The notes under the pieces are model-generated. The model was not told the origin of the DNA. It did not search any database and saw only the letters and a list, made by a program, of their open reading frames with translations. The translations under genes and the position numbers were made by a program. From IMG/VR virus record IMGVR_UViG_2912101750_000002: DNA of 64,000 nt, one strand, 5' to 3'. Each line of letters opens with the position of its first letter. Position 1 is the first letter of the stretch. The stretch comes from a virus (Duplodnaviria > Caudoviricetes). Shown here one piece after another: positions 1 through 64,000 of the stretch.

Positions 1-30
1 GCTGTTCGCTACGCTCCGGTATTCGAATAC

Positions 31-504
31 ATGTTCGTGCTGAGCAAAGGAGCGCCAAAGACCTTCAACCCGATCAAAGACAAGCCTAACAAGTGGGCGG
101 GAGACGTACGCAAACACGTCATGAACCGCCAAGCCGATGGGACGACCACACCAAGCAAGGGGTATGTTCTTGGTGCTTTTGGGCAGCGGTACAACATATG
201 GGACATGCCGCCGCAGAGGCAGCGTGGCGAGAGTAAGCACCCTGCACCGTTTCCAGAATCGCTCGCTCGCGACCATATCCTGAGTTGGTCGAATCCTGGC
301 GACGTCGTGCTGGATCCATTTCTAGGCAGCGGCACAACTGGCAAGATGGCAGTCGCGGCTGGCCGCAAGTTTGTGGGTATCGAGATAAGCGACGAGTATC
401 TAGCCATCGCTCGCCAGCGCATTTGCGGCCCCGTTGTTGCTCCGCAACAGCCAGCCGCAGATAATGACAATCACTTGCCGGACCTATTCGCCCTCACAGC
501 CTAA
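31..504 (+). CDS. DNA N4-C/N6-A methyltransferase, C-terminal part (5' end outside window)
   Basis: KHPAPFPESL and VLDPFLGSGTT motifs, GIEIS; paralog of 62768..63565. Confidence 0.9.
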   Translation: MFVLSKGAPKTFNPIKDKPNKWAGDVRKHVMNRQADGTTTPSKGYVLGAFGQRYNIWDMPPQRQRGESKHPAPFPESLARDHILSWSNPGDVVLDPFLGSGTTGKMAVAAGRKFVGIEISDEYLAIARQRICGPVVAPQQPAADNDNHLPDLFALTA

Positions 505-814
505 GCGTTACGGCGCGTTACCGGTGGCGCTTGTGGGCTTGACGTGGTGGCCAATGGCCACTATATGTGACGTATCGAAACGGGAGATACGGACATGGCA
601 AACCCCAACAGAGCGGCAGCAGAACATCGCAGGCGTGTCGGTCGCGACCCCAAGGCCGTTGCCGCCGTTGCGGAGCGCATGTCCAAGGACGAAATGGTTC
701 AGGACATGGGCAAGTTTCAGCGAGGCGAAATGTCGGCTGAAAAGTTCATGGCCAAGTGGCAGCCGAAGGAATGACACAATCGTGCCGCTCTCGGGTATTT
801 GGAAAGGGAATAAG

Positions 815-1291
815 ATGACTGACATTCAGAACGCCCCGCTACCTTGGACACACGACAAGGCAGTCGGCTATATCAATGACGCCAACGGCAAGCACCTGAT
901 CAATTGCGCTCGCGCCGTTCTGGCGCGGTCTTCTGGAATGGCTGAGTTCGGCGACAGAGTGACCGTTGCTGTCAATATGCATGAGGCGCTGGTGACTGCG
1001 TTGAGCGAAGCGATATCCCACTTCGACACGCCGCGAATGATGCCTCCAGAGACGCGCGCCGTTTTGGACAAGATGCACGCCGCACTAGACATGATTCCTA
1101 GTGATGGCGGCACGCCGTGCGCCTCGCTTCCGACACTCGAAGATGCTGCCAACGCAGCTCGCATTCTGCTTCTTTGCAATGGACACGATCTGTCAACGTG
1201 GACAGACGACATGTGGCCAAGCGATGATATGCAGGAGGCGTTGAAATCTATCGCTAGTCATGCGAACCAACCCAACGCACAAGTAGCATGA
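815..1291 (+). CDS. hypothetical phage protein
   Basis: ATG at 815 after GGAAAGGG; stop overlaps next ATG (ATGA). Confidence 0.65.
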   Translation: MTDIQNAPLPWTHDKAVGYINDANGKHLINCARAVLARSSGMAEFGDRVTVAVNMHEALVTALSEAISHFDTPRMMPPETRAVLDKMHAALDMIPSDGGTPCASLPTLEDAANAARILLLCNGHDLSTWTDDMWPSDDMQEALKSIASHANQPNAQVA

Positions 1292-1515
1292 CACCCACCG
1301 AATACCGGGCCACGCTCAAGCGGCTCGGTCTATCGCATAATCGCGCGGCACCGCTGTTGGGTGTCGACCTTAGAACCAGCAAGCGGTGGTCTAGCGGCGA
1401 ACGTGCCATACCCCCACCCCTAGCCCGCCTGCTCGCCTACATCGAGAAATACGGTGTGGAACTTGCCAGGGAATTTGTGGAAAGGGAGAAAGACGATGGG
1501 CTGGAAAAAGATTGA
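1288..1515 (+). CDS. small XRE-like helix-turn-helix protein
   Basis: LGLSHNRAAPLLGVDLRTSKRWSSGERAIP matches Cro/XRE HTH pattern. Confidence 0.8.
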   Translation: MTPTEYRATLKRLGLSHNRAAPLLGVDLRTSKRWSSGERAIPPPLARLLAYIEKYGVELAREFVEREKDDGLEKD

Positions 1516-1729
1516 TAGCGCACCAAAGGACGGCAGCATCATTCGAGTTAAGCGCATATACGAAGGTAGCGTCGTATACGACGGACCTGCTGCATGGCGA
1601 ACCGTGCGCTTCGATTCATTGACCGACCCTCTCACAGGGCAGCAGTACGCCGAAGCTGAGCACGCTACGGGCTGGATGCGCGTCGACAGCGAGCATCGCG
1701 TACCGGAGCCTACGCACTGGTTCGCCTAG
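1496..1729 (+). CDS. DUF551-like phage protein
   Basis: MGWKKIDSAPKDG...PTHW termini typical of this family. Confidence 0.65.
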   Translation: MGWKKIDSAPKDGSIIRVKRIYEGSVVYDGPAAWRTVRFDSLTDPLTGQQYAEAEHATGWMRVDSEHRVPEPTHWFA

Positions 1730-1783
1730 CTACGGGGTTGGGTTGGCGAAAGAGATGATGGCCGCAGAGGCCAAGGAGGAATA

Positions 1784-1987
1784 ATGGAAGACGACAAGAT
1801 TGACGATTTGATTTTTGCTCTTGGTGATCAAAATGAGACGCGGGAAACCATCGACGCGCTCGTGGCTGCGCTTGAGGACGCTCGCGACCACATCATTGGC
1901 AGCACTGGCGCGAGAGAAGGCAGCGACAGCGCCGACGTCGTTCGTCGCATCGACGCCGCACTTGCGCTTGCGCGCGGAGGGAAGTGA
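1784..1987 (+). CDS. hypothetical protein
   Basis: strong SD AGGAGG upstream; coupled to next gene. Confidence 0.65.
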   Translation: MEDDKIDDLIFALGDQNETRETIDALVAALEDARDHIIGSTGAREGSDSADVVRRIDAALALARGGK

Positions 1988-2097
1988 TGGACTGGGCATT
2001 AATCGGGAAGCTTCTGCTGATTTGTTTCATGGTCGGCGGCATGTCGCTTGTGTATTGGCTGCTGCATCCATCATGGCTGGAGGACGAAGACCAATGA
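1987..2097 (+). CDS. 36-aa membrane peptide (not in ORF track)
   Basis: MDWALIGKLLLICFMVGGMSLVYWLLHPSWLEDEDQ; TGATG and ATGA overlaps on both sides. Confidence 0.6.
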   Translation: MDWALIGKLLLICFMVGGMSLVYWLLHPSWLEDEDQ

Positions 2098-2273
2098 CCC
2101 TAGAATCCCTAGCCCGCACGATCGCCAAAGCCAGGCACGGCACGGACGAATTCTGGATACAGTTCATGCCGGCCGCAGAGGCTGCGGTGAGGGCTCTGGC
2201 AGATGCGGCAGAGAAGGAGATGTCCAGCGCCTACGTCTGGCTGGATGAAATTTTAGAGACTGCCGCTCCATAA
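2094..2273 (+). CDS. hypothetical protein
   Basis: GGAGG upstream, ATGA overlap, followed by terminator. Confidence 0.6.
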   Translation: MTLESLARTIAKARHGTDEFWIQFMPAAEAAVRALADAAEKEMSSAYVWLDEILETAAP

Positions 2274-2276
2274 CCT

Positions 2277-2300
2277 ACCCGTTTTGGCGGGTTTCTTTTT
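2277..2300 (+). terminator. rho-independent terminator
   Basis: ACCCG-TTTTGG-CGGGT hairpin plus TTCTTTTT. Confidence 0.6.
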
Positions 2301-2345
2301 ATCCACCGCTAGGAATTTATTCACATGTGTGTTAGCTTCCCACGC

Positions 2346-2585
2346 ATGGAACTCACCGAACTCGTCACCGACAAATCCTATTGGGAAATCCGATTCGAGG
2401 ACATCCCGCCAACAACGCAACTCGGCGCCCGCTGTGGGTGCTGCGGCCACGAAGCTCCGGTTGATTACGCCAGGCTGAAAACCAGATCCCAAGAAGCCTA
2501 TCTGCGCTTTGCCGCCCGCTACGTCAGGTGCACGAAATGCCGCAACCTGTACCACAATCGGATATTCGTCTTTGCTAAAGTATAG
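2346..2585 (+). CDS. small zinc-ribbon protein
   Basis: CGCCGH and CTKC motifs. Confidence 0.65.
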   Translation: MELTELVTDKSYWEIRFEDIPPTTQLGARCGCCGHEAPVDYARLKTRSQEAYLRFAARYVRCTKCRNLYHNRIFVFAKV

Positions 2586-2963
2586 TTGCCGTTAACTATC
2601 ATTGTGTCGTTTGGGGCACAACCCTTGAAGCAATACTGGTCTGACCAGTTAGCCCTTGCGCACGTTAAGCAAATATAACAGTGTGTAACCGGGCTTGATA
2701 ACCCGGCTTGAGATAGGCGCGAGACAGGCGCCGAATTGTGCGCCTGCTTGGCAGCGGCGCATCACCTGGCTTTGGCCGGGAGCGGTGCGCTATGTCCAAG
2801 CTCGTCTGGTTCCGGCCAGCGGCCAAAAGCCTCCGGCTCGTTCTCAACGGGTTATCAACTCCCGGCTTGCCCGCCACGAGGCAAGTCGACAAAGCATTGA
2901 GATGCGGACTGGTGCGCTGTGTGTGCGTGCGCACCCAAAGGCAACAATAAAAGGTTTGGGATT

Positions 2964-3284
2964 ATGAACGCAATGGTAATGCCAGAAACGGCAACCGAGG
3001 GCGGTGACGTCGGATGGAAGCAAGACGAAGATACTGATTGGCGATTCAAGCTAGGGCAGTGCGTATCGCATATTAGCCAAAACATGCCGTCGCTTGTGAT
3101 GACGAGGGTACGCACAAGTCGCGGCGTAGAGGTCTACGGTGTTCGCTCCTTCGCAACCGTGGATCCGTGCAGAGATCGCATGATTTCCGGCGACAGCCTG
3201 ATTGACGTCACACCAGGCAGCACACCGTGCCTGCAGTGCTTGCTGCATCAAACTGGTATGTGTCCTGGCGATAGGAAGGACTAG
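2964..3284 (+). CDS. hypothetical Cys-containing protein
   Basis: ORF with KFKLGQCV-like SH3-type start and CLQC motif. Confidence 0.5.
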   Translation: MNAMVMPETATEGGDVGWKQDEDTDWRFKLGQCVSHISQNMPSLVMTRVRTSRGVEVYGVRSFATVDPCRDRMISGDSLIDVTPGSTPCLQCLLHQTGMCPGDRKD

Positions 3285-3361
3285 CATTGCGGCCCGCCAG
3301 CCGCTTGCGGAGCTTGCTGTAGCAAGCTATAGGCCATGCGTGTTAATCGAGGGACATGCGC

Positions 3362-3769
3362 ATGGCCGCCACTATCGACAAACTACGACCAGACCTTTTG
3401 ACAAAGTCGGACGCCGAACTCGAGCGGCTGGCCGCAGAGATTGCTATGGCGCAAGCTGAGAAGAAGCGACTGGCTGATATCGCAGCCAAGGAAGAGCTAG
3501 CCGCAGAGGCGGCTACGCGCGTTGAGCGCGTGGTGGCTGACATCAAATGGCTTCATGACAATGGATTGCTGCCTGACCGGGTGGCGCAAGGCTTTAGCCG
3601 CGGCGATGGCATGTTCGTGCCTGGCATGATCCTGCGGGCGCCGACTGCGGAGTCGTTGGTCCCGCGAGCCGCCAAGCCGGCACGCGAAAAGAAGTTCCGT
3701 CGGCGGAAAGATCCGAAGACGGGCGAGTATGTGGCTAGCAAGGCTGCCAAGAAGGCTGGCGTGGCTTAA
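3362..3769 (+). CDS. coiled-coil basic protein, H-NS/HvrA-like architecture
   Basis: N-terminal SDAELERLAAEI coiled coil; basic C-terminus KFRRRKDPKTGE. Confidence 0.6.
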   Translation: MAATIDKLRPDLLTKSDAELERLAAEIAMAQAEKKRLADIAAKEELAAEAATRVERVVADIKWLHDNGLLPDRVAQGFSRGDGMFVPGMILRAPTAESLVPRAAKPAREKKFRRRKDPKTGEYVASKAAKKAGVA

Positions 3770-3771
3770 CG

Positions 3772-3804
3772 AAAAAGCCGCCACAACCTTTCGGAAGTGG
3801 CGGC
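3772..3804 (-). terminator. rho-independent terminator of leftward accessory operon
   Basis: GCCGCCAC/GTGGCGGC stem plus T5 on minus strand. Confidence 0.8.
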
Positions 3805-3808
3805 GCAT

Positions 3809-3890
3809 GATGAAACGGGCAGGATTCGAACCTGCTATCTAAGGCCGCCGAAGCGTCCCACGCTGTACCCGCCAAGCTCCACGTTTCATC
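3809..3890 (-). ncRNA. tRNA-like RNA lacking an anticodon loop
   Basis: perfect T-arm GCAGG-TTCGAAT-CCTGC; terminal stem GATGAAACG/CGTTTCATC; C(TTCG)G tetraloop in anticodon position. Confidence 0.6.
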
Positions 3891-3897
3891 TTGGTTA

Positions 3898-4527
3898 TTA
3901 TCCCCACCTCACCAGCGCTTCGTCAACCTTGCTGTAAAGCGCAAGTATGTCGCTCTCATTCGAAATCACAATGTCCGGAATGAAGTCCATGCGCTCCGAC
4001 TCGTGCGCTCCGGCAAGCCCCCCGCGACCAATGATGCGGTAGATGTCGCCGCCCATCTTGCGCACTGTTGCCGCCTCATTCGGGAAGCGACAGTCGTCAA
4101 CTACCACGCGGCCTCCGTCCTCGATGACCGCATTAGCTGCTGCACGCCACAGGCCAGTCCAGAACTCCTCGCCGATGATGTTGCGGCCCCACTCGGTGCC
4201 GATCGTCTGCATGGCGTAACGCGGTGTATGCCCGCAGAGCAAGTCGCACGGCACCTCCTTCAGGTCGCCTTCAATCTGCTTGGCGGATAGCCCTAGCGCG
4301 GCCATGGCGGCCTTCAGCGGCCCAGCAAAGCGGACGCGCGTGTAGCCGTGGATGTCTTGTAGATACTCAGCGACGGTGCTCTTGCCGCTGCCTGCTACGC
4401 CGCTAAGGGCGACGATGAGCGGGAGTTTGTCGACGTTGTGGTGATAGTGCGAGGCGGGGGGCGGCTTGACGTTATCGTTAGCTGGAATGAACCCCCAAGG
4501 CGTGTAAAATTCTGCAAAGCCGGTCAT
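3898..4527 (-). CDS. deoxynucleoside monophosphate kinase
   Basis: GVAGSGKST P-loop, FAGPLK, TPRYAMQTIGTEWGR, DDCRFPNE, HESE. Confidence 0.9.
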   Translation of the reverse strand: MTGFAEFYTPWGFIPANDNVKPPPASHYHHNVDKLPLIVALSGVAGSGKSTVAEYLQDIHGYTRVRFAGPLKAAMAALGLSAKQIEGDLKEVPCDLLCGHTPRYAMQTIGTEWGRNIIGEEFWTGLWRAAANAVIEDGGRVVVDDCRFPNEAATVRKMGGDIYRIIGRGGLAGAHESERMDFIPDIVISNESDILALYSKVDEALVRWG

Positions 4528-4967
4528 GCCGCCTCCTTCACAATCGTCTTGTCGAGAAGATAGCAGAGCGCGCGATTGTATTTCGCCATGCGCGTGGCGT
4601 AGTCTGGATCGTTGGCTGGCCGTCGGCTTGGATCCATGTTGTCGTTCAGGTCGGCAATCTTCACCATCTTGCCGATAGGGTTGGCCTTGGCGCGCGCGAC
4701 GTAGTCGAAATAATCTTCGCCTTCGCGGCGAGTAACAGAGTCGACCGCCTCTATCACCTCGATGCTGAAGCCTCCATCGTGGATGTTGTACCATCCGAAT
4801 GCGTCATCTTCTGCTACGTCATGCAGAACGCCAACGATGCGCGACACGTCATCGGTCTGCGCAAGCATGACGCGCAAAGGATGAAGGATATACGGCTCCC
4901 CGCTCTTATCGACTTGGCCTTCGTGTGCGCTCGCCGCCACCTGGATTGCCGTAGATAGACCCATCAC
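4524..4967 (-). CDS. HD-domain (p)ppGpp hydrolase-like protein (SpoT-HD/Mesh1-like)
   Basis: AHEGQVDKSGEPYILHP, LHDVAED, VKIADLNDN. Confidence 0.8.
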   Translation of the reverse strand: MMGLSTAIQVAASAHEGQVDKSGEPYILHPLRVMLAQTDDVSRIVGVLHDVAEDDAFGWYNIHDGGFSIEVIEAVDSVTRREGEDYFDYVARAKANPIGKMVKIADLNDNMDPSRRPANDPDYATRMAKYNRALCYLLDKTIVKEAA

Positions 4968-5365
4968 TCAATCTCCACTTTCGTCTTCTCTCTCGACGGC
5001 GCACGAACCGGCAGTTTCTTGCCACGGCGCGGACCTTCTGGTGCGTCGATGGTTCTTGTTGGATCTGCGGCGATCGACCGAAACACCGCAATCGTATCCT
5101 TGACCAGCGGACGAAACCGCTTGGCGTTGTATGGTGCGTCTGGCTGACCCCATGCCTCACCAAATCCTGAGTTGACGCCCTCAAGCTTCACGCCAAGATA
5201 ATCGCCAAAGACGTAGTGCGTAGCCATGCCTACCCACCGTAGACGATATATAGTGCCTTCCGTGATGTTGGCGTCCTTGACTGACGTGCCGTCGGCGAGC
5301 GGCACTTGATCGTCAATGCAGATGACTTCTTGGCCGGGGTATAGGTCGCTTCGGGATTCGGTCAT
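4964..5365 (-). CDS. hypothetical phage protein
   Basis: translationally coupled ORF in operon. Confidence 0.65.
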   Translation of the reverse strand: MTESRSDLYPGQEVICIDDQVPLADGTSVKDANITEGTIYRLRWVGMATHYVFGDYLGVKLEGVNSGFGEAWGQPDAPYNAKRFRPLVKDTIAVFRSIAADPTRTIDAPEGPRRGKKLPVRAPSREKTKVEIE

Positions 5366-5562
5366 GTGAGAAACACCCCATCAATCTTGTTCTTGCCGCG
5401 AACGCCATTCGGGTCGCGCGGGTACACCTCCATGCCTTCAACGTCGGTAACACAGATGTTCGATAAAGGACTGTCGTCCATCAGTTGTCCGCCAGTGATG
5501 CGGATGTCGCCATAAATGGCTTTGATCTTTTCAAGCTCGCGCACCGTCTCAGAGATTTTCAC
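5362..5562 (-). CDS. hypothetical protein
   Basis: coupled ORF. Confidence 0.55.
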   Translation of the reverse strand: MKISETVRELEKIKAIYGDIRITGGQLMDDSPLSNICVTDVEGMEVYPRDPNGVRGKNKIDGVFLT

Positions 5563-6356
5563 CCCGCCACCCCCATCTTTTGAAGCATCACATACGTCTT
5601 CAGGAAAGCGTCCTCAGCCTGCTCCGGCGACCAGAACTGCAACTCGACTCCCAGCGGATCATTGTGCTTTGCGTGCCAGGCCATCGGACGCATGTTGACC
5701 AACTCGTCGCCAATTATCCGGTTGTCTGCCTCGTGAACTACGTCCGGCATGACTTCCGGCAAGCCGAACCGTGCCGCGATCACTTTCCATAGTGCCGCCT
5801 CGTGCCGTTGATACTCAGGCAGGCTGCGCTTGACCGGGCGCGGCATGTCCACCAAATAGGCCTCTGTCGCGTCGTGCAGCAGGCCGCAAAGAGCGTCTGC
5901 TGCGGGGCCGTGCCACCATATCCAGTTGGCAATCAGGACCGAATGCTCAGCCACGCTGTAGAACTGCTTGCAGTGGCCGGCAAATCTACATTGCAGGCTA
6001 AGGCTGTGGGCGACGTCCTCGATGTGAACCTCGTCCTGACGGGCATCTAAGGGCCAGAACAGCCTAGCGGAAAAGGTCTGCAAAGTGTCGCCCTTGCGCT
6101 TTGTTGCGTCAGCAACCGTGCGCAAGTTGTCATTGGAGGGAAACGGGTCTAGGCCGATCAGACGCCTAGCACGGTTAACTGTCATCCTTCCCGATCTGAC
6201 TTCTGCCTCTAGGTCGAGTGGACGTATGGTATGTTCCTCCAAAGGCCCAAACGTCTCCTGCGCCGTCGTGTCGTGCTCGACGTAGCGGCGGGCGACGGAG
6301 TCCCAATACCGAATAGACCTTGGGTCGACTGGTGCAAAATCAATATGCATCCCCAT
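5559..6356 (-). CDS. YfbR-like HD 5'-deoxynucleotidase with N-terminal extension
   Basis: RFAGHCKQFYSVAEHS, LLHDATEAYLVDMPRPVK. Confidence 0.85.
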   Translation of the reverse strand: MGMHIDFAPVDPRSIRYWDSVARRYVEHDTTAQETFGPLEEHTIRPLDLEAEVRSGRMTVNRARRLIGLDPFPSNDNLRTVADATKRKGDTLQTFSARLFWPLDARQDEVHIEDVAHSLSLQCRFAGHCKQFYSVAEHSVLIANWIWWHGPAADALCGLLHDATEAYLVDMPRPVKRSLPEYQRHEAALWKVIAARFGLPEVMPDVVHEADNRIIGDELVNMRPMAWHAKHNDPLGVELQFWSPEQAEDAFLKTYVMLQKMGVAG

Positions 6357-6568
6357 CACGCAACACCTGCAATCTCTAGGCGCTTTCCGCCGTTGGCTGG
6401 ACCATAGTCGACAACCTTGACGTACCGACCATCCACAATCTTCACGCCGCGCATGGCACATGGGCAAAGCGGCTGGCCATTCTGTGGGCCGATGCAGCCG
6501 CACAGATGCACGTTGTCGTTCGCTGATGCCTGCCATCCGATCTTGTATGCATGCGGGTTGTGTTTCAC
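6356..6568 (-). CDS. small Cys-rich protein
   Basis: CGCIGPQNGQPLCPC; coupled. Confidence 0.65.
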   Translation of the reverse strand: MKHNPHAYKIGWQASANDNVHLCGCIGPQNGQPLCPCAMRGVKIVDGRYVKVVDYGPANGGKRLEIAGVA

Positions 6569-7827
6569 GCCGCCATCTCCTCTTTCCGATTGTCATTCAC
6601 GGAGGTTCGATAGCCGCCAACCATTCCTGGTGTGAGCGTCAACCGCGCCACCTCGCCGTGTCTCTTGCTGTACGTGATGACCTTTGCCGACCGCCCGGAC
6701 AGCCATCCGCCATTCGCAGCGTAGGCATCCGGTGCGGCAAGCGTCTCGTGCCGCTCGACCTTCATCAGGTTGGTCGACTTCAGTTCATCGGAATGCAGGT
6801 GACCAAGATGTGCGTAGGAGAACTTGGTCTTGCCGTACATCTCGCGGAATTTGCCAGCGAAGACAGAGTCGACATTTCCTATTTTACGCTTGTGACCGTG
6901 ATGCACGAAGATGGACACATCTCCATGCTCGTAGGCGTAATATGTGCCCGCAGAGCTATCGACTGTGACTCTCGGCTCATCCTCGAAGAACGACGCAAAC
7001 ATCTCACGCAACCAAGCCTCGCTTGCCGGGTCATGGTTGGCGTCGGCCATGATGATGTGCACGAATTCGTGCTTCTCGAGCAGCATTTTGATGACGCGAC
7101 GCAGCGTCCTGATGACGACGCGAATAACCTTCGGCAGACGGCTGTCCGCATCGAGGATGTGGCCGCTCGTTGGCGTCTTGGATTCGAAGCCGTCGTAGTG
7201 GAGCAGGTCGCCAATCTGCGCGAAGATTGCCGTCTGCGCAGGTGGCGCCAAGTCGATCGCTGCGGCAAACCAATCAAGCAAAAGCTTCTCGGCGATCGGC
7301 AGGTCGTAGTCGGCGCCGGTTTCCTCACGCCAGCTCAGCATTCCGAAATGCGCGTCGGTTACGGCATAGAGGTTGAGCAGTTCCGCAACGGTCGAACCTG
7401 GCGCAGGTGTCGGCGTGGCGCGCGGCAGTTCTTCCTTTAGCGCGTCTACTGCTGCCCGCATGGCGGCGAGCAGATACTCTTTTGACGGCTCGCTGATGCG
7501 CCAGCCTGCAATGCGTCGGCCTTCGCTATCAGTGAGAGCGGAATCGCGCTTAAGGGCGAAGCCCTCCGGGATCTCGTGTACCTCGCCGGCCGCCTTGGTC
7601 TGCTTCACCCAATGGCCGTCAACCTTGCTCGATACCGACTTGATGGCAAACCCATCAAGCACCGGCTTCGTTCCCATCATGCCGCGCTCTGCGGCAAGCC
7701 GGATATGACGCTGTACGGATTCCCTCGAAATGCCTTCCGCCTTAGCGGTTGCTGACTGGTTCTTGTCGTTTGCCAGGTATGCGGCCAGCGTGGCGGCAAC
7801 CCGCTCGTCTGTTACGGGAGGAGTCAA
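6565..7827 (-). CDS. HTH plus calcineurin-like metallophosphoesterase
   Basis: N-terminal HTH; DAHFG, GDLLH, ANHD, HHGH, GHLH. Confidence 0.8.
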   Translation of the reverse strand: MTPPVTDERVAATLAAYLANDKNQSATAKAEGISRESVQRHIRLAAERGMMGTKPVLDGFAIKSVSSKVDGHWVKQTKAAGEVHEIPEGFALKRDSALTDSEGRRIAGWRISEPSKEYLLAAMRAAVDALKEELPRATPTPAPGSTVAELLNLYAVTDAHFGMLSWREETGADYDLPIAEKLLLDWFAAAIDLAPPAQTAIFAQIGDLLHYDGFESKTPTSGHILDADSRLPKVIRVVIRTLRRVIKMLLEKHEFVHIIMADANHDPASEAWLREMFASFFEDEPRVTVDSSAGTYYAYEHGDVSIFVHHGHKRKIGNVDSVFAGKFREMYGKTKFSYAHLGHLHSDELKSTNLMKVERHETLAAPDAYAANGGWLSGRSAKVITYSKRHGEVARLTLTPGMVGGYRTSVNDNRKEEMAA

Positions 7828-8027
7828 TTGGCTGGTTCCTTGTTGGGAAAGCGCTTATCAAATTCCTTCAGGCAGATGTCCGCCCAAGACGTTGCTACTG
7901 TCGCGCTATTGCAGTTGCTGGCCGTAGCAACCGCAATCCATGTGTCGAGCCACGCGCGTTCCCGGCTTGGGACGTCTCTACTAATCCAACCCTCGTCTTT
8001 GCCGCTCAATCCGTCGGTCCCGCTCAT
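7824..8027 (-). CDS. hypothetical protein
   Basis: coupled ORF. Confidence 0.55.
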   Translation of the reverse strand: MSGTDGLSGKDEGWISRDVPSRERAWLDTWIAVATASNCNSATVATSWADICLKEFDKRFPNKEPAN

Positions 8028-8178
8028 CGTCAGTCTCCTTGCACCATTTCAAAGTCTCGCCGTAAGACCAGAGGCCACCCCTTGCATCGGCGAGCCAAAC
8101 CTTGCCGTCCTTGCGAGCAATAACCGGCCAGCAGTACGGCCATTCTGGTAGGCGGATGTAGTCGTTGGGTTGGATCAT
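7981..8178 (-). CDS. hypothetical protein
   Basis: coupled to upstream ORF by ATGA. Confidence 0.45.
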   Translation of the reverse strand: MIQPNDYIRLPEWPYCWPVIARKDGKVWLADARGGLWSYGETLKWCKETDDERDRRIERQRRGLD

Positions 8179-8558
8179 GCGGCGTCGAGGAAGTCGGCAA
8201 GCTCGTTGATAATGTTCGCAGCTGCGCGCATCTCTGCTGTGGTGTACTTGCGTAACTTCGGTGTCAGCATGGGCGTTCCATCTGGCGCTACCGACACAAT
8301 GCCGTAAACGCCAGATACTATCTCCTTACGTGTAACGGTGCGAACCGGGCCGGCAGCCGTTGCAAAATCGAAGCACTTTGGATTGACTGGTGGAGACTCG
8401 TTCGCGCCCGCTAGAACTTTCATGCACGTATCATCAAGATAGCTTATGACCAGCATTGGCTTGCGCGGAAGGTTGTAGGGGCTTCCCGCTGTATTTCCGA
8501 TATAACTCCCATCTTTTGGAACAACCATATCCCCAATCTTAAACTTAGCCATCATCAC
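8175..8558 (-). CDS. hypothetical phage protein
   Basis: KFKIGDMV start; coupled. Confidence 0.65.
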   Translation of the reverse strand: MMMAKFKIGDMVVPKDGSYIGNTAGSPYNLPRKPMLVISYLDDTCMKVLAGANESPPVNPKCFDFATAAGPVRTVTRKEIVSGVYGIVSVAPDGTPMLTPKLRKYTTAEMRAAANIINELADFLDAA

Positions 8559-9028
8559 CCTCCCCCACTATAAGCCGGCGCCTCCGGCACCTTATTTTCA
8601 GATCCAGTTACCGGCGCTTCGCCGTCATAGGCCACACCGCCATCTTCGCCGACCGCAGCCTTAGCACCTCCCTCGCCGTCTAGTGCGTTCTGCAGGGCGT
8701 TGGCCTGTTGCGTTGTGTACGGCAGGCGGTAAAGCACAGCCTCGCCGTCGCCGTCCTTAAGCAGCGCGTCTATGTAGCGGTCCACCTGTATGTCAGCGCC
8801 CAACACCTGATAGTCACCAGGCGGTGGCGTTACTGGAAGTGGCCTCCCAAGGCTAAGCGCAACCATGGCCACGGCGGCCAACGAGGCGGGTAGGAGCGCC
8901 ACCGTAGTCCACTTTCGTAATGCGTCGTAGGCGAATGCGGCAAGCACTATGGCAAGCGCCAGGCAGGCGGTGGCGGGGCTTGTGTGGGCGTATACGGAAA
9001 ACGCCGCCGTGTGTAGCCAGTTTGTCAT
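8555..9028 (-). CDS. membrane protein (2 TM plus periplasmic domain)
   Basis: two hydrophobic helices, then SLGRP and LYRLPY motifs. Confidence 0.7.
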   Translation of the reverse strand: MTNWLHTAAFSVYAHTSPATACLALAIVLAAFAYDALRKWTTVALLPASLAAVAMVALSLGRPLPVTPPPGDYQVLGADIQVDRYIDALLKDGDGEAVLYRLPYTTQQANALQNALDGEGGAKAAVGEDGGVAYDGEAPVTGSENKVPEAPAYSGGG

Positions 9029-9122
9029 GGAAGCGGCTCCAGCGGGCCAAGCATGCGGTTGCCAACGATGATGAAGATGGTCATGGCAACCGCGACTACC
9101 GCGATGTAGATGAGGAGGGCTG

Positions 9123-9320
9123 TCAAAGCCTGCCCCCTGTAGCGACAAGGCCGCACCCGAACGCCGCTAAGCTACCGATAGCCACAATCGACGCAAGGAC
9201 AACGGCTCTCGCAAAGTCACCATGAAGAGCTGCGTCCGCCATCGTGTAGCTGGTTGCTGCGATGATGCATGACAACACGCAGAACGGCACCCAAAAGAAC
9301 CAACGAACTGGAAATGTCAT
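9123..9320 (-). CDS. small 2-TM membrane protein
   Basis: two hydrophobic segments; coupled. Confidence 0.55.
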   Translation of the reverse strand: MTFPVRWFFWVPFCVLSCIIAATSYTMADAALHGDFARAVVLASIVAIGSLAAFGCGLVATGGRL

Positions 9321-9556
9321 TTGCTGCGCTCCAAAAGCATCGCGTCGGCAAACGTGTACGCAACCTTGGCGATAAACGGTTCTTCCTCCATGCCTCGCGC
9401 TTTTGCCGCCTGAGAACAGAGTGTCATCACCTCTGGTGTGGACACAGACGCCAGATACCCGGCAAGCGCTTGACCTGCGAACCAGTCGCGTAACGCCATA
9501 CCGCTATCCGATGCACCGTAGGCGCCAGGTACCGGGAACGCACTTTTTGTTGTCAT
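9317..9556 (-). CDS. conserved small phage protein
   Basis: GMALRDWFAGQALAG...AYTFADAML motif common in phages. Confidence 0.75.
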   Translation of the reverse strand: MTTKSAFPVPGAYGASDSGMALRDWFAGQALAGYLASVSTPEVMTLCSQAAKARGMEEEPFIAKVAYTFADAMLLERSK

Positions 9557-10128
9557 TTTCCTGCACTCCTCAAAGGCACATAAACTTCATTCATCGAACC
9601 AGCCACCACTCGCCCACCGGCCAACCGGAACTGCGCTACGGTGCGCTCTTGCGCTTGGCGGATGTCCAGATTGGCAGCAGGAAACAGAAGCGGCAGACCG
9701 TCGCCCATGCGTATCTCAATACGCACCTTGGCCACCTTCTCGAGCACCGAATACCCGTGGACGTTCACAACGTACCTGCCATCCGGCAAGCCGCGACCAA
9801 ACTGACACTCCTGCCTGACGGGTTCGCTGTCATCCATGCCGAGGTCGTCACGCACGAGGTCAAGAACGTTGCCGCCCTTGTGGCTGTACCCGGTCGCAAT
9901 TTCCTGACCTGGAGCTGTTGCCCACAGGTCCAAATCGTTGTGGCCCTGCCACGTCATGCAAATCATCATATCGCCGGGTGGCGGAACGGCTTCGGGGGAT
10001 GCCTTGGTTGGCGGATTGATCTGCGGCAAAGCCAAGAACACGTAAGACGCAAAGACAAATGTCAGCCCAAGAAGCACGTCAACAAAAGCGAACAACCATA
10101 CATGTGTAGCGTGCGACGGGCGGCTCAT
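9553..10128 (-). CDS. single-TM protein with MotB/ExbD-like Asp helix and YfaP/DUF2135-like domain
   Basis: AFVDVLLGL TM; WQGHNDLDLWATAP, LDLVRDDLG, GRYVVNVHGY. Confidence 0.7.
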   Translation of the reverse strand: MSRPSHATHVWLFAFVDVLLGLTFVFASYVFLALPQINPPTKASPEAVPPPGDMMICMTWQGHNDLDLWATAPGQEIATGYSHKGGNVLDLVRDDLGMDDSEPVRQECQFGRGLPDGRYVVNVHGYSVLEKVAKVRIEIRMGDGLPLLFPAANLDIRQAQERTVAQFRLAGGRVVAGSMNEVYVPLRSAGK

Positions 10129-10634
10129 CTTGCGGCCAGCTTGTCGGTTGCAGTTGCAAGAATGCGAAGGTTGATCGACGTACACAGTGCTAGCGTGAGG
10201 CCAACCAGCGTGGATCCGAATGCGGTCCCGGCGCCAGTCAGTAGCTGCGCACCCGCCTTGCGTATGCCTTCCGGGTCGGACATGGCGGCGATATCGACGC
10301 CACCGAAGGCAATCAAGAAGCCAATAGCGTTTCCTATGATGCCTAGCAGGAACAGCGCAACGAAGACGTCGTAGAGGTGGGCGCTTTCTCTAACGATTGA
10401 CGTGTAGGCGCGGGAGCGCTCGTCGCCATTCCACATGCGCTGGCGAAGCCTCTTGTCGACCTTTCGCGCTTGCCACAAAGTCGACATAAGGCCCACCACA
10501 AACACGGCGGCAATGACATAAGCCATATGCACGGCGTCCGCTTCCGTGACGCGTTGCACATACCCCATAAGCCAAGCCCACACAGCAAGGCAGGCTCCGG
10601 CGAAGTTGACGATATAGAGTTTTGTTAGGGTCAT
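10125..10634 (-). CDS. MotA/TolQ/ExbB proton-channel family protein
   Basis: 4 TM segments; LLGIIGNAIG and GAGTAFGSTLVG helices. Confidence 0.75.
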   Translation of the reverse strand: MTLTKLYIVNFAGACLAVWAWLMGYVQRVTEADAVHMAYVIAAVFVVGLMSTLWQARKVDKRLRQRMWNGDERSRAYTSIVRESAHLYDVFVALFLLGIIGNAIGFLIAFGGVDIAAMSDPEGIRKAGAQLLTGAGTAFGSTLVGLTLALCTSINLRILATATDKLAAR

Positions 10635-10831
10635 TGTGCACCTTTGACAATCGAGCCGATGTCGACGCACTCGTAGAAATATTTTGCAGGAGCCAAGCCC
10701 TTGGCTTCATAATCTGCCGCCCATTTATTGACGGCCTCCTCGCACGATATCTCCGATGAAACGGGGAAGCGCTCCATGTATTGCACTCCTCCCATATTAG
10801 TGGTCACGACGATGACAGCCAGCCAATTCAT
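10631..10831 (-). CDS. small secreted Cys-pair protein
   Basis: hydrophobic N-terminus, two Cys; coupled both sides. Confidence 0.55.
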   Translation of the reverse strand: MNWLAVIVVTTNMGGVQYMERFPVSSEISCEEAVNKWAADYEAKGLAPAKYFYECVDIGSIVKGAQ

Positions 10832-11508
10832 CACACCCTCCCAAGCAGCGAGCACACCGCACTCGACGGAACAGCAAAGCCCCACGCCGCAACAGCCGAG
10901 CCGCCCGGCTTAGCATTCGGGTCAGCGCTGCCAACCGTGATGCCGATAACCTGTCCGGCATTGTCGTACACTGGCCCGCCGCTCATACCTGAAATGGTCG
11001 TCATGTCCGTAATGAACGCCGATTTCCAGTTCGGCTGGAGTTCGCGGACGGTGCCCGACACGTAGCCGTGCATGGTGATGAACTGCATACCGAGCGGGTT
11101 GCCCTCCGCCGCCAGAGGCTCACCCACAACAGCATCTCGGCAAGCCAAGGGCGCAGCGGTAAAGCGACGCGCATTCGCCGGCCGGATGGCCGCGATGTCG
11201 TACTCTTTGTTGAGCCAGAGGACTTCGCCGGTCTGAACGTCGCCTTGGTCGCTGATAAGGCGCACCGTAGGTGGCACAGACGCATCGCAATTGCTGAAGC
11301 CTGCGCCATTGCAGCGCGGCGCATCGTCCACTACGTGAGCAGCCGTGATAATGACGCCGTTGCCGATATAGACGCCGCTCCCGAGTGACGTGGGCAACTC
11401 AATACGAACTGAAGAACCCGCCGCAGGTGCATTGGACTGGATGCCAGTGGCACACCCCACAACACACAGGGCCGAGGCAGCAAAAAGGGTGGCGGCAAGA
11501 ATGCGCAT
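10831..11508 (-). CDS. trypsin-like serine protease, probable lipoprotein
   Basis: TAAHVV, DIA, GMSGGP triad motifs; signal peptide with VVGC lipobox. Confidence 0.85.
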   Translation of the reverse strand: MRILAATLFAASALCVVGCATGIQSNAPAAGSSVRIELPTSLGSGVYIGNGVIITAAHVVDDAPRCNGAGFSNCDASVPPTVRLISDQGDVQTGEVLWLNKEYDIAAIRPANARRFTAAPLACRDAVVGEPLAAEGNPLGMQFITMHGYVSGTVRELQPNWKSAFITDMTTISGMSGGPVYDNAGQVIGITVGSADPNAKPGGSAVAAWGFAVPSSAVCSLLGRV

Positions 11509-11552
11509 GAGAGTCCCCTGTGGTTGTGGTTGTGTTTAGGCAGTAAGGAAAG

Positions 11553-11936
11553 TCAGTGAGTGGTAGGCACCTTCACGAAGTCGACAGACTCCGAATAGTA
11601 GCCGTTGGAACTGCCGAACCAGCGGATGTCAACAGAACCCTTGATCGTTGCAAGCTTATAGAATGTCCAAGTGAAGGAGTCGTATTCCAACTCCTTGTTA
11701 AAACTGTCTGTGCTTGTTACCTCTTCGGCGCGCAAAACAGGGTGGCCAATCAGGTCCGCGAGATCGCCTATGACGTCCTCTACGTACACACTCTCGCAAC
11801 AATCCTGCGAGTGATACATCTTGTAGCGTTCGCCATCTTCCATCGTGAAGATGATCTCTTCGCCGCTGTTTTCGATATTGGCGATAACGCGGCCAATCAG
11901 ACTTTCAAATGCAACGTCCTCATCGCGCCAACCCAT
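11553..11936 (-). CDS. conserved phage protein, first gene of accessory operon
   Basis: [10 protein letters not shown] and [12 protein letters not shown] motifs; SD GAGGAGG. Confidence 0.8.
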
Positions 11937-11976
11937 CGTCGCCTCCTCATGGAATCAACTTAAATGCTGTATCGTC

Positions 11977-12006
11977 AAACTAGGCGTTTTCACATTTTTT
12001 GTCAAG
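11977..12006 (-). promoter_or_regulatory. sigma70-type promoter with embedded operator
   Basis: TTGACA-17-TAGTTT; 26 bp identical to 55447..55472. Confidence 0.75.
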
Positions 12007-12048
12007 AGAAAAGGCGTTTTACACAATATGCGCTAGGAATCCAGGCAC

Positions 12049-12082
12049 AAAAAAACCGCCCCAACCTTTCGGAAGGGGCGGT
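12049..12082 (-). terminator. terminator after lysis cassette
   Basis: ACCGCCCC/GGGGCGGT stem plus T-run. Confidence 0.8.
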
Positions 12083-12086
12083 GCTT

Positions 12087-12479
12087 TTAGCTCTGCGTGT
12101 TGCGCGGCGAGTCCAGCCACTTGTCCAGCCGATCGCCCAGGCGGTCGATAGCGGCAACTACCCGCTCCTCAACGAGGCGGATGGCGTTGTTGGTGGCGTA
12201 ATTGGTGGCGACGGTAAGCTTGTATTCGTCCAGCTCTCTGGCGGTCTTGGCGCGGACCTCCTCAGCCTTCTCTAGTGCCTTGGCGATGTTGGCGTTTGCA
12301 AGAGCCAGAGCAGATGCGAGCGCGGCTAGTTGCTTCTCGTTCTCGTCCTCTAGCTTGTCTAGCCCCTTGGTGTTCTCGCCAACCTGACCGCGCAACGTGT
12401 ACCAAGCACCAAGTCCCGCTCCCAACAGCGTAAACAATGCAATGAGTGTCGGTATGCCGACTGACATATCGAAGGTCAC
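12087..12479 (-). CDS. TM plus coiled-coil lysis-region protein
   Basis: N-terminal TM helix followed by heptad-rich region. Confidence 0.7.
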   Translation of the reverse strand: MTFDMSVGIPTLIALFTLLGAGLGAWYTLRGQVGENTKGLDKLEDENEKQLAALASALALANANIAKALEKAEEVRAKTARELDEYKLTVATNYATNNAIRLVEERVVAAIDRLGDRLDKWLDSPRNTQS

Positions 12480-12781
12480 TTGCTTGCAGCCTTGCCACGG
12501 ATAGCCGCATCACGCTCAGCGTAGAAATCCCGCAGCGCCTTGCTGCGACGGGCGCAATCAATCAGCGCCTTCCTGTCACTAATCCAAAGCCGCTCGACAT
12601 CACCTTGCTTCAACTCGCCCTTCGGCAAGCGCACTGGGCCAAGACAAGCTTTGACCAGTGCGCGGTCAGGCTCACTCAACTGAGGCGGCGGCGGCGCAAC
12701 GTTAATGGATCGAGTCGATACGCATCCCGCTGCCATCAGACAGGCAAACGCGATCGCGGTCAGGGTCAGCGTTAGCTTCAT
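12476..12781 (-). CDS. o-spanin (Rz1-like lipoprotein)
   Basis: lipobox AAGC, Pro-rich, overlaps i-spanin. Confidence 0.75.
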   Translation of the reverse strand: MKLTLTLTAIAFACLMAAGCVSTRSINVAPPPPQLSEPDRALVKACLGPVRLPKGELKQGDVERLWISDRKALIDCARRSKALRDFYAERDAAIRGKAASK

Positions 12782-13076
12782 CTGAGAGTTCCTTGATATG
12801 TGCTTCTAGGGCAGCATTAGCCGCCTCGAGTTCGTCCAGCCGCTTTTGTTCAGCGGCTTTAGCCATCGCGTTGGCCTGCGCCTGGCGGCTGATCTCAGCA
12901 TTGTAGGCTTCGGTGATGGCGGCCTCACGCTGGTCGTATTTCACCTGCCATGTGTGTGACGCGGACGAGTAACCAGAGTGGTACGTCCACGCCAGCACGG
13001 CAGCAACGGCGAGCGCGGCAATGCCGTAGACAATGAGACTGGCGTAGCCGCCAGTAAGGGTGTCGAGTAGTTTCAT
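12702..13076 (-). CDS. i-spanin (Rz-like)
   Basis: N-terminal TM, coiled coil, C-terminal Cys. Confidence 0.75.
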   Translation of the reverse strand: MKLLDTLTGGYASLIVYGIAALAVAAVLAWTYHSGYSSASHTWQVKYDQREAAITEAYNAEISRQAQANAMAKAAEQKRLDELEAANAALEAHIKELSDEANADPDRDRVCLSDGSGMRIDSIH

Positions 13077-13549
13077 TTGACACCCTCAAGGCACAGCTTG
13101 CGCTCTTCGGCACGGCGAGTAACTAGGCCCTTGATGATACGCCCGCCAGCAGTATTCCAGTGCGGCAACTCGTTGCACGCGCCGCGAAGGTCGCCGGCAT
13201 TAAGCTTCTTGGCAAGTGTCGATTTGCAGAAGGCACCGACACCGACGTTATAAGAGAACGACAGAAAGGCCACATAGGACTTATCAGGAACGGCATCCGG
13301 CATCTTCATGCACTTGCGCATGCCGGTCTCGAATTCAACCAATGCCTGACCAAGCATGCCACGGCACTCGTCCATGGTGTACTTGTCACCCATCTTGACG
13401 CCGCGCGTCTCGCCGAAGCATACCGTGGGCACCCCGACAACATCGCGATAGGCGTGCGTGCGAACGCCCTCAAAGCCGCCGATAAGGCCGACCGCAAGCG
13501 AGCCGGCGACGGTAAGGCCTACCGCCGCATTCTTAAGTCTGCTAGCCAT
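13073..13549 (-). CDS. endolysin, GH24 lysozyme with SAR-like N-terminus
   Basis: FEG...YRDVVGVPTVCFGET, YNVG, GLVTRR. Confidence 0.92.
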   Translation of the reverse strand: MASRLKNAAVGLTVAGSLAVGLIGGFEGVRTHAYRDVVGVPTVCFGETRGVKMGDKYTMDECRGMLGQALVEFETGMRKCMKMPDAVPDKSYVAFLSFSYNVGVGAFCKSTLAKKLNAGDLRGACNELPHWNTAGGRIIKGLVTRRAEERKLCLEGVK

Positions 13550-13760
13550 GTGGAAGGTTCCTCTGAACAACAAGGCGGGCATAGAAGCCGGCCGCAGCGG
13601 TAATGCCCGATAGTGAAGCGAAGATGCCGCGCGGAATGTCGACATAGCCGTCCAACAACGGTAGTGCGACCTCAAGCGCGGTAAACAGTAGCGCAAGCGC
13701 GTTAAGGCGGGCGCTCCAGGCGCGCGTTAGCACGTCCCGCCAGTTTGGTAGGAGTTTCAT
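13542..13760 (-). CDS. holin
   Basis: MKLLPNWRDVLTRAWS, two TMs, ARLVVQ; directly upstream of endolysin. Confidence 0.75.
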   Translation of the reverse strand: MKLLPNWRDVLTRAWSARLNALALLFTALEVALPLLDGYVDIPRGIFASLSGITAAAGFYARLVVQRNLPHG

Positions 13761-13792
13761 TTTGTATCCTCTGGTGGGCTTGCTGTGTGCGC

Positions 13793-14002
13793 CTAACCCC
13801 ACCGCAACCGCTTGGCGCAGTACATGCCGCGGCGTTCCCATCGGGCTAGTTCGCGCAGGCAGTGGTTCGGCTCAATGCGGCTGAGCAGGCGGCAAAGTAG
13901 GCAGTTTGGGTTGCGGGCCGCTAGCCTGGCGCATAGCGTTTGGCCCTTGCGGCCGCCAGTGATGCGGTTTATAAGGCGGGAGATGTTGCCAAGAGTGGTC
14001 AT
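13793..14002 (-). CDS. small Cys/His protein
   Basis: QTLCAR...CLLC...HC motif. Confidence 0.55.
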   Translation of the reverse strand: MTTLGNISRLINRITGGRKGQTLCARLAARNPNCLLCRLLSRIEPNHCLRELARWERRGMYCAKRLRWG

Positions 14003-14037
14003 TGCGTTTGCGCTTCATTTCTGGTATGCGGTTAGCC

Positions 14038-14166
14038 ATGAAAATAGCCACCCGCATAGTCGCTGACATACTCAACTGGCTAGCGGTCGCAGCACTTCTC
14101 GCGTTGCTCTTGCCTTTCTGGCTGATTGATCGCATTGAGCGAGCAATAAAGTGGGCGCGCACCTAA
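14038..14166 (+). CDS. 42-aa membrane peptide antisense to late operon (not in ORF track)
   Basis: MKIATRIVADILNWLAVAALLALLLPFWLIDRIERAIKWART fills the intergenic gap. Confidence 0.45.
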   Translation: MKIATRIVADILNWLAVAALLALLLPFWLIDRIERAIKWART

Positions 14167-14569
14167 AGCTTAGCAGCCGCCACGAACAACCCATCAACCT
14201 GCTCATCGGTCAGGCCAACCTCAATTGCGAGCGCCTGCAGATATGCATGGTCCCGTGAGATGTAGGTAGCCTTCCGCCACCAGATGCGCACCGGCTCGTG
14301 TCGATCATGGCGTTGACGGTTGTTAGCAATGTGCCGTTGTCGACGTTGTACAAGGCGATTTCGGCCTGGGCGGGCGATACGCGGTCGGGGATTGGTTCTG
14401 GCTGCTCGGCATAGGGGGCAATCACGCCTCCTGCGGCTTCCCATTCGGCCACTAGAACGCGATCCATGTTGCTCATGTCGTCGGGGATGCCGACCGTTCG
14501 CCCATCGATCACGGCGATAATGGAGCCGTTGCCATTGTAGAAGGCTGATTCAACGGTGGCCATGGTCAA
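14163..14569 (-). pseudogene. tail-fibre-associated protein split by a frameshift near 14298
   Basis: N-half (VSPAQAEIAL) and C-half (VRIWWRKA...GLTDEQVDGLF) lie in different frames. Confidence 0.65.
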
Positions 14570-16092
14570 AGCTCCGCACTGAATTCGATATAGCTGGTGC
14601 CAGAATTGTACCGGATCTGACTTCCTGCGTCAGTTACGCCGCCAGACGCGACGTTGAAGGCCACTGCCGAGAACAGCCCGGATGTCCATAGCAAGGATGC
14701 CCCTGTGACAGTGATGTTGCCGACGCCAGAAAGGCGGATGGTCATGTCGTTCGACACAACCGACGGGGATGTCCTGAAGGGTGACGGATGCGAAAAGGCC
14801 CATGCAAAGTCTGTGGTATTTTGCCATTGCCCCGTTACAAACCGGGTGCCAGGGCCACCGCCCAGAAGCCGCACATAGTATCGCTGGCACAGCGCGAAAT
14901 CCTGCGCATACGGGCGGAACTCAGTCGGATAGGTCTTGCCCGTCGCATCGTAGTCAAGCAGTTCCCAGGCGACATCGAGCGTAGAACTCTGCGCCTGAGC
15001 GGTCTCTGTCCAGATGAAGACGATGAGATTGTTGGCAGACGCACCTACCGTGGCGGTCAGCAGGAAATTCGTGACGGTTGCCGCAGTGGGTGTGATCGCC
15101 CCTACCGCAAGCACATTGAGCGTGGTCGAATTGAAGAACTGTCCAGCCGTGAAGGTACCGTTCGTCCATGAGTTGACGATATCTGAAGTGACGGTGTCGG
15201 CCGTGCCAGTCCATTCCAGAATGGCATAACGTGTCGCTGCGGCAAGCGAGTTTCGCAACTTCCCTATCAGAGTTACGGTCTTGCCACGTAGCCCGATGCA
15301 ATCCCGGCTCTCGATAATCTGCGAGTTGCCCATACGCTGCGCTGTGGCCTGCGACTGGGTCATCCTCATCATGTAAGGCAGGCCATTCGCCACGTTCGTC
15401 AGGGTCGAAATGGCAATCGCTGCGGTTTGTGTCAGGAGATTGTGTCGGTCCCATCCATAGGTATCATCCGTTGGAGCCGTGGCGCCGCGCTGATTGACCG
15501 CGCCGTTACCGTTGATCAGGTGGTTGCGCGTTGACGTTCCAAGGTGAGTCAACTTAACAATCGGAATAGCCGGATTGGTCGCATCAACGGTGATTCCAGT
15601 CCCAGCCGCTAGGCTGCTAACTGCTCCACCAGATGCATTCGCCACGGCAAATGGCCCATCCCATGCCGTGCCGGTCCAGCGGTAGAACGCGAACGCAACA
15701 CCGATCTCTGCATGGAGGAATAGGAAGCCTTTGTCTGCCACTGTAAGCGACAAAGCAGCGCGGTCGGTCAGGGTGCCAGAAGCGTCCGGCGTGATGCCAG
15801 CCAGACTAAGCGTAACCAACACTCTCGAGAGCGTGGTATTCAAATCCACCACGCTGGCCGCGGATGCATTCTCCAACGCAATGCTGTAGGTCGCACCGCT
15901 AGCCGTGGTACCCGGCCAGTTGTAGTCAAGTACGATGTGCGTGTTGTCCGTTACGGACGCGATCGGCACAGCAATACCAGCGCACGAGAATATGCCGCCA
16001 GCCACTAGTGCTACAGCCCATGCTGTACCGGTGCCTACAACCGTAGCGCTGCCATTCGTCACGGAAACCGTGCCGGTTTTGTAAGTCGACAA
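14566..16092 (-). CDS. tail fibre / receptor-binding protein
   Basis: YKTGTVSVTNGS start, RNHLINGN, LCQRYY, FSAEL end. Confidence 0.85.
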   Translation of the reverse strand: MSTYKTGTVSVTNGSATVVGTGTAWAVALVAGGIFSCAGIAVPIASVTDNTHIVLDYNWPGTTASGATYSIALENASAASVVDLNTTLSRVLVTLSLAGITPDASGTLTDRAALSLTVADKGFLFLHAEIGVAFAFYRWTGTAWDGPFAVANASGGAVSSLAAGTGITVDATNPAIPIVKLTHLGTSTRNHLINGNGAVNQRGATAPTDDTYGWDRHNLLTQTAAIAISTLTNVANGLPYMMRMTQSQATAQRMGNSQIIESRDCIGLRGKTVTLIGKLRNSLAAATRYAILEWTGTADTVTSDIVNSWTNGTFTAGQFFNSTTLNVLAVGAITPTAATVTNFLLTATVGASANNLIVFIWTETAQAQSSTLDVAWELLDYDATGKTYPTEFRPYAQDFALCQRYYVRLLGGGPGTRFVTGQWQNTTDFAWAFSHPSPFRTSPSVVSNDMTIRLSGVGNITVTGASLLWTSGLFSAVAFNVASGGVTDAGSQIRYNSGTSYIEFSAEL

Positions 16093-16103
16093 TGTTGGAT
16101 TCC

Positions 16104-17696
16104 TTATAGGCTTTGCGGCACGCCGAAGATGTAGTACCTGGCGCCCTTAAGCTGCGAACTCCAGAACGAAGCGCTAGGCTGGATTGTCCAAGGGTTGTTG
16201 CCAGATGCGTATATGTCTACGCTTGTTGAGGACGTTGGGTTGGCCCACGTCGAGTAACCTGACGTTTGCCCCTGCCATGTGCCGTTGTTGGTAAAGACGC
16301 GGTGCTGGCCCCATAGCGCGGACGGCTCATCGAAGGCAGACAGAACCCCTGGCGGATTGTAGATCGCGCCAACTTTGGGAAAGAGCAGAAGGCCATTGGG
16401 GTTTGGCACCGTTATGGTCGCCTTGCGAACGCCTTTGAACAAGTCACTTCCGGATATGACAGTCGGGAAATCAGTCGTCCAAGTGAGAAACCCTTCCGCC
16501 AGAATCGGCAGATAGGTCAGCCGCGTGTCGAGCATGATGTCGCTTAGGTTCGGGCCGAGGTCGGAAGATCCCGGACGCTTTACCTGGACATAATCGCCAA
16601 TGCCATCATTGCCCTTCAAAAATATCTTCTTGCCTCCGGTCGTCGGAGCCTCGCCGCTATCAGCGTATATCACATAGACGATATCCATTGACTGGCTGCA
16701 ATTGCTGACAATCGTTACTGTTGAGCCGGAAACCGTGTAAGAGAAATCGTTGGCGTTAGCGAAGATGTTGTCGATGTACGGAGGCGACCAATACGTGCTT
16801 TCGGTGGACTTCTTAACAAGGTAGTCCATATAAGTAAGTTCGGTTAGCGGCAGTCGCGTTGTTATAACAACAGTCGCCAATGCACCAACCGTGACTGTTC
16901 CCGTCGCCATGACCTTTGCTGGGATTCTATCCTCATGCAGGATATAGTGACCAGCGTCAGAATCCGTTACGGTGCGCCCAGCCAGCGCCACTCTTGCTAT
17001 GCCCGGCGACACCTTATCAAATCGCACGACTTCCTGCCCCGAAGCGGGCGCGGCGGAATTATCCGGAATCGCCTCGTCATGCATCGGCAGGTCGAACACG
17101 GTCGCAAGCACGCGCCTGATGGCGGGTGCTGCATTGGAACTTGAAACGAAAGCGAAGACGGCCGGCCTGTTTCGTCCGGAAGGTCCACCATTCGAACCAG
17201 TGTCGATCACCCTGTTCGTTTCGCAGTCATAGCTCGAATATGACGCCGTGTTGCCATTGCTCGCGCCGGAATTGCTAATGTCAACGTGCGGTCCTTGGAA
17301 TTGATTTGTCGTGTAGTTGATCACCTGGCGCATTTCGACCAGCGGCATGAACGTATAGCCGTACACCGCGGCGAAATATTCCAGGAAGTAATTCCACCGT
17401 TGATATTGGCGCCCACTGACGGTGAAAGCTTGGATGAGTATCTGGCAGTTATTCTTGTTGCTGCCTGGAGGATAGAAATATTCGGTCGGATTGATGTTGC
17501 TTCCTGTAGGTGGATATGTCGTGAAATCCGGTTCAATAACGAAAATATCCCGGATATACCCAACCTTCTGGAACTCGGAGTTAAAGTAGAACTTCCCGGT
17601 GTCCGTATTTGGCGTTGTCAGCGGATCGTCGCTGTTGCTCTTCATGATTTTGGCGAACGGCACACCAGACCGTTCGCCAATTGCCAGATTTGGCAT
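16104..17696 (-). CDS. minor tail protein
   Basis: beta-rich 530 aa between tail tip and fibre. Confidence 0.7.
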   Translation of the reverse strand: MPNLAIGERSGVPFAKIMKSNSDDPLTTPNTDTGKFYFNSEFQKVGYIRDIFVIEPDFTTYPPTGSNINPTEYFYPPGSNKNNCQILIQAFTVSGRQYQRWNYFLEYFAAVYGYTFMPLVEMRQVINYTTNQFQGPHVDISNSGASNGNTASYSSYDCETNRVIDTGSNGGPSGRNRPAVFAFVSSSNAAPAIRRVLATVFDLPMHDEAIPDNSAAPASGQEVVRFDKVSPGIARVALAGRTVTDSDAGHYILHEDRIPAKVMATGTVTVGALATVVITTRLPLTELTYMDYLVKKSTESTYWSPPYIDNIFANANDFSYTVSGSTVTIVSNCSQSMDIVYVIYADSGEAPTTGGKKIFLKGNDGIGDYVQVKRPGSSDLGPNLSDIMLDTRLTYLPILAEGFLTWTTDFPTVISGSDLFKGVRKATITVPNPNGLLLFPKVGAIYNPPGVLSAFDEPSALWGQHRVFTNNGTWQGQTSGYSTWANPTSSTSVDIYASGNNPWTIQPSASFWSSQLKGARYYIFGVPQSL

Positions 17697-17712
17697 TCGC
17701 CACCCATTGATT

Positions 17713-20424
17713 TTAAGGTACGGAGATCGAGAAGAAGCCGTTGTTCAGATCCAGCTTCACGGAGCCATCGGCGCTTTGCAGAAGGCCGGCCGTAACCGTG
17801 CCGATGTTGGCCACCAGAGACTTCAGCGTTCCGCCAGAGAAGGTCAGTGGTGTGCCTGTGTTCGTTCCGTCAGTGACGACGAACTTGCTGGCGTTGATAA
17901 TGAAGTTGGAGAACGGGGCGGCAGGATTGCCACCCGTAAATCCCGCCTCGATGACCCAGCCTGCAGACACCCACACATCACTTACGCTGGCGCGAACCTC
18001 GGCCACCATGCGCGACACGACATCGCCAGTCCCAGCCTCCGCCCTAAGCTGAAACAAGCCAGAAGCGGACAGACTGTCGACTGAGGCTGAAACGCCAGTT
18101 ACGGCAGTCGCGACAGCGGTAATCTCTCCGCCCAACTCCGTGATATCGGCAGTCAGTTCGGTAAACGCAGCCGCGTTGGCTCGCGCTGTTCTGGCTGCCA
18201 CAGAGTTGTCTTGGACTTGCCGACCCGCGTTCTCAGTTGCCGCGGCAGCCAATTGCGCAAGCTTGTCGCGGGCATCCTGCAACCCCAGCGACAGCGAGGT
18301 CAGGAAGTCCCTTATATCCTGCTGCGTCTGCGCCAGGTCCACCGACACGTCAAACACATCGGTCGGCGTCGACACCTGCCCCCACGCCGTAAAGAACGTG
18401 GCGCGAGGCGGGCTGGTGATGATCCTGTGGCGATACTCGTATGTCTTGCTAGGCAACACGCCCTCGGAGACGGTAAGCACCTGCACAGGCATTTCGGCCC
18501 GCTTGACGATGCTGTTCACGTACCCGCTGTGAATGCCCGATTGCGTGCCAGTCGTAATGATGGCAGTTCCACCGGGCGTGAGTGCCGCGGTAAAAGTGCC
18601 TGCCGTCAATACCGTCTTCACGTAAAGCGGGCTGTCAGGCGTCAAGCCAGTTGGCAAGGCGCCAGTCGTCGCTAGATAGAACAAGTCGCCAGCCGACAGA
18701 CTGTGGTTCGGCCAGGTGATGACACCTGGCGACGCTATCGATACTGTGACACCAACCGCTTCTGGGCGGTACTCGACGTCAACGGCGCTTACCGTCACGT
18801 CATCGAACGCATCCCACGAGAAACGAATAGCCGCCTTGCGATCGGTCGAGCCGGCCGTCTTAATCTGAACGCCGATGGCGCCAAAGTTAGAAGCTGACGA
18901 AGCGTAATCCGGATCGCCTGGTGGATCCGTCAAAACAGGAACCGTCACATAGGCGGTGCCGTCAAAAATACCCTCGCCGACTTCCTGCAGTGTCAGATAG
19001 ATATTGCGCGTGGCCTTGTCGCCAAACGGGCCAAGCCGCTTTTCCATAATCTGGAAAGTTCGCGTTCCGTAGGCTGCAGAATCCCACTCCACCCAACGCC
19101 CAACTTGGGCGTCGGCTAGATACTTCGGATTAATGCAGATTTCACCATTCGCCTGATAGCGGCTAGCCTTGAAGGCAATATCCGCCAGGCGATCAGCGAC
19201 GTCGGATCTGTTGACCGCATCATACGGAATTGAAACCGCAAGGCGCTCACCGTCCTCTGCTAATGCCGGGCCGTCGACCCGCACGGTGAATGGTGTCTGC
19301 GCATAGAAATTGCTGGGCTCGAAATATGTGCCAGCAAGCGTATTGATGAGTTCCGACTTCGTGCGCTTTACAGAGAACCGGAACGGCTCATCCACCATGA
19401 TATCGTCATCGGTGAATGTGAGCACCAATGATTGCGCGGCGCCAACAATAGGATATTCGCCAGAAGCGTCTTCGACCCATGTTGCAGCACACGCCTCAAG
19501 CAATGGCTGCATGTTCTGGTCATGCGTAACGCCCGATCCTGCCGCAGGGATAAGGCCGGCAGAGTAGCGCACGCCACCGCCAACCGTTTCATCGCAAATG
19601 TTAGCGGCAATCGTCCAATTAGCCAGCGGCAAACGCGATGACTTGACGCCCTTGCCAACCATCATCTCCGTACCGTTGAAGATGCCGCGCTCGAGCGCAT
19701 ATGCCATTAGCACCGGGTTTTCGGAAAACTCCCACGTGCTTTGATCGGACCAACGGTGCGAGCCGGAACCGCCAACGGTCGTGTCCTTGCGCCAGTCGTA
19801 AAGAGGTGCTCCCTGAACCTCAAAGAACGCATCCCACGGCTGCTGCAAATGCTCGCGATTGAGATACTGCGTGACAATAGCGTAAGCTATGCCCGCGCCC
19901 TTGTGCGCGGACGTCCAGCGGCCTGATGGATTGGATCTCGCAATCAGACCTGCATCGGCCGTTTGCGTCATTGTGCCTTTGTAGAGCTTGACCCATATTT
20001 CGGAATCGATGCCCTGAATCCTGAATCCGCGAGTGGTATCCTCGGTGCCGCCAAGCAGACACCATGCACCCTTGTAACGAACGCGCGTAATGCCTGTGAC
20101 AAGGAAATTGGAAAGAATATAGACGTCTTGAATGTTGCGATTGCCGGAGCCGAAAGCGTTACGGTAAACAAGGTGGCCAGCCGTTCCAACCTTTCCCATC
20201 GCAACGGAGCGCGACAGATCCTCACCATAGGCGGTGTCAAGCTGCGACGTCTGCGCTTGCGGCTTTGGCTGCGGGATAAGCGCGCCAATCAGATACTTGG
20301 CGGCAAGGCCGAGACCGAAGCGCGCAAGGCCGGCAAGGATGGTGGAGCCGCCAAGCCAGGATGCGACGCCACCCAGCCCGACCGCGCTGAACACAGTAGT
20401 GAACAGCGGGACAAGAAAGCCCAT
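17713..20424 (-). CDS. tail tip / host specificity protein (gpJ-like)
   Basis: 903 aa, LYDWR...WEFSENP motif, C-terminal coiled coil, position. Confidence 0.85.
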   Translation of the reverse strand: MGFLVPLFTTVFSAVGLGGVASWLGGSTILAGLARFGLGLAAKYLIGALIPQPKPQAQTSQLDTAYGEDLSRSVAMGKVGTAGHLVYRNAFGSGNRNIQDVYILSNFLVTGITRVRYKGAWCLLGGTEDTTRGFRIQGIDSEIWVKLYKGTMTQTADAGLIARSNPSGRWTSAHKGAGIAYAIVTQYLNREHLQQPWDAFFEVQGAPLYDWRKDTTVGGSGSHRWSDQSTWEFSENPVLMAYALERGIFNGTEMMVGKGVKSSRLPLANWTIAANICDETVGGGVRYSAGLIPAAGSGVTHDQNMQPLLEACAATWVEDASGEYPIVGAAQSLVLTFTDDDIMVDEPFRFSVKRTKSELINTLAGTYFEPSNFYAQTPFTVRVDGPALAEDGERLAVSIPYDAVNRSDVADRLADIAFKASRYQANGEICINPKYLADAQVGRWVEWDSAAYGTRTFQIMEKRLGPFGDKATRNIYLTLQEVGEGIFDGTAYVTVPVLTDPPGDPDYASSASNFGAIGVQIKTAGSTDRKAAIRFSWDAFDDVTVSAVDVEYRPEAVGVTVSIASPGVITWPNHSLSAGDLFYLATTGALPTGLTPDSPLYVKTVLTAGTFTAALTPGGTAIITTGTQSGIHSGYVNSIVKRAEMPVQVLTVSEGVLPSKTYEYRHRIITSPPRATFFTAWGQVSTPTDVFDVSVDLAQTQQDIRDFLTSLSLGLQDARDKLAQLAAAATENAGRQVQDNSVAARTARANAAAFTELTADITELGGEITAVATAVTGVSASVDSLSASGLFQLRAEAGTGDVVSRMVAEVRASVSDVWVSAGWVIEAGFTGGNPAAPFSNFIINASKFVVTDGTNTGTPLTFSGGTLKSLVANIGTVTAGLLQSADGSVKLDLNNGFFSISVP

Positions 20425-20451
20425 AGGTTATCCAATCAATGTGGGTGGCGG

Positions 20452-20871
20452 TCAGCCGACCTTGAAGGCGGCCTTAATTTCGGTTTGCGGCACAAACGAC
20501 AGTCCGCGTTCGTCCTTCACGGCAAAGCCGCGATCACAGATAAATCCGCAGGACAGCACGCCATCGCGCTCGATAACGCCAACATCTCCGCGCTGCGCCA
20601 TAAGCGTTGCTACGGGCTGGAATAGGCTTGCAAGAGCTGCCTCGACATCGGCAAAACCGCGCTTTAGCAGGATCTTAGTGGCGCCTGCCGGGGTGCTGTA
20701 TTTGCCGCCACGGATATCCTCTGCGGGATCAAAGCCGGTAACGGCGACAACTGCGTCCATCACGGTAAGCAGGCAATCGGACACGCCCCATTCGCCTGGA
20801 GTCTTTCTGTGCTCATTGACCACGCGCGCAAGGCGCCGGTCCCAATCGGGCAACCGGGTTAGGGTAAGCAT
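20452..20871 (-). CDS. NlpC/P60-like tail assembly protein
   Basis: WGVSDC...AQRGDV. Confidence 0.75.
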   Translation of the reverse strand: MLTLTRLPDWDRRLARVVNEHRKTPGEWGVSDCLLTVMDAVVAVTGFDPAEDIRGGKYSTPAGATKILLKRGFADVEAALASLFQPVATLMAQRGDVGVIERDGVLSCGFICDRGFAVKDERGLSFVPQTEIKAAFKVG

Positions 20872-21027
20872 GGGTTGTCCTTAGTGACGGGTGGCTAGTT
20901 GAACCGGAGACGCCGACGTCAACAGCCTGGTTGGGTATCGGCGGCACATGGCAAGGCTTAAGTTTAATATGCGCGAGCCCGACAAGCCGCTTAATGAGCA
21001 GTGGTGTTGGCCTCTTCACTGCGGCCC

Positions 21028-21594
21028 CTAGTCGAACGAGATGTCGAAACTCTCGTGCTGGACTTTCGAGGCGTACTGGAAAAACATATCGCCAGCCAAA
21101 ACCAATTGTTGATCTTCGTGGCTTGCCGTGCGGTAGCCGTCGCGATGGTTGGCGATGGCTCCAGAGCGCACGTTTGCGATTAGTTTCTGCTCACCGCTAT
21201 CGCGCGAGTGGTCGACTGTATCAATGAAGCCGTAGGCCCCAGGCTCGGCATGCAGAAACGAATGGTCATCAGGATCGAAATAGAAATCATAGACCGTCGT
21301 TGGCGCGTCCTTGTAGCCCTCATCCTCTATGAGCAGAAGCTTGTCAGGCGTTAGACCACTGTCGCGTTGCGCCACTAGCTCGACTGTAAACGTCGATGCA
21401 GCCGTGCCCAAGCCATATACGGGTTCGGACACGGTAATTATCGAGTTCGGCCAATAAAGTTGGCCGCCAATCGTTATGTCGCCCTTGCCGTTCCAGAAGC
21501 CGTAGGTTCCTGTGGTGCAGACGATCTTGACGCCCGATCGGATGATGGCCCGCCCTTCTTCAAGGACGTCCTGTAGACGAGTTGGGAAGGTCAT
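21028..21594 (-). CDS. minor tail protein (DUF2163-like)
   Basis: position; HEDQQ..GDMFFQY motif. Confidence 0.7.
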   Translation of the reverse strand: MTFPTRLQDVLEEGRAIIRSGVKIVCTTGTYGFWNGKGDITIGGQLYWPNSIITVSEPVYGLGTAASTFTVELVAQRDSGLTPDKLLLIEDEGYKDAPTTVYDFYFDPDDHSFLHAEPGAYGFIDTVDHSRDSGEQKLIANVRSGAIANHRDGYRTASHEDQQLVLAGDMFFQYASKVQHESFDISFD

Positions 21595-21622
21595 TAGTTG
21601 TCCCTGGGCTTGCCGCTGGCGC

Positions 21623-22228
21623 CTATTTGGGTATTTCAACCAGAGTGAACGAAGCCGTAGGCATCAAATCATCCGTAATGTCGAACGAGACGCACCGCAT
21701 ATTGGCAAGCGGATTCTTGAACCGGACAACGGCGCCTGCCGTGATGTATGACGGCACTGTAGGCTCAACGGTAATCGTCATCGTGTTGCTGGCAGCAACC
21801 GCACCCGTCTGAACACGAAACAGCGAATTATATTCGCCAGTCGTCGCCGAGATCAGATCGCCGGGACCGAGTGTCAAGCCGTTGTCGACGCTGTTAATCA
21901 CCAGCGAATTGCCGGTAATCGAAACCAGGTTGCCATTGTTCGACAGAGCCGTGTTGCCGGCATCACCCCAATAAGCTTGCGGCACGCACATGTGCTTAGG
22001 CGTGTATAGAACGGTTTGCAGGCCGCCCCGCGCAGCGTCGCGGAACGCCTCAACCAAGAGGCGCTCCGAGGCCCTAAGAGGCACTGTCTTCATGTTTATC
22101 TGCCAGACCGGATCAGCATACTCAATGACGGCCATAACCTTTTGGCCGGAGCGAGATACCGAGTCCGATCTGACGATTTGCGGATAGGCGGCCTGGAAGG
22201 GGACGGCGGGAAGTGCGATTGTGCTCAT
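21623..22228 (-). CDS. distal tail protein
   Basis: immediately downstream of tape measure. Confidence 0.7.
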   Translation of the reverse strand: MSTIALPAVPFQAAYPQIVRSDSVSRSGQKVMAVIEYADPVWQINMKTVPLRASERLLVEAFRDAARGGLQTVLYTPKHMCVPQAYWGDAGNTALSNNGNLVSITGNSLVINSVDNGLTLGPGDLISATTGEYNSLFRVQTGAVAASNTMTITVEPTVPSYITAGAVVRFKNPLANMRCVSFDITDDLMPTASFTLVEIPK

Positions 22229-24423
22229 CAGCTAACCATTCCTCGCTGTTTTGCTTCCCGCAGCGCTTTGACGACTTTCGGCGTAAATTCGCGGTCAAAC
22301 TTCTTGAGCGCGGCCGTAACCTGCTCGCCGGCATCGCCCTGACCGCCTTGAACTTGGATGGTGGGCGCGAAGGTGACTACCGGCGCAAATGCATTACCGC
22401 CACCGCCCGTAATAGACGGCACGCGCGGCACAATCGTCCCGCTCGTATTGGGTACGAACAACTCTGGCCGTTTCTCACCGACGATGTAAGGCTGGCCGGC
22501 AGAGACAGGGCCGCCATTGGCCCGCAACCCCAAAGCACCGATAATGCCTGGATCACTGCCGCCACCACTACTGCCCGTAAGCCAACTAAGCGCTCCGCCA
22601 AGTATGCCGCCACCGCCACCGCCTGCCGAACTTGCCTGCAGAATGGCGTCGACTAGATCATTCTCGATCTTGTCGATGATCTTGTCGAGAATGCTATTGG
22701 CAATATTGCCAAAGTCTTCCCACGATAGTTTACCATCCTCAAGAGCAGACCTAAGACCGTCGAACGCGCTTTTTATGACGTCCTTTTGTAGGTCGTACAT
22801 CTCCTGCGCTTTGCGCAGTTCGTCGGCTTGCCGTGCGTAGGCATCCGAAACATCGTCAATGGCCTTTACCTGAGCCGGTGACAGTTGCGCGTTCTGCCAG
22901 TCCTTATCGCCCTTCTTTCTAGCTTCCTCGCGGACCTGCTTGAGCGCGGTTTGCTCTAGGTCGAGCGATACCTTGCGCTTTTGCTGGGCATAGAATGATA
23001 AGCCCAACGCAGCCTGCTCTTCGGCTAGAGCAGCCGTGCGGTCCTTAATGTTCTGAATGTCCTCGGCGAAGCGGTCGTCGGCCGTTTTCTTTGGGGCGTG
23101 CGATTTAGGTGTCTTCGTCGGCTTAATGGGATAGTCTGCCAAGGATACCTGCTTGATAGCCGCTTGGCCCGGAGTGGGTATCTGCGCAAGGGCGTTAGGG
23201 TCTCCCGGTGTGCCCATCTGATAAGCGCGCGGTGAGCTATCCTGAACTGCCCCTGGCGATGAGGCCCTTATGGCATTTATCTGCGCCAGCACGCCCGCAA
23301 GCTGCTTCTCCACCACAGAGGTGTCGATGCCCATTTGCGTGTTGAACGCGATAGCTTCCTGCAATGCTTTAACGGTCTTTTGAAGATCGGCAATCTTCGT
23401 CTTTATAGGATCTGTGTCGACGTTCGACCCGCTCAAATCGATAAGGGGGTGCTCACGAAGCTTCTCAGAGAAACTGTTAATGTAATTTAGAACATCGGCA
23501 ACAGGCTGAAGCCGGTTTACGATTTCGTCAAGCTTGCTTAGGAATCCATCGAAATCAATCTGGTCAATAAAGTCCGCCATGGCAAGCAATGCGCTGCCGA
23601 AGTGCTTACTTGCCTCTGTGGAATCGTTGAATTTGCCAGCTGCCTTAACGAGAGAGTTTTGAAGAATTTCAAATCCCTGAGATATCGTGAAAACAGACCC
23701 GGAAAGCTTGTCATCCAATATAGACGAGCCAGCCTCGATTGCGTCGAAAAACGCCTTATTGGAGACCTTGCCAGATTTCACCAACTGCGTTAGTTCGCCG
23801 ACAGACCCGCCCGCTTCCTTTAGTCCCGACGCAGCAGCCTGCAACAGCGGCCGGAGACCGTCGATAAGAGAGTTGTACTCTTGCGCCTGGATAACGCTTC
23901 CGCCCATGGCTTGCGAGAGCTGCAGCAAAGCGCCACGCGATTCCTCTGCGCTTCCGCCCGTAAGGCGAAGTGCCTTGGCTACATTATCGGTAAATGTCGC
24001 TACTTGGCTCGAGTTTGCGCCCAACTCCTTTGAGGCCGAGGACACGCGGCTGTAAAGCGTAACCAACGACTCGAAAGGCGCGGCGTTCTTTTGTGCGCTG
24101 GCAAAAAGTTCGTCATAAACTTTCGTCAAATCTTGGCCCGAAAGGCCGGCGACATTGAGCGCATTCTGAATTTTGATTGCGCTATCTATAAGCGCCTGAG
24201 CACCGCTTATGCCACCTCCTACGCCAGCAATTGCTAAGCCCTTGCCAAGCAACCCACCTAGCGACGCAAACTGAGATGACAATTTCTTGTTCATCGCTGC
24301 AAAACGCAACTCGATTTTGCGCGCAGTTGAGTTTGTGTTGCTAAACGCTTTGTTCAGCGCGTTATTGTACTGCTTAACATCTGCGGAAAGCTGAACGACA
24401 AGGCGCTCTAAATCAGTTGCCAT
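22228..24423 (-). CDS. tape measure protein
   Basis: LLQLSQAMG..QAQEYNS; ANGGPV..YIVGEKRPE. Confidence 0.92.
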   Translation of the reverse strand: MATDLERLVVQLSADVKQYNNALNKAFSNTNSTARKIELRFAAMNKKLSSQFASLGGLLGKGLAIAGVGGGISGAQALIDSAIKIQNALNVAGLSGQDLTKVYDELFASAQKNAAPFESLVTLYSRVSSASKELGANSSQVATFTDNVAKALRLTGGSAEESRGALLQLSQAMGGSVIQAQEYNSLIDGLRPLLQAAASGLKEAGGSVGELTQLVKSGKVSNKAFFDAIEAGSSILDDKLSGSVFTISQGFEILQNSLVKAAGKFNDSTEASKHFGSALLAMADFIDQIDFDGFLSKLDEIVNRLQPVADVLNYINSFSEKLREHPLIDLSGSNVDTDPIKTKIADLQKTVKALQEAIAFNTQMGIDTSVVEKQLAGVLAQINAIRASSPGAVQDSSPRAYQMGTPGDPNALAQIPTPGQAAIKQVSLADYPIKPTKTPKSHAPKKTADDRFAEDIQNIKDRTAALAEEQAALGLSFYAQQKRKVSLDLEQTALKQVREEARKKGDKDWQNAQLSPAQVKAIDDVSDAYARQADELRKAQEMYDLQKDVIKSAFDGLRSALEDGKLSWEDFGNIANSILDKIIDKIENDLVDAILQASSAGGGGGGILGGALSWLTGSSGGGSDPGIIGALGLRANGGPVSAGQPYIVGEKRPELFVPNTSGTIVPRVPSITGGGGNAFAPVVTFAPTIQVQGGQGDAGEQVTAALKKFDREFTPKVVKALREAKQRGMVS

Positions 24424-24472
24424 TTATATCCGCCTGTTATATATAGAGGTGGCAACACCAAGGGGCTTGGAT

Positions 24473-24736
24473 ATGCGTATCAAAGGTTTGTTTGTGACTG
24501 CGGCTGTCGTCGCCATTGCCGTCCATTCGATGGGCGGACTGAAGCCGACGCCAAGCAAGGCTCAAATAGAGGGCTTTAGCCTTGTCCACGCTATTGGCAA
24601 TGCGGAGAACGTCGCTGCGAAGGGACTTCCCAAGTACGAATGCGAATCCATGAAGGTCAGCCTAAAGGCGGCTGCCGGCGTCCTGTCTGGCGGATCCGTG
24701 ACTTGCATACCAGACGAGTTTGCAGCTAAGCCTTAA
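24473..24736 (+). CDS. moron-like exported protein
   Basis: opposite strand inside tail operon, signal-peptide-like start, two Cys. Confidence 0.6.
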   Translation: MRIKGLFVTAAVVAIAVHSMGGLKPTPSKAQIEGFSLVHAIGNAENVAAKGLPKYECESMKVSLKAAAGVLSGGSVTCIPDEFAAKP

Positions 24737-24968
24737 GCCAGTCCCACAATTCATCTATTTCCTTGGCGGTAAGTTCGCCGTCATCTGACGAGTTGGCTTT
24801 AATGTAGCCATCCACGGCGGCAAGATACTGCCAGGGAGACATTTCATTGACCTGCTGCGGCGTGAACCCGATAGCGGCACCGGTTCCGTAAATGGCGGCA
24901 AACCTCAACTTTCCGTTGGGGAGGTCGTCAATTCGCTCTCCGCTGGATTTGCCGCTTCTGTTTCCCCC
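24726..24968 (-). CDS. tail assembly chaperone frameshift extension (gpGT-like)
   Basis: -1 frame open from GGGGGAAAC (24960-24968) into LRFAAIYG...MSPWQY. Confidence 0.7.
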   Translation of the reverse strand, partial: GGNRSGKSSGERIDDLPNGKLRFAAIYGTGAAIGFTPQQVNEMSPWQYLAAVDGYIKANSSDDGELTAKEIDELWDWLKA

Positions 24969-25288
24969 ACGCTCTCCTCCGGTGCGCCGGTTAGAGCGGC
25001 GCCAAGCGCAATCTGCGCAATGATGATGCTTTCTAGTGGCGGACGATCCTCAACGTAGGCGCGAACCTTTTTCAGAGCGTCAACGGGGGGCATGCCACCG
25101 CCGATTAGCCCTAACCGAATTACGTTGCTGATATCCTCAACTAGCCACTGTCCACTATGGAGTCTGTTCAGAACAACGTAAGGGCCAGCATTACATTTCT
25201 CTTGCAGCTCGGCCAGTTGCCCCCACGCCAGGCGGAAGGCATACGCGCCGTCCGCCCAGTCCATTTCAACGCGAGCGTCACGCGACAT
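24905..25288 (-). CDS. tail assembly chaperone (GTA gp10-like)
   Basis: FRLAWGQLAELQE, IRLGLIGGGM; after tail tube gene. Confidence 0.8.
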   Translation of the reverse strand: MSRDARVEMDWADGAYAFRLAWGQLAELQEKCNAGPYVVLNRLHSGQWLVEDISNVIRLGLIGGGMPPVDALKKVRAYVEDRPPLESIIIAQIALGAALTGAPEESVGETEAANPAESELTTSPTES

Positions 25289-25725
25289 TAGGCAGACGTC
25301 CTGACCATTTCTCCGTCAGACTGCATGCTAATAGTGATGGTCGCCCGCTCGCCGTTGTTCGCGCCAATCTCGAGCGATTCAACGTGCATTTTGCCGGTGT
25401 AGGTGTACGTCGTCGCGGGGAACTCAATCTCAACCTTGGCGTCAATGGAGTCGACGCTCTCGGCTGCATCCATCCAAGCCTCGATAGACTCGGAAGCAAG
25501 CACGCCCTGACCGCTAATCGACATAGACAGCGAGGCTGCATCGCGGCCAAGCCACGCCACAGCGTCCGGATCGTCACAGTCGGGGATTGTGACTTCGTTT
25601 AGCGCCTTGGTGAGCGTCAGTCCGCGCTGCGTAAGCCCGCAAGGCGCCGTGTAAACTGCGGGCGAAGCGCCGTCACTCAACATAATGCGGATTTTGCCGC
25701 CCTTGATGGTAGAAGCCTGTGCCAT
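25288..25725 (-). CDS. major tail tube protein
   Basis: PCGLT, PDCDDPD, SISGQGV, QSDG. Confidence 0.88.
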   Translation of the reverse strand: MAQASTIKGGKIRIMLSDGASPAVYTAPCGLTQRGLTLTKALNEVTIPDCDDPDAVAWLGRDAASLSMSISGQGVLASESIEAWMDAAESVDSIDAKVEIEFPATTYTYTGKMHVESLEIGANNGERATITISMQSDGEMVRTSA

Positions 25726-25746
25726 TTAGTGGCCTTTCCTGATAAG

Positions 25747-25771
25747 AAAAAGGCCCGCCGAATGGCAGGCC
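25747..25771 (-). terminator. terminator-like hairpin
   Basis: GGCCTGCC/GGCGGGCC imperfect stem plus T5. Confidence 0.5.
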
Positions 25772-25804
25772 GTAAGGTTGTTTGTTTTGGTGCCTTAAGT
25801 GCGC

Positions 25805-26200
25805 TTACGATTCTTCGATAAACGCCGTAAACCTAATCGAAGCATGCTTTGACGTGCCGTCGACAAGATAGTCAGTGCGCCAATGCTCCAATGAGACAAG
25901 CGCGGTATGCAGAAGGGTAAAGTCAGCGCGCATCGCCCTGCGAACAGCATCGGCGATCTTGCGCACCTCGTCTTGGCTGGCCGCTATTGACCATGCGTCG
26001 ATTTGGATAATTACCTCGCCGCCAGTGATGCAGTCCGTGTAGTCGGGTTGGTAACTTGACGGCCCCATGCTGACATACGGCTCCACAGCCGCCGCAGGAG
26101 GCACATCATAGACCTTTGCGCCCACCAGGGAGATAACGGTCGCATCCGCACGCAGGCGCGCGATGATAGCGCCTTGAAGATCAAGGACCGGATCCGCCAT
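25805..26200 (-). CDS. tail terminator (DUF3168)
   Basis: LQGAIIARL, VYDVPP, PYVSMG, QIDAWS. Confidence 0.85.
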   Translation of the reverse strand: MADPVLDLQGAIIARLRADATVISLVGAKVYDVPPAAAVEPYVSMGPSSYQPDYTDCITGGEVIIQIDAWSIAASQDEVRKIADAVRRAMRADFTLLHTALVSLEHWRTDYLVDGTSKHASIRFTAFIEES

Positions 26201-26648
26201 TGGCTACCTGCTTTGCTGACTTATTTATTGCACGGGTAATGCGTGACTTGGTTCTCTTGCGGAGCGCGCGAAACGACACGAAGAAAAATGGATGTGCCGG
26301 GATAGCGGGTATCTGCGCGCCCGCAAACTTGCCACCGGCAATATGCGCTTTAGTCCCAAATTCGACCCAGCGCGCGTAGAATGCCTCACTGTCACCGGCA
26401 TAAATGGTAATTGTTAATTTGCCGTCAGTCGACGTAACCGTGCCGATCGCCAGCGCCCCTTTTGGCGCATTTCCCCAAGTCCACGCGATGCTGTCCCGCA
26501 ACTCGCCACTGTCCACGGGAACCAGCGACTTCATGAGCGCAACCATCTCATCCGCGCCCTTGGCCATGGCCGCGCTAATGGCAACTTCGGCGGCCTTTGG
26601 CAAAGCCTTAAGCTTTTTATTGAGGCTGGCAAGGCCGAGAATTGTCAC
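26181..26648 (-). CDS. HK97 gp10-family neck/tail protein
   Basis: PVDSGELRDSI, YARWVEFGT, AHPFF. Confidence 0.88.
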   Translation of the reverse strand: MTILGLASLNKKLKALPKAAEVAISAAMAKGADEMVALMKSLVPVDSGELRDSIAWTWGNAPKGALAIGTVTSTDGKLTITIYAGDSEAFYARWVEFGTKAHIAGGKFAGAQIPAIPAHPFFFVSFRALRKRTKSRITRAINKSAKQVANGGSGP

Positions 26649-27037
26649 GACGCCTCGCCCTCAACCACCAAAAACTCGAGCCAGGCCCGATCCTCACCAG
26701 GATCAACAATGGTTTTTATATTGAACACCCGCGGCGACGCCCCATTCGCATCCTGCGCCTGCCGAGCATCAACAACACGCCAGTCCGTTCGGACAGCCCG
26801 CGTAGCGGCGCAGTTGCGAACGATAAGGTTGTATGGCTGCTTGGCCGACAAACGGGAAGCAAACACGCCCTCAACGTTCTGGCTACTGCCGTAGATTGGC
26901 TGGAGGCGTGCTGCGCATTCATACTGGTCGCCCCATTGGCCGCCGCCGGGAATGGGATTCCCGTACTCATCAGTTGAATCGCCACGCGCTTGAAATTTCA
27001 CGCGACAATTGAGTTGGCCACTGCGGGTTCTTGCCAC
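26645..27037 (-). CDS. head closure / head-tail adaptor
   Basis: GQLNCRVKFQ, DEYGN, FNIK. Confidence 0.82.
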   Translation of the reverse strand: MARTRSGQLNCRVKFQARGDSTDEYGNPIPGGGQWGDQYECAARLQPIYGSSQNVEGVFASRLSAKQPYNLIVRNCAATRAVRTDWRVVDARQAQDANGASPRVFNIKTIVDPGEDRAWLEFLVVEGEAS

Positions 27038-27201
27038 GGCTGCGGCTCCTCATTCTTGTTGTCTTTGCGCAGCCGTACAGCCCTGCCTGCGAGTACGGCC
27101 AGCGTGGCGCATCGTTGTGGGACATTGTAGTCGCCTGGCTTGTACGCCACCGTCGAAGACGGCAGGCGATAGTCGTATGGCTCAATAAACCTAACCCACA
27201 C
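26998..27201 (-). CDS. small head-module protein (start uncertain)
   Basis: WVRFIEPYDY..AYKPG..V...A..AV.AG.A pattern. Confidence 0.55.
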   Translation of the reverse strand: MWVRFIEPYDYRLPSSTVAYKPGDYNVPQRCATLAVLAGRAVRLRKDNKNEEPQPWQEPAVANSIVA

Positions 27202-27203
27202 GC

Positions 27204-27827
27204 TTACACCCTCATGAAGGCCAGCCATGTCCCCTCCACATGCTGGATTGGGCGGCCGGCGTCGTAATATTCTTCTAGGACTTCGCGCACGTCGACGGTG
27301 CCGAGGTGATGGTAGTCGTGCCAGGCAATGATGCCGCCAGGGCGCACAATGCGCGTGGCCAAGAGGGTATCCTTGACAACGCCAGCGCGTCCGTGATCGC
27401 CATCGATAAACACGAAGTCGCACTTGGGCAAATCGTCGGCGGCCAAATCATGCGAACCACGGCGCGCAATCAGCAGTCGGAAGCGCGGATCGTCCAGTGC
27501 GAAGTGCGCTGGCTGTTGAGGCACCTCGCGCCGTTGAACAGCCTTGTCTGTGACATAGCCTTGCGGCACATCAATGCCGACGTAGCGCTCAATGGTGTCA
27601 ATGTTTAGCATCAGCGCTTTGGCTGTGCGCCCTTCGTTGACGCCAAACTCAACAACGACCTTCGGCTTGGCCAAGCGCGCTAGCGCAACAACGGCTTCCA
27701 ACTCGCCAGGATTCATGAACCGCGTGTTAAGACCGGTTTTATCGATTGGCGTGCAGCCAATACTATCCTGCGTCACGGCCGGAATTTGCAGCGACAAAGG
27801 ATTGTAGAAGTTCGGTTGCGGCGCCAA
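27204..27827 (-). CDS. class I SAM methyltransferase (Methyltransf_24-like; start uncertain)
   Basis: VVEFGVNEGRT, DFVFIDGDH, WHDY. Confidence 0.85.
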   Translation of the reverse strand: MAPQPNFYNPLSLQIPAVTQDSIGCTPIDKTGLNTRFMNPGELEAVVALARLAKPKVVVEFGVNEGRTAKALMLNIDTIERYVGIDVPQGYVTDKAVQRREVPQQPAHFALDDPRFRLLIARRGSHDLAADDLPKCDFVFIDGDHGRAGVVKDTLLATRIVRPGGIIAWHDYHHLGTVDVREVLEEYYDAGRPIQHVEGTWLAFMRV

Positions 27828-28698
27828 TATCTATTTCCTTTTGGCAGTCATGCGTGTGACTGAAGCACTTGCACGGCTTGATTGGATCAATACCCAGATA
27901 AGGACTGTAGCGAGCGCCCCCGGCGAATGACGTCGAGTCCTCATAGCCACCGAATATGCATGTAACCGGGGTGCCCACAGCCTGCGCTAGGATCACAGCA
28001 AAGCCAGGCGAGGAGTAGACCATGGCCGCACGCGAGACCAACGCAGCCAACGTCTCAAAGTCAAGTTCGCCAGAGTGGCATTCGACATCGGCCTTGATCG
28101 GATGGCCAACCATCCATTCCTTGCCAGGCACCAAGTCCGCCACTGAAACGACGAAATAGTTGTCGCGTATCGACCCCAAAAGCGACGCATAAGCGTCATA
28201 ATCCGGATTTCTTGCCTGGCAGCCGCCCCACTCAGTGCGCTCGTTAAGAGGCCTGTAAACAAGTATCGGCTTGGTTGGCTGCCAGAATTCAATTAGCCTG
28301 TCGGCGCGTGCGGCCCATTCATCCGGGATAGGCAGGCGGAAATCGGCCTTCCCGTAGCCCACATCGGCGGTGCGGCACATCGCGGCCAAGACAGAACCGC
28401 ACTCGCGCACCAAGTCGGGCGTGTAGGAAATCTGCATTTGCCTGGCGATCGGCACACTGCCGCGCCAGAACAGGCCGCGCTCCCTATCGGCGTTTTTCGT
28501 CTGCGTCCGCAGCACGGTTCGCTTGTGAAGAACCTTCAGCCCCTCGGCAATCAAATCATGATATGGCGCAATCCAAGAGCTTTCGAGATAGACGTCGAAG
28601 CGCGGCATCAACTGGCGAATTACGGCCCGCTGGTGGAGATTATCGCCGAGGCCGTGCATTCCGCGGATTAGCAGCGGACGCTTTTCGGTGGCAAGCAT
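27763..28698 (-). CDS. GT9/heptosyltransferase-like glycosyltransferase
   Basis: HGLGDNL N-terminal motif; LAALVSRA..LAQAVGTP..IFG. Confidence 0.75.
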   Translation of the reverse strand: MLATEKRPLLIRGMHGLGDNLHQRAVIRQLMPRFDVYLESSWIAPYHDLIAEGLKVLHKRTVLRTQTKNADRERGLFWRGSVPIARQMQISYTPDLVRECGSVLAAMCRTADVGYGKADFRLPIPDEWAARADRLIEFWQPTKPILVYRPLNERTEWGGCQARNPDYDAYASLLGSIRDNYFVVSVADLVPGKEWMVGHPIKADVECHSGELDFETLAALVSRAAMVYSSPGFAVILAQAVGTPVTCIFGGYEDSTSFAGGARYSPYLGIDPIKPCKCFSHTHDCQKEIDIGAATELLQSFVAANSGRDAG

Positions 28699-29039
28699 TA
28701 GGCGCATTCCACATCAATGGTGCGCCACACACGGTAAGGTGCCAGAAGTGCCCTTACGGCTCGCGGCAGCACGGCATCACCCTTGCTTTCTGGATCCGCC
28801 TCACGATTTTCGTAAAGGTCGCCGACGAGTAGCAAAACCGCCGCCGTAATGGCTGGCGTAACTTCGATAGCCGTTCCGTCATCACCAGACGGCTCACCCC
28901 CTTCGGCGTAGACTTCGCGGTCAACATATTCGGTCACGATGGTTTCGGCGGCAGCCTGGTAGGCCGCAATCGTGTCGTCATCATCCAAGAAATCTAGGCG
29001 GAGGTGTTTCTTCACCAAGTCAATATCAAGCAACGACAC
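28698..29039 (-). CDS. head-tail connector (HK97 gp6-like)
   Basis: VKKHLRLD, AVLLLVGDLYENRE, LLAPYR. Confidence 0.9.
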   Translation of the reverse strand: MSLLDIDLVKKHLRLDFLDDDDTIAAYQAAAETIVTEYVDREVYAEGGEPSGDDGTAIEVTPAITAAVLLLVGDLYENREADPESKGDAVLPRAVRALLAPYRVWRTIDVECA

Positions 29040-29673
29040 TGGCGCGCTCCGTACATGCCGCAAGCGCGGCGCTAAATGTCATCTTTGGGTATGCCGTAAG
29101 CGCACTGTCTGGACTCGCATTAATTACGCGCACGCCCATGCGCTCCAGCAAGGGCGCCTGACCGTCAATCACGCCGCGCCAACGCGCCAAGCTCGTGCGC
29201 GACGGATTATTAAGCCCACCACCATGCTTGCCGTGCCAGTGGATGCCGGCACGGTCGTGCATGTCGTACCCAACCAGAATTATGTTCCGGCAGCCAAATT
29301 GCGCAGCGAGGTTTAAAGCCTGGAATCCCGAATTGCCGCCTATGCCTATTGTGCCAAATTTATGCACAAGGATTTCATCGCGGCGCATGTCTATCTTGAT
29401 AGGGCGAACGCCCCATTTGCCGTCTCGTACATCGCCGCCAATTCGTAGGCCGGCAAAATCTGTGCGGCCCTGATTGTGCGCCCACCAGTCGTAGTCACAG
29501 GCATAAAGAACGTCAGCCCACGGCGCTAGCCGATAGCCGTTGTTTACGACTATGACTTTGTGCTTGCCGCGCGCTTCGTGTAAGTCCGCTTCGGCCGCGC
29601 TTGGTCCTCCTGCGACGATGATGCAGGTTTCTCCAAGCCAACGTGGCCACCAGCTTGCGGCACCATAAAAGGG
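29026..29673 (-). CDS. DUF115/MptE-like (Maf/GT29-like fold) domain, probably reached by -1 frameshift
   Basis: TCIIVAGGPS, VIVVNN, PWADVLYACD, GGNSGFQALNLA, LVGYDM; no ATG/GTG/TTG before the first motifs. Confidence 0.75.
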   Translation of the reverse strand, partial: PFYGAASWWPRWLGETCIIVAGGPSAAEADLHEARGKHKVIVVNNGYRLAPWADVLYACDYDWWAHNQGRTDFAGLRIGGDVRDGKWGVRPIKIDMRRDEILVHKFGTIGIGGNSGFQALNLAAQFGCRNIILVGYDMHDRAGIHWHGKHGGGLNNPSRTSLARWRGVIDGQAPLLERMGVRVINASPDSALTAYPKMTFSAALAACTERASVVA

Positions 29674-29876
29674 TCGTTGGGCTTACCGTCCTCCGCGTTG
29701 TCATTTGCGGCCAGAAAGACGATCGGAGCCGCAGCGGAATCTTCAGGCTCTGGCAAATGCACCGCATAGCCCATGTTTATGAGATCGCGAGCCTTGTGGT
29801 CGTCCTCTTCGTAAACCGTACCCTTCTTTGTGGTGACGTTGCCGTCAAGCAGGGTCTTTAGGGCTTGGATTCTCAT
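29550..29876 (-). CDS. small capsid-adjacent protein
   Basis: MRIQALK..KGTVYE...ARDLINMGYA; SD GGAG; follows capsid gene. Confidence 0.75.
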   Translation of the reverse strand: MRIQALKTLLDGNVTTKKGTVYEEDDHKARDLINMGYAVHLPEPEDSAAAPIVFLAANDNAEDGKPNDPFMVPQAGGHVGLEKPASSSQEDQARPKRTYTKRAASTKS

Positions 29877-29896
29877 TATAGCTCCGGAGAAGAGGT

Positions 29897-29918
29897 GGGG
29901 CGGCCCGAAAGCCGCCCC
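29897..29918 (-). terminator. hairpin after major capsid gene
   Basis: GGGGCGGC/GCCGCCCC stem, weak U tract. Confidence 0.55.
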
Positions 29919-29926
29919 TTTGGCCG

Positions 29927-31147
29927 TTAAGCCGCAGTCGTGATAGTGTCGATATCGCCAGTCACGAAGGCTTCGGGGCGATACACGGCAAGGGCCAGAC
30001 GCTCTTCGATGCGGAGCGTCATCATGTTCTTCTCGAAATCGTCCGAGTTCTCGGTCGACAGAAGAACCTCGACGCCCATGCGATCGAAGATCTGTGCGCC
30101 GAGATTGAAGGCGCCAGTCAGGAACTCGCCAGCAGCCATCGCCTGCGTCTGCACAACCGGCAGACCCCACAGCGTCGGACCAATCGGGGACTGCGCGTTG
30201 CCGACGATGTAACGGCCTTCGCTGTCCTTGGTCAGTTCGATGCGCGCCCAATCGATCGGATTGAGAACGATGCCGCTTGCCGGGTACTCGGCCAGGATAA
30301 CCTGGAGGAGTGCGAGGCGCACGCGGTCGATGGCGGTTTCACCAGTGGCGTTGAACGCCGGAGCGAACGCGGTAGCCTGCGGCAGAATGCCGTTGAGGTT
30401 CTGGCCAGTGCCATTGCCGTTCAGAAGCTGCGTCTCTTCGACGTACTTCAGACCATATGTGCCGCGCGCGTTGATATAGCTGGCCAGCGCCGGAGCGTCG
30501 TCCATGATCTGGCGCGAAGCCTTGAAGATATGGGCAATCGTGCGCACCGGAGTGGTGAACAGGTTGAAGGTAAGGTCAGACTTGGGCTTGGTCGCGCCTT
30601 CAGTCACCGGACGGGCATTGTTGGTGAAGCCCGTTTCCTTCACGTATTCGACCGAGCTTGATGCGGTCTGGCCGGGGGCAATCAGATCGCGGATGGTAAG
30701 CTGACGGTTCGGAGGCGTAACGATGCCGGGAACGCGAGCGCCGGGAACCAGCGACGTGCCAGCCGAGCGACCGGCACCAACGGTGGTGTTGCCGGAGGTG
30801 ATGTCCGCACGGTCAACGCCGACACGAATGGCACCGCGCCAGCCGCCCGACTTGTCGGTGCTCTTGAACGACTCGGACGCAACCAGATGGTCGCCGAGGT
30901 CCATGCCTTCGGACTCAACAACGTCACGCTCACGGGCAGCGCGCTTTTCAAGCTCGCTAACGCGCGTGGTGGCTTCACCAAGCTCGGTCAGAGCCTTGTC
31001 GACCTTAGTCTTCAGTTCCGCCGAGGTTTCGCCGGTTGCGGCGAGCTTAGCGGTGAAGTCGGCACCGAGATTACCAACCTGCTCCTTGATGGAAGCAAGC
31101 GAAGTACCAAGCTCACCGATCTTATCGGCAAGTGCATTATCAGCCAT
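29927..31147 (-). CDS. major capsid protein, HK97 fold
   Basis: delta-domain coiled coil, LTIRDLI, EGATKP, LWGLPVV, EERLAL..RPEAF. Confidence 0.96.
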   Translation of the reverse strand: MADNALADKIGELGTSLASIKEQVGNLGADFTAKLAATGETSAELKTKVDKALTELGEATTRVSELEKRAARERDVVESEGMDLGDHLVASESFKSTDKSGGWRGAIRVGVDRADITSGNTTVGAGRSAGTSLVPGARVPGIVTPPNRQLTIRDLIAPGQTASSSVEYVKETGFTNNARPVTEGATKPKSDLTFNLFTTPVRTIAHIFKASRQIMDDAPALASYINARGTYGLKYVEETQLLNGNGTGQNLNGILPQATAFAPAFNATGETAIDRVRLALLQVILAEYPASGIVLNPIDWARIELTKDSEGRYIVGNAQSPIGPTLWGLPVVQTQAMAAGEFLTGAFNLGAQIFDRMGVEVLLSTENSDDFEKNMMTLRIEERLALAVYRPEAFVTGDIDTITTAA

Positions 31148-31156
31148 GAATGGCTC

Positions 31157-32269
31157 CTATTTAAACAGAGGAGAACGCGCAGCCGCCAACAGGCGGTCTA
31201 GCGCGGCAAGAGTTGCCGCATCTGCGTCAGGTTCCCCCTGACTATCCTTGAAGTAGAGCTTTGCAGCGTGCTCTGCTTCCGACTTCGAAAGGCCAATCAG
31301 TCCCCTGATGCCATGCTCGAATTCGCGAATTGTAATCTTCTCGCCAATAGCCATTTTTGCAGCCAGCGCTTCGGCGGCGACTGCGCGTGCCTGGTTAGAC
31401 GCCTTAATGCGCCGCACATAGGAGGGCTGAGTATCGGCGCCAAAGCGCTCCAGCGTCTCGTCCATCGTCGCCACGGCATCAACCATGCCGCGATCCATCA
31501 ACTGCTCAGCGTAGAACACACGGCCCTGCCCAAAGCCATCCTCGACCTTACCGACAGTCGTACCGCGCCCCTCCGCCACAGCCGCCACAAAGCGCCCGTA
31601 TGAGCGATTGACGCCATCCTGAATGAACGCCAGCGTGTCCTTGCCAAGCGGTTCGGTCTCATTGCCTTCAACCTTGTGCGAGCCGGCCGAAATGTAGGTG
31701 CGCTTGATGCCGCGCTTCTCGAGCGCTGCCGAAACATCCTCATGCGCCGTATAAACGCCGATGGATCCAGCCCGCCCGGATGGCGTAACAACGATCTCGT
31801 CAGCACTGGACGCAATCCAGTATGCGGCACTGGCCGCAAGGCTATTGACCTGCGCAATAATGGGCTTGTCGCCGCCGCGAATACGGCGAATTTCGGTCGC
31901 CAATTCTTCGGTTCCTGGCACCGATCCGCCAGGGCTGTCGATATCAAGGACAATAGCCTTGACGTCTTCGTTCGACAAAGCGGAATGCAGCGACTTTTTA
32001 AGCCCAGCATACGACGTGCCGCCCGACATGGCGGACATCATGTCCATTTTTTGCGCCAGAACGCCATAAACCGGGATAACGGCAACTTTTCCGTCAATTT
32101 CCGCGATTTCCTTGGCCCTCGCGTCGGAAATGGCGGTTGCCATCTCCGTCGAGAACAGTTTCTCGCCTTCGGCGCGAGCAACGAGAATGTCGGCCAAAAC
32201 GCCCAATTTCTCGCGCTGAATCGCCCATGGCTCGGCGCAAAACGCCGCCAAAAGGTGGTTGAATTTCAT
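31157..32269 (-). CDS. S49-family prohead protease
   Basis: IDSPGG, AASAAYWIAS, GSIGV. Confidence 0.92.
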   Translation of the reverse strand: MKFNHLLAAFCAEPWAIQREKLGVLADILVARAEGEKLFSTEMATAISDARAKEIAEIDGKVAVIPVYGVLAQKMDMMSAMSGGTSYAGLKKSLHSALSNEDVKAIVLDIDSPGGSVPGTEELATEIRRIRGGDKPIIAQVNSLAASAAYWIASSADEIVVTPSGRAGSIGVYTAHEDVSAALEKRGIKRTYISAGSHKVEGNETEPLGKDTLAFIQDGVNRSYGRFVAAVAEGRGTTVGKVEDGFGQGRVFYAEQLMDRGMVDAVATMDETLERFGADTQPSYVRRIKASNQARAVAAEALAAKMAIGEKITIREFEHGIRGLIGLSKSEAEHAAKLYFKDSQGEPDADAATLAALDRLLAAARSPLFK

Positions 32270-32278
32270 CTTTTTCCC

Positions 32279-33544
32279 TTAAGCAGCGCGCGTTGTGGGT
32301 GCGTTTTGGTTAGCGGCAGGCGGAACAACAGGCTCTTCGCCCAGTTTATCCAGTCGCGTCATGGTGCCGTTGACAATAAGCTTGTCACCGCCTTCCATCT
32401 TGGCCTTGTTTTCGTAAGCGCGGGCCTCGTCTGGCGTGTAGATGCCAGCACCAACCATCTTGGACAGAAAGTCTGCCCTGGCCGCGCTATCGCCCCGAAG
32501 CAGTCCCTCGAGCGTAAACTTTACCACGGTCGTCTTGCGCGTCTTGGCGTCCAGAAGGTCGCGGTAAACGGCGGACTCAATGGATCGAAGCAATGGCGTG
32601 AGGCACGTCTTGGTAAATTGCAGGATAAGTTGCTCAATACCGCTGCCCCACGTCGTGGTTCCGTTTGCAGCGTGACCGATCATGACAGGCGGAACACCGA
32701 AGATGCGTGCAATCTGCTCGACGCTATATTGGCGGGCCTCTAGAAGTTGCGCGTCTTTCGGGTTGATGCTCATCGCATAAGGTTTAAGACCAGCCTCAAG
32801 GACGGCAACGCCGCCCGCATTCTCAGAACCAACGACGCCCTTAAGCGTATCGCCAATCTGTTTGCGCTGCTCGGCCTTTAGTACTTGGTCTGACATTAAG
32901 AACGTAGTCGATATCAACCCGCCCTTGTACATTTTTGCGCCAGACTTCTCGCCAGCAAGCGCATTGCCGATGATGTTCCGCTCCATCCCGATAGGAGAAA
33001 GCCCTCGGTCGCATCCGGGGAGCAACTCGCCCCTGACGTGGAACATCCTGTCTTCGTTAATGCGCCTCTTGCCGCCCTTCTTCCCATTGGCCGTCATGCG
33101 TTCCGTCACTTCGTAGTAACGGTTGTTGCGCTCGTCGCGCTTCACATCGACGCAGAGAGGGTGAAACGGTTCCAGCGATACCAGTCTGGATCCAGACATC
33201 TTCTTCTCTGCGAAGAAGTTTCCGTCAAGACACAGGCACAGCGCAACCATGCCCCAGAACTCGGACGCCGTGTTGTCCATGTTGGGCATGTCGTGCATTA
33301 GTTCGTAAAGCGGATTTTCCTTATCGACCGTTACGCCGTCGTCCTTGTAGACAAGGCATGGGAGCGTTCTTACCGAATTGCCAATAAGCCTCACACAAGC
33401 CCACACAGCATCAAGCTGCATGGCTGTGTCAAACGTAACCGTCTCGCCGCTAGTCGTACCCAAGCCAAAGAATCCGCGCCAGAAAGGCGCGCTCTCGGCA
33501 TTCAGGTCGATAGGGCGGCCAAGCCATCTATCGAATAGGCCCAT
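32279..33544 (-). CDS. portal protein, HK97 family
   Basis: AVWACV, GLSPI, IARIFGVPP, LLRGD, TPDEAR. Confidence 0.95.
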   Translation of the reverse strand: MGLFDRWLGRPIDLNAESAPFWRGFFGLGTTSGETVTFDTAMQLDAVWACVRLIGNSVRTLPCLVYKDDGVTVDKENPLYELMHDMPNMDNTASEFWGMVALCLCLDGNFFAEKKMSGSRLVSLEPFHPLCVDVKRDERNNRYYEVTERMTANGKKGGKRRINEDRMFHVRGELLPGCDRGLSPIGMERNIIGNALAGEKSGAKMYKGGLISTTFLMSDQVLKAEQRKQIGDTLKGVVGSENAGGVAVLEAGLKPYAMSINPKDAQLLEARQYSVEQIARIFGVPPVMIGHAANGTTTWGSGIEQLILQFTKTCLTPLLRSIESAVYRDLLDAKTRKTTVVKFTLEGLLRGDSAARADFLSKMVGAGIYTPDEARAYENKAKMEGGDKLIVNGTMTRLDKLGEEPVVPPAANQNAPTTRAA

Positions 33545-33560
33545 GGCCGCTCCTGTTTCA

Positions 33561-35126
33561 TCACCAAGTGACGGTGATCATGTTGTTTACGAAGTCGTCC
33601 AGGTTGGTTTCATCGGGCAAATGCTGTTCGGCCACGGCCAGTGCCATCACCAAACTAACCATGCCATCTATGCGACCCCGGCTGCCCGCCTTGGTCAGCT
33701 TGCGGTTGCCCGCATCATCCTTTTTGACGACTGCGTTACCGGCGCACATAGTTAAAACCTTGTGGTCTCCGTGGCGAATGCGGTTGTTGAGAAGCAAAGT
33801 TTCAGCCGTTTGCAAAGCAGGCGACATAGACACAAAGCCCTGGCCGAACTCTACGAACTTTGCCTCTATCTCTTCGTCGCCAAAACCCTTCTTTGCTAGC
33901 CAAGGGCGTAGGTGCTTGAAATACGATCTGTCGAAGGCAATCTGCCTGACGTCATAGTCATCGCAGACTTCCCGCAGGTACTCCGCAACGAACTCGTACT
34001 CGATGCTCTTTGAACCAGCCACAGCATCAAGAAGCCCGTCTCGCGCCCAAACATCGTATTCCACGCGGTCCAATCGCGCCTTGATATCAAGGCCGACACC
34101 TGGCAGCCAGAAGTGCGGGCGCACATCCCACACAACAACGCCATCGACAGTTTCCGGCGCCACCAGCACCAAGGCCGTTAAGTCCGTCGTTTCGGACAAA
34201 TCAAGCCCGCCGTAAACCGGCCTGCCTTTGAAGTTTCGGTTCGGCTCGGCGGCGTTCTCCATCCACACCTTGCGCGACACGAACGGATTGCTCGTCTCGA
34301 CGCGCCGGTTAAGGACAAGGTTTTCGAACTCAGAAGCGCGCGCTGGCATATTGCGCGCATCTTCCATCATACCTAAGACTTCCTCTTGGTTCATGAACAG
34401 ATCGAATGCGGGATTTGCCGCTCGGATAGCCGCCTCGGTGAAAGGATCCATGTCCTCTGGCGCGGTCTGAAACCGCAACACCGTGCGCGGGTCGCGCGCC
34501 TTAGCGGCATCGTCAATCAGGATGGACAGAAGGTCGTTCTCTGTCGGCGCCTGCGTCGAGATGATGATAGATAGCGGCTCGCTCTGCGCTGCGGTGGCAG
34601 TCTCGAGCGCATCATACAGCGATGACCGCGGACCTTTGACCTGGCCAAGCTCATCGTGAACAGTCAACGATGGCGAAAGGCCGTAAGCCGTAGATGCGTC
34701 TGCAGAGAGCGCCCGGTAGACGGTGCCCAAGTCGGGGCAGACAATGCGCTTGCCGCTGTCCTTCGGGAATGCATACGCCTTCAATACAGGCGACATGCGG
34801 ATCATCTTGGCGGCAAGTTCGAACAAGATTGCGGCCTGCTCGCGTGACTGCGCTGCGCTATACAATTGCGCATTCCGCTTCGCCTCCGGGCCGCACAGGT
34901 GCAGCAAGAGGATCATGGCCGATTCGGTTGTCTTGGCGTTCTTTCGCCCACGGCTGATGATAGCTCGACGTGTCCCGTTTGGGTTGTCGTAAATAGCCCG
35001 AAGGTCTTCCTTCATGAACTCAGCCAACTTTAGTGGCTGACCAACGAAGCGCCCTTCTGGGATGCGAATATGCTTTTCTAGCCAACGGATATTCCGCTCG
35101 GCACGGCTAATCGTCTTCTTCGCCAT
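33561..35126 (-). CDS. terL: terminase large subunit
   Basis: GRKNAKT, HDELG, GLDLSETTDLTA, RIDG. Confidence 0.95.
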   Translation of the reverse strand: MAKKTISRAERNIRWLEKHIRIPEGRFVGQPLKLAEFMKEDLRAIYDNPNGTRRAIISRGRKNAKTTESAMILLLHLCGPEAKRNAQLYSAAQSREQAAILFELAAKMIRMSPVLKAYAFPKDSGKRIVCPDLGTVYRALSADASTAYGLSPSLTVHDELGQVKGPRSSLYDALETATAAQSEPLSIIISTQAPTENDLLSILIDDAAKARDPRTVLRFQTAPEDMDPFTEAAIRAANPAFDLFMNQEEVLGMMEDARNMPARASEFENLVLNRRVETSNPFVSRKVWMENAAEPNRNFKGRPVYGGLDLSETTDLTALVLVAPETVDGVVVWDVRPHFWLPGVGLDIKARLDRVEYDVWARDGLLDAVAGSKSIEYEFVAEYLREVCDDYDVRQIAFDRSYFKHLRPWLAKKGFGDEEIEAKFVEFGQGFVSMSPALQTAETLLLNNRIRHGDHKVLTMCAGNAVVKKDDAGNRKLTKAGSRGRIDGMVSLVMALAVAEQHLPDETNLDDFVNNMITVTW

Positions 35127-35538
35127 CTTCTTCCCATGGCGCAATTATTTGCCCCGGCTTGCGAGCCTGCTCCGCTCTAACTGTCGCCTGCTGCGTGATG
35201 CGCATGCGCGTCGACAACGAAGAAATTGCCCGCCCCTCGCGCTCCTGCATTTTCAGAAGCTTGTCATAGGCGTCGACATCAAAAGCCTTTGCTTTCTCAG
35301 CCTTTGAGATCAGTTGAGCGATACGGCGGGCTGCAACAACGTGCCGGCAATATTGCGTAAGCAGCGCTTGCGTCTCGCGCGGAAACCAGTCCGCAGGCAT
35401 ACGGTCAACAACCGCGCACCACTCGTCAGATTGTTCTGGCGTTAATTCACTTGGCGGTAATGGGCGCTGTACAACCTCCACAGAAGAGGTTATTGTAATT
35501 TCAGTGCTTGCCGCCGACTTTCGTCCGCGCACAGCCAT
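35107..35538 (-). CDS. terS: terminase small subunit
   Basis: MAVRGRKS start, P27-like, overlaps terL. Confidence 0.8.
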   Translation of the reverse strand: MAVRGRKSAASTEITITSSVEVVQRPLPPSELTPEQSDEWCAVVDRMPADWFPRETQALLTQYCRHVVAARRIAQLISKAEKAKAFDVDAYDKLLKMQEREGRAISSLSTRMRITQQATVRAEQARKPGQIIAPWEEDGEEDD

Positions 35539-35544
35539 AAATTC

Positions 35545-36192
35545 TCACCCTACCGCTAGTGCCAAACTCGGCTGAAACGGCGATAATAGTCTATCGCCCT
35601 TCTTCATGTTGTCATTCGCCGCTAGCGGCCTAAGATTCGATAGCGCCCAGGCTTTCTTGAAGTCGATGTCATAAGGCGTTTCGTAATTGAAGGCCGATAG
35701 AGGGATGATGTGGTCGATGTGCCACGTGTCATGGCGATAATTTTCCCACGTCATCCAAGGCTCAAACTGCCTCTCAATGTGGACGCGCAAATCTTCCGAT
35801 GTGTAGCCAAGAATATCGAATGTGTGTCCGCCTGACCCTTTGGAACCACGCTTGATAGTTTGAAAGATGCGCGCTCTGAAGTTGCTCTCAATCTTGCCGC
35901 GGGGCGTTGAAGTCTTCTTAGCCGTGTCTATGCGCTGACGCACACGATGCTTGTCTGGGTTGTTTTTCCGCCACCCATAAACCGACGCGAGCCACTTTAC
36001 CGGATTCTCTTGACGCCACTTTTTCTGATATGCTTTAGCGCAGGACTTGCAATAAGTGCCAAGTCCGTCTAGGGTTGATTTGCTACGTGTGAAGTCGCTG
36101 TACGATTTTGAAAGACTGCATTTGTTGCAGAATTTTACACCCTCGGCAGCACTATTGTCGTTTGCAGCAATTGGCGCATCGCAGGCAAACAT
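35545..36192 (-). CDS. HNH endonuclease with N-terminal Cys domain
   Basis: CNKC, CKSC, WHIDHIIP, NLRPL..N. Confidence 0.8.
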   Translation of the reverse strand: MFACDAPIAANDNSAAEGVKFCNKCSLSKSYSDFTRSKSTLDGLGTYCKSCAKAYQKKWRQENPVKWLASVYGWRKNNPDKHRVRQRIDTAKKTSTPRGKIESNFRARIFQTIKRGSKGSGGHTFDILGYTSEDLRVHIERQFEPWMTWENYRHDTWHIDHIIPLSAFNYETPYDIDFKKAWALSNLRPLAANDNMKKGDRLLSPFQPSLALAVG

Positions 36193-36303
36193 TTAATCCC
36201 CGCCATAAACAAAAAAAATACAGGTTTAGCACAACTCTTGGCCCACGCCGGTCCTAGGGTCGACGGCCTAGGACTTTTGTCCTACCCCGTCATGTGGTTG
36301 TTT

Positions 36304-36612
36304 TCATTGGCCTTTTCGCCACTCGGGCCATCCATCGCCGTCGACGCCTCGAACGATGCCGGTTCTCTCCTCGGCCTGCTTCTGGCTCGAGTGACACGAT
36401 GCGCACAGCGGCTGTAGTTCCCCATGCCAGAACAGTTCGGGGTCGCCGCGATGAGGGACAACGTGGTCAGCAGTGGTAGCTATCGTTACCTCTTCGCGCT
36501 GAATGCACATACGGCACAGAGGCTCGACCGCGAACAGTGCTTGCCGCCTAGCCTCCCAGGCAGCAAGCTTATACCAGCCCTTCCAAGGCCGGTTAGGCTG
36601 GTACTGCGTCAC
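36304..36612 (-). CDS. terminase-associated HNH endonuclease (HK97 gp74-like)
   Basis: EPLCRMC, DHVVPHRGD, LQPLCASCH. Confidence 0.88.
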   Translation of the reverse strand: MTQYQPNRPWKGWYKLAAWEARRQALFAVEPLCRMCIQREEVTIATTADHVVPHRGDPELFWHGELQPLCASCHSSQKQAEERTGIVRGVDGDGWPEWRKGQ

Positions 36613-36659
36613 GCATGTACCAATCGCCTAGCGTGGTGCGCACCTTGTCTAGGAGGCGC

Positions 36660-36929
36660 TTAATCATCGTATGCATGCCACACCGCAACAGACGGCAGCG
36701 TGACGATCTCCATCGTCGTGCCGTTGAACCACGCCACGTCGATGTCGCCACACTCACCGCATACGTCCAGGACCACCATGGTAGGCCCACCAGTGGTAAG
36801 CTCTACATGGTCGCCAATGCTGTAGTCGTGCCATGCAGTAGGTGCGGCAGGCTCTCTAACGAAGTAGTCACCAATGGACTCGCTATTGCCCATGCCATCC
36901 GTGGCCATATACCAAGGTGATCCGTCCAT
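36660..36929 (-). CDS. DUF2158/YodC-like protein
   Basis: IGDHVELTTGGPTMVV...WF. Confidence 0.65.
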   Translation of the reverse strand: MDGSPWYMATDGMGNSESIGDYFVREPAAPTAWHDYSIGDHVELTTGGPTMVVLDVCGECGDIDVAWFNGTTMEIVTLPSVAVWHAYDD

Positions 36930-36962
36930 GCTCATTCTCCTCTGTTGGCATGCACTACGAAA

Positions 36963-37038
36963 TGGAGCCGGCAGTCGGAATTGAACCAACGACCATCGCT
37001 TTACAAAAGCACCGCTCTACCTACTGAGCTATGCCGGC
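36963..37038 (-). tRNA. tRNA-Thr(TGT)
   Basis: cloverleaf, TT-TGT-AA loop, encoded CCA; imperfect anticodon stem. Confidence 0.88.
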
Positions 37039-37043
37039 TTAAT

Positions 37044-37129
37044 TGGCGGAGGGTGAAGGAATCGAACCCTTAACCTTTCGGATACCCTGGTTTTCAAGAC
37101 CAGTTGCCGGCCATTCAGCGGCACCCTCC
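37044..37129 (-). tRNA. tRNA-Ser(TGA), 8/4 acceptor/T-stem type
   Basis: CTGGT-CT-TGA-AA-ACCAG; 8-bp acceptor; G73-CCA. Confidence 0.85.
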
Positions 37130-37141
37130 AAACTGCGAAAT

Positions 37142-37229
37142 TGGCGGAGAGTATGGGGATCGAACCCACGCAACCTTTCGGTTGGCTACTGTTTAGCAAA
37201 CAGGCACATTACCGCTCTGTCACCTCTCC
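37142..37229 (-). tRNA. tRNA-Ser(GCT)
   Basis: TT-GCT-AA loop, long variable arm, G73-CCA. Confidence 0.85.
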
Positions 37230-37273
37230 TGATTGGCGGTACTGGACGACGACATAGGGTATTTCCTTTTATT

Positions 37274-37350
37274 TGGTTGCGGGAAGCGGATTCGAACCGC
37301 TGACCTTTAGGTTATGAGCCTAACGAGCTACCGGGCTGCTCCACCCCGCT
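37274..37350 (-). tRNA. tRNA-Met(CAT), initiator-like
   Basis: GTGGAGCAGCCCGGTAGCTCG D-arm, CT-CAT-AA, unpaired 1:72, CCA. Confidence 0.9.
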
Positions 37351-37359
37351 GGATAAAAA

Positions 37360-37600
37360 GGAACGGCGCGCTTTCGCGTCTTGGCTATTGCTGCGGTGCG
37401 ACGCACATACAGCAACCGTTAATCAGTAGCCCGCTCACCGCCACGCCCTTACGGGCAAACAGCAGGAGCGGGCAATCACCGTCGCGGAGGAGGACGCGCC
37501 AGTGATGGGATTAGGGATCAGTCGCACTTTCACTTGCAAGCCGTAGCGTACTGCCGGAAGCACCGTTGCCCTAAAGGGTTGGATGGCTCTTTGCCTTCCT
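37360..37600 (-). ncRNA. candidate structured RNA upstream of tRNA cluster
   Basis: successive hairpins with GNRA loops and a TCCTCCTC loop; no credible ORF. Confidence 0.4.
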
Positions 37601-37642
37601 ACCTATAAGGCGCGGGAGAGTGAACTGGTTATAACCAACGCG

Positions 37643-38353
37643 CTAAGCAGCGATATCCTTCCTCGTCAGTGCACCCAATGCGTCCCGAACCGTAAACAAG
37701 CCTGTGTGTACTAAAGCGCGTCCGGCGCCCATTGACCCAGCACGGTTCGCTATGCCCGCCGCATTGCCAACCTCAGCTAGCGTAGCGCAGTCCACAACGG
37801 CCATTTCGAACGGCTCCACGAGAAGCCCTAAGCGCCTTTGGAGGTGCGCCAGTAGTGAACGTGCATCCAGCGCATTGATAATCTCCATATCGCCGTTCCA
37901 CGGCTTAGGCACAGGCGCTGCGTTCTTTTTGCTGTCTGCGTTGGTTGGCGACTTCATAGTTGCAGGAATATCGGTCGGCGCGGACTTAAGCACGAACTCA
38001 CCGCCATAAATGATGCGGCCTGAACTCTCATCAATCCGGTTCTTGTGGACGATGGTCATCTCAGGTGGTGGCGTGGCCTTGAAGCCTAGCGCAACCTCAG
38101 CCTTGGCCGTATCGTATATCTTGCGATACTTCATAGCGTAGGCGAGTAGGTCGCCAGAGCCTTCAGCCAACAGCGCCTTGGCCAACGGCCAAGCGATATT
38201 GTCATTATCAGCCTTGCCGTCCCAATCCTTGCCGATTGCTTGGCGCTTTCCGATACGGACCTTGAAGCGACGCATGGCTCTCTTTTGCTCCTCAGCACGT
38301 TCGGCTAGCATTAGGCGAGTAGCTGCGCGCTCGTCTGGCGTATTGTCGTTCAT
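37643..38353 (-). CDS. hypothetical protein, possible late transcription regulator
   Basis: last early gene; C-terminal HTH-like TLAEVG segment. Confidence 0.6.
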   Translation of the reverse strand: MNDNTPDERAATRLMLAERAEEQKRAMRRFKVRIGKRQAIGKDWDGKADNDNIAWPLAKALLAEGSGDLLAYAMKYRKIYDTAKAEVALGFKATPPPEMTIVHKNRIDESSGRIIYGGEFVLKSAPTDIPATMKSPTNADSKKNAAPVPKPWNGDMEIINALDARSLLAHLQRRLGLLVEPFEMAVVDCATLAEVGNAAGIANRAGSMGAGRALVHTGLFTVRDALGALTRKDIAA

Positions 38354-38400
38354 GCGAGTCCCCAAATCCAGTTAGGCAGTCCCGTACAACGTATATAGTT

Positions 38401-38928
38401 TTATGCAGCCATTTTTTCCATGCTGCCATTGTCGTTAGCCGCAAGCCAGCCGCGCACTAGCGCAACGCTGGCAGTGGCGCACTCATCGGGTGTCGCAGCC
38501 TTAATCACCTCGACGCGATAGCCAAGGGCGCGCAACAGTGCGTGACGCTCAACCTGACCACCGCGCTTCTTGCCCTTGATGATCTTGTCCTTGCTTAGCG
38601 ACCCTTCAGCATTCTTATACTCGATAAGCAGTAGCCTGCCGCTTGACGCGTAGATGCGCAGGTCTGGGTCGCCAGCCATCACACCGGTAGCTTTTGCTTT
38701 CGTGGCGTCTCTCTTGCCAGCCGCAAAATCAGCCGCGAATGTGAACGTCCCTGGCTTAACATCGCTTGCCTTAGTCGCGCATTCCGGTAGTGCCCGCAAT
38801 CGACGCACAGCCTCGGCTTGCAATTCCCACTCGAGAACAGGGGCTGCCTCAATAGTAATCTTGCCATCCTTGGTTATCAGCCGCGTACGCTTGCCGCCGA
38901 TCTTTACCGTCTGCTGTGTGCGGGTCAT
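38401..38928 (-). CDS. VRR-NUC family nuclease
   Basis: EWELQ, GVMAGDPDL, IEYK, Q..H. Confidence 0.85.
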   Translation of the reverse strand: MTRTQQTVKIGGKRTRLITKDGKITIEAAPVLEWELQAEAVRRLRALPECATKASDVKPGTFTFAADFAAGKRDATKAKATGVMAGDPDLRIYASSGRLLLIEYKNAEGSLSKDKIIKGKKRGGQVERHALLRALGYRVEVIKAATPDECATASVALVRGWLAANDNGSMEKMAA

Positions 38929-39590
38929 ATGCGCTTTTCCCTAAGTTCAATCATCATAGCCGCATGCGCAGCCAGTTCTTCCGTGGTCAACCTGCCGGGC
39001 AGCGCTACTAGCCGAACTGGCAGCGCTCCTATTTCCGTGGTGCGCTCGCTAAACGCCAATTCCAACCCAACCTGCCTACCGACCAACTCCACATAGACTT
39101 CGGCTAGCAATTGCGCGTCGATGAGTGCGCCGTGTGTTGTGCGGGCTGCTGTGGATATGCCATACCGCCTACACAGCGCGTCAAGGCTAGCCGGTGAGCC
39201 AGGATGCTTTGTGCGCGCCATTGCCAGCGTGTCTATGACATGGTTGGCCAAGACTGGCATACCGGCTCGCGTGAGTTCGGCGTTCAGGATGCCAACGTCA
39301 AAGCTGGCGTTGTGAGCCACCAGCGGAGCGTTGCCGATGAAGTCCAGCAGGCCAGCCGCTGTGTCTGCAAAGCTGGCCGCACCAGCCAGCATCGCATCGG
39401 TGATGCCGTGCACCGCGGTAGCGTCTGCCGGCATCGGCACACCGGGATTGACGTAGGCGTGAAACGTGCGGCCCGTAGGCAGCATGTCGTAAAGTTCCAC
39501 GGCGCCAATCTCAGCCACCCGATCGGCACGGATGTCGACGCCAGTGGTCTCGGTGTCGATGACGATTTGGCGGGTGGGCTGGCGGGTCAT
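38925..39590 (-). CDS. dnaQ: DNA polymerase III epsilon-like 3'-5' exonuclease
   Basis: IDTETTG, AHNASFD, SLDALC, HGALIDA. Confidence 0.92.
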   Translation of the reverse strand: MTRQPTRQIVIDTETTGVDIRADRVAEIGAVELYDMLPTGRTFHAYVNPGVPMPADATAVHGITDAMLAGAASFADTAAGLLDFIGNAPLVAHNASFDVGILNAELTRAGMPVLANHVIDTLAMARTKHPGSPASLDALCRRYGISTAARTTHGALIDAQLLAEVYVELVGRQVGLELAFSERTTEIGALPVRLVALPGRLTTEELAAHAAMMIELREKRI

Positions 39591-39623
39591 TTTCTTACTA
39601 CCTAAAACCAATTTCTAAGCACC

Positions 39624-39962
39624 GGGACAAATTCCCCCTCTAAAGAGGGGGGAATATGTTGTCCCGCTGGATGCTCGTGGGACAAATTAACGGGACAAGC
39701 GGGACAAGCGGGACAAAATACGTTCTAAGTTATTGATTTTATTGATGATGGTTTTTGGCGTTTTGTCCCGCCTTGTCCCGTAAGTCGATTTTTAGCGGGA
39801 CAAAACAGCGGGACAAACACATGCTGCGGGACAAGTCGTTTTGTCCCGCTAGGTTGCGCTGATGGTTGTGCAACCTAGCGGTGAAATCTTGTCCCGGCAT
39901 TTTGTCCCGCAGCACTGTAAGCTATTGATATTAAACCGGGACAAGGCGGGACAACGGGACAA
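39624..39962. repeat. GGGACAA iteron array, probable replication origin
   Basis: 17 copies counted by eye (11 forward, 6 reverse), two IHF consensus sites, next to primase-helicase. Confidence 0.8.
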
Positions 39963-39970
39963 AGGTGTTT

Positions 39971-42094
39971 TTATGCCGGCCAGTACCATAGACCAATGTT
40001 ATTGACGTGACCCTCCTTGACCAGTGCATCTGGTGCCCGCTGAAACTGCTTGCGGGCGGTCTCCGCGGCTGCGGGATTGGTTGTGGTGTCGCGGCTAGCA
40101 TAAAACTCTGCCCGCCAGGTTGCCTCGTCAACCACAAGGATATCCTCCGGGAATGCGTCCCCTTCAGGCTCAATGCCGTTCCTCTCGATAGCCGCGGCAA
40201 GCGCCTTGAGGACGTCGCCCTTGTAGCCCTTGAGCGACCCAGATGTCAGCTTGGTCTCTTTGACTTGAACCACCACGGGTGCCGTTGTCGGCTCGCCGTC
40301 CTCATCGACGCCAATTTCAACGGAGTCCATGGTGAACGCCAATATCTCACCTTCTTCGCCGTCATTGGTTCCATCACAGACAAGCTTGTATTTTCCATGG
40401 TCTTTCTTGACCATGAAGCTAGCGTCAACAGCTCCGTCCAAGTCGATAGCGCCTTTGCCACGCTCGCCTGTCCAAGCGCTGTGGTGGATTGCGGTAACGT
40501 GTGCCGATGTCTCTACCAGTATCTCGTCACATGAATTGACGAAGCGACCCATGTCCTTTGATGCGTTCTGGTCGCCAGCGCCGAAGACTCGCGTCAGTGT
40601 ATCGATGATGACCCACACGCATTGAAGGCCGGTCTCAACCTCAGCGCTTTTGATTTCGGCTATAAGCTCTTTGGCGTCCTTCAGATCCTTGGTGAAATCG
40701 AGCCTTCCACCGATGATCAAGAGCGGCACATTTTCTATCTTATGCCGCTTACGGAAAGCCATCATGCGACGTTCTGTCAGCTTCTTGCGTTCAGCCGCCA
40801 CATAGATTACCAGACCTGGCTTGACCTTGCGCCCATGCCACTCCATGCCGGCGGCAACGTGGCATGCTGCATCCGTTACGATTACCGACTTTCCCGTTCC
40901 AGGCAGACCAGAGACTGTTGTGAACTCTCGAGCGCCAAGTACGCCCTTAATGAACGTCTCTTTCGGCTCGCCTTCTACGATGTCGTCAAACCACGTCCGC
41001 TCGAAACGTTCGCGCTTTTTCGGCGCTGCTGGCATGTCAACCTCTGCGTTTACATCCTGCGCTGGGGCGTCAACCTCCGTGTTGACTTCCTTCTTCTTGA
41101 GCAGCTTTGAGGTGTCGACAAGCTTGGTATTGTCGTTCTGATGCTCGCGTTCTTTGATGACGCGCGGCGACCTCATGCCATCGTCAAGGCCACGCTTAAT
41201 GCGAGCGCGCGTCTGCTTGTCGCCATCCTTTTGCAGAACACCATTGGCCGATGCGCCATGGTAAAGCTCGCCCTCCGCAATATCTCTGGATAGGACACCC
41301 GCACCCACCAGTTGACCGAGCGCATATGCGGATGCGTTCAGCTGCGCGCCGCGGTTACCTACCGCTGCTGTGGCCAGTTTGGTGATTTCCGATTCTAGCG
41401 CCACGTTGACATATGGCGCCAGGTCGCGAGCCGTGTACGTATAGTCGTGCCGTTGTGGTTCCGGCTCATTCTTGGGGAGCAACAACTCGAGCAGCCATTC
41501 GGGCGTGTCGGCGAAGTCTGGAATGCCGATCGGATCGTATGGCTGTCCGTCCGTGTCAATCCATTCGTATTTGCGCCCGTCGGCCATCATGGATCCGGGA
41601 CCGACGATATAGCCGTCCTGGCCTCTCGTATCCACGCCAGGTGCAATAGCAGCCCGATTACGGATACCGTCAACGTTCTTAAAGAAGACGTGCGTCCCGC
41701 CATTCGCAGTTCGCGCCCTGGCCGTCTCCGGCAATGGACCATGCAGAGCTTCCATTGCGGCAAGCCAAGCATGCCCGTCGCGATCGCCGTGCTTGTCTAA
41801 GTCTAGCACCCAAGCCCCTAGCGGCTCGCCAGTAGGTACGCCTATCAGTGCAGTCGGGTGGCGTTCGTTAAACCAGATGCCAACGATCCGCTCGGAGCGT
41901 GTGGCGCCCTTTAGACCGTTACTGGTTTTTGGTGATTTCTCCGGCCTAGTGATGATCTCGCCGGTTGCCGGGTCGACCTCATCGACCTCTGTCTCATGGC
42001 ACGGGAAAACGCTTATGCCTGCCGATATGAATGAACGCGCCACGTCATATGCGCTGGTGGTTGCCTGCGGTACCTTGAAATTGATTTTGGCCAT
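39971..42094 (-). CDS. bifunctional primase-polymerase (AEP) fused to AAA_25/RepA-like helicase
   Basis: VLDLD, TANGGTH, GYIV; GLPGTGKS, IIDT, IHH. Confidence 0.9.
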   Translation of the reverse strand: MAKINFKVPQATTSAYDVARSFISAGISVFPCHETEVDEVDPATGEIITRPEKSPKTSNGLKGATRSERIVGIWFNERHPTALIGVPTGEPLGAWVLDLDKHGDRDGHAWLAAMEALHGPLPETARARTANGGTHVFFKNVDGIRNRAAIAPGVDTRGQDGYIVGPGSMMADGRKYEWIDTDGQPYDPIGIPDFADTPEWLLELLLPKNEPEPQRHDYTYTARDLAPYVNVALESEITKLATAAVGNRGAQLNASAYALGQLVGAGVLSRDIAEGELYHGASANGVLQKDGDKQTRARIKRGLDDGMRSPRVIKEREHQNDNTKLVDTSKLLKKKEVNTEVDAPAQDVNAEVDMPAAPKKRERFERTWFDDIVEGEPKETFIKGVLGAREFTTVSGLPGTGKSVIVTDAACHVAAGMEWHGRKVKPGLVIYVAAERKKLTERRMMAFRKRHKIENVPLLIIGGRLDFTKDLKDAKELIAEIKSAEVETGLQCVWVIIDTLTRVFGAGDQNASKDMGRFVNSCDEILVETSAHVTAIHHSAWTGERGKGAIDLDGAVDASFMVKKDHGKYKLVCDGTNDGEEGEILAFTMDSVEIGVDEDGEPTTAPVVVQVKETKLTSGSLKGYKGDVLKALAAAIERNGIEPEGDAFPEDILVVDEATWRAEFYASRDTTTNPAAAETARKQFQRAPDALVKEGHVNNIGLWYWPA

Positions 42095-42321
42095 TACGAG
42101 GCAATCCATTCGCAATTAACTTTTATGTAGGTGGTGTCTTGTCGTGCGCCTGCATAGGTCTCAATTCTGCGCACTTTGGAATCCATCCGCTCGAAGACGT
42201 CAATGCAGCCAGACATGTCCGTGCAACTGTCCTCCTCCATAAATACGGTGCCAACACCAGTGTAAAAGTCATAGGCGACGCTGCGGACATAGCACTGCAT
42301 TGTGTCGTGGAATCTGGTCAT
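42094..42321 (-). CDS. hypothetical protein
   Basis: coupled ORF. Confidence 0.6.
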   Translation of the reverse strand: MTRFHDTMQCYVRSVAYDFYTGVGTVFMEEDSCTDMSGCIDVFERMDSKVRRIETYAGARQDTTYIKVNCEWIAS

Positions 42322-43541
42322 GCGGCGGCCATTCTGGCGGGCGTGTTGTCGTTTACCACAGCCAAAGCACGCTCTACGCGACTAATGGCTCGTCCGATTG
42401 CTTCGGGGATTTGCGGGCAGACCGCGTCGCCGAAGGCTTCGACAATGAGACTTGCTGCAACCGTCCCTCTTGGACCGCCGATTGCAATGCGCGACTGAGC
42501 CACCCAGCCGGATAACCCATCATCCACCCGTAAGTGATGGGCAAGGCCGCCGTTCCAGTTAGCCCATGGCTCTGCAGGAGAGTTGCCAAGAGGCGAGCGC
42601 CTATCCACTTGTCCGACGCTTTCCCCGTCATCGAGCCGTCTATCACCGCATCCAGTGCTGGAGAGTGGCGACGGTCGTGGGCTGGACTCCAGGAGTCCAG
42701 CCGTTTGTCCCTCTTGGTAGGAGTTGGCAGGGTTTCTAGTTGACGCTCGCCCATTGCCATTGTCGTTACAAGCGACACGCCTGTCGTCTTGTCGCTCGTC
42801 GCCTTCGCTATCTCCGGCCCGTGGTTCGCGTCGCTCGCTCGCGGCGTTGGCATCATCGCTTGGTGCAATTGATGTCGCACGGTCCCCATCCTGCCCGTAT
42901 CGCCATGTCCTCCCGCTTTCATGTCGCTCGCTCGTGGCGTCGATAGGATCATCCGAAACGGATAGGTCGAACCCGCCCCACCGCCCTTGCCGTCCTGCAT
43001 CCCGTCCGATGCCATTGGCGTCGGCAAGCGAGAATCCAATAAGCCAGCTTCGCTTGCGCTCGTGGTTCGCGCCGATGTCTCCAGCACTGACCACGAACGG
43101 CCAGCAGGTGTAGCCGATTGCCTCCAATGCATCGATGACCCGGTCTGCGCCTCTAGTTCTGAGATTAGCGCTATTCTCAAGAGCGAACCAACGAGGTCTG
43201 CATTCGTCAATGAGCCGGACAGCTTCGAAGTAGAGGCCGGAGCGCTCGCCGTCGACGCCTTTACCTTTAGTGTTGGCGCTGCTGATGTCCTGGCACGGTG
43301 GGCTGCCGACGATGATGTCGGGAAGTCCATGACCGTCCCGAACAAGTCTGTCTGCGGTAAGGGTGGTGACGTCGTCATAAACTGGGACTCCGGGGTTGTT
43401 CTGGCTGTAAAGGACGCGACGCCACGGGATGACTTCGCAGGCGGCTATGGTGCGGTAGCCTGCGCGATGCATGCCGAGTGACCAGCCGCCCGCTGCAGCG
43501 CTGAATAGGTCTAGGACGCGGGGGCCATCAGAATGGTGCAT
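42318..43541 (-). CDS. C5 cytosine DNA methyltransferase (catalytic chain)
   Basis: LDLFS, GSPPCQDIS, LENS, HERKRSW, GDAVCPQ. Confidence 0.9.
   Translation of the reverse strand: MHHSDGPRVLDLFSAAAGGWSLGMHRAGYRTIAACEVIPWRRVLYSQNNPGVPVYDDVTTLTADRLVRDGHGLPDIIVGSPPCQDISSANTKGKGVDGERSGLYFEAVRLIDECRPRWFALENSANLRTRGADRVIDALEAIGYTCWPFVVSAGDIGANHERKRSWLIGFSLADANGIGRDAGRQGRWGGFDLSVSDDPIDATSERHESGRTWRYGQDGDRATSIAPSDDANAASERREPRAGDSEGDERQDDRRVACNDNGNGRASTRNPANSYQEGQTAGLLESSPRPSPLSSTGCGDRRLDDGESVGQVDRRSPLGNSPAEPWANWNGGLAHHLRVDDGLSGWVAQSRIAIGGPRGTVAASLIVEAFGDAVCPQIPEAIGRAISRVERALAVVNDNTPARMAAA
42374..43378 (-). CDS. overlapping-frame C5 MTase partner chain
   Basis: 334-aa nested ORF with four (P/S)TP-x-x-(S/R)-D repeats and WMMGYPAGW (motif IX-like). 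Confidence 0.7.
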   Translation of the reverse strand: MTTSPPLPQTDLFGTVMDFPTSSSAAHRARTSAAPTLKVKASTASAPASTSKLSGSLTNADLVGSLLRIALISELEAQTGSSMHWRQSATPAGRSWSVLETSARTTSASEAGLLDSRLPTPMASDGMQDGKGGGAGSTYPFRMILSTPRASDMKAGGHGDTGRMGTVRHQLHQAMMPTPRASDANHGPEIAKATSDKTTGVSLVTTMAMGERQLETLPTPTKRDKRLDSWSPAHDRRHSPALDAVIDGSMTGKASDKWIGARLLATLLQSHGLTGTAALPITYGWMMGYPAGWLSRALQSAVQEGRLQQVSLSKPSATRSARKSPKQSDEPLVA

Positions 43542-43863
43542 CGCCGCTCCTCACAAGTTGACGCAACCGCTTGGTGCAGCCGTCCCAAATGCGTCCACAG
43601 AAGATAAGCACCTGTTCTTCTGTCCATTCGCCAAGGTCGGACCCGTATTCCTCCACCAGTGGGCCCGCGGCATCCATACCGCCCGCACGCGCCTTCAGCT
43701 TGTAGGCATCCGGTCGCTTTAGTCGTTGGATGTTGTCAATCATGAAGCTGCAATCCACACACAGGAACTTGGGGTCTTTGTCTCTTGGACTGGTGAAGCC
43801 CATGCCAATGCCTATTGCCCTGTCTCCGCAGAACGAGCATTCGGCCGGATCGTGTTGACTCAT
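43528..43863 (-). CDS. zinc-finger phage protein
   Basis: CSFC, CVDC; ends DAPF. Confidence 0.7.
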   Translation of the reverse strand: MSQHDPAECSFCGDRAIGIGMGFTSPRDKDPKFLCVDCSFMIDNIQRLKRPDAYKLKARAGGMDAAGPLVEEYGSDLGEWTEEQVLIFCGRIWDGCTKRLRQLVRSGDAPF

Positions 43864-44642
43864 GCTGCACCTGCAACTGGCGTAGCGGGGGCGAACATAT
43901 CGGCGGGCGGGGTATTGTCGTTCTTAGGGCGGAACATGTTTGGCTTCCTTGATGCCGCCTCGATGCGCCGGCAAGACATGTCGAAATAGGTCTCGTCCAA
44001 CTCGATCCCTATGAACGGTCGACCAGATTGAACGCAGGAAACGCCAGTGGTGCCGGAACCCATAAACGGATCCAGCACCACCCAATCCGACCAGGTTGAG
44101 TTCTCAATGTAGAGCGACATAAGTTCGGTAGGTTTTTCCGTTGGATGAGACGACTCGTCTCTCTGGAAGATGCTAACCAAACTCTTCGATGCCGGATTGC
44201 GGATTGTGAACGCCTTGCCCTTGCGCATGAATAGCGTGAATTCAGTGACGTTTTGGTAGTACTTGTTAGGCAGGGCGGAACGCTTGTCCCAAGTTAGGAT
44301 GGTGTGGAGGTCAAAGCCCGCAGCCTCCGCTGCAGCCCATGCCGCCTTCAAGTTCTTTCCATTGGACATGAAATAGGCTTGCCGGTCATCCTTCAGCGCG
44401 GCATACACGATAGGTAGCCAGTCGCTCCACTTGATGTCACACTTAACTATATCGCCTCCGTTGCCATAGTCCTTCATCCACCCGCCGAAACCTCCCTCGA
44501 GTTGAAGGTTGGCCGCGAACCCGCCTTTTGAAACAAGATATGGCGCGTCGCTGACTATGCAGTCGACAGATGACAACGTGGGCACAATGTCCCGCATGTC
44601 ACCATTGTACAAAGTACAATCGCCTATGGTTTCAACCCGCAT
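43860..44642 (-). CDS. DNA N6-A/N4-C methyltransferase
   Basis: SDAPY (variant of DPPY), HPTEKP, LDPFMGSGTT. Confidence 0.88.
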   Translation of the reverse strand: MRVETIGDCTLYNGDMRDIVPTLSSVDCIVSDAPYLVSKGGFAANLQLEGGFGGWMKDYGNGGDIVKCDIKWSDWLPIVYAALKDDRQAYFMSNGKNLKAAWAAAEAAGFDLHTILTWDKRSALPNKYYQNVTEFTLFMRKGKAFTIRNPASKSLVSIFQRDESSHPTEKPTELMSLYIENSTWSDWVVLDPFMGSGTTGVSCVQSGRPFIGIELDETYFDMSCRRIEAASRKPNMFRPKNDNTPPADMFAPATPVAGAA

Positions 44643-45379
44643 CACGCGCCTCCCATAACCTTGTCTTCCCAAACCCGAAACCCCGGAACCATCCGCATAC
44701 CGCTGCGCACGACCGCGTCGGCAGCCGACTGCACTAGGGCACGGAAAGCATCAGGATCGCGCGCGTATGCCCAATCAAGCGCCCTCTCTTCATCTTCGAG
44801 CGAAGCCTTCCACACACTTCGCAGCCCGGTCGGTCCCTTCGTTGCAGCCTTGGCAAACCGGCTAACCGCAGCGGCTTCCTTGACCAGCAGTTCGGCATCT
44901 TCGCGCGCAGCCAGGTTGCCTTGGCTGGTGGCCATTGCCTCACGGGCAATCGCGGCCAGCCGTTCCGCCTCAATGGCGGCTTCCCGCGCGATTCGTGCTT
45001 TCTCGTCGGCTTCCCGCTTGCGCCATACGGCTAGCATCTCGCCCAGCGACGCCTTGGCCAGATCGACCTTGCCCTTCTTGGGTTGGATGTACGGATTGAA
45101 CTGCTTCTGGATGGCATCAATCTTCTCGTCCAGTGGCTTCTTTGCCTCAACCCGCAGTGCGTCCGCAGCCTTGCCGGCCTCATGGATTTGGTCATAAAGC
45201 GCCGTCACCGTGTCGTGCATGGTGGCGCTGTCAATTGGCTCACCGTCGGCGAAGTTTTTGGCCTCATCGTACAGGTCTTGAACGAGGGCAAGCGCCACCT
45301 CAACGGGGTCAACCGTCGGCTGATTGTGCGTCTTGGGCGGGAGGTCGTAATAGGTGGTGTTGGCTGCTGTGTCGATCAC
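44642..45379 (-). CDS. coiled-coil phage protein
   Basis: helical Ala-rich ORF ending VPGFRV. Confidence 0.7.
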   Translation of the reverse strand: MIDTAANTTYYDLPPKTHNQPTVDPVEVALALVQDLYDEAKNFADGEPIDSATMHDTVTALYDQIHEAGKAADALRVEAKKPLDEKIDAIQKQFNPYIQPKKGKVDLAKASLGEMLAVWRKREADEKARIAREAAIEAERLAAIAREAMATSQGNLAAREDAELLVKEAAAVSRFAKAATKGPTGLRSVWKASLEDEERALDWAYARDPDAFRALVQSAADAVVRSGMRMVPGFRVWEDKVMGGA

Positions 45380-45603
45380 GCCATATCCTCATAGTAGAGT
45401 GTGTAGGACTTACCGCAGACGGCACACGCATAACGCTCTGTGTCGAAGTCGCCGCCGACTTCTTTGATGTTTGCGCATTTGGTCCAGCGTCCTGAGCCGC
45501 CAAGGATGATGCGTTCGCGTTCCGTCATCTCTGGTGGATGCGGAATGAATACGGATACGCATTCTGGCGGTTGCTTTGACTTATCGCCTTCGTGGTCACT
45601 CAT
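45376..45603 (-). CDS. small Cys protein
   Basis: coupled; CAVC. Confidence 0.55.
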   Translation of the reverse strand: MSDHEGDKSKQPPECVSVFIPHPPEMTERERIILGGSGRWTKCANIKEVGGDFDTERYACAVCGKSYTLYYEDMA

Positions 45604-45878
45604 GATGCATGTTCCTCAAATAGCTTGCCAAGTTCGATCCATTGCGCCTTGCTCTTGGCGACCACATCCTTGGCATACGTCTCGGCCGCGTCATAAGACT
45701 CGTAAATGTTGTAGGTGGAGAACTTCCGCGCGCCACACCGGAACTCGGTTATGTCAAACTTGTGCGATGTGTAGACTTCCTCAGTGACAAGAACGCCCTC
45801 CAGTAGTTCAATCTCATAGCCGTAAGTGAAGCTACGAAACTCGCGCTTCCAATTTATAACGTATCGTGCACACCGCAT
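45600..45878 (-). CDS. hypothetical protein
   Basis: SD GAGGAG; coupled. Confidence 0.55.
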   Translation of the reverse strand: MRCARYVINWKREFRSFTYGYEIELLEGVLVTEEVYTSHKFDITEFRCGARKFSTYNIYESYDAAETYAKDVVAKSKAQWIELGKLFEEHAS

Positions 45879-45954
45879 GCTATTCTCCTCAAACCTTTGA
45901 ACCTGCAGCTTGTTGCGCCATGCGCAACAATACGCATGTGCGTATATTCTGGCT

Positions 45955-46152
45955 TTATGCGGCTTCGCGTATATCCTCCCGCGCCTGCTCTGCGGACATG
46001 GCCTGCGCCAGCCGGATAGCATCCGCCGTAACGATGATGTAGCCAGCCGCCTTCAGTGCGCCTACCAACTGCGCCGCTAGCGCAGGCGCACCAGGGTAGG
46101 CATCACAACAGCCGCGCAAACTGGCGGTAAGCACTTCGGTTGGTGTTTTCAA
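45955..46152 (-). CDS. hypothetical protein
   Basis: coupled to helicase. Confidence 0.55.
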   Translation of the reverse strand: MKTPTEVLTASLRGCCDAYPGAPALAAQLVGALKAAGYIIVTADAIRLAQAMSAEQAREDIREAA

Positions 46153-55609: not shown

Positions 55610-56290
55610 ATGGACGCCGTTGAAGACACCGTGGGCTCGCGCATTCGTGCGGCAAGAAAAGCCAAGGGGCTTACTCAGAAGCAGCTTGCCAAGCAGATTC
55701 CAACGGACGAGTCTTCTATATCCAGGTGGGAGCGCGATGAACAGGGAATCACGCTTGATAATGCCGTTGCCCTGGCTGGCGTTCTCGGCGTGTCGGTTCA
55801 ATACCTGCAGACCGGCGACGAGGTTGTCCCGGTCGGCAATAAAAACATGCGCCTGATTCGTGTCGTTGGAGAGGTGCAGGCCGGCGTCTGGCGGGAAGCG
55901 ATTGAGTGGGCGCCTGACGATCAGGACGAAATCCCCGTAATCACACCGCCAGAATACCGCAATCTGGTCATGAGCGCCTACGTGGTTCGCGGGCCGTCGA
56001 TGAACATGTACTATCCATCAGGAACGCACGTCATCGTGGCGTCTACCATCGCCAATGGCATCTCTCCTAAGAACGGCAGCAAGGTCTTGGTCTCGAGGCT
56101 GAACAAGGACGGGCTGTATGAGGCGACGTTGAAAGAGTACGTAATTGACAAGGACGGCAAGGTCTGGCTCTGGCCGCGCTCAACGGATCCGCAGTTTCAA
56201 GAGCCGATCGCCTACAAGAATGGTGACACGGAAGAAGTGACAATCACCGGGATCGTGGCCCTGTCGCAGATCACAGAGTCTTTGTTTTAG
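55610..56290 (+). CDS. cI: CI-like repressor (XRE HTH plus S24 peptidase)
   Basis: GLTQKQLA..SRWE, VQAG cleavage site, GPSM, TLK. Confidence 0.93.
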   Translation: MDAVEDTVGSRIRAARKAKGLTQKQLAKQIPTDESSISRWERDEQGITLDNAVALAGVLGVSVQYLQTGDEVVPVGNKNMRLIRVVGEVQAGVWREAIEWAPDDQDEIPVITPPEYRNLVMSAYVVRGPSMNMYYPSGTHVIVASTIANGISPKNGSKVLVSRLNKDGLYEATLKEYVIDKDGKVWLWPRSTDPQFQEPIAYKNGDTEEVTITGIVALSQITESLF

Positions 56291-56312
56291 GTTTCAGGAA
56301 AATGCGCGGCGC

Positions 56313-56363
56313 TAGGCGTTTGCGCATTTTTTGTTTGACATAACTTGTGAAAACGCCTAGTGT
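56313..56363 (+). promoter_or_regulatory. rightward early promoter with two operators
   Basis: TTGACA-17-TAGTGT; TAGGCGTTTGCGCA and TGTGAAAACGCCTA. Confidence 0.75.
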
Positions 56364-56413
56364 GATTCCTGTAGCCGCCACGTGCGGCCTGGCTCCTGAA
56401 GGGAGTTACGGGA

Positions 56414-56620
56414 ATGTTTAAACGCGCCAAGATCGTCATGGAGTTCGAGGTAGATCTCGACATGCTGCCCGGCTGGGGTCACACGACCGGCGACTGGGTT
56501 GACCTAATCAACCGCAATTTCCTGCTCCAGACTCATTACAACGCCGAAAGCCGCGTCGTCTCCGCTGATGTTGGACCCTCAAAAAGGGCCGTTGCACTTG
56601 CTACACAGGTGCAATCATGA
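56414..56620 (+). CDS. hypothetical protein
   Basis: first ORF after promoter. Confidence 0.6.
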   Translation: MFKRAKIVMEFEVDLDMLPGWGHTTGDWVDLINRNFLLQTHYNAESRVVSADVGPSKRAVALATQVQS

Positions 56621-56802
56621 ACCTCCAAGTCACCACACGCCACGACCCGCGCCGTTCCATCCTCGTCAACGGCGCAGCGTATCGCCGCGAGATGAGCCGC
56701 AAGATTGAGCCAGCGGTATCGTTTGAGCAGGCTCTGCTTATGGGCATCTGCATCGCCTGCTTCGTGGCTGGCGTTCTCTGTCTTGCTGTTGGCCTCTCCT
56801 AA
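56617..56802 (+). CDS. small C-terminal TM protein
   Basis: coupled; hydrophobic C-terminus. Confidence 0.55.
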   Translation: MNLQVTTRHDPRRSILVNGAAYRREMSRKIEPAVSFEQALLMGICIACFVAGVLCLAVGLS

Positions 56803-57002
56803 TGGCCAACATAATCGAAACCATCAACAGCGCCGATCGCATTGCCAATCTTTGGCGTACAGGCACTGTCGCTGCGCTGTCCGCACAGGAGCGGCTCACC
56901 GACTTGGGGTTCTATGCCGTAGATGTCGGCGAGCGTCACATCGTTGGCTGGTTTAACGGTCACCGGTTTGAGATGCCTGCCGCACAGGCGTTGCCAGTTT
57001 GA
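56802..57002 (+). CDS. hypothetical protein
   Basis: coupled. Confidence 0.55.
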   Translation: MANIIETINSADRIANLWRTGTVAALSAQERLTDLGFYAVDVGERHIVGWFNGHRFEMPAAQALPV

Positions 57003-57013
57003 GGGGGGATAAC

Positions 57014-57949
57014 ATGTTCGTCATATTCGATCTTGACGGCACGCTTGCCGACATCAACCATCGTGTGCACTTCGTCCGCAACGGCAAGCGCGACTGGAAA
57101 TCGTTCTTCGCGGCGTGCGTTGACGACATGCCGAACGTCGAGGTTGTCGACACGCTTAAGGCGCACGTCGCCGCAGGCCATGCAGTGCGCATCTGGTCGG
57201 CACGTAGCGACGTGGTGCGCACTGAGACCGAAGCCTGGCTCGCAGCGTACGGCATCGACCCTTGGCGCTTGCAGCATATGCGCGCCGACGGAGACAGCAC
57301 ACCGGACGTCGAACTTAAACGCTACTGGCTGTCGCAAGAACACATCAAGCCTGACCTGATTTACGACGACCGTCAGCGCGTGGTCGACATGTGGCGCGCG
57401 GAAGGCATTCCGTGCTTTCAGGTTTGCGCAAACTGGGAAGAAGAAGGCCGAGTCATTGCGCCAGTTTCGGATGGTCCGCTGCTGACGCTTATGGTTGGAC
57501 CGTCTGGCGCGGGCAAGTCGAAGTGGTGCGAGCGGCAGGATGGTGTCCTATCCAGTGACGCGCTCCGCCTTGCCTACACAGGCTCAATCCAAGACCAGTC
57601 GCGCAACGAAGACGTGTTTGTGGCGCTGCATCGCTTGGCTAAGGCCCGACTGGATTGTGGGCTGCCCGTCATCGTTGATGCGACCAACCTGCGGCGTCGG
57701 GATAGACTGGCCTGCGCGGCATTGGCGCCTGTCGGTTCTTCTGTCCGCTACGTCGTTATCGACCGACCTCTGGCGTTGAAAATCCAGACAGGCGGGTGGC
57801 GCAATGACGTCAAGATCGGCGATAAAACGCTGGTCGAAGTGCATCACGACCGCTTCCGCTCAGCCTTGCGCGATATCCTGGCTGGCGACGGATTGCAGAA
57901 CGTCAAGGTTGAAGACCTGCGCCACGTAGATGTGCGGGTGGCGGCATGA
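57014..57949 (+). CDS. polynucleotide 3'-phosphatase/5'-kinase (HAD-kinase order)
   Basis: DLDGT, SAR, DDR; GPSGAGKS, SSDALR, VDATN. Confidence 0.88.
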   Translation: MFVIFDLDGTLADINHRVHFVRNGKRDWKSFFAACVDDMPNVEVVDTLKAHVAAGHAVRIWSARSDVVRTETEAWLAAYGIDPWRLQHMRADGDSTPDVELKRYWLSQEHIKPDLIYDDRQRVVDMWRAEGIPCFQVCANWEEEGRVIAPVSDGPLLTLMVGPSGAGKSKWCERQDGVLSSDALRLAYTGSIQDQSRNEDVFVALHRLAKARLDCGLPVIVDATNLRRRDRLACAALAPVGSSVRYVVIDRPLALKIQTGGWRNDVKIGDKTLVEVHHDRFRSALRDILAGDGLQNVKVEDLRHVDVRVAA

Positions 57950-59061
57950 CCCACTTTCACATCAACCACATCGATGACGTACTGCCGTTCGTTGAGGGTC
58001 GCAATGACTTCGTGATTGCCGACAAATGTGATTACAAGGTCATCGACTACGTCTTTGCCGGCGACGACACCTTCGCGCATCCGGCTCGAGTTGAATGCCG
58101 CGGACTCAAGTTTGCGCCAGACGGATCAATCCTGGCGCGTCCTCTTCACAAGTTCATGAACATCGGCCAGACGCCAGAAACGCAGCCTGACCGCATCGAC
58201 TTCAGCCTGCCTCACACGATCATGGAGAAGTTAGACGGATCCATGATCCATCCAGCCATCGTAAATGGCGAAGTAGTGTTCATGACGCGCATGGGTCGCA
58301 CTGATGTTGCGCGCAAGGCGGAGCGACATTTGACGCCAGCAATGATTGACGGACTGCGCTACAATATGAGCAATGGCATCACGCCAATATTTGAGTGGAC
58401 CGCGCCAGACAATCGCATCGTCGTTCGCTATGAGAAGTCGGCGCTGACACTATTGGCTGCCCGCTACAACACGACCGGCTCCTATCTGCCTGCGTCGTGG
58501 CTATGGTCGCTATCTCGCTTGATAGGCGTCCCGCTGGTCACCTATCACAATCCGCAGCACACAGACGCAGCAGACTTCCTTGCCTACGCGCGAGCAATCC
58601 AAGGCGCGGAAGGCTTCGTCGTAAAATTCGACAACGGACTATGGGTCAAGGCCAAGGGCGACGACTATGTCTTGAAGCACAGGGCAAAGGACTCCATCCT
58701 GCAGGAAAAGAACATCCTGGCACTAGTCCTTAGCGGCGGTCTGGACGATGTCTTGCCGCTGCTTGACGCGCCAGACGCAGACGCGGCCAGCGCATACGAC
58801 GCAAGCGTAGAGGCCGGCGTGCGGCGGACGGCATCTGTAGTGACCGACATTGTCGCCCAAGGCGCATCAATGACGCAGAAGGATTTCGCGCTTGGTGTTG
58901 CGCTTAAGCTTGACGGACCATTGCGCACGCTAGCCTTTCAGGTGCGTTCTGGACAATCGCCAACCGAGTGCATCCGCGCTCGTATCGCTGCCAACTGCAA
59001 TTCCTCTGCGCAAGTTGAGGAATGTCGACCGCTTCACAACGCAACATGGAGACTATCATGA
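57946..59061 (+). CDS. RNA ligase, T4 Rnl1-like
   Basis: ECRG, KFMN, EKLDGS, FEW, EGFVV, VKAK..Y. Confidence 0.9.
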   Translation: MTHFHINHIDDVLPFVEGRNDFVIADKCDYKVIDYVFAGDDTFAHPARVECRGLKFAPDGSILARPLHKFMNIGQTPETQPDRIDFSLPHTIMEKLDGSMIHPAIVNGEVVFMTRMGRTDVARKAERHLTPAMIDGLRYNMSNGITPIFEWTAPDNRIVVRYEKSALTLLAARYNTTGSYLPASWLWSLSRLIGVPLVTYHNPQHTDAADFLAYARAIQGAEGFVVKFDNGLWVKAKGDDYVLKHRAKDSILQEKNILALVLSGGLDDVLPLLDAPDADAASAYDASVEAGVRRTASVVTDIVAQGASMTQKDFALGVALKLDGPLRTLAFQVRSGQSPTECIRARIAANCNSSAQVEECRPLHNATWRLS

Positions 59062-59243
59062 ACGACGATTATAACGGCGTTGGCCCTTACGTCGAAGGCG
59101 GCAACTTCAACATCATTGCCGACGATATCGACCCGCAGACAGCGCGTAACATCGCCAACTACTACGGCGCCAAGGGCGAAGTCTGGTCGGCTGGCATGGC
59201 GCGTAGGTTGCGGGTTGCGGCGAATGATGCCAGCCATGGATGA
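59058..59243 (+). CDS. hypothetical protein
   Basis: ATGA-coupled. Confidence 0.55.
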   Translation: MNDDYNGVGPYVEGGNFNIIADDIDPQTARNIANYYGAKGEVWSAGMARRLRVAANDASHG

Positions 59244-59739
59244 GAAGCTCGATGTCGACGCGCTCGCTCAAGAAATCCGCCGCGTAGATGGCGGTCACAA
59301 TCTTGGCGCTAGCCAGCTCGCAGAAGCTTTGATGCCGTTTCTCCGCGCCTCCCTCAAGGCTTCGCAGGAAGCGGAGGTGGTGAATGCACTGTCCGATATC
59401 GCGACAGAACGTAGCCGCCAGGTGGAGTCCGAAGGCTGGACGCCCGAGCATGATGACAAGCACAAAGACGGCGAGATGGCGCGCGCAGCGGGCATCTATG
59501 CGCTGATCGCCGGAAGCAATCTCACTAATTACCGGAACGCAACTGGCGGCTATAATCTCGGAACGATCCTTGGCGGCCTCATGGACCACTATTGGCCGTG
59601 GGATAAGTCGTGGTTCAAGCCAACGTCCCGCCGACGCGATCTCGTCAAGGCCGGCGCCCTCATCGTCGCTGAAATCGAGCGCCTTGACCGTCTCTCCACC
59701 CCACAACCATCACCATATGCAGACGGAGACGCAGCATGA
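59236..59739 (+). CDS. conserved phage protein
   Basis: ERSRQVESEGWTPEHDD, WPW, DLVKAGALIVAEIERLDR. Confidence 0.75.
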   Translation: MDEKLDVDALAQEIRRVDGGHNLGASQLAEALMPFLRASLKASQEAEVVNALSDIATERSRQVESEGWTPEHDDKHKDGEMARAAGIYALIAGSNLTNYRNATGGYNLGTILGGLMDHYWPWDKSWFKPTSRRRDLVKAGALIVAEIERLDRLSTPQPSPYADGDAA

Positions 59740-60449
59740 GCCCCTCCGGTAAGATATCTGAGGCGATGGTCGAGGCGTGCACTTGGCTGGAGGCTCTAGT
59801 TGCTGAGGCGTTGCCAGGGGCAGAAGCCAGCACGCATGAAGTCGTTATCACCATCACGAAACTGAAAGCTGCGATCGCCGCTCTATCGGTACCCGCTCCA
59901 GGCACGGACAAATGGCTCGGCGAACTGCTGGCGATCATTCATCGCGACGGCGGCCAGTATCAGGCCACGCATGGCGTCGAGAAGGCCGTAGAGGACGCAC
60001 ATTCGATCCTTGCCGCGGCATTCTCCACCCCGCAAGCTGGAGATATGGGGGCGGTGAAGGTGCGCGATCTCGAATGGGAGGCTGTGTCACAGGTTGAAGC
60101 CCGAGCGCCTGGCGGGTTTGGAGACGACTACATCTGCTACCGCTCTGGAGCGCAAGTGTGCCTCGATCTGCCAGATGGCAAGACCACTATTCACACCTCG
60201 TTCGAAGCCGCCAAAGCAGCCGCCCAGCAAGATTACGGATCCCGCGTCCTGAGCGCTCTTTCCTCTACCCCTGTGGGGGAGATGGACGGCTGGCAGACAA
60301 TGGGCAGCGCGCCACATGCTTGTCATGTGCTAGCGACTCGCTTCGATAGCGAGTTCGGAGAATGGGTCTTTGCCGTCGTCATGAGCCCGCCAAGCCCTCC
60401 GTTTACGCATTGGCGCCCGCTTCCCGCTTCCCCGCAAGGAGGAAGGTGA
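59736..60449 (+). CDS. mosaic protein with DUF551-like end
   Basis: AKAAAQQDY, WQTMGSAP...THWRPLP. Confidence 0.65.
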   Translation: MSPSGKISEAMVEACTWLEALVAEALPGAEASTHEVVITITKLKAAIAALSVPAPGTDKWLGELLAIIHRDGGQYQATHGVEKAVEDAHSILAAAFSTPQAGDMGAVKVRDLEWEAVSQVEARAPGGFGDDYICYRSGAQVCLDLPDGKTTIHTSFEAAKAAAQQDYGSRVLSALSSTPVGEMDGWQTMGSAPHACHVLATRFDSEFGEWVFAVVMSPPSPPFTHWRPLPASPQGGR

Positions 60450-60649
60450 TGGCCAAGCTGACCAAGCCGCAAATTGAATTGCTGGCGGACCTTGCAGACA
60501 CATCATGCTCGGCTTCTTCAACCTACGCTCCGGCGCGTAAACTCGTTGAGCTTGGGCTTGCCCGGTGGATTGACGGCAAGTACGGGGATTTCTTAGCCAT
60601 CACCGAATCTGGCCGCACCGCTCTCGCTTCTGAGGGAGGTGGACGATGA
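60449..60649 (+). CDS. small winged-helix-like protein
   Basis: LTKPQ, LVELGL, ITESGR. Confidence 0.6.
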   Translation: MAKLTKPQIELLADLADTSCSASSTYAPARKLVELGLARWIDGKYGDFLAITESGRTALASEGGGR

Positions 60650-61002
60650 GCGACGAACCTATAGCTTGGCGCTTCATCAGCAATGCCAAGGGCGCAAAAT
60701 GGACGGTCCAGAAGAACTTTCCGACCGAGGTGGCGAAATGGCCTGGCTACACCGTTGAGCCATGCTATTCCGCCGCCGCCCTCGCCGCCAAGGACACAGC
60801 CCTAGCGGAGATGAGGGCGGAACTGGAGCGGGTGAAGAAGGCGCTGGAGCCGTTTGCTAGAGAAGCCGAAGCCTGGGTCGGTTATGATGACACAGAGCCA
60901 CTGACCGAGGGCTGGGGTGGCGGCCCCGCAACGCAGTTGGTTGTCGCGCATCTCCGTGCCGCCGCCCGCGCCGCATCCCAGGATGAGGGAGAAGAGCGGT
61001 GA
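60646..61002 (+). CDS. hypothetical protein
   Basis: SD GGAGG; coupled. Confidence 0.6.
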   Translation: MSDEPIAWRFISNAKGAKWTVQKNFPTEVAKWPGYTVEPCYSAAALAAKDTALAEMRAELERVKKALEPFAREAEAWVGYDDTEPLTEGWGGGPATQLVVAHLRAAARAASQDEGEER

Positions 61003-61304
61003 GCGCGGCAAATGATAACCGTCTGCCCTTTAAATCTCTTGACGCGCTCCCGCTATTCGCAACCGACAAAGAGATTGCCGTTGCAGTAGTTGGGCGCACT
61101 ACGGCAAAGTACTGGCTGACCGCGGTCCTGCCGACACTAGAGCGTCGCGGATTCCCGGCTCAGGATCCGCTTCATGCTGGCCGCGCTGTGCCACTGGTAC
61201 GCAAGTTCTATGAGGACTATTTTGGCATTACCGCGGGCTTTGCAATGGCGAAGCCTGGCGGCGAGGAGAAGATATGGCAGCCGAAGAAAAAGCGATCGGC
61301 CTAG
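60999..61304 (+). CDS. putative excisionase
   Basis: small, LERRGFP..DP motif, overlaps integrase start. Confidence 0.6.
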   Translation: MSAANDNRLPFKSLDALPLFATDKEIAVAVVGRTTAKYWLTAVLPTLERRGFPAQDPLHAGRAVPLVRKFYEDYFGITAGFAMAKPGGEEKIWQPKKKRSA

Positions 61305-62542
61305 TGCGTCCCGACATCGATGCGCCTGGCCTAGTGTGGATTAAACGCCGTGCTGGGCATACTCCGTATTGGCGCCCGCCAGAGTGGTATCTTCCGAACA
61401 ACGAGAAGGCCGCGCATATCAACCTGTCGCCGCTAGCCGGCATGCCAGACCAACTAATCGCGCGCTGCCAGTCGTTGCAATCCGAAGCGCTTGCGTGGAA
61501 GGCAGGCGTGCGTGGCCACATAGGCTCATTCGACGGTACGTTCGGCCAGATCATCAAGAAGTACCTCAACGACGAGGACAGCTCGTTTAAGGCGCTGCGG
61601 CCTGGCTCGCGCCACCCCTATGAGTTCTACGCCAAACGCCTTGAATATGAGCTTGGTGAACTGCGCGTTGACGAGGTTAGTGGCGTCGACCTGAAGCGCT
61701 GGCACGAACGCTGGTCTGCTGGCGGCGAAAAGCTTGCCGCATCTAAGATGATGCGTGCCGTGCTGGACGCTGCCATTGCGTTTACAATCATGAGTTCAAA
61801 GGCTGGCACGCCAGAGTTTCGCGCCGCGTCTGAATTGCGCGAGATACTGAAGACGGCAAGCCGCAAGATACCCAATCCGAAGCGCCGCGAGTCGATCGTT
61901 ACCGCTGACCAGGTAGTGGCGTTGCGTGCTGCGGCACATGCGGACAACCGACCCGCCTGCGCACTGGTGTACGCAATGGTGTTTGAGACCACGTTGCGCC
62001 TGTGGGACGTTATCGGCCAGTGGTGGCCAATGGACGCGCCGCTGATAAGCGACGTAGTCATGTCACCACATACCTCCATGCGCGAGGCTAAAAAATGGTT
62101 CGGGCTGAGGTGGGAAGATGTCGGGCCTGACTTGGTGCTACGCTACATGCCGTCCAAGACGAGCGCCAAGACAGGGCTGTCCGTCACCTTCCCGCTGGCT
62201 AAGGCGCCAATGGTGATGGAAGAGCTTGCGCATTGGCCTGTCGAGAAAAGGACGGGGCCGATGATAGTCGCAGACGGTACTGGCTTGCCGTATTCGTCTA
62301 ACTACTTCGGTGAGTTCTGGCGGAAGGACAGAGAGGCTGTCGGCCTGCCTGCGAACATATGGGCGCGCGACTTGCGAGCGTCAGGGATTACGGAAGGCCG
62401 CGCCAGCGGGGCGTCTACAGACGATGCCGCGAAGGTTGCCGGCCATGCGTCGACCAAGACGACGGCCGCCGTGTACGACCGCGCTACGCTCGAGGCGTCA
62501 GAGCGATTTGCGGATGCCAGGACGAAGAAGAGGAACGGGTGA
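61274..62542 (+). CDS. int: tyrosine integrase
   Basis: TLR, PSKT, RDLRASG, GHAS, VYDR. Confidence 0.88.
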   Translation: MAAEEKAIGLVRPDIDAPGLVWIKRRAGHTPYWRPPEWYLPNNEKAAHINLSPLAGMPDQLIARCQSLQSEALAWKAGVRGHIGSFDGTFGQIIKKYLNDEDSSFKALRPGSRHPYEFYAKRLEYELGELRVDEVSGVDLKRWHERWSAGGEKLAASKMMRAVLDAAIAFTIMSSKAGTPEFRAASELREILKTASRKIPNPKRRESIVTADQVVALRAAAHADNRPACALVYAMVFETTLRLWDVIGQWWPMDAPLISDVVMSPHTSMREAKKWFGLRWEDVGPDLVLRYMPSKTSAKTGLSVTFPLAKAPMVMEELAHWPVEKRTGPMIVADGTGLPYSSNYFGEFWRKDREAVGLPANIWARDLRASGITEGRASGASTDDAAKVAGHASTKTTAAVYDRATLEASERFADARTKKRNG

Positions 62543-62571
62543 ATGGAACTACGGCAAACGGAGGAATTGTG

Positions 62572-62778
62572 ATGGCGTACCAAGTGACATGGACTGACAA
62601 GAAGACTGGCGCGTACTGCGAGGCTGAACACAGCGACATCGATGAAGCGTGCCGCGACGCCAACACCAAGAGCAACCTGCACTGCTCTGCTGTTGTCCTA
62701 AACGTCAGATGCGGCGAAGTGGTTGGATCTCTAAACTACAGTTTTGGGCGCAGAGGGGAAGCCGACGGTGACATGTGA
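62572..62778 (+). CDS. hypothetical protein
   Basis: SD GGAGG. Confidence 0.55.
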   Translation: MAYQVTWTDKKTGAYCEAEHSDIDEACRDANTKSNLHCSAVVLNVRCGEVVGSLNYSFGRRGEADGDM

Positions 62779-63565
62779 TTTGCTAATTGGCGATAGCGCC
62801 AAAGTGCTAGCGACGTTGCCATCGGATAGTGTCGACCTAACAGTCACCAGCCCGCCTTACGACAATCTGCGCACATATAACGGATTCGCATTCGACTTCG
62901 AGGCGATAGCCAGTGAAATCTATCGCGTGACGGCGGTCGGCGGAGTTGTCGTGTGGAATGTCGGAGACGCCACAGTCAATGGAAGCGAGACCGGAACGTC
63001 GTTTCGGCAAGCGCTGTTCTTCAAGGACGAGTGTGGCTTCAATCTGCACGACACTATGATTTACCGAAAGACAGGTACGGGGGCCTGCGGCAGCAATCTC
63101 GCCTACTGGCAGGCTCACGAATATATGTTCGTTCTGTCAAAAGGGAAGCCGAAGGCTGTCAACCGCATAGCCGATCATAAAAACACAAGCGCTGGCCGGG
63201 TAAGCTCGTTTGGTCGGTTCAATAAGGATGGTGTAAAAAAAGACGCACGACTTCGAGTTAATCCCGAATACTCAATAAGGCAAAATGTTTGGGATATCCA
63301 CCCTTTTGCATCAAACGACAACACGAAGCATCCCGCCAGGTTCCCCGAGCAGCTAGCCCGCGACCACATCGTCTCATGGTCAAATCCTGGCGACACCATC
63401 CTAGATCCGTTTCTCGGAAGCGGGACAACTGGTAAGATGGCCGCGCAACTTGGTCGCAAGTTCATCGGCATCGAAATAAGCGACGAGTATGCAGGCATAG
63501 CGCGAGCACGAATCGAAGCAGCCAACGACAATCGCGCGCCAGACCTATTCGCAGAGGCTGCATAG
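62768..63565 (+). CDS. DNA N4-C/N6-A methyltransferase (beta class)
   Basis: TSPPY, HPARFP, LDPFLGSGTT. Confidence 0.92.
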   Translation: MTCDLLIGDSAKVLATLPSDSVDLTVTSPPYDNLRTYNGFAFDFEAIASEIYRVTAVGGVVVWNVGDATVNGSETGTSFRQALFFKDECGFNLHDTMIYRKTGTGACGSNLAYWQAHEYMFVLSKGKPKAVNRIADHKNTSAGRVSSFGRFNKDGVKKDARLRVNPEYSIRQNVWDIHPFASNDNTKHPARFPEQLARDHIVSWSNPGDTILDPFLGSGTTGKMAAQLGRKFIGIEISDEYAGIARARIEAANDNRAPDLFAEAA

Positions 63566-63679
63566 TTATTGCGCAAGCAATAACCGGCCTGTTCGACCGC
63601 AAGCCCTTGATATGATTGAGCCGCGTTATTGAGCGTTACCGGGGTGGTTCTGGGCCACAAAGATAGTTGCAGTTAGGGC

Positions 63680-63710
63680 TTGACGACCTAGGGCTGCTCG
63701 CCCTATATAT
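63680..63710 (+). promoter_or_regulatory. candidate sigma70 promoter
   Basis: TTGACG ... CTATAT upstream of SD AAGGAG. Confidence 0.5.
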
Positions 63711-63736
63711 GGTTCATCGAAACAAGGAGATTCGCC

Positions 63737-64000
63737 ATGAACCAGACTCCAGAAAAGTTCATTGACACAGGCGGCAACGGCTATCCGCAACGCTTTCATT
63801 CCGTGAGCACGCTGCCCCGTACGGCGTTCGACGTTTACTACGATGGCTCTTTTGGCCATTGGATGCCGGAAATCAGGGCGCAGGGGTATCCGCGTGTTCG
63901 CCATCTGCCCGGTGCCACTACGCGGTACGGCGGTTTCGAGACAAAGGCGGCTGCTGAGCGTGCGCTTGACGAATTCTACGGAATGGCGGGTGCGTCATGA
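63737..64000 (+). CDS. hypothetical protein
   Basis: SD AAGGAG; GFETKAAAERA motif. Confidence 0.6.
   Translation: MNQTPEKFIDTGGNGYPQRFHSVSTLPRTAFDVYYDGSFGHWMPEIRAQGYPRVRHLPGATTRYGGFETKAAAERALDEFYGMAGAS

What the first reader, a model, noticed from the sequence alone, without database searches (positions are those of the whole stretch)
29026..29876. Hidden programmed -1 frameshift fusing a capsid-adjacent protein to an enzyme domain
Seen: the listed 120-aa ORF is only the tail of a frame that opens after a TAA near 29685 and encodes WWPRWLGETCIIVAGGPS...VIVVNNGYRLAPWADVLYACD, with no ATG/GTG/TTG before 29388. Just inside that frame the upstream ORF reads GAC CCT TTT ATG, a perfect C CCU UUU slippery heptamer (29673-29667). 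A possible pseudoknot follows 5 nt later (GCCGC/GTGGC stem; loop AAGC pairing with downstream GCTT). Predicted products: 108 aa and a fusion of about 283 aa. Inference: the small domain targets a minority enzyme-bearing form to the capsid at a fixed ratio.
Basis: partly seen in the sequence, partly recalled or inferred. Interest (0 to 1): 0.85.

Follow-up and report, generated by a model that had tools for sequence, protein, structure and literature searches.

The report
Conserved frameshift joins head protein to glycosyltransferase
In this prophage the small gene after the capsid gene most likely makes two proteins: a 108-residue one and, when the ribosome slips back one base at CCCTTTT, a 283-residue fusion to a sugar-transferase-like enzyme that has no start codon, a layout genome annotation misses.

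Summary
On the minus strand a 108-aa ORF (29876-29550) follows the capsid gene. It carries an in-phase C CCT TTT heptamer (29673-29667). The -1 frame opens three codons earlier and runs to 29026 with no ATG/GTG/TTG before 29388.

That frame encodes a complete Maf/CstII-like transferase fold. Its conserved N-terminus can only be translated if ribosomes enter the frame at the heptamer.

The layout recurs. Of 81 classifiable loci, 34 lack a usable start, and 18 of these have an in-phase CCCTTTN. So does phage TvV-S20. None of 44 loci with their own start has one. Other relatives are ordinary in-frame fusions, so the fused protein is a real product. Substitution patterns switch from the 0 to the -1 frame across the site. 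This excludes an indel or a pseudogene.

The proposed pseudoknot is not supported. Capsid targeting at a fixed ratio remains untested inference.

I found no paper describing this frameshift. Earlier follow-ups of this scan reported the same recoding on four other genomes.

The parts
29927..31147 (-). Major capsid protein gene (406 aa), immediately upstream; context
   Evidence: Pfam Phage_capsid PF05065, E 1.6e-61
29550..29876 (-). 0-frame ORF 'S', 108 aa. It has an N-terminal small domain, a linker, and a 38-residue tail read out of frame over the start of the enzyme domain
   Evidence: Residues 1-43/48 match phrog_2616 (E 1.1e-4) and phrog_5463 (E 5.9e-4), both of unknown function
29742..29876 (-). 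Small N-terminal domain (about 45 aa, strands then one helix), DUF7210-like
   Evidence: It aligns with the N-domain of natural in-frame fusions. Fusion model P0014 has pLDDT 86-92 over residues 1-40. Leads to DUF7210 are weak: Pfam E 0.047-0.16 on relatives and none for the window's own copy, plus BFVD and Atlas structural hits
29683..29685 (-). TAA that closes the -1 frame three codons before the slip site
29667..29673 (-). Slippery heptamer C CCT TTT, in phase with the 0 frame
   Evidence: Conserved as in-phase C CCT TTN in 18 of 34 start-less loci (the window among them) and in phage TvV-S20
29634..29657 (-). Candidate downstream hairpin, starting 9 nt after the heptamer. Not significant in the window
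   Evidence: MFE fold, z +0.75. The related 8-bp hairpin in close relatives is 83.9% paired against 21-43% when slid, with one compensatory pair
29026..29682 (-). -1 frame: complete Maf/CstII/MptE-like transferase domain with no initiation codon before 29388
   Evidence: phrog_4603 E 1.9e-45, residues 23-209 matching profile positions 1-175 of 178. Model pLDDT 95.8. Z 15.0 to Maf 5mu5
29026..29876 (-). Whole recoded gene: predicted transframe product S-E of 283 aa
   Evidence: Derived. Natural in-frame equivalents of 247-272 aa exist
28698..29063 (-). gp6-like head-tail connector gene, overlapping the end of the enzyme frame; context
   Evidence: Pfam PF05135 E 4.8e-9; phrog_40 E 1.7e-26
27204..28707 (-). 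Two further genes of the likely modification cassette: a 314-aa phrog_6804 protein (27763-28707) and a Methyltransf_24 protein (27204-27827)
   Evidence: No NCBIfam or PDB sequence match for the 314-aa protein

Best explanation
The gene after the capsid gene is decoded in two ways.

**Standard decoding.** Most ribosomes read the 0 frame and make S, a 108-aa protein. S has a small DUF7210-like domain, a linker and a basic out-of-frame tail.

**Frameshift decoding.** A fraction of ribosomes slip back one base on C CCU UUU (29673-29667). The tRNA-Pro re-pairs from CCU to CCC and the tRNA-Phe from UUU to UUU. These ribosomes continue in the -1 frame and make S-E, a 283-aa fusion of the same small domain to a Maf/CstII-like nucleotide-sugar-transferase-fold enzyme that has no start codon.

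**What is shown.**
- The anatomy of the site.
- Its conservation in relatives.
- The switch of coding constraint from the 0 frame to the -1 frame.
- The fold of the enzyme domain.
- The existence of natural in-frame S-E fusions.

**What is inferred.**
- That slippage happens, and at what rate.
- That E, with the neighbouring methyltransferase and phrog_6804 protein, modifies (probably glycosylates) virion proteins.
- That the shared S domain brings the enzyme to whatever free S binds, by analogy with lambda G/GT. I put this last point at about 1 in 3.
For: 1. **Anatomy of the site.** The heptamer is in phase. The -1 frame opens 3 codons before it and has no canonical start until 29388.

2. **The N-terminus must be translated.** The segment upstream of 29388 is part of the enzyme. 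phrog_4603 aligns from residue 23. Standalone homologs begin M..(P)DWWPDW.GETC only 3-8 residues before the motif. Model pLDDT is 97 for residues 11-20.

3. **Called relatives are truncated.** All 10 fetched relatives at 66-77% identity were called N-truncated, at 156-190 aa.

4. **Their DNA shows why.** L003, L004, L005, L007 and L083 keep GAC CCT TTY in phase, and four of the five have no start in the enzyme frame (L004 has only chance starts 56 or more codons upstream). In L005 the -1 frame opens exactly at the heptamer.

5. **Tally of loci.** Of 96 sources (95 loci and the window), 81 had the GGPS motif.
   - 32 had no canonical start and 2 had only far-upstream ones; 18 of these 34 carry an in-phase CCCTTTN.
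   - 0 of the 44 loci with their own start do.

6. **An isolated phage.** TvV-S20 has C CCT TTG preceded by three TGA codons in the -1 frame, and its enzyme is annotated truncated.

7. **A residue signature.** The -1 frame reads Pro then Phe or Tyr just before the W motif in nearly all start-less loci (exceptions are given under evidence against). In-frame fusions lack this, and so do the standalone starts I checked by eye, apart from P0078, which may itself be frameshift-type. This points to a nucleotide-level constraint, not a protein one.

8. **Switch of coding constraint.** Variable columns by codon position:
   - small ORF, 0 frame: 20/14/38;
   - overlap, -1 frame: 8/3/13, against 3/13/8 when read in the 0 frame;
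   - after the overlap: 60/44/127.

9. **The fusion is a real product.** Nine natural in-frame S-E fusions of 247-272 aa exist. Their N-domain aligns with S.

10. **S and E are never separate neighbours.** None of the 41 upstream ORFs found next to the 42 loci with their own start gave a meaningful S-domain match.

11. **No indel in this genome.** An independent assembly of the probable source sample is identical across the whole stretch.
Against: - **No direct evidence.** There is no protein or ribosome data. No RNA run was listed, and the other runs did not cover the site.
- **No convincing stimulator in the window.** z is +0.75. RNAalifold gave a positive covariation term. A hairpin seen in close relatives is weak in the window, with 6 of 8 pairs by my reading of A2.
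- **16 of 34 start-less loci lack a canonical CCCTTTN.**
  - Nine loci have C CCU AYN; this count includes L022 and L023, which one search scored as having their own start.
  - Three have C CCU UCN.
  - Three have U CCU UUU.
  - Two have C CCA AAR.
  - One has G CCA AAA.

  So either the essential slip is only C CCU, or some copies use another route or are decaying.
- **The classification has limits.** It rests on my own regular expressions. 15 loci had no motif and 3 lay at contig ends.
- **The loci are not independent.** A quick tree needs at least 4 changes of layout on well-supported branches.
Confidence: 0.82

Rival explanations
1. The enzyme is made on its own by non-canonical initiation inside the -1 frame, for example at the ATC/ATT Ile codons of the C-I-I-V strand. 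No frameshift occurs.
For: In the window a GGAG lies 8 nt before ATC (GGAGAAACCTGCATC; read). An ATY Ile codon is kept at that place in the close relatives. The public record of this gene appears to start at a non-standard codon, giving a 175-aa product (P0003).
Against: Such a start would delete the W-x-P-x-W-x-G-E-T segment. That segment is nearly invariant across 95 homologs (W11, P13, W15). It evolves under -1 frame constraint and is confidently packed in the model. By my reading, no ATG/GTG/TTG or other near-cognate start codon lies between the -1 frame stop and the W motif in the window, L005 or TvV-S20. This rival does not explain why the -1 frame opens at the heptamer, nor the Pro-Phe/Tyr signature.
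Confidence: 0.06
2. The frame break is damage: a sequencing or assembly indel, or a decaying prophage gene. Nothing functional is made from 29389-29682.
For: The gene sits in a prophage. The enzyme was not found in 35 of 36 same-genus genomes searched; one had a weak 34% match. Annotation pipelines call only truncated products.
Against: The same break, at the same place and with the same heptamer, recurs in loci whose enzyme is only 40-75% identical to the window's. These come from metagenomes, isolates and an isolated phage. The -1 frame stays open for about 200 codons under purifying selection. An independent assembly shows no indel.
Confidence: 0.03
3. Frameshifting is real, but the essential event is a single-tRNA slip of tRNA-Pro on C CCU in the P site. 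The following UUU is kept mainly because the fusion needs an aromatic residue there, or for another unknown reason. It is not kept as the second half of a tandem slip.
For: An in-phase C CCU followed by non-slippery codons occurs in 12 frameshift-type loci:
- ACG, ATT, ACC or ACT in L006, L008, L084, L011, L012, L022, L023, L041 and L089;
- TCT or TCG in L024, L025 and L087.

In all of them the -1 frame then reads Tyr or Phe.
Against: The majority class has a full X XXY YYZ heptamer (18 of 34 loci plus TvV-S20). Two loci have the canonical C CCA AAR instead. Three loci (L014-L016) have U CCU UUU, where only the A-site slip is cognate. In-frame fusions, and the standalone starts I checked by eye apart from P0078, have no aromatic residue at that place, so a protein requirement is unlikely.
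Confidence: 0.15

Closest known systems
Tail assembly chaperone G/GT -1 frameshift of lambda-like phages (recalled from the literature; mentioned in passages of PMC10885494 seen)
   Same: It is a -1 slip on an X XXY YYZ heptamer near the end of a small morphogenetic gene. It yields two proteins that share an N-terminal domain, in a ratio set by frameshift efficiency. It is conserved by position rather than by sequence and is often missed by annotation.
   Different: The genome position differs: after the capsid gene, not between the tail tube and tape measure genes. No homology was found. The extension here is an enzyme fold (Maf/CstII-like), not a structural binding domain. Relatives here also exist as in-frame fusions and as standalone enzymes.
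Frameshift-extended capsid proteins (T7 10A/10B; Lactobacillus phage A2 major head protein, Garcia et al. 2004, seen only as a reference-list entry in PMC10885494; details recalled)
   Same: A -1 frameshift in the head module produces a minor, C-terminally extended form of a head-module protein.
   Different: There the extended protein is the capsid protein itself, and the extension is not an enzyme. Here the 0-frame product is a separate 108-aa protein of unknown role.
Maf flagellin glycosyltransferases and CstI/CstII sialyltransferases (PDB 5mu5, 2p2v, 1ro7/1ro8)
   Same: The -1 frame domain has the same fold:
- Z 15.0, rmsd 3.2 A over 182 residues to Maf;
- Z 12.6 to Cst-I (2p2v) and Z 12.5 to CstII (1ro8).

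It shares the G-P-S nucleotide-binding start.
   Different: Sequence identity is only 13-16%. The match to Pfam MptE-like is below the curated cut-off (25.4 against 34.6 bits). The domain is much smaller than Maf (632 aa). Donor and acceptor are unknown. The archaeal kinase MptE (8sd5, Z 11.3) shares the fold too, so transferase chemistry is not proven.
Virion glycosylation by mycobacteriophage-encoded glycosyltransferases (work recalled; the phrase occurs in papers listed, seen as a search listing only)
   Same: Phage-encoded transferases and a methyltransferase lie beside the capsid gene, so virion proteins are the probable acceptor.
   Different: The enzyme families and hosts differ. As far as my searches show, no frameshift has been reported there.

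Membership tests
Programmed -1 ribosomal frameshift site (X XXY YYZ type) | Slippery heptamer in phase with the 0 frame | tested here: met
   GAC CCT TTT ATG gives C CCT TTT at 29673-29667
Programmed -1 ribosomal frameshift site (X XXY YYZ type) | A -1 ORF that overlaps the end of the 0-frame ORF, encodes a real domain and has no initiation codon | tested here: met
   The frame opens at 29682 and the first ATG/GTG/TTG is at 29388. The domain starts upstream of that
Programmed -1 ribosomal frameshift site (X XXY YYZ type) | Site and frame layout conserved in diverged homologs | tested here: met
   18 of 34 start-less loci have an in-phase CCCTTTN, against 0 of 44 loci with their own start. TvV-S20 has it too. 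The remainder carry C CCU or C CCA variants
Programmed -1 ribosomal frameshift site (X XXY YYZ type) | Coding constraint switches from the 0 frame to the -1 frame at the site | tested here: met
   Variable columns by codon position are 20/14/38 upstream in the 0 frame. In the overlap they are 8/3/13 in the -1 frame against 3/13/8 in the 0 frame (7 close relatives only)
Programmed -1 ribosomal frameshift site (X XXY YYZ type) | Stimulatory element: a downstream hairpin or pseudoknot, or an upstream SD-like sequence | tested here: inconclusive
   Window fold z +0.75. The alifold covariation term is positive. The close-clade hairpin is 83.9% paired with one compensatory pair. The stem in the second group is no better than slid controls. 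Upstream GGAGG-like words were seen by eye only
Programmed -1 ribosomal frameshift site (X XXY YYZ type) | Transframe protein or frameshifted ribosomes observed | not testable with these tools
   No RNA or proteome data were available; no RNA holder was listed
Pfam MptE-like (PF01973, formerly DUF115) | Score at or above the curated gathering cut-off | tested here: not met
   25.4 bits against a cut-off of 34.6, and only residues 111-142 match. I therefore file it as Maf/CstII/MptE-like by fold, not as a curated Pfam member. Several homologs carry a precomputed PF01973 hit
PHROG 4603 ('alpha-2,3-sialyltransferase' by annotation) | Full-length profile match | tested here: met
   E 1.9e-45; residues 23-209 match profile positions 1-175 of 178. 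The name is an annotation, not a tested activity
Maf/CstII-type (GT42-like) sugar-nucleotide transferase fold | Structural similarity across the catalytic domain | tested here: met
   Model pLDDT 95.8. VIA-align gives Z 15.0 to 5mu5, 12.6 to 2p2v and 12.5 to 1ro8. Foldseek E 5e-4 to 1ro7
Maf/CstII-type (GT42-like) sugar-nucleotide transferase fold | Transfer of a CMP-activated nonulosonic acid to an acceptor | not testable with these tools
   Needs an enzyme assay. The MptE kinase shares the fold (Z 11.3)
Pfam DUF7210 (PF23843), for the small N-domain | Score at or above the curated cut-off | tested here: not met
   The window's copy has no hit at E up to 10. Relatives score 12-13.7 bits against a cut-off of 27. 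Structural leads only: Atlas TM 0.61; BFVD DUF7210 proteins at prob 1.0 over 37-49 columns
Lambda-type tail assembly chaperone G/GT | Position between the tail tube and tape measure genes, and homology to G/T | tested here: not met
   The gene lies between the capsid and head-tail connector genes. No chaperone family was hit in Pfam or PHROGs. The likeness is one of logic only

The most novel reading that the evidence does not exclude
S is a capsid-binding, decoration-like module. Frameshifting places a fixed minority of S-E on assembling heads, so a Maf-like glycosyltransferase is tethered to its own substrate and modifies the capsid surface in cis. This would be a stoichiometrically metered, virion-tethered enzyme.

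A second novel element is the conserved C CCU A-Y-N class. It would be a natural P-site-only -1 site with an unexplained requirement for a UAY or UUY codon in the new frame.
Probability: 0.25. Interest if true: 0.8.

Novelty: new member of a known kind. Interest (0 to 1): 0.62.

Why it matters
**Annotation.** If true, this adds a widespread and so far unannotated recoding event to the short list of conserved phage frameshifts. It would correct the annotation of many prophage and phage genomes, where the enzyme is called truncated or hypothetical. Examples are TvV-S20 and the truncated proteins.

**Biology.** It gives a natural series for studying why a phage meters an enzyme against its carrier domain:
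- frameshift fusion;
- in-frame fusion;
- standalone enzyme with no S domain.

It also points to enzymatic modification of virions in alphaproteobacterial phages. Such modification could affect host recognition, stability or defence evasion.

Tried and rejected
I used the search for related loci instead.
The question of S binding the capsid was left untested, and no other tool was tried for it.

**Searches that gave nothing useful**
- The small domain alone against longer proteins gave no hits. The profile search gave 5 hits, all long 0-frame products. No capsid-fused form was found. This is weak evidence, as the tool itself warns.
- The profile search of 1.84 billion representatives was meant for the small domain. 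Sequence weighting turned the enzyme columns of the seven full-length fusions into profile positions (255 in all), so it mostly found the enzyme family: 6177 proteins at E up to 0.001.

**RNA structure**
- RNAalifold consensus was not convincing.
- An 11-bp long-range stem in the second subgroup is no better than the same structure slid by 3 columns either way.

**Sequencing runs**
- No RNA holder was listed.
- Contigs of X3, X4 and X5 do not cover 29667-29673.

**Other checks**
- NCBIfam gave nothing for the enzyme, the 314-aa protein, the methyltransferase or the 130-aa protein.
- A PDB sequence search of the 314-aa protein gave nothing.
- I rejected transcriptional slippage by reasoning alone: a run of four T is far shorter than known slippage tracts. 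This rests on recalled knowledge.

**Literature.** Searches were search listings. Searches were passage searches. One search found no mention of glycosyltransferase, sialyltransferase or decoration in the held first 300,000 characters of the 2016 recoding review PMC5009743. None describes this frameshift.

**The tree.** It is the quick version, because the careful search did not finish. L010 and L028, which lie at contig ends, were labelled 'own' by default. That inflates the count of changes.
Full report
**Observation.**
- The major capsid gene (31147-29927; PF05065, E 1.6e-61) is followed by a 108-aa ORF from ATG 29876 to TAG 29550.
- Its 0 frame reads GAC CCT TTT ATG, so CCCTTTT at 29673-29667 is an in-phase X XXY YYZ heptamer.
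- The -1 frame is closed by TAA at 29685-29683. It opens at 29682 and runs 218 codons to the TGA at 29028-29026.
- The first ATG/GTG/TTG in that frame is at 29388.
- The heptamer by itself is not remarkable: 6 copies in the window against 5.6 expected.

**What the two frames encode.**

The -1 frame:
- It matches PHROG 4603 from residue 23 to 209, covering profile positions 1-175 of 178, at E 1.9e-45.
- It matches Pfam MptE-like only weakly and below the cut-off.
- A model built on 95 homologs is very confident: pLDDT 95.8, and 97 for residues 11-20.
- The model superposes best on the Maf flagellin glycosyltransferase 5mu5 (Z 15.0, rmsd 3.2 A, 182 residues). Next come Cst-I and CstII sialyltransferases (Z 12.6, 12.5) and the MptE kinase (Z 11.3).
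- The segment upstream of the first start codon holds the W-x-P-x-W-x-G-E-T motif and the G-P-S strand. These are nearly invariant in the family. The 120-aa ORF from 29388 therefore cannot be the functional product.

The 0-frame ORF:
- It begins with a domain of about 45 residues that matches two PHROGs of unknown function.
- That domain is a weak, sub-threshold look-alike of DUF7210.

**Relatives.** Among 1198 homologs, three layouts appear.
- The distant ones (about 50-55% identity) are standalone proteins of 205-220 aa. They start a few residues before the W motif.
- Others are ordinary in-frame fusions of 247-272 aa. Their N-terminus aligns with the small ORF: P0014, P0017, P0018, P0019, P0023, P0024, P0076, P0113 and P0117.
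- The closest ones (66-77% identity) were all called N-truncated.

I fetched DNA with the search for related loci: 80 of 179 metagenome loci and 15 genome loci. In L003, L004, L005, L007 and L083 the small ORF reads GAC CCT TTY in phase, and the enzyme frame opens 0-3 codons before it in four of the five (L004 is open far upstream by chance). In those four no start codon precedes the W motif; L004 has only chance starts 56 or more codons upstream. In L005 the -1 stop abuts the heptamer.

**Tally.** Of 96 sources (95 loci and the window), 81 had a recognisable G-P-S motif with an open enzyme frame; 15 did not match my pattern.
- 32 had no canonical start upstream, and 2 had only chance starts far upstream.
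- 44 had a start of their own.
- 3 ran off a contig end.
- 18 of the 34 start-less loci have an in-phase CCCTTTN between the -1 stop and the W motif. None of the 44 with their own start does.

The isolated phage TvV-S20 (NC_020840) has the same layout. Its site is C CCT TTG preceded by three TGA codons in the -1 frame, and its enzyme is annotated as a truncated 156-aa CDS.

The start-less loci span 40-75% identity to the window's enzyme. On a quick tree they are interspersed with the self-starting ones: at least 4 changes are forced by well-supported branches, 12 by parsimony, against a shuffled mean of 27.

**Site variants.** The other start-less loci carry one of these sites:
- U CCU UUU (L014-16);
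- C CCU UCN (L024, L025, L087);
- C CCU AYN (L006, L008, L084 from Paracoccus denitrificans, L011, L012, L022, L023, L041, L089);
- C CCA AAR (L070, L092);
- G CCA AAA (L094).

Apart from the CCA class, the -1 frame then reads Pro followed by Phe or Tyr. In-frame fusions lack that pair of residues, and so do the standalone starts I checked by eye, apart from P0078. That argues for a constraint on the nucleotides rather than on the protein. It remains open whether the common core is a single-tRNA slip on C CCU.

**Selection.** I compared the window with six close relatives. Variable alignment columns by codon position are:
- 20/14/38 in the small ORF read in the 0 frame;
- 8/3/13 in the 22-codon overlap read in the -1 frame, against 3/13/8 read in the 0 frame;
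- 60/44/127 further on in the -1 frame.

Purifying selection therefore changes frame across the heptamer.

**Stimulators.** No stimulatory element is established.
- The window's 60 nt after the site fold no better than shuffles (z +0.75).
- An 8-bp hairpin 6 nt after the heptamer is strong in L003-L006. It is kept in 83.9% of cells against 21-43% when slid, with one compensatory change that lies in the window itself. With seven related sequences this is only suggestive.
- A long stem in a second subgroup fails the slide control.

**Alternatives.**
- An indel or a pseudogene is excluded by the conservation above and by an identical independent assembly.
- Internal non-canonical initiation would remove a conserved, structured segment, and no near-cognate codon lies in the short open stretch.
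- Termination-reinitiation does not fit, because the 0-frame stop lies 22-23 codons past the G-P-S motif.

**Function.**

Shown:
- The fold.
- The position of the gene between the capsid and gp6-like connector genes.
- Its neighbours: a phrog_6804 protein and a Methyltransf_24 methyltransferase.
- A similar cassette in TvV-S20, with a second paralog, a glycosyl transferase and a methyltransferase.
- In 11 of 20 frameshift-type loci examined, a capsid homolog ends 40-100 nt before the small ORF.
- None of the 41 upstream ORFs found next to the 42 self-starting loci gave a meaningful S-domain match. Those enzymes follow connector or collagen-like genes. In this sample, S and E are thus linked covalently or not at all.

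Inferred:
- The enzyme modifies virion proteins.
- S gives it its address.

One lead, not verified: a 29%-identical homolog in Pseudomonas phage PAJU2 is annotated 'structural protein'.

**Novelty.** My searches found no description of this frameshift. They comprise the listings and the passage searches. Supplements were not seen. Earlier follow-ups in this scan reached the same reading on four other genomes. Those are AI notes, not independent evidence, and I formed my reading before consulting them.

**Limits.**
- The classification uses my own patterns.
- The loci are related to one another.
- No expression or protein data exist.
- Frameshift efficiency is unknown.
- Capsid binding by S is untested.

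Noticed in passing
window 29890-29918 (minus strand): A G+C-rich inverted repeat (8-bp stem, 4-nt loop by eye) lies between the capsid stop and the small ORF's ribosome-binding site. No T run follows it. It may be a partial terminator or an RNA-stability element that lowers expression of everything after the capsid gene.
   Followed up: no
window 29550-29666 (0-frame tail); loci: The out-of-frame tail of the 0-frame product ends in a cluster of basic residues in the window and in many diverged loci. Its stop falls 22-24 codons past the G-P-S motif in most loci. I did not resolve whether this is a by-product of the enzyme frame or a selected feature of the short product.
   Followed up: partly
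window 29551-29553; protein P0003: The public record of this gene appears to be a 175-aa product that starts at a non-standard codon overlapping the 0-frame stop. It lacks the G-P-S strand, so it is a likely mis-annotation.
   Followed up: no
window 29682-29700 and relatives: A GGAGG-like word lies 16 nt upstream of the heptamer in the window. Similar GGAGG or GGTGAG words lie 7-12 nt upstream in L003, L004, L007 and L083. This could be an upstream SD-like stimulator. It was seen by eye only and there is no control.
   Followed up: no
L098 (TvV-S20, NC_020840) 3106-6649: After the frameshift gene this phage carries a second sialyltransferase-like paralog, a glycosyl transferase and a methyltransferase. 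The record names a green alga as host although the genome is a tailed-phage genome.
   Followed up: partly
L099 (Pseudomonas phage PAJU2) 2989-3558: A 29%-identical homolog of the enzyme (ORF010), with a start of its own, sits after the head-tail adaptor and is annotated 'structural protein'. If that rests on virion proteomics, enzymes of this family travel in virions. The source paper was not in the library.
   Followed up: no
L032, L033, L040, L043-L045, L047, L053, L057, L058, L069, L075, L078, L080, L081: Many self-starting homologs lie directly after genes with long collagen-like G-x-y repeats (GKDG and similar). This hints that collagen-like head or fibre proteins could be acceptors.
   Followed up: no
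window 29026-29063: The enzyme frame's last codons overlap the start of the gp6-like head-tail connector gene. This suggests translational coupling of the connector to the minority -1 frame or to the preceding ORF.
   Followed up: no
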